9,431 nucleotides of DNA, from the NCBI GenBank assembly GCA_964463155.1, contig CAYXAY010000029.1, positions 1 through 9,431 of the forward strand, given 5' to 3'. Shown here in pieces: positions 1-9,431 of this stretch. The first letter of the stretch is position 1. The number at the start of each line of letters is the position of its first letter. The DNA is from an uncultured archaeon. Lineage in GTDB: Archaea; Iainarchaeota; Iainarchaeia; Iainarchaeales; CSSED10-239. The notes beneath the pieces were generated by a model. That model made no database searches. It was not told the DNA's origin and saw nothing but the letters and a program-made list of their open reading frames with translations. The translations under genes and the position numbers were made by a program.

Positions 1-215
1 ATAACAATTTCAAAATAAATTCGGATTTAATTGTATAATTAAATAATTATTTATATTTGTTTTTATTATTAATAGTTTTAATAATTAATAGTATACATAA
101 TACCAAGCTTTTAATTTATTAATTTAATACAAGAATTCAAGGGTTATATAACATAATCTAATAGAAAGAACATTAATAAACAATAAAAAATAGAATAAAA
201 AGATAAATAATTAAT

Positions 216-596
216 TTATCTTCTTCCAGCTGTTGAGTATTTACTCTTATAGCCAATATACTTCTTTCTGATCTTTGAGTCATAATCATTCTCTGGCTCT
301 TCAGATACATGAGTTCTTGGCATTTCTCTTTCAGCTACTGGAACATTACCTGAATTAATAAGAATAATATCATCTACTGATATAACCTTCTTATAAGGTA
401 TACTATGTTCTGTCATTATTTTCTTAGCTTCTTTCTTTGAGCTAACCTTTAATGGCTGAGTAGTAATTGTTTCAATTATACCTGATTCTAAGTTTACAAC
501 TAAATCATAAACCTTTCCTCTATATGTAGCATTTGTCTCATATAGGTCCATACCAAATAGCTTTGAAATTCTCATTGTCATGTTTTCTTCCTCCAA
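216..596 (-). CDS. Small PRC-barrel-like domain protein (126 aa as given; the true start may be internal)
   Basis: The intact ORF has an N-terminal segment, LFGMDLYETNATYRGKVYDLVVNLESGIIETI, that fits the PRC-barrel pattern (G..V.d..G..lG.V.D.v.d...g.i). The C-terminal tail is basic. A GGAGG at 590-594 (minus strand) lies 8 nt upstream of the in-frame ATG at 581-579, so translation may start at Met6 (581) or Met8 (575) rather than 596. Confidence 0.55.
   Translation of the reverse strand: MEEENMTMRISKLFGMDLYETNATYRGKVYDLVVNLESGIIETITTQPLKVSSKKEAKKIMTEHSIPYKKVISVDDIILINSGNVPVAEREMPRTHVSEEPENDYDSKIRKKYIGYKSKYSTAGRR
590..594 (-). promoter_or_regulatory. Shine-Dalgarno-like GGAGG serving the internal ATG at 581
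   Basis: The minus strand reads ATGGAGGAAGAAAACATGACAATGAGA. The GGAGG is 8 nt from the second ATG. Confidence 0.35.
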
Positions 597-736
597 AAAT
601 TAAACATATATTTTATTAGTATACTAAAAGGTTATACGAAGGGTTTATATATATTACTATTTTAAAAAACAAAAAAATAATAATTGATATTTTGCTTTTC
701 AAATTCTAATACAGGAAGTATAGGGGTAAAAATAAA

Positions 737-1585
737 CTATTTTATATTATCTAATGGATTTTCTATTTCTTTTAGCTTATTTGTATTAACCTTTGTATAA
801 ATTTGAGTAGTATTAAGATTAGCATGCCCTAAAAGCTGTTGAATATATCTAATATTAACATCATTTTCAAGAAGACTTGTTGCAAAAGAATGCCTTAGTT
901 TATGTGGACTAATACTTTTTGTAATTCCTGCCTTTTTTGCAGAAATCTTTAAGAATTTTTGAATGGTATCTACAGAAAGAGGGTTACCTGAATCGGAACA
1001 GAAAAGATATTCTGACTTAACTTTCTTATTTCTTTCTTCAATATATTTTTTATAATCAACAACCCATTTCTTAGAAAGAATAATAACTCTATCTTTATTG
1101 CCCTTACCTCTAATAACATTACCTGTATATTCATCAAAATTAAGATCAGTAACCTTCATATTTACACATTCAGAAACCCTAACACCTGTTGAAAACATAA
1201 ATTCAATAATTAATTTATTACGATAATTACTAGTATTATCAATCAAATCTTTGATTTCTTTATGGGTTAGAACCACCGGTATCTTTTTTGCCTTTTTTGG
1301 TAATTTTATATTTATTAATATATTCTGTTTTAAAAATTCATTATAAAAATGTTTAATAGCAGAAAGAACAAGATTCATTGTAGCTGAACCTGATTTTTTA
1401 TTGGTTTTTAAATGCGATAAAAAATTAACAATATCATCAGAACTAACTTCCTTTAAATCTTTTTTAATATAATCAGCAAACAAATTTAAATATATTAAAT
1501 AAGTTTCAATTGTCTTTTGACTATATCCAATTATATTTAATTCATTCTCAAATTTTTTAAGAATTTCTGAATTTTTTGTATCCAT
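737..1585 (-). CDS. xerA: Tyrosine site-specific recombinase, Xer family (archaeal XerA-like)
   Basis: The 282-aa protein has an N-terminal SAM-like core-binding domain (GYSQKTIETYLIYLNLFADYI). The full catalytic signature is present: TGVRVSE (Arg), RGKGNKDRV (Lys), HKLRHSFAT (His-x-x-Arg), and LGHANLNTTQIYTKV (His plus the nucleophilic Tyr). Confidence 0.88.
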   Translation of the reverse strand: MDTKNSEILKKFENELNIIGYSQKTIETYLIYLNLFADYIKKDLKEVSSDDIVNFLSHLKTNKKSGSATMNLVLSAIKHFYNEFLKQNILINIKLPKKAKKIPVVLTHKEIKDLIDNTSNYRNKLIIEFMFSTGVRVSECVNMKVTDLNFDEYTGNVIRGKGNKDRVIILSKKWVVDYKKYIEERNKKVKSEYLFCSDSGNPLSVDTIQKFLKISAKKAGITKSISPHKLRHSFATSLLENDVNIRYIQQLLGHANLNTTQIYTKVNTNKLKEIENPLDNIK

Positions 1586-1753
1586 ATTTCCCTATAACTA
1601 TTAGAACAGAAATAATTATAAACGGGATTATGCCGAAAATTCATTTCAATAATCAAATTATTTCTTTTTTAAAAGTTTATATATCTAAATCAATAACTAA
1701 CTATTTCCCGTAATCGCTAATAAACACTAATAACAAAAATAAAACCAAAACTC

Positions 1754-1761
1754 TTTATAAA
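1754..1761 (+). promoter_or_regulatory. TATA-box-like element (TTTATAAA) upstream of nrdD
   Basis: This matches the archaeal TATA consensus. It lies only 5 nt before the ATG at 1766 but about 56 nt before the ATG at 1817. If it is used, the transcript would start downstream of 1766. AT-rich DNA has many TATA-like strings (for example 1677-1685), so this is tentative. Confidence 0.3.
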
Positions 1762-1765
1762 CATA

Positions 1766-3847
1766 ATGAGTAACAATATTATACTTTTTTTAAAATTACT
1801 ATCAAACGTGGATTTAATGACCATTAAACAAATTATAAACAGAAAAGAAGAAAAAACTAACTATAATATTTATAAAATCAAATTAGCCTTGCTTAAGGCG
1901 CTTGATGCAATAGATAATCCAGACATAGATCTTGCAGATTATCTAACAAAAAAAATAGATAACACATTGACCACAGAATATTTTGAAAAAAATAAAATTC
2001 CTACAATAGACAACATACAAGACATTATTGAAGATGTTTTAATTAAAGAAGGACTAACCAAATTAGTAAAAGCTTATGTAATTTATAGAAAACAACACGA
2101 CGATATAAGAGAAATATCAAGTTTAATAGATAGTACAAATGCAGTTGAAAGTTACATTAATATTTCTGATTGGCAAGTTAAAGAAAACAGCAACATGGAT
2201 TATTCATTACAAGGTTTAAATAATTATCTTTCAACAAAAATAATCTCTGATTACTGGATAAAAAAGATATATCCTCAAGAAATAAGAGAAGCCCATGAAA
2301 AAAGACAAATACATTTGCACGATCTAAACACTCTTGGTCCATATTGTGTGGGTTGGGATCTCCAATTTGTTTTACAAAACGGTTTTAAGGGGGCCCCCGG
2401 AAAGATAGTAGCATCTCCGCCAAAACACCTTAACGTTGCATTAGGACAGATTGTAAATTTTATTTACACTCTGCAAGGAGAATCGGCAGGAGCGCAAGCA
2501 TTCAGCAATTTTGACACGCTTCTTTCACCATTCATTTATTATGACAAAATAGATTACAAAAGAATAAGAGCTGAATTGGAAACTTTTTTATATAATATGA
2601 ATGTACCTACAAGAACAGGTTATCAAACTCCATTTTCGAATATCACTTTAGATTTGACAATTCCTTTAACCCTAAAGGATCAACCAGTAATAATTGGAGG
2701 AAAACCACAAGACAAAACATATGGTGAATTTCAAAAAGAAATGGGTCTTTTTAACACCGCGTTGCTTGATGTTCTTTTAGAAGGAGACGCTTCAGGAAAT
2801 ATGTTTTCATTTCCAATACCAACAATTAATGTCACAAAAGATTTTGATTGGTCTAGCCCTCTTTCAGATAAATTAATAGAATTAACAATAAAATATGGAA
2901 CACCGTATTTTGCAAATTTTGTTAATTCAGATATGAAACCAGAAGACGCAAGAAGCATGTGCTGTAGATTAAGACTTGACAATAGAGAACTCCAAAAAAG
3001 AGGAGGAGGACTTTTTGGGTCTAACCCTTTAACAGGTTCAATTGGAGTTGTAACAATTAATCTTGCTCAAATAGGTTATTTAGCAAAAACAGAAGAAGAA
3101 TATTTTGAAACATTAGGACATTTAATGGACCTTTCAAGAAAATCATTAGACATAAAAAGAAAAATTGTTGAAAAATACACCGATGATGGACTATACCCTT
3201 ATTCTAAATACAATCTTAAGACTATAAAAGAAAGATTTGGAAATTATTGGAAAAATCATTTTTCAACTATAGGCCTTCTTGGCATGAACGAGTCTTGTCT
3301 TAATTTTTTAGGTGAGCCCATATATACAGAAAAAGGGAGGGCCTTTGCAAACAAAGTAATGGATTTTATGCGAGAAAAAATACAAAAATACCAAGAAGAT
3401 ACTCATACATTATATAATCTGGAAGCAACGCCAGGAGAAGGGACAACTTACAGATTTGCAACACATGACAAAAAGAAATATCCTTCCATACTTGTTGCAA
3501 ACGAAGAAAATTACCGCAATAAAGGGGTCCAACCATATTACACAAACTCTACTCAAATCCCAGTAAACTATACAAATGACGTTTTTGAAATACTTGATTT
3601 ACAAGACGAATTGCAATGCAAATACACTGGAGGCACAGTCATACATTTTTTTATAGGAGAAAAGAAACCATCAAAAGAAGCCATTAAGTCTTTAATAAAA
3701 AAAATCACTTTAAATTACAAATTGCCTTACTTTACATTTACTCCTACATTTTCGGTTTGCCCAAAGCACGGATATTTATTTGGAGAACACGAGTATTGTC
3801 CTAAGTGTGATGATGAAATAGGTTATAAAGGTGAAAAACATGAGTGA
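1766..3847 (+). CDS. nrdD: Anaerobic (class III) ribonucleoside-triphosphate reductase NrdD, main body without the glycyl-radical C-terminus
   Basis: An N-terminal ATP-cone-like segment starts at Met18 (MTIKQIINRKEEKTNYNIYKIKL...AYVIYRKQ). The active-site motif is SMCCRLRLD (Cys codons 2960-2965), followed by GGGLFGSNPLTGSIGVVTINL and YYTNSTQIP. The C-terminal Zn-ribbon is CPKH...CPKC. The ORF stops 12 residues after CPKC and never reaches the RVxGY glycyl-radical motif. The likely true start is the ATG at 1817. Confidence 0.9.
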   Translation: MSNNIILFLKLLSNVDLMTIKQIINRKEEKTNYNIYKIKLALLKALDAIDNPDIDLADYLTKKIDNTLTTEYFEKNKIPTIDNIQDIIEDVLIKEGLTKLVKAYVIYRKQHDDIREISSLIDSTNAVESYINISDWQVKENSNMDYSLQGLNNYLSTKIISDYWIKKIYPQEIREAHEKRQIHLHDLNTLGPYCVGWDLQFVLQNGFKGAPGKIVASPPKHLNVALGQIVNFIYTLQGESAGAQAFSNFDTLLSPFIYYDKIDYKRIRAELETFLYNMNVPTRTGYQTPFSNITLDLTIPLTLKDQPVIIGGKPQDKTYGEFQKEMGLFNTALLDVLLEGDASGNMFSFPIPTINVTKDFDWSSPLSDKLIELTIKYGTPYFANFVNSDMKPEDARSMCCRLRLDNRELQKRGGGLFGSNPLTGSIGVVTINLAQIGYLAKTEEEYFETLGHLMDLSRKSLDIKRKIVEKYTDDGLYPYSKYNLKTIKERFGNYWKNHFSTIGLLGMNESCLNFLGEPIYTEKGRAFANKVMDFMREKIQKYQEDTHTLYNLEATPGEGTTYRFATHDKKKYPSILVANEENYRNKGVQPYYTNSTQIPVNYTNDVFEILDLQDELQCKYTGGTVIHFFIGEKKPSKEAIKSLIKKITLNYKLPYFTFTPTFSVCPKHGYLFGEHEYCPKCDDEIGYKGEKHE

Positions 3848-3983
3848 AAATACAAACGAAAAAAGAACCAAATGTGAAGTATATTCTAGAGTTGTTGGCT
3901 ATGTAAGAAGGGTCGATGCATGGAATTATGGAAAGCAAGCAGAGTTTAAAGATAGAAGGTTATTTTCCGTTCCTGAAAAATAA
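3840..3983 (+). CDS. nrdD: NrdD glycyl-radical domain encoded as a separate 47-aa ORF in the +1 frame (absent from the supplied ORF track)
   Basis: My translation is MSENTNEKRTKCEVYSRVVGYVRRVDAWNYGKQAEFKDRRLFSVPEK. It matches the conserved NrdD C-terminus (E. coli ...RRVCGYLG...NAGKQEE..R). The radical Gly codon is GGC at 3897-3899. The ATG at 3840 overlaps the upstream TGA (3845-3847) as ATGAGTGA. This frame opens after a TAG at 3819-3821, and there is an alternative GTG at 3831. Confidence 0.7.
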   Translation: MSENTNEKRTKCEVYSRVVGYVRRVDAWNYGKQAEFKDRRLFSVPEK

Positions 3984-3994
3984 AATGATAAAAT

Positions 3995-4660
3995 ATGACG
4001 TTAAAGATAGGCGCATTTGAGAAATTAAGTACAATAGATTATCCAGATAAAGTTGCTTGTGTTATATTTTTCAAAGGCTGTAATTTTGCATGTGGATTTT
4101 GTTACAATAAACAACTAGTTGTCCCAGAGTATTTTAATGAAACAAAAGAGCATCTAGAAAACGAAATACATTATTTCTTGGACAAACGAAAAGGACTTAT
4201 CGACGCAGTTGTTTTAACAGGCGGAGAACCCACAATTTTCGGGGAGAGCCTTATTAAATTCATAAAAGAAATAAAATCAAAGAATTATTTAGTAAAACTA
4301 GACACTAACGGTTCTAATCCTTACATTCTAGAGAAAATTATCTCGCAAAAATTAGTTGACTACATAGCCATGGACATAAAAGACGAGTTTGATTATTATT
4401 ACAAATACACAAACGTACCAATAGAAAACATTAAAAAATCAATTGACATTTTAAAGTCAACAAAAATTCCCCACGAATTTAGAATAACAACACACCCTGA
4501 GCTTACAATTAAATCTTTTTATAATATATTAGATCTAGTCAATGGAGAAAAAACAGTTGTCCAAGATTTCGTAAATAAAAACACAATTAATGAATATAAA
4601 AAACCGCACACAATATACTCTAAATTATCCAAGACAGACAAGCGATATATTTTGAGATAA
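3995..4660 (+). CDS. nrdG: Anaerobic RNR activating enzyme NrdG (radical SAM)
   Basis: The CxxxCxxC cluster motif is CNFACGFC (4079-4102), preceded by STIDYPDKVACVIFFKG. The SAM-binding motif is VVLTGGEPT. At 221 aa, the size and position right after nrdD are typical. Confidence 0.9.
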   Translation: MTLKIGAFEKLSTIDYPDKVACVIFFKGCNFACGFCYNKQLVVPEYFNETKEHLENEIHYFLDKRKGLIDAVVLTGGEPTIFGESLIKFIKEIKSKNYLVKLDTNGSNPYILEKIISQKLVDYIAMDIKDEFDYYYKYTNVPIENIKKSIDILKSTKIPHEFRITTHPELTIKSFYNILDLVNGEKTVVQDFVNKNTINEYKKPHTIYSKLSKTDKRYILR

Positions 4661-4671
4661 AGGCGATTAAT

Positions 4672-6720
4672 ATGCCATTTGTTAACACAATAACTCACAA
4701 ATCAGGAGAAACCGAAGAATTCTCAAAGGAAAAAACCGCAATTGCTTTATTTGAAATAATGTGCAACATTGGAGAACCTAATCTGAATCTTGCTGAAAAA
4801 CTTGCCTTTCTAATATACGACAAAGTAAATGCAAAGTTTTCAAAAGAGATTTCCAAAGAAAAACTAGAAGAATTAATAAAAGAAACACTTCTAAAAGAAA
4901 ATCAAACTGAATTATTGCAAGCATATATCTTAAAAAGAAATAAACTAGAAACACCAACAAACGATTCTGAAATCAAAAAGCACATTTTAAAAGAAATACT
5001 GAATTTATCTGATTCAGATAATGTTTCAGCAACATTAATTTCAATAAATGCACTAATAAACAAACTTCAAAATAATCAATATGAAAAATTAAACAAAAAA
5101 ATATTTGATTATATAAGAGAAGGGGCATTTTATCCAAGTTTCACAACATTAAGAGAAATTGGACACAACAACCAAATAACCTCCGGTTATTCATTTAAAA
5201 TTAAGGACAACCTAGAAAGCATTTTTAATATTCTAGCAATATCAAGTAAAGCCCAAAAATTTGGAGCTACAGTATCAATAGACCTTTCAGAAGTAAGGTC
5301 TGAAAAAGACAAGGTAAAATCCATAAATAGAGATGCGTGCGGCCCAGTAAAAATCATTGATTTATTTGTGTCTGCTAAATCACTTATCGGTTACAATACA
5401 AATGCCTCCAACAATCTATTTTACATATCTATTGAACACCCTGATATCATACAAGTTATGAATTATTTTTCAATAAATAAAACAGATAATTTCGCAATCA
5501 TAGTTCCTGACAGATTTATGCAAGCATTACTAACCAATCAAGAATACACAATAGAAAACAATACAATAGAAAGAAGAATACAACCATCAACTTTATTTGA
5601 TTTTATTTCTTCCAAGATAACAACCGGAGAAAAAATAAATTTGATTTTTAAAGACACCATAGACAAGAAAAACCCGTTTATTAACAACTACAAAAACTAT
5701 GCTATATCTCCAATAGGTTTGCAACCTTGTTTTGAAAATAACACGTTTATTACTGGAACAATAGACATATCAATACTGATTAATACCATCGGCAAAACAA
5801 AAATATTTGACTGGGCAAAATTAAAAACCATAATCTGGGATTCTTTGGAGTTTTTGGACAATATGATAGATTTATCTGAACAAGTAGATGAAGAACACTC
5901 AAAAAACCTTAAAGAAACAAGACAAACATATCTTACAATTACTGGTTTTGCAACTGCATTATCCAAACTAAACATAGCTTATGATAGCGATGACGCAATT
6001 TATTTTGCAGATTCTTTATCAGATTACATTTCATTTTACACAAAACTTCGTTCAACAGAACTTGCTAAAAACAAAGGCCCATTCTTGAAATTTATTAAAA
6101 GCAAATACGAGCGATCTAATTTTTCTTTTGAAAAAACCACTATTCAAAGAACTTTATTTTCAACAGACCTTTCTGTCTCAAAAAAACTAAACAAAAACAT
6201 GCCAAATATAGATTGGATAGAACTTAAAAACAACATAAAAAAATACGGCTTAAGAAATGCCACCACTTTTTCAATAATATTTTCTGATTTTTACTCTATA
6301 GCAAACGAGACAAGCAATGCTATAGAACCAATCTGTTCTTACAAACCAATCTATTGGATAAACGGCTACAAATCAGAAAAGATTAACAAAGAGATATCTC
6401 TTCAGGTTCCTTACTTAAATAATAACTGGTCAGAAGAGGCGCTAGAATCAGCAATCCCTGATCACCTAAAATACAACATCCCGCTTGCAAAAACAATATC
6501 CTCGCGGTTTTTTATTAGATTACAATCCGTTTTTGAAAAAAACACCGACGGCACAGTAAATCTTAAAACCTATTTTACTGAAAACACCACAATACAAGAG
6601 ATTAAAGATTTAATAATTGAAAGCCACAAGATTGGAAACACTTGCTTTCTACCAGAAAAATTAAATCCCCACATAAAAGACTTTAATACCGAAAACAGAA
6701 AAGGAATGATGAGTCTATAG
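4672..6720 (+). CDS. ATP-cone plus class II (NrdJ-like) RNR-fold protein with substituted catalytic residues; predicted pseudoenzyme or regulatory paralogue
   Basis: The ATP-cone is ITHKSGETEEFSKEKTAIAL...LLQAYILKRNK (residues 1 to about 91). The RNR core motifs appear in the correct order: YPSFTTL...ITSGYSFKIKDNLESIF (versus PNSPTL...LSACFVxPVEDSxEGIF), DACGPVKII, IEHPDIIQVM...DNFAIIVPDRFMQAL, GEKINLIFKDTIDKKNP, ISPIGLQPCFENNTFITGTIDIS (versus [23 protein letters not shown]), and ETSNAIEP (versus sSGIEP). The start is 11 nt after the nrdG stop. Confidence 0.8.
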   Translation: MPFVNTITHKSGETEEFSKEKTAIALFEIMCNIGEPNLNLAEKLAFLIYDKVNAKFSKEISKEKLEELIKETLLKENQTELLQAYILKRNKLETPTNDSEIKKHILKEILNLSDSDNVSATLISINALINKLQNNQYEKLNKKIFDYIREGAFYPSFTTLREIGHNNQITSGYSFKIKDNLESIFNILAISSKAQKFGATVSIDLSEVRSEKDKVKSINRDACGPVKIIDLFVSAKSLIGYNTNASNNLFYISIEHPDIIQVMNYFSINKTDNFAIIVPDRFMQALLTNQEYTIENNTIERRIQPSTLFDFISSKITTGEKINLIFKDTIDKKNPFINNYKNYAISPIGLQPCFENNTFITGTIDISILINTIGKTKIFDWAKLKTIIWDSLEFLDNMIDLSEQVDEEHSKNLKETRQTYLTITGFATALSKLNIAYDSDDAIYFADSLSDYISFYTKLRSTELAKNKGPFLKFIKSKYERSNFSFEKTTIQRTLFSTDLSVSKKLNKNMPNIDWIELKNNIKKYGLRNATTFSIIFSDFYSIANETSNAIEPICSYKPIYWINGYKSEKINKEISLQVPYLNNNWSEEALESAIPDHLKYNIPLAKTISSRFFIRLQSVFEKNTDGTVNLKTYFTENTTIQEIKDLIIESHKIGNTCFLPEKLNPHIKDFNTENRKGMMSL

Positions 6721-6779
6721 AAGAAATGTGTATGAAATCAAAAGAAGATATAGAAAAAAGAATACAAGAAATAAAACCG

Positions 6780-6803
6780 TTTTTTGAGTAATTGACTTTT
6801 TTT
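6780..6803 (+). terminator. Oligo-T tracts (T6 at 6780-6785, T7 at 6797-6803), a likely archaeal-type terminator for the nrd cluster
   Basis: These are the first T-runs of 6 nt or more after the stop at 6720. Further T-runs lie at 6817-6821 and 6837-6843. Confidence 0.4.
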
Positions 6804-6982
6804 CTTGCATTAATTGTTTTTACAGTAATTAATATATTTTTTTAAACACCAAGAAATCTAAAATACACGACGGTGGTTCTTTTCACAGGTTTTGTAATTT
6901 CTTTGATTCTCCAGAAACCTTACCTTTACAAGACATTTAAACCAATACTTCTAAACAACAAAAGATTGGAAGAACTAGCAAG

Positions 6983-6997
6983 AAAAAGCCTAAAAAA
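6983..6997 (-). terminator. Oligo-T tracts (T6 then T5 on the minus strand) just downstream of the cdc48 stop
   Basis: After the TAA, the minus strand reads ATTGTTTC TTTTTT AGGC TTTTT. Confidence 0.4.
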
Positions 6998-7005
6998 GAA
7001 ACAAT

Positions 7006-9210
7006 TTATCTAATAGCATAACCCTTTTCTTTTTCTTCAGGACTTTCTTTTTTTATCTTTAATTTTTCTATAGCTTTTAAGAACGCATCCTTACTTACCA
7101 CAGGCCGCGTCTCTGTTTTCTTTTCCTTAACCCCGTTTTCCGATTCTTCAATAATTAGTCTGATTCTTGAAAGTCCAGCTTCTCTGCAGATTGCTTCAAT
7201 CTCTGCTCCTGAAAAACCATCTGTTTCTTTTGCAAGTTCTTTAGCATTGACTTTTTTATCTACACTCATTTTACCAATATAAACCTCAAATATCTTTTCT
7301 CTTGTAAATTCCTCAGGCAAAGGAACCAAAAGAAGTTTTTCAAATCTTCCTGGCCTTAAAAAAGCAGGATCTATAAGATCAGGACGATTAGTTGCTCCAA
7401 TAACAATAATGTCTTTAAGATTTGATATGCCATCTATTTCTGTAAGCAATTGAGCTATAACTGTGTTTTTTGCTTCACTTGTTTCAAATCCTGTTCTTCC
7501 AGAAGTGATTGAATCAATCTCGTCAATAAAAACAATGCTTGGTGCAAGTTGCCTTGCTTTCTTAAAAATATCTCTTATTCTCTTTTCAGATTCTCCCACC
7601 CATTTACTAAATATTTCTGGGCCTTTAATAGAAATAAAATTTGCATTTGTTTCTGTTGCAACAGCTTTAGCAAGCAATGTTTTTCCAGTTCCTGGAGGTC
7701 CATATAATAAAACCCCGCGCGGAGCAGTAATTCCTACATTTTCAAATAATTTTTTGTGTTTCATTGGCCATTCAATCATTTCTTTTAATTGTTGTTTAGT
7801 ATCTTCAAGTCCACCTATATCTTCCCATTTTACATTAGGTATTTGAACAAGCACTTCCCTAATAGCCGAAGGCTCAACAACATTTAATGCATCCAAAAAA
7901 TCCTGTCTTGTAATAACAAGAGCGTCCATTATTTCTTTTGAAAGTTCTAAACCCGTTTCTTTGTTAATCTTTGGCATCAATCTCTTTAAGGCCTTGATTG
8001 CTGCCTCTTTACAAAGAGCAGAGACGTCTGCTCCAGAAAAGCCATTTGTAAATTCCAAAAGTTCATCAATCTTAACATCTTCAGTTAATGGCATTCCTCT
8101 AGTGTGCACCAAAAATATTTCTTTTCTTGCGTCTTTTGTAGGAATATTAATCTCAATTTCTCTATCAAATCTTCCTGGCCTTCTAAGAGCGGGGTCAATA
8201 GATTCAGGAATATTTGTTGCGCCAATAACAACAACATCCCCTCTAGCTTTTAATCCATCCATTAATGTCAAAAGTTGAGCAACAATTCTTTTCTCTGTTT
8301 CTCCATGTATATTTTCTCTTCTTGGAGCAATAGCGTCAATCTCATCAATAAAAATAATTGCAGGCGCGTTCTTTTCTGCTTCTGAAAAAATATTTCTTAA
8401 GTTTTCCTCTGATTTGCCATATACTCCACTAACAATCTCTGGGCCGTTTATTATTGTAAAATTAGAATCTGTCTCTGAAGCAACAGCCTTAGCAAGCAAT
8501 GTTTTTCCAGTTCCTGGAGGTCCATAAAGTAAAATCCCTTTAGGTGGAGTTATTCCAAGTTTTTTAAAAACTTCTGGTCTTCTGATAGGGAGTTCAACCA
8601 TTTCTCTAATACTTTCTATTTCTTTTTTAAGTCCCCCAATATCATCATAAGTAATACCATATTTACTTGTCTCAATTGGTTTTTCAGAAATTGTTAATTT
8701 TGTGTTTGCAGTAATCTTAACAGGCCCCTTTGGCAAAGCTTTGGTTACTGTTAAGGAAAGATCTCTTGATTCTTCATTAATAAATATTTTAATTCCTCTT
8801 ACAACAACAACATTTCCCTCAAGTATGTTTTTGTTAATAATCCTATCATGAATATAACTTATAATATCGTTTCTTTTAAGATCAGGAATCTCAACAGGCG
8901 GAGCAAGAGTTATTGATTGAGCTATTTGGCAGTTTATCTTTTCAATAAACACATCTTCATCAATCCTAGAATTAGAGTTGAATCTAATATTACCATCAAT
9001 TCTTATGATATTAAGTCCAGTGTCCGCAACCTTTCCTCTAATTGCATAGGCAATCACAAACTTATCAATTTTAGTATTGCTAATTTTAATAGTGTCACCA
9101 GTAGTTAAACCCATTCTTTCAAATATAATAGGATCAATCTTTGCTATGTCTTTACCTACATCATAGATTTCTGCATCTCTAACAGTAAGTCTCGCTTTTT
9201 CTACAGCCAT
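7006..9210 (-). CDS. cdc48: Cdc48/VAT/p97-family double-ring AAA+ ATPase
   Basis: The 734-aa protein has a Cdc48-type N domain (ARLTVRDAE...GDTIKISN...IRIDGNIRFN). It has two AAA modules, each with Walker A GPPGTGKTLLAKAV, Walker B FIDEID, and an Arg-finger region (ATNIPESIDPALRRPGRFDREI and ATNRPDLIDPAFLRPGRFEKLL). The D2 pore loop is SKWVGESE. Confidence 0.95.
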   Translation of the reverse strand: MAVEKARLTVRDAEIYDVGKDIAKIDPIIFERMGLTTGDTIKISNTKIDKFVIAYAIRGKVADTGLNIIRIDGNIRFNSNSRIDEDVFIEKINCQIAQSITLAPPVEIPDLKRNDIISYIHDRIINKNILEGNVVVVRGIKIFINEESRDLSLTVTKALPKGPVKITANTKLTISEKPIETSKYGITYDDIGGLKKEIESIREMVELPIRRPEVFKKLGITPPKGILLYGPPGTGKTLLAKAVASETDSNFTIINGPEIVSGVYGKSEENLRNIFSEAEKNAPAIIFIDEIDAIAPRRENIHGETEKRIVAQLLTLMDGLKARGDVVVIGATNIPESIDPALRRPGRFDREIEINIPTKDARKEIFLVHTRGMPLTEDVKIDELLEFTNGFSGADVSALCKEAAIKALKRLMPKINKETGLELSKEIMDALVITRQDFLDALNVVEPSAIREVLVQIPNVKWEDIGGLEDTKQQLKEMIEWPMKHKKLFENVGITAPRGVLLYGPPGTGKTLLAKAVATETNANFISIKGPEIFSKWVGESEKRIRDIFKKARQLAPSIVFIDEIDSITSGRTGFETSEAKNTVIAQLLTEIDGISNLKDIIVIGATNRPDLIDPAFLRPGRFEKLLLVPLPEEFTREKIFEVYIGKMSVDKKVNAKELAKETDGFSGAEIEAICREAGLSRIRLIIEESENGVKEKKTETRPVVSKDAFLKAIEKLKIKKESPEEKEKGYAIR

Positions 9211-9241
9211 AATAAATCTAATAATATTGTATTAGAAATAA

Positions 9242-9249
9242 TTTATAAA
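9242..9249 (-). promoter_or_regulatory. TATA-box-like element (TTTATAAA, palindromic) about 35 nt upstream of the cdc48 ATG
   Basis: The position is consistent with an archaeal promoter and a short 5' UTR. Confidence 0.4.
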
Positions 9250-9319
9250 CAACAACTAAATAGAATTAGGAACTGAAATTATTAAAAGTTTTGTGTAAAA
9301 AGCATTATTAATTAAATCC

Positions 9320-9359
9320 TCGGCAGTATACTGCACATTTATGTGCTGATGAATGCCGA
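9320..9359. other. Nested inverted repeat: outer TCGGCA/TGCCGA, inner GCACAT-TT-ATGTGC
   Basis: The outer arms are at 9320-9325 and 9354-9359. The inner arms are at 9333-9338 and 9341-9346. The element is relatively GC-rich within an AT-rich intergenic region, 110-150 nt upstream of the cdc48 start. Confidence 0.3.
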
Positions 9360-9396
9360 ATAAATATTTTTAAACTATTTCTACTATTACTCCTAT

Positions 9397-9417
9397 AAAA
9401 AAAGCCGCTTCGCGGCT
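9397..9417 (-). terminator. GC-rich hairpin followed by T7 on the minus strand; probable terminator of a minus-strand gene beyond the right edge of the window
   Basis: The minus strand reads AGCCGC-GAA-GCGGCT followed by TTTTTT(T), which is the plus-strand A-run at 9397-9403. The element is flanked by the 8-bp inverted repeat CTCCTATA (9390-9397) and TATAGGAG (9424-9431). Confidence 0.45.
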
Positions 9418-9431
9418 ATAAAATATAGGAG

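Follow-up and report, generated by a model that had tools for sequence, protein, structure and literature searches.

Glycyl-radical enzymes have been described as single chains that bear their own radical glycine (e.g., PMC13450708 and PMC9669993). In the canonical class III (anaerobic) ribonucleotide reductase (RNR), an oxygen-sensitive producer of DNA precursors formed by a single-chain NrdD paired with the activase NrdG (phage T4, 1H79; T. maritima, 4COI/4U3E; Prevotella copri, 8P23), the domains share a common order: an ATP-cone, a barrel with a finger-loop Cys, a Zn ribbon, the Gly loop RVxGY, and a C-terminal tail. We analyzed a 9,431-nucleotide stretch of archaeal DNA, hereafter the window, in which the same domains occur in the same order, with homology to canonical NrdD throughout and, as in canonical systems, with the activase gene adjoining. 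In contrast to canonical NrdD, however, the window chain is interrupted after the Zn ribbon and before the Gly loop, the radical Gly lies on a separate 47-aa product, and about 20 extra residues are found at the junction (31 versus 11).

A small free-standing protein with a radical glycine has a counterpart in GrcA/YfiD of Escherichia coli, an autonomous glycyl-radical cofactor that serves as a "spare part" for pyruvate formate-lyase (PFL) (PMC8683613). GrcA has 127 aa, is homologous to the C terminus of PFL, and rescues the full-length enzyme after oxygen cleavage, whereas the window peptide is of the NrdD type. To our knowledge, this PFL repair protein is the only known free radical module; Wagner and colleagues reportedly described both GrcA/YfiD and phage T4 Y06I in 2001 as an autonomous glycyl-radical cofactor. 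The window peptide resembles GrcA/YfiD in being a small stand-alone protein with a radical motif (47 aa, RVVGY) that would supply its glycine to a large barrel protein. However, its partner never has a radical domain, which would make the peptide obligatory, and its gene lies between those of the body and the activase. We consider the likeness to be functional only: the Pfam family of the PFL C terminus (Gly_radical, PF01228) was not found in the small protein, whose sole Pfam match is NRDD, and the radical domain of its own that a GrcA-type partner has is absent from the adjoining body, which has no Gly loop.

Two other RNR classes offer partial parallels. The class II RNR of Pseudomonas aeruginosa is split as NrdJa/NrdJb (Crona et al. 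2015, cited in PMC9669993); as in the window, two consecutive genes encode an RNR catalytic chain, with a C-terminal functional module on the second product, but the enzyme belongs to the B12 class and its second piece comprises Zn-finger/IscU-like domains that shuttle reductant rather than a radical site. In class I RNR (alpha plus beta), as proposed for the window, a stable protein radical resides off the polypeptide of the catalytic barrel. The class I beta protein, however, is ferritin-like and unrelated, and its tyrosyl radical is generated by a metal and transferred over a long range, whereas in the window the piece bearing the radical has been detached from the catalytic chain itself and presumably lies within the barrel. 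Our search of the full-text literature, in which most subscription papers lie outside coverage, returned no published description of a split NrdD. Judging from sequence, we consider it highly probable that the window encodes a naturally split, obligate two-subunit class III RNR made up of a body and a radical peptide activated by NrdG, and that the break is a conserved and apparently undescribed enzyme architecture.

Layout of the locus and position of the break

All features discussed here lie on the plus strand. The longest open reading frame (ORF) for the body spans 1766 to 3847 and encodes 693 aa, ending in CPKCDDEIGYKGEKHE before the stop. Since relatives in the homologue alignment begin at MxxKQIINRKEEK, which matches M18, the true start is probably the ATG at 1817, giving a body gene of 1817 to 3847 and a 676-aa product. 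Residues 22 to 112 of the 693-aa ORF (1829 to 2101) correspond to the ATP-cone, the allosteric activity domain (Pfam PF03477, 49 bits, E = 7e-13). Positions 1 to 531 of the NRDD barrel domain (PF13597) match the body ORF with an E value of 9e-174, and the ORF scores 980 bits against NCBIfam NF006126 (cut-off, 548). Constraint on the body is strong, with a dN/dS of about 0.04. The public gene call for contig CAYXAY010000029.1 translates the body TGA as Trp, i.e., as read through.

In a phmmer alignment to T. maritima NrdD (4COI), the adjacent cysteines of the body finger loop (SMCCR, 2960 to 2965), which are invariant in our alignment of bodies (A1), align with SCCRL. We take the T. maritima Cys-Cys to be the thiyl-radical site and a signature of the thioredoxin-type NrdD2 subclass. 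Wei and colleagues, in 2014, are said to have characterized thioredoxin-dependent NrdD2 by the finger-loop Cys-Cys, a conserved Glu (NIE in the T. maritima protein), and a third active-site Cys. The corresponding CC, NLE, and YC(V)GW of the body all align with T. maritima residues, and a thioredoxin gene lies 3' of nrdG in one relative (L003). Reduction of the body is presumably of the thioredoxin (NrdD2) type.

The last conserved element of the body is the C-terminal Zn ribbon, CPKH...CPKC (residues 665 to 681), whose ligands C665-x2-H668 and C678-x2-C681 in the 693-aa numbering (3758 to 3808) occupy C, H, C, and C columns that are invariant in A1. The stop falls 12 residues past the ribbon, after a C-terminal tail of DDEIGYKGEKHE (3809 to 3844). 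Comparison with the tails of relatives indicates that a D-x-E-I-G-Y motif is typical of split bodies, while in most fused forms a G directly follows CxxC. The 693-aa ORF does not contain the RVxGY radical-glycine motif, which is found instead in the adjoining 47-aa ORF, an arrangement repeated in 38 other loci.

That small ORF (3840 to 3983, frame +1 relative to the body) encodes MSENTNEKRTKCEVYSRVVGYVRRVDAWNYGKQAEFKDRRLFSVPEK. Its ATG and the body TGA share an 8-nt start/stop overlap, ATGAGTGA (3840 to 3847), and a Shine-Dalgarno-like GGTGA (3830 to 3834) lies within the body coding sequence, 5 nt 5' of the ATG. An A5 run occupies 3834 to 3838. The coordinates given in a preliminary description of this DNA were all confirmed. 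The peptide consists of a basic leader, a conserved Cys12, the Gly loop EVYSRVVG20Y, and then WNxGKxxEFxDR. Gly20 (GGC codon, 3897 to 3899) is the predicted radical site; it is invariant in the alignment of small proteins (A2) and aligns with the Gly of RIVGY in T. maritima NrdD. Starting 11 nt 3' of the small ORF, nrdG (3995 to 4660) encodes the cognate radical-SAM activase, scoring 180 bits against TIGR02495 (NrdG2; cut-off, 131).

Profiles place the break between the Zn ribbon and the glycyl-radical domain, where the preliminary description had put it. Pfam NRDD divides at the junction, with positions 1 to 531 on the body and 532 to 562 on the small ORF (E = 9e-10), and NF006126 divides likewise (2 to 650 on the body and 648 to 683 on the small ORF). 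In the alignment to T. maritima NrdD (4COI), the body covers residues 98 to 609, ending in CPVCG, and the small protein covers 616 to 645 around RIVGY. The distance from the last Zn Cys to the Gly, previously estimated at about 30 residues, is 31 in the window, whereas among the 45 fused relatives it is 11 in 38 loci and 16 in the seven from Syntrophomonas. The earlier placement of the extra residues at the junction is likewise correct. One fused relative, P0110, has a long linker with both split-type motifs, and therefore the body and the peptide would be parts of one enzyme. Intein halves were not found at the new termini, where the 12-aa tail and the 11-aa leader lack intein motifs, and we rejected an intein or trans-splicing split protein on that basis. 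An intein does occur in relatives, elsewhere in the barrel.

Recurrence of the break among relatives

About 104 of the 120 best NrdD homologues (57 to 89% identity) end just past the Zn ribbon, and RVVGY is present in only 16. We inspected 84 loci, 39 split and 45 fused, and found a downstream Gly-loop ORF of 38 to 102 aa at every split body (39/39); orthologues of the window small ORF thus number 38 in other split loci. Screens with regular expressions, extended by looser patterns and manual inspection, revealed variant Gly motifs at some loci (NYN, QRITGY, and RPVGF). Across the 39 split loci, the body and the small ORF are separated by -20 to +189 nt, with a single gap of 811 nt; each of the three relative frames (0, 1, and 2) is represented, and a Shine-Dalgarno-like motif (GGAGGTG-like) precedes the small ORF in roughly 22, the window included. 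Within the clade of the window, the junctions measure -8, -8, -4, +4, +44, and +49 nt. The relative L084 (86% identity) has the same overlap geometry, ATGAATGA, and the order of body, small ORF, and nrdG is also found in L001, L003, and L084 to L087.

A profile of the small protein returned 7993 matches, of which the best 120 are all 41 to 75 aa long; free-standing homologues are annotated as "hypothetical" or "anaerobic RNR." The small ORF is under purifying selection (dN/dS of 0.30 against L001, with a dN of 0.20 and a dS of 0.67). The same break turns up repeatedly among DPANN archaea, CPR bacteria, and Elusimicrobia, amounting to dozens of related small-genome archaea and bacteria, and a neighbor-joining tree with a midpoint root, a rough guide to the count, implies at least six transitions between split and fused forms. 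The preliminary description had proposed looking at the junction in related genomes: two ORFs are kept in close and distant relatives alike, with differing junction sequences, spacings, and frames. Given that the break recurs in dozens of relatives, it is a real architecture rather than a sequencing error. Conservation of both ORFs, purifying selection, and the Shine-Dalgarno-like motifs at roughly 22 of 39 loci all favor the first of its three readings, a genuine split gene in which the second ORF has its own start. The two ORFs may also be translationally coupled.

Another of its readings was that a one-base insertion in the A5 run, arising as an error or as a strain mutation, broke a single-chain nrdD and that the real or ancestral gene is fused. 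The contig is of metagenomic origin, and removal of one A does join the frames, as had been pointed out, giving GYKGENMSENTNEK. However, every close relative is split and lacks a homopolymer of this kind at its junction, and the linker of fused relatives is 11 residues rather than 31. Furthermore, the Shine-Dalgarno-like motif and the ATG are placed where a separate gene requires them. The homopolymer was also checked in a second consensus: an independent Logan assembly of run SRR11582140 is 100% identical across the junction and reproduces both the A5 run and ATGAGTGA. For the family as a whole, the relatives and the identical assembly refute an error or a strain-specific pseudogene, and for the window we give this reading almost no credence.

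The remaining reading was programmed +1 frameshifting. Here, ribosomal frameshifting (+1 in the window) or stop-codon readthrough would yield one fused NrdD, and the ORFs would never be separate proteins. The small-ORF frame of the window is open for 26 nt before the body stop, which makes the product of a +1 shift a formal possibility at this locus. The frame is similarly open back past the body stop in 16 other split loci, and in L019 both ORFs are in the same frame with one stop between them. Nonetheless, the hallmarks of programmed frameshifting, a fixed frame relation and a shift site conserved across homologues, were not found among 44 split loci; no slippery site is conserved, and joining the pieces would call for shifts in both directions. 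In 12 of these 44 loci, the body and the small ORF share a frame (frame 0) but are separated by one to eight stops, and in 15 more a stop inside the gap blocks the small-ORF frame, such that the pieces are not joinable by a single frameshift in 27. In addition, gaps reach 189 nt (811 nt in one case), and many small ORFs have their own Shine-Dalgarno motif and ATG. No RNA elements turned up when the window was scanned for Rfam families and tRNAs, and the absence of an Rfam match implies that it holds no known recoding element. These results refute frameshifting as a general mechanism, and we regard recoding as very improbable in the window as well.

A putative two-subunit enzyme and the origin of the split

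The window contains two separately translatable ORFs, and all usual NrdD motifs are retained, spread over both products. We propose that the first gene yields the 676-aa body, with the ATP-cone, a ten-stranded barrel with the Cys-Cys finger loop, and the Zn ribbon, and that the second, from the ATG overlapping the stop of the first and with its own GGTGA, yields the 47-aa peptide bearing the glycine. NrdG, the product of the next gene, would then install the radical on the peptide glycine, whether the peptide is free or docked at that point. The Gly loop would insert noncovalently into the barrel, at the site occupied by the covalent C terminus in ordinary NrdD, and the docked peptide would pass the radical to the finger-loop Cys. 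Physical assembly of body and peptide is inferred. In an AlphaFold2 model of the concatenated body and peptide, built on a 38-row alignment, the body was confident, while residues 672 to 723 had a pLDDT below 50 and the Gly loop was not placed; in a control with P0040, a naturally fused relative modeled with the same shallow alignment, the Gly loop (663 to 675) also had a pLDDT below 50, and we therefore do not count the unplaced loop against docking.

Since the partner body lacks a radical domain of its own, we expect the peptide to be an obligate subunit, not a spare part. Alternatively, a different, full-length NrdD might be encoded elsewhere and draw on the small protein as a GrcA-like spare part, the adjoining truncated body being inactive or regulatory. 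Free-standing glycyl-radical modules have a precedent in GrcA/YfiD (PMC8683613), and the window spans just 9.4 kb of the genome. Against this, the body retains every invariant catalytic and allosteric motif at its low dN/dS of about 0.04, and the body and peptide genes always adjoin each other, usually with nrdG as well. Split lineages are mostly tiny-genome organisms, in which two copies of nrdD seem unlikely. Altogether, we consider a spare-part role to be very improbable.

If the two-subunit enzyme is borne out, it would be the first glycyl-radical enzyme with its radical site natively on a separate subunit, the 40- to 50-residue peptide would rank as the smallest substrate that a glycyl-radical activase has in nature, and the arrangement would link class III to class I RNRs in architecture. 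An NrdD natively in two pieces would offer a minimal natural peptide for studying how NrdG gains access to and activates a buried glycine, and would permit a direct test of radical-module exchange after oxygen damage. It would also mean that the radical loop can function without covalent attachment, which bears on how the separate radical sources of classes I and II evolved from a class III-like ancestor. Annotation is affected too, as there are thousands of "NrdD" entries without a radical glycine and thousands of 41- to 75-aa homologues, which automated pipelines may miscall as pseudogenes or fragments.

We can offer two accounts of why the chain would be split, and we consider a benefit of the split and neutral fission at a tolerant linker to be equally possible. 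Oxygen cleaves glycyl-radical proteins at the glycine. One possible advantage is that, after such cleavage, only the 47-aa piece would need replacement; another is that the activase might be more accessible to a free radical loop. The broadest form of this idea, in which a widespread obligate two-subunit class III RNR, with its radical on an exchangeable 40- to 50-residue peptide, has repeatedly emerged or been retained in DPANN, CPR, and Elusimicrobia, so that after oxygen cleavage the peptide is remade and swapped like a replaceable fuse while the 78-kDa body is reused, is drawn by analogy and rather doubtful. Alternatively, the two-piece enzyme may be real and the split neutral, in which case a flexible linker would have tolerated fission and drift or gene transfer among small-genome lineages would have followed, with no benefit for repair or activation. 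We hold this to be a serious possibility, though short of an even chance. The break lies in a variable, probably disordered linker, tail and leader lengths vary greatly, fused long-linker forms such as P0110 are known, and the tree implies the six or more transitions noted above. However, the split recurs and endures over deep divergence. The small proteins of L046 and L067 have CxxC...CxxC motifs of their own, which hints at selection for assembly, as distinct from proof that the split is advantageous, and the split clade of Elusimicrobia, hinting at the same, carries its own heptad-like extensions at both new termini.

A divided nrdD locus

The NrdD ORF of the window (1766..3847, forward strand; 693 amino acids [aa]) ends ...FSVCPKHGYLFGEHEYCPKCDDEIGYKGEKHE*, and its TGA is overlapped by the ATG of a 47-aa ORF in the +1 frame (3840..3983, forward strand; overlap ATGAGTGA), the product of which is MSENTNEKRTKCEVYSRVVGYVRRVDAWNYGKQAEFKDRRLFSVPEK. 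The Pfam NRDD model is divided between the two products, with model positions 1-531 on the large one (E 9e-174) and 532-562 on the small one (E 9e-10), and NCBIfam NF006126 is divided alike (2-650 versus 648-683). Residues 98-609 of Thermotoga maritima NrdD (4COI) align with the large product, or body, and end at CPVCG, while residues 616-645, around the RIVGY motif, align with the small-protein profile. The next gene encodes the NrdG activase (3995..4660, forward strand; TIGR02495 score, 180 bits; cut-off, 131). These coordinates, the divided models and the adjoining nrdG confirm the preliminary description, which had noted that the NrdD ORF stops short of the radical motif and that an overlapping ORF carries it. 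All class III ribonucleotide reductase (RNR) motifs are present but shared between two separately translatable products, with the activase gene next. The true start of the body is probably 1817 rather than 1766, which would give 676 aa, since its counterparts in relatives start at the position of M18. The contig's public gene call (P0001, 707 aa) translates the TGA at 3845 as Trp before continuing to a TAG (...EKHEWKYKRKKNQMWSIF; window 3845..3895; positions 1..2109 of a second assembly, L088), implying a code 4-type call. Because every other window ORF is intact under code 11, this read-through looks like a gene-caller artefact masking the stop.

Junctions in relatives

With the body as query, at least 120 homologues matched at 57 to 100% identity. 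Of the 120 listed, only 16 carry RVxGY at the C terminus; the others end shortly past the Zn ribbon, as the window protein does. Named examples are from Diapherotrites, Nanoarchaeota, Aenigmarchaeota, Uhrbacteria, Parcubacteria, and Patescibacteria. In the fetched contigs of relatives, the missing piece was present every time as a separate gene. In L001, whose body is 89% identical, a 49-nt spacer with GGGGGG leads to a 48-aa ORF (METELESKRQKCEVYSRVVGF...), followed by nrdG and the counterpart of the window's RNR-like gene. The spacer is 60 nt, with GGGAGGAG, in an Uhrbacteria contig (small ORF, 46 aa) and 17 nt in a Nanoarchaeota genome (89 aa). Bodies of ~995 aa (P0004-P0013, P0016, P0018; L087 1501..4494) contain a ~320-aa intein-like insertion after ...NVPTRVGYQ|C; it is absent from the window gene, and these closest relatives have both intein and split.

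One reading offered earlier was a 1-nt error in the A5 run at 3834-3838, upstream of the overlap. Among clade members with bodies 70 to 89% identical, the two ORFs are kept at junctions of −8 (window, ATGAGTGA), −8 (L084, ATGAATGA), −4 (L085, ATGA), +4 (L086), +44 (L087), and +49 nt (L001), and the window's homopolymer context is absent from all of these relatives. Furthermore, L088, an independent Logan assembly of SRR11582140, is 100% identical to window 1781-6207, junction included. Given these two results, we exclude an error in the A5 run.

We surveyed 80 loci of species-representative genomes together with the earlier fetched loci and the window, finding 39 split and 45 fused arrangements. 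Every body ending past the Zn ribbon was followed by a Gly-loop ORF of 38 to 102 aa, at spacings of −20 to +189 nt (single outlier, 811 nt) and with relative frames 0, 1, and 2 each represented. A GGAGGTG-like motif precedes the small ORF in ~22 of the 39 split loci and is missing in most of the 15 CPR-type loci. From the last Zn Cys to the Gly, the linker of fused relatives is 11 residues in 38 loci and 16 in seven Syntrophomonas loci, versus 31 in the window (a 12-residue tail plus a 19-residue leader). Programmed +1 frameshifting, also proposed in the preliminary description, would be formally feasible in the window, one of 17 among 44 split loci (later fetches included) joinable by a single shift, although both shift directions are needed. 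The remaining loci have the pieces in frame 0 with 1 to 8 intervening stop codons (12/44) or a stop within the gap in the small-ORF frame (15/44). No one recoding mechanism fits these counts, and separate initiation does. The genuine split gene that had been preferred from the start holds, and we consider it very probable that the window encodes a two-polypeptide enzyme. The finding is larger than first thought, a widespread, conserved two-gene architecture rather than one contig's peculiarity.

The small protein and its distribution

An alignment of 24 small proteins has invariant C12, S16, R17, G20, N29, K32, E35, and R39. Among 8,000 database proteins scored with a profile of these 24, at least 7,993 matched at E ≤ 1e-3; the best 120 of these 7,993 were all 41 to 75 aa. 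Their source names include "hypothetical protein," "anaerobic ribonucleoside-triphosphate reductase," and "class III large subunit," and no model of the small protein exists in Pfam or NCBIfam. For the window and L001 as a pair, dN is 0.20 and dS 0.67 in the small ORF (ratio, 0.30), compared with ratios of ~0.04 for the body and ~0.07 for nrdG, in both of which dS is saturated. The Cys eight residues ahead of the Gly (window Cys12, 3873..3875) occurs in 120/120 of the best stand-alone peptides and 38/39 split loci, whereas fused relatives vary at this site (C, T, or N). This Cys might serve as an additional Zn ligand or might tie the peptide to the body. P0110, a metagenomic fused NrdD of 745 aa, has a 44-residue linker in which the split-type tail (CPKCDAEIGY) and leader (KKRQRCEVYSR) both occur, and therefore the two pieces belong to one enzyme. 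This protein is either a re-fusion or a long-linker intermediate toward fission.

The split occurs in DPANN archaea (Woese-, Pace-, Nano-, and Micrarchaeota and the window's Diapherotrites-like clade), many CPR/Patescibacteria bins, Elusimicrobia, and single Bacillota and Acetothermia bins; the gene is fused in Bathyarchaeia, Syntrophomonas, Syntrophales, Omnitrophota, and some CPR. A midpoint-rooted neighbor-joining tree of bodies, which is rough, requires at least six split/fused changes and nests the Elusimicrobia split clade among fused Omnitrophota. The Elusimicrobia junction differs from the others. Since heptad-like helices occur there on both new termini (L022, L035, L038, L047, L072; body end ...KAERMQELEHKVKLLEEQLYSK, peptide start MTAQEKQAIENKISELKREMNE), the split of this group may have originated independently with a zipper-like (coiled-coil) tether. 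Their peptide tails are Cys rich (GCGCECASDK). A third junction architecture is found in two CPR-like bins (L046, L067), where small proteins of 94 to 102 aa have their own CxxC...CxxC before the Gly loop (VYSRVVGFHTP) and the body also keeps its Zn ribbon. In IMG/VR viral contigs, NrdD of this family is mostly fused and in few cases split; the split contigs (L089, L101, L122, L153) are classed as viral and may be either real viruses or misbinned CPR/DPANN DNA.

Possible mechanism, precedents, and neighboring genes

Alignment to T. maritima NrdD shows that the body has two neighboring Cys residues in the finger loop, a conserved Glu (NLE), and a third active-site Cys, reportedly (Wei et al. 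2014) marks of the thioredoxin-type NrdD2 subclass. A relative, L003, has a thioredoxin gene after nrdG. We propose that the peptide's Gly loop would dock into the barrel of the body, that NrdG would abstract hydrogen from Gly20 with the peptide free or loosely bound, and that the radical would pass to the finger-loop cysteine. In single-chain NrdD, cryo-EM and HDX have revealed a highly mobile radical domain (PMC11226230), which makes a noncovalent version plausible. AlphaFold2 left the Gly loop unplaced in the concatenated body and peptide and likewise in a fused control, so the model counts neither for nor against docking. The split may have been kept because, as with GrcA (PMC8683613), a piece cleaved by oxygen could be replaced cheaply, or it may reflect neutral fission at a tolerant linker; we consider these about equally likely.

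By homology, the window enzyme belongs to the class III RNRs; it departs from one textbook feature, as its radical glycine is off the catalytic chain. Like GrcA, the small protein would supply the glycine in trans, but it has no homology to pyruvate formate-lyase and is outside the GrcA family, and the body it partners lacks a radical domain. Among RNRs, the closest precedent in architecture is NrdJa/NrdJb (PMC9669993), a split class II enzyme in which the detached piece is a reductant-shuttling tail rather than the radical site. In recent reviews covering glycyl-radical enzymes and RNR extensions, the radical domain is placed C-terminally on the same chain and a split class III form is not mentioned, nor did a full-text literature search find one.

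Directly after nrdG lies a gene for an ATP-cone and class II-like RNR barrel (4672..6720, forward strand; 682 aa), conserved at 75% identity and likewise placed in L001 and L084-L087. Its score against NrdJ is far below the cut-offs (181 versus 961 bits). Against T. maritima NrdJ (1XJE), the Cys of "lsaCf" falls opposite Gly172 (or Ser174 if shifted), N-P-C-G-E opposite S-P-I-G-L (with Q-P-C-F-E 4 residues further on), and the Cys of "eaCnlg" opposite Phe359; we take these 1XJE sites to be redox Cys134, catalytic N320/C322/E324, and Cys333. The gene may encode an RNR paralogue that is degenerate or otherwise unusual. Upstream, a XerC/XerA-like tyrosine recombinase (737..1585, reverse strand) is syntenic in L001 and L085-L087, in three of which a PRC-barrel gene lies beyond it; downstream is an archaeal CDC48 AAA ATPase (7006..9210, reverse strand). 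The contig is assigned to a DPANN archaeon from these genes, the 23 to 34% GC, and the nearest named relatives, "Ca. Diapherotrites."

Follow-up and report, generated by a model that had tools for sequence, protein, structure and literature searches.

The window, that is, the whole 9,431-nucleotide stretch of DNA that was analysed, carries a class III ribonucleotide reductase (RNR) operon in which nrdD, a mini-ORF and nrdG are followed by a gene encoding a protein hereafter called pseudo-RNR (Table 1). The NrdD large subunit terminates after its Zn site, without the glycyl-radical motif, and the 47-aa mini-ORF that holds this segment recurs as a called gene in all related loci, with an ATG that overlaps the stop codon of nrdD (ATGAGTGA). 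With regard to the nrdD start, the mechanical ORF runs from 1766 and homologues begin at the Met encoded at 1817. The nrdG gene ends with the stop codon TAA at 4658-4660, which confirms the 11-nt distance to the pseudo-RNR start given in an earlier note on this DNA, and the corresponding gap measures 11-19 nt across the window and loci L001, L002, L005, L014 and L017. The order nrdD, mini-ORF, nrdG and pseudo-RNR was found in every locus read, always with pseudo-RNR as the last gene of the operon, so that synteny of the orthologues with nrdDG holds throughout.

Table 1. Coordinates of the nrd genes and of the pseudo-RNR features in the window.
Feature	Position	Strand	Description
nrdD large subunit	1817..3847	+	ATP-cone and class III RNR barrel, MCCR finger-loop motif
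47-aa mini-ORF	3840..3983	+	NrdD glycyl-radical segment (…CEVYSRVVGY…), frame differs from nrdD
nrdG	3995..4660	+	radical-SAM activase of NrdD; TIGR02495, 180 bits (cut-off 131)
pseudo-RNR gene	4672..6720	+	682 aa, stop TAG; class II NrdJ-type RNR descent, catalytically dead, purifying selection
ATP-cone domain, residues 7-91	4690..4944	+	Pfam PF03477, 35.9 bits (cut-off 25.8)
Gly172	5185..5187	+	redox Cys134 position of T. maritima NrdJ; alignments, translation
RNR ten-stranded barrel domain, residues 173-655	5188..6636	+	PF02867, AlphaFold2 model, Foldseek
helix alpha-A of the former specificity site	5206..5259	+	D179 codon 5206-5208, K196 codon 5257-5259
loop 1 equivalent RSEKDKVKSINRDACGP, residues 209-225	5296..5346	+	starts at R209; holds invariant Cys223
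finger-loop equivalent SPIGLQPCFENNTF, residues 346-359	5707..5748	+	S346 for Asn, I348 for thiyl Cys, L350 for Glu, F359 for redox Cys
IIFSDFYS, residues 535-542	6274..6297	+	replaces substrate-phosphate loop; D539 and S542 invariant

The homology of the 682-aa product to class II, NrdJ-type RNRs, which the earlier note had regarded as beyond doubt, is borne out by domain searches, by phmmer and profile alignments and by the predicted fold. Pfam recognises Ribonuc_red_lgC (PF02867) at residues 173-655 (E 6e-46, 157.5 bits against a cut-off of 23.9), and the same domain is matched by 23 of 23 family members, while no Pfam match to the N-terminal domain PF00317 was obtained in the 682 residues. 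The AlphaFold2 model (pLDDT 84.7) finds its best fold match in the NrdJ of T. maritima, 1xje (Foldseek, E 4e-34, TM 0.65-0.74), which is also the best PDB match by sequence, both with phmmer and with the family profile. The NCBIfam equivalog cut-offs for NrdJ are not reached (178 against 400 bits for TIGR02504, 181 against 961 for NF006417). The nearest relatives of the N-terminal ATP-cone are the cones of archaeal NrdJs. Pseudo-RNR descends from an archaeal class II RNR that bore an ATP-cone, and it is catalytically dead.

The catalytic positions were read in the register of phmmer against 1xje (E 5e-23) and of a 23-sequence family profile (E 8e-46), with which a MAFFT alignment to 18 true NrdJs is concordant. 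Both of the former alignments pair G172 with Cys134, S346 with Asn320, I348 with the thiyl Cys322, L350 with Glu324 and F359 with Cys333, and they place Ala245 opposite the loop-2 Arg207; Asn320 and Glu324 bind the substrate 3'-OH in the T. maritima enzyme, and the role of Arg207 is described in the same source (PMC4728125, Table 4). In the MAFFT alignment the LSACF motif of true NrdJs reads ITSGY, the canonical finger-loop stretch reads ISPIGLQPCFENNTFITGT and the substrate-phosphate loop IAPTG[TS]IS reads IIFSDFYS. The four finger-loop substitutions, the glycine at the partner redox position (ITSGYSF) and the altered phosphate loop, all proposed from the sequence in the first place, therefore recur in the alignments, non-catalytic residues stand in all five catalytic columns, and translation gives the same peptide strings and the same codons (5185-5187 for Gly172 and 5713-5715 for Ile348).

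These losses extend to the whole family. The thiyl position is occupied by I or V in 25 of 25 sequences, the redox positions by G, S or T (172) and by F or L (359), the Asn position by an invariant S346, the Glu position (350) by L, F, Y, M or N, and the loop-2 Arg position (245) by A, T, S or N. The family proteins end in …KGLMSL without a Cys, whereas the aligned NrdJs end in CxxC or in a terminal Cys. Going by the sequences, ribonucleotide reduction by pseudo-RNR is impossible, since it has neither the thiyl Cys nor either redox Cys and also lacks the Asn/Glu pair, the loop-2 Arg and the Cys-containing C-terminal tail. The earlier note had left room for Cys353, within the pentapeptide QPCFE (351-355), as an alternative radical residue. 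This caveat fails because the position is variable (of 23 members, only 6 have Cys, 12 have Val, 4 Ile and 1 Ser) and thus cannot hold a conserved radical residue.

Around 25 cluster representatives, with 39-77% identity, share these substitutions, with all catalytic and substrate positions replaced throughout, and the canonical NPCGE or CNLGS motifs, which would have pointed to a local sequence error, occur in none of them. An exhaustive profile search covering 1.84 billion representatives returned just three full-length clusters at 50% identity (P0020, P0023 and P0091) and the fragments P0092 and P0095. Next in rank come P0093 and P0094, tandem double NrdJs whose motifs are canonical, and a wider family was rejected. 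A viral origin was likewise set aside, as the IMG/VR matches are only distant true RNRs with 20-25% identity, and so was a defence system, as pseudo-RNR has no PADLOC match. Pseudo-RNR is kept by a single DPANN-type archaeal lineage, probably the Diapherotrites.

The idea that the protein is under selection also stood up. Seven copies were read as DNA, all with intact frames and zero stop codons. The L001-L008 pair, the only unsaturated one, gives a dN of 0.057 and a dS of 0.80, with an omega of about 0.07, which speaks for strongly purifying selection rather than near-neutral decay. Because the remaining pairwise dS values are mostly saturated or undefined, divergence relative to NrdG, NrdD and CDC48 was used in addition. 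The dN of pseudo-RNR tracks that of NrdG, and the amino-acid identities to the window copy (75, 75, 72, 67, 55 and 45% for pseudo-RNR; 75, 71, 70, 69, 57 and 59% for NrdG) indicate that both proteins diverge at about the same rate. Taken with the losses shared among homologues, the intact copies, the low dN/dS and the NrdG-like divergence make pseudo-RNR a selected pseudoenzyme, neither a decaying gene nor a sequencing error.

While the active site has been lost, the effector (specificity) site appears to be retained. Asp141, Lys158 and Arg171 are the effector anchors of T. maritima NrdJ (PMC4728125, Table 4), and D179, K196 and R209 of pseudo-RNR align with them in both the phmmer and the profile alignments. 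All three are invariant in 25 sequences, a set in which 99 of the 682 columns are invariant. The loop 1 equivalent has 17 residues, like its NrdJ counterpart, and is conserved more strongly than any other segment: its mean conservation is 0.94 compared with 0.77 overall, and 10 of its 17 positions are invariant in the 23-member alignment. The sequence marks of a specificity site, namely the Asp, Lys and Arg anchors and a loop 1 of matching length, are present in pseudo-RNR. The invariance of this dNTP effector triad and the top conservation of loop 1 are new in this analysis. In RNRs the effector signal is normally relayed by loop 2, which in pseudo-RNR has lost its Arg and is only moderately conserved; the confidence of the model is low there (pLDDT 66 at residues 241-250). 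Furthermore, the effector-site Asp and Arg are, to our knowledge, conserved in all RNRs, and their retention in pseudo-RNR could have reasons of fold.

With regard to the ATP-cone, which the earlier note had called intact, its recognisability is upheld by the Pfam score and by matches in 22 of 23 family members (E <= 0.01), but demonstrable intactness is not: the canonical K-R-D-G reads H-K-S-G, and in the family the first position of the K-R pair varies (H, N or Q), with 18 of 23 members having K or R at the second. Because the motif departs from the canonical one and its first position is variable, the cone is better described as recognisable. The residues that the family does conserve are E15, K19, K21, Y85, K/R88, K89 and K91, of which we take E15 and K21 to be signature positions, as in E. 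coli NrdA. For one NrdD cone, Lys7, Arg8, Tyr83, Arg87 and Arg91 are described as contacting the nucleotide (PMC11226230), and the cone residues of pseudo-RNR were equated with them by eye. The pseudo-RNR cone may also be a degenerate interaction module, by analogy with the inner cone of P. aeruginosa NrdA, which is reported as such in work cited in an RNR phylogeny preprint.

Taken as a whole, the most likely role of pseudo-RNR is that of a sensor or helper and not that of an enzyme. The leading explanation, to which we give a little less than an even chance, is that it is an allosteric sensor subunit standing on its own, an accessory that senses nucleotides for the co-expressed class III RNR. 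The earlier note had already inferred a nucleotide-sensing regulator or scaffold of NrdD; the idea remains an inference, to which the invariant effector triad and the conservation of loop 1 lend indirect support. What pseudo-RNR would then retain of an RNR is its allosteric half: a dNTP would bind to the former specificity site, made up of D179, K196, R209 and the basic loop 1, probably at a homodimer interface, and the ATP-cone would probably still bind ATP or dATP. Nucleotide occupancy would alter the conformation or the oligomeric state of pseudo-RNR, and this change would in turn influence how the class III RNR is activated, how active it is or how stable, via a protein-protein contact with NrdD, including its split glycyl-radical peptide, and/or with NrdG. 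Against NrdD as the partner, gene order is evidence for co-expression and not for physical partnership, the dimers of class II and class III RNRs are built differently, and we know of no case in which a protein of class II type docks on NrdD; a true NrdJ, if the same genomes encode one, might be the actual partner. The NrdD cone reads N-R-[KND]-[ENG] in the pseudo-RNR lineage and K-R-D-G in the nearest outgroup, whose operon lacks pseudo-RNR; this co-variation is weak support for a sensor because it amounts to a single event. The stronger version, in which a dead class II alpha subunit has become a separate allosteric module that reads the dNTP and ATP/dATP pools with its specificity site and ATP-cone and signals in trans to a class III RNR of different architecture, as the first cellular RNR pseudoenzyme to work in this way, is somewhat unlikely. 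If it were true, allosteric control of dNTP synthesis would be physically apart from catalysis in these reduced archaeal genomes.

A nucleotide-independent role comes next, in which the dead barrel would act as an assembly factor or scaffold that stabilises or chaperones the split NrdD or NrdG, in analogy to yeast Rnr4. The conserved operon position agrees with such a role, as does the split of NrdD in the pseudo-RNR lineage, which leaves a loose glycyl-radical peptide in need of delivery, and the very high conservation of ATP-cone helices 1-2 and of residues 369-525 could mark protein interfaces. However, split NrdDs are common in CPR and DPANN relatives, the glycyl-radical motif being absent in about 100 of the best 120 NrdD matches, and the outgroup operon L015, the sole such operon read, has a split NrdD without pseudo-RNR. 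The split does not require pseudo-RNR, and a functional link between the two is weakened. The scaffold would also leave the special constraint on the effector triad and loop 1 unexplained, and we consider it unlikely.

It is decidedly unlikely that the barrel has instead been neofunctionalised and carries a new, non-RNR activity, possibly on a nucleotide. The strong purifying selection would fit an enzyme, and the family has invariant polar residues that RNRs lack, in or near the former active-site loops, with C223, S346, Q351, D365, D539 and S542 as candidates for the new chemistry; the S-D-x-x-S in place of the phosphate loop suggests that a phosphate-binding helix N-terminus may survive. 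Nevertheless, the bulky hydrophobics I348, F359, F537, F540 and Y541 occupy positions lining the RNR active site, a cofactor-binding motif cannot be recognised, searches of Pfam, NCBIfam and PADLOC gave zero matches to other enzyme families or defence systems, and the neighbourhood needs no obvious chemistry.

Two further explanations carry almost no weight. A still-working RNR with an alternative radical residue has a vanishingly small chance, as QPCFE resembles NPCGE only superficially, the residues listed above are gone and the NCBIfam NrdJ scores lie far under their cut-offs, and the same holds for a normal NrdJ distorted by sequencing or assembly errors, given the same substitutions in some 25 independent assemblies (NCBI, JGI, ENA and Logan). 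A decaying pseudogene that is still open by chance would account for the loss of every catalytic residue, but can be given practically no credence in view of the omega, the seven intact DNA copies, the NrdG-like divergence, full-length homologues down to 39% identity and a 2-kb ORF that stays open at about 30% G+C.

In the databases, members of the family are named "ATP cone domain-containing protein", "hypothetical" or "ribonucleoside-diphosphate reductase alpha chain". The last of these labels is wrong for pseudo-RNR and could lead metabolic reconstructions to credit genomes with an RNR that they lack. RNRs are textbook allosteric enzymes, and the inactive homologues known to us are the R1 proteins of betaherpesviruses, which are viral, and yeast Rnr4, which is of the beta type. 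A prokaryotic pseudo-RNR or a split NrdD was sought in the literature without a relevant result, and the retrieved passages of the RNR phylogeny preprint do not discuss inactive homologues. A cellular alpha-type pseudo-RNR, strongly selected and fixed in the operon of an RNR of another class, would constitute a natural experiment in which the active site has gone and the allosteric sites live on. If it senses nucleotides and controls NrdD, it would represent a new mode of regulation of the archaeal dNTP supply, as well as a compact system in which to study RNR effector sites without catalysis.

Among known systems, the dimeric class II NrdJ of T. maritima (1xje, 3o0n) is the closest, with the same ten-stranded barrel, finger-loop skeleton (P, G, Q, P, G) and HPD motif, as well as the effector residues and the length of loop 1. 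With archaeal NrdJs pseudo-RNR shares the N-terminal ATP-cone and a DWxxLrxxIKKYG(I/L)RN insert. Unlike NrdJ, it is devoid of the catalytic and substrate-binding residues, including the APTG phosphate loop, and its N-terminal helical domain (PF00317) is short of around 35 residues. The curated bacterial family NF005401 (PRK06948), named 'ribonucleotide reductase-like protein', gives a weak partial match at residues 190-476. The score, 74 bits, lies so far under the cut-off of 906 that pseudo-RNR belongs to a different family.

NrdR offers a functional parallel, by analogy only. According to one report (PMC9110341), this protein without catalytic activity uses an ATP-cone to sense ATP and dATP, controls the RNR supply and is absent from most archaea. 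NrdR, a transcriptional repressor of nrd operons, has about 150 aa and a DNA-binding Zn-ribbon, whereas pseudo-RNR, with an RNR body of 590 aa, has neither a Zn-ribbon nor another DNA-binding domain, nor a CxxC pair ahead of its cone. Control by pseudo-RNR, if any, would be post-translational.

The betaherpesvirus R1 homologues (M45 of MCMV, UL45 of HCMV and U28 of HHV-6B) are described as having lost the enzymatic activity and kept a non-catalytic role (PMC11772975, PMC13506858). Like pseudo-RNR, they are inactive large-subunit homologues retained for a non-catalytic role. They differ in being viral, in descending from class Ia with an unrelated origin, in lacking an operon link to a working RNR and in targeting host immune signalling via RHIM amyloids or NF-kB. 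Yeast Rnr4, a dead beta-subunit homologue required for the assembly of the active Rnr2, is a cellular pseudoenzyme of the RNR family and the obligatory partner of an active RNR. Rnr4 is a small-subunit (beta, ferritin-like) protein that heterodimerises with its active paralogue, while pseudo-RNR is an alpha-type barrel that stands beside an RNR of another class.

The pseudo-RNR is an RNR alpha homologue incapable of RNR chemistry. Its protein matches the Pfam ATP-cone at residues 7-91 (35.9 bits, cut-off 25.8) and the RNR barrel domain at residues 173-655 (E 6e-46), with no Pfam match to the N-terminal helical domain PF00317. The top NCBIfam models are NrdJ equivalogs scoring about 180 bits, far under their cut-offs of 400-960; NF005401 was rejected (74 bits against 906). 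The register to T. maritima NrdJ (1xje) obtained with phmmer from the single sequence (E 5e-23) is identical to that from a profile built on 23 members of the family (E 8e-46), and both place G172 and F359 at the redox residues Cys134 and Cys333, I348 at the thiyl Cys322, S346 at Asn320, L350 at Glu324 and A245 at the loop-2 Arg207. What these residues do in T. maritima NrdJ is listed in Table 4 of PMC4728125. Aligned by MAFFT with 18 true NrdJs, the target shows the same replacements; IIFSDFYS stands in place of the phosphate loop IAPTG[TS]IS, and the C-terminal Cys tail becomes …KGLMSL. The replacement of the catalytic residues, claimed in the earlier note, is borne out by all these alignments, and the coordinates and peptide strings reported there are correct.

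These losses extend to the whole family. A protein search returned 23 clusters with 45-100% identity to the target, beyond which identity falls to about 24%, at true NrdJs. A profile search run exhaustively over 1.84 billion representatives contributed two fragments and a single more remote branch, P0091 (646 aa, identity about 39%). Down to that branch, all members carry I or V at position 348, S at 346, F or L at 359 and G, S or T at 172. The caveat that a gapped alignment of QPCFE (351-355) might put Cys353 at the radical position does not hold, because only 6 of the 23 members have Cys there, and this alternative register is excluded. No family member was found in IMG/VR, and database names range over "hypothetical", "ATP cone domain-containing protein" and "ribonucleoside-diphosphate reductase alpha chain". 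The next matches in the exhaustive search are normal NrdJs, two of them tandem-duplicated with canonical motifs. These two are metagenomic, P0093 with 1600 aa and P0094 with 1351 aa; in each, a pair of complete NrdJ modules, canonical in their catalytic motifs, is joined head to tail and followed by a Cys-rich, Zn-finger-like C-terminal tail, an unusual fusion that makes a double class II RNR.

An AlphaFold2 model built on a 33-sequence alignment is confident (mean pLDDT 84.7, pTM 0.79; pLDDT 90-93 in the finger-loop region). In a Foldseek search of the PDB, the top matches are structures of T. maritima NrdJ (E 4e-34, TM 0.65-0.74), with class I R1 proteins after them, from which the predicted fold is a cone followed by an RNR alpha barrel.

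The allosteric half of RNR would be kept in this protein, as a putative specificity site and probably also the ATP-cone. In T. maritima NrdJ, the dNTP specificity effector is anchored by Asp141, Lys158, Arg171 and backbone amides of loop 1 (PMC4728125); in the phmmer and family-profile register these residues correspond to D179, K196 and R209, which are invariant in 25 sequences down to 39% identity, a set with only 99 invariant columns out of 682. Loop 1 (residues 209-225, RSEKDKVKSINRDACGP) is Lys/Arg-rich and equals that of NrdJ in length (17 residues, 10 of them invariant). No other stretch of the protein is as conserved: the mean top-residue frequency is 0.94 here, versus 0.77 overall. 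Loop 2, the element that in real RNRs carries the effector's signal on to the substrate, no longer has its Arg, is only moderately conserved and is modelled with poor confidence. The cone is conserved above average (0.81) and is matched by Pfam in 22 of the 23 members. Its K-R-D-G reads H-K-S-G in the target, and the first position varies in the family. The family keeps E15, K21, Y85, K/R88 and K89, the first two presumably equivalent to residues of E. coli NrdA. The kept residues were matched by eye to the nucleotide contacts of an NrdD cone, Lys7, Arg8, Tyr83, Arg87 and Arg91 (PMC11226230). The nearest cones are those of archaeal NrdJs, which have the insert DWxxLrxxIKKYG(I/L)RN in common with the target family; this likeness and the common insert suggest that the ancestor was an archaeal NrdJ with an ATP-cone.

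We tentatively favour the reading, to which we give not quite an even chance, that the target retains RNR's allosteric half and works as a nucleotide-sensing accessory whose sensing would serve NrdD and/or NrdG. In the pseudo-RNR lineage, the NrdD ATP-cone reads N-R-[KND]-[ENG] (e.g. QIINRKEEK, ILNRDGEK, VFNRNNIKK; window 1817-1870 compared with P0260-P0358), the K of K-R-D-G being always N. Outgroup NrdDs of about 60% identity have the canonical IRKRDG, and the nearest (61%, K-R-D-G) lies in an operon without the pseudo-RNR. Since this is a single evolutionary event, the co-variation proves little and gives a weak hint of a link. A nucleotide-independent scaffold or assembly factor, Rnr4-like by analogy, seems unlikely, and a new enzyme activity housed in the remodelled barrel slightly more so; a true NrdJ co-resident in the source genomes may be the partner. 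An RNR that is still active is extremely improbable given the replaced residues.

The pseudo-RNR is under purifying selection, and it is almost certainly a selected, catalytically dead RNR homologue. In L001-L008, the sole unsaturated pair of related loci (dS is saturated in most pairs), dN is 0.057, dS 0.80 and omega 0.07, compared with an omega of 0.05 for CDC48, so that the near-neutral evolution raised in the earlier note is not observed. Amino acid identity to the window copy in six genomes is 75, 75, 72, 67, 55 and 45% for the pseudo-RNR, 75, 71, 70, 69, 57 and 59% for NrdG and 70-89% for NrdD, a pace about that of an indisputably functional neighbour. With no internal stop codon in the 7 copies read as DNA, this omega and an NrdG-like divergence, a decaying pseudogene is excluded for practical purposes.

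The pseudo-RNR has a fixed place at the end of the class III RNR operon. The window (G+C about 30%) has 11 nt between the nrdG stop codon and the target start, as noted earlier, and the gap is 11-19 nt across the recovered loci. All of them present the same order of nrdD, a 45-48-aa mini-ORF, nrdG, pseudo-RNR and convergent CDC48 (in full in L001, a 429-kb contig, L002-L004, L005-L007 and L017); tblastn with window proteins found the same genes and order in L008, L009 and L011, and the short contig L014 holds the nrdG 3' end, pseudo-RNR and CDC48. In L001, L002 and L005, the contigs reaching far enough, the flanks are common: MutS, Trm56, TFIIE-alpha, the PRC-barrel gene and Xer on one side, TopA, AsnC and RFC on the other. 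Inheritance of the locus is chromosomal and vertical. Between pseudo-RNR and CDC48, relatives have 1-2 ORFs of 92-94 aa, one with a weak 2TM match (L001 12074-12352; L002 12066-12636), and the window has short ORFs only, with T-rich runs that could be a terminator.

Features of the window around the class III RNR operon
Feature	Position	Orientation	Remark
PRC-barrel gene	first in window order	minus
XerC/D-like recombinase	after PRC-barrel gene	minus
TATA-like TTTATAAA	1753-1760		about 57 nt upstream of 1817
Split NrdD, both ORFs	1766-3983
nrdD	1817-3847		ATP-cone + class III RNR barrel; NF006126, 980 bits
nrdD stop codon (TGA)	3845-3847
Mini-ORF	3840-3983		47 aa, other frame than nrdD
nrdG	between mini-ORF and target ORF		TIGR02495, 180 bits, cut-off 131
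Target ORF (pseudo-RNR)	4672-6720	plus	last gene of operon
Spacer between pseudo-RNR and CDC48	6721-7005
Short spacer ORFs	6726-6791, 6873-7013
T-rich runs	6779-6808
CDC48-type AAA ATPase	after target ORF	convergent

The neighbouring nrdD presents features of its own. NrdD is split in two ORFs, also in L001, L002, L005, L015 and L017: the large ORF stops just past the Zn site (…YCPKCDDEIGYKGEKHE, stop) and lacks the glycyl-radical motif, while the mini-ORF, with an ATG that shares bases with the stop codon of nrdD (ATGAGTGA), encodes …CEVYSRVVGY…. In relatives the two ORFs lie 20-50 nt apart or overlap, and therefore a frameshift was rejected in favour of a true two-gene arrangement. The Gly motif is missing at the end in about 100 of the best 120 NrdD matches (CPR bacteria, DPANN archaea); one source names a neighbouring NrdD cluster Candidatus Diapherotrites (DPANN). 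A glycyl-radical subunit standing apart from the rest of a class III RNR would have its parallel in GrcA/YfiD of pyruvate formate-lyase; no paper on such a subunit was found in the literature. The mechanical nrdD ORF starts at 1766, and homologues start at the Met encoded at 1817 (MTIKQIINRK); the TATA-like element fits an archaeal promoter of the operon. The public gene call P0239 (707 aa) reads the nrdD TGA through as Trp (…EKHEWKYKRKKNQMWSIF), apparently under an alternative genetic code. This looks like a gene-calling artefact because no window gene has an in-frame TGA, for which reason the standard code applies. Several relatives (L002 6161-9145; L008, L009, L005) carry a 318-aa NrdD insertion between …PTRVGYQ and TPFS…, starting with Cys and ending in …GN ahead of Thr, which is absent from the window copy, L001 and L011; it looks like an intein from its sequence, with no intein flag in precomputed Pfam matches. 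The NrdD finger loop carries a double-Cys MCCR (…RSMCCRLRLD…), a motif that an RNR phylogeny preprint ties to disulfide/thioredoxin-type re-reduction, not formate; the operon contains no thioredoxin or NrdH gene.

Among known systems, the target belongs to the RNR barrel superfamily, yet it falls short of NrdJ in every functional respect tested, and it is not NrdR because the Zn-ribbon is absent. No account of a prokaryotic pseudo-RNR turned up in the literature searches. Yeast Rnr4 is a precedent for RNR pseudoenzymes. The betaherpesvirus R1 homologues are another (PMC11772975, PMC13506858). Both precedents are unlike the target in origin, partner and setting.
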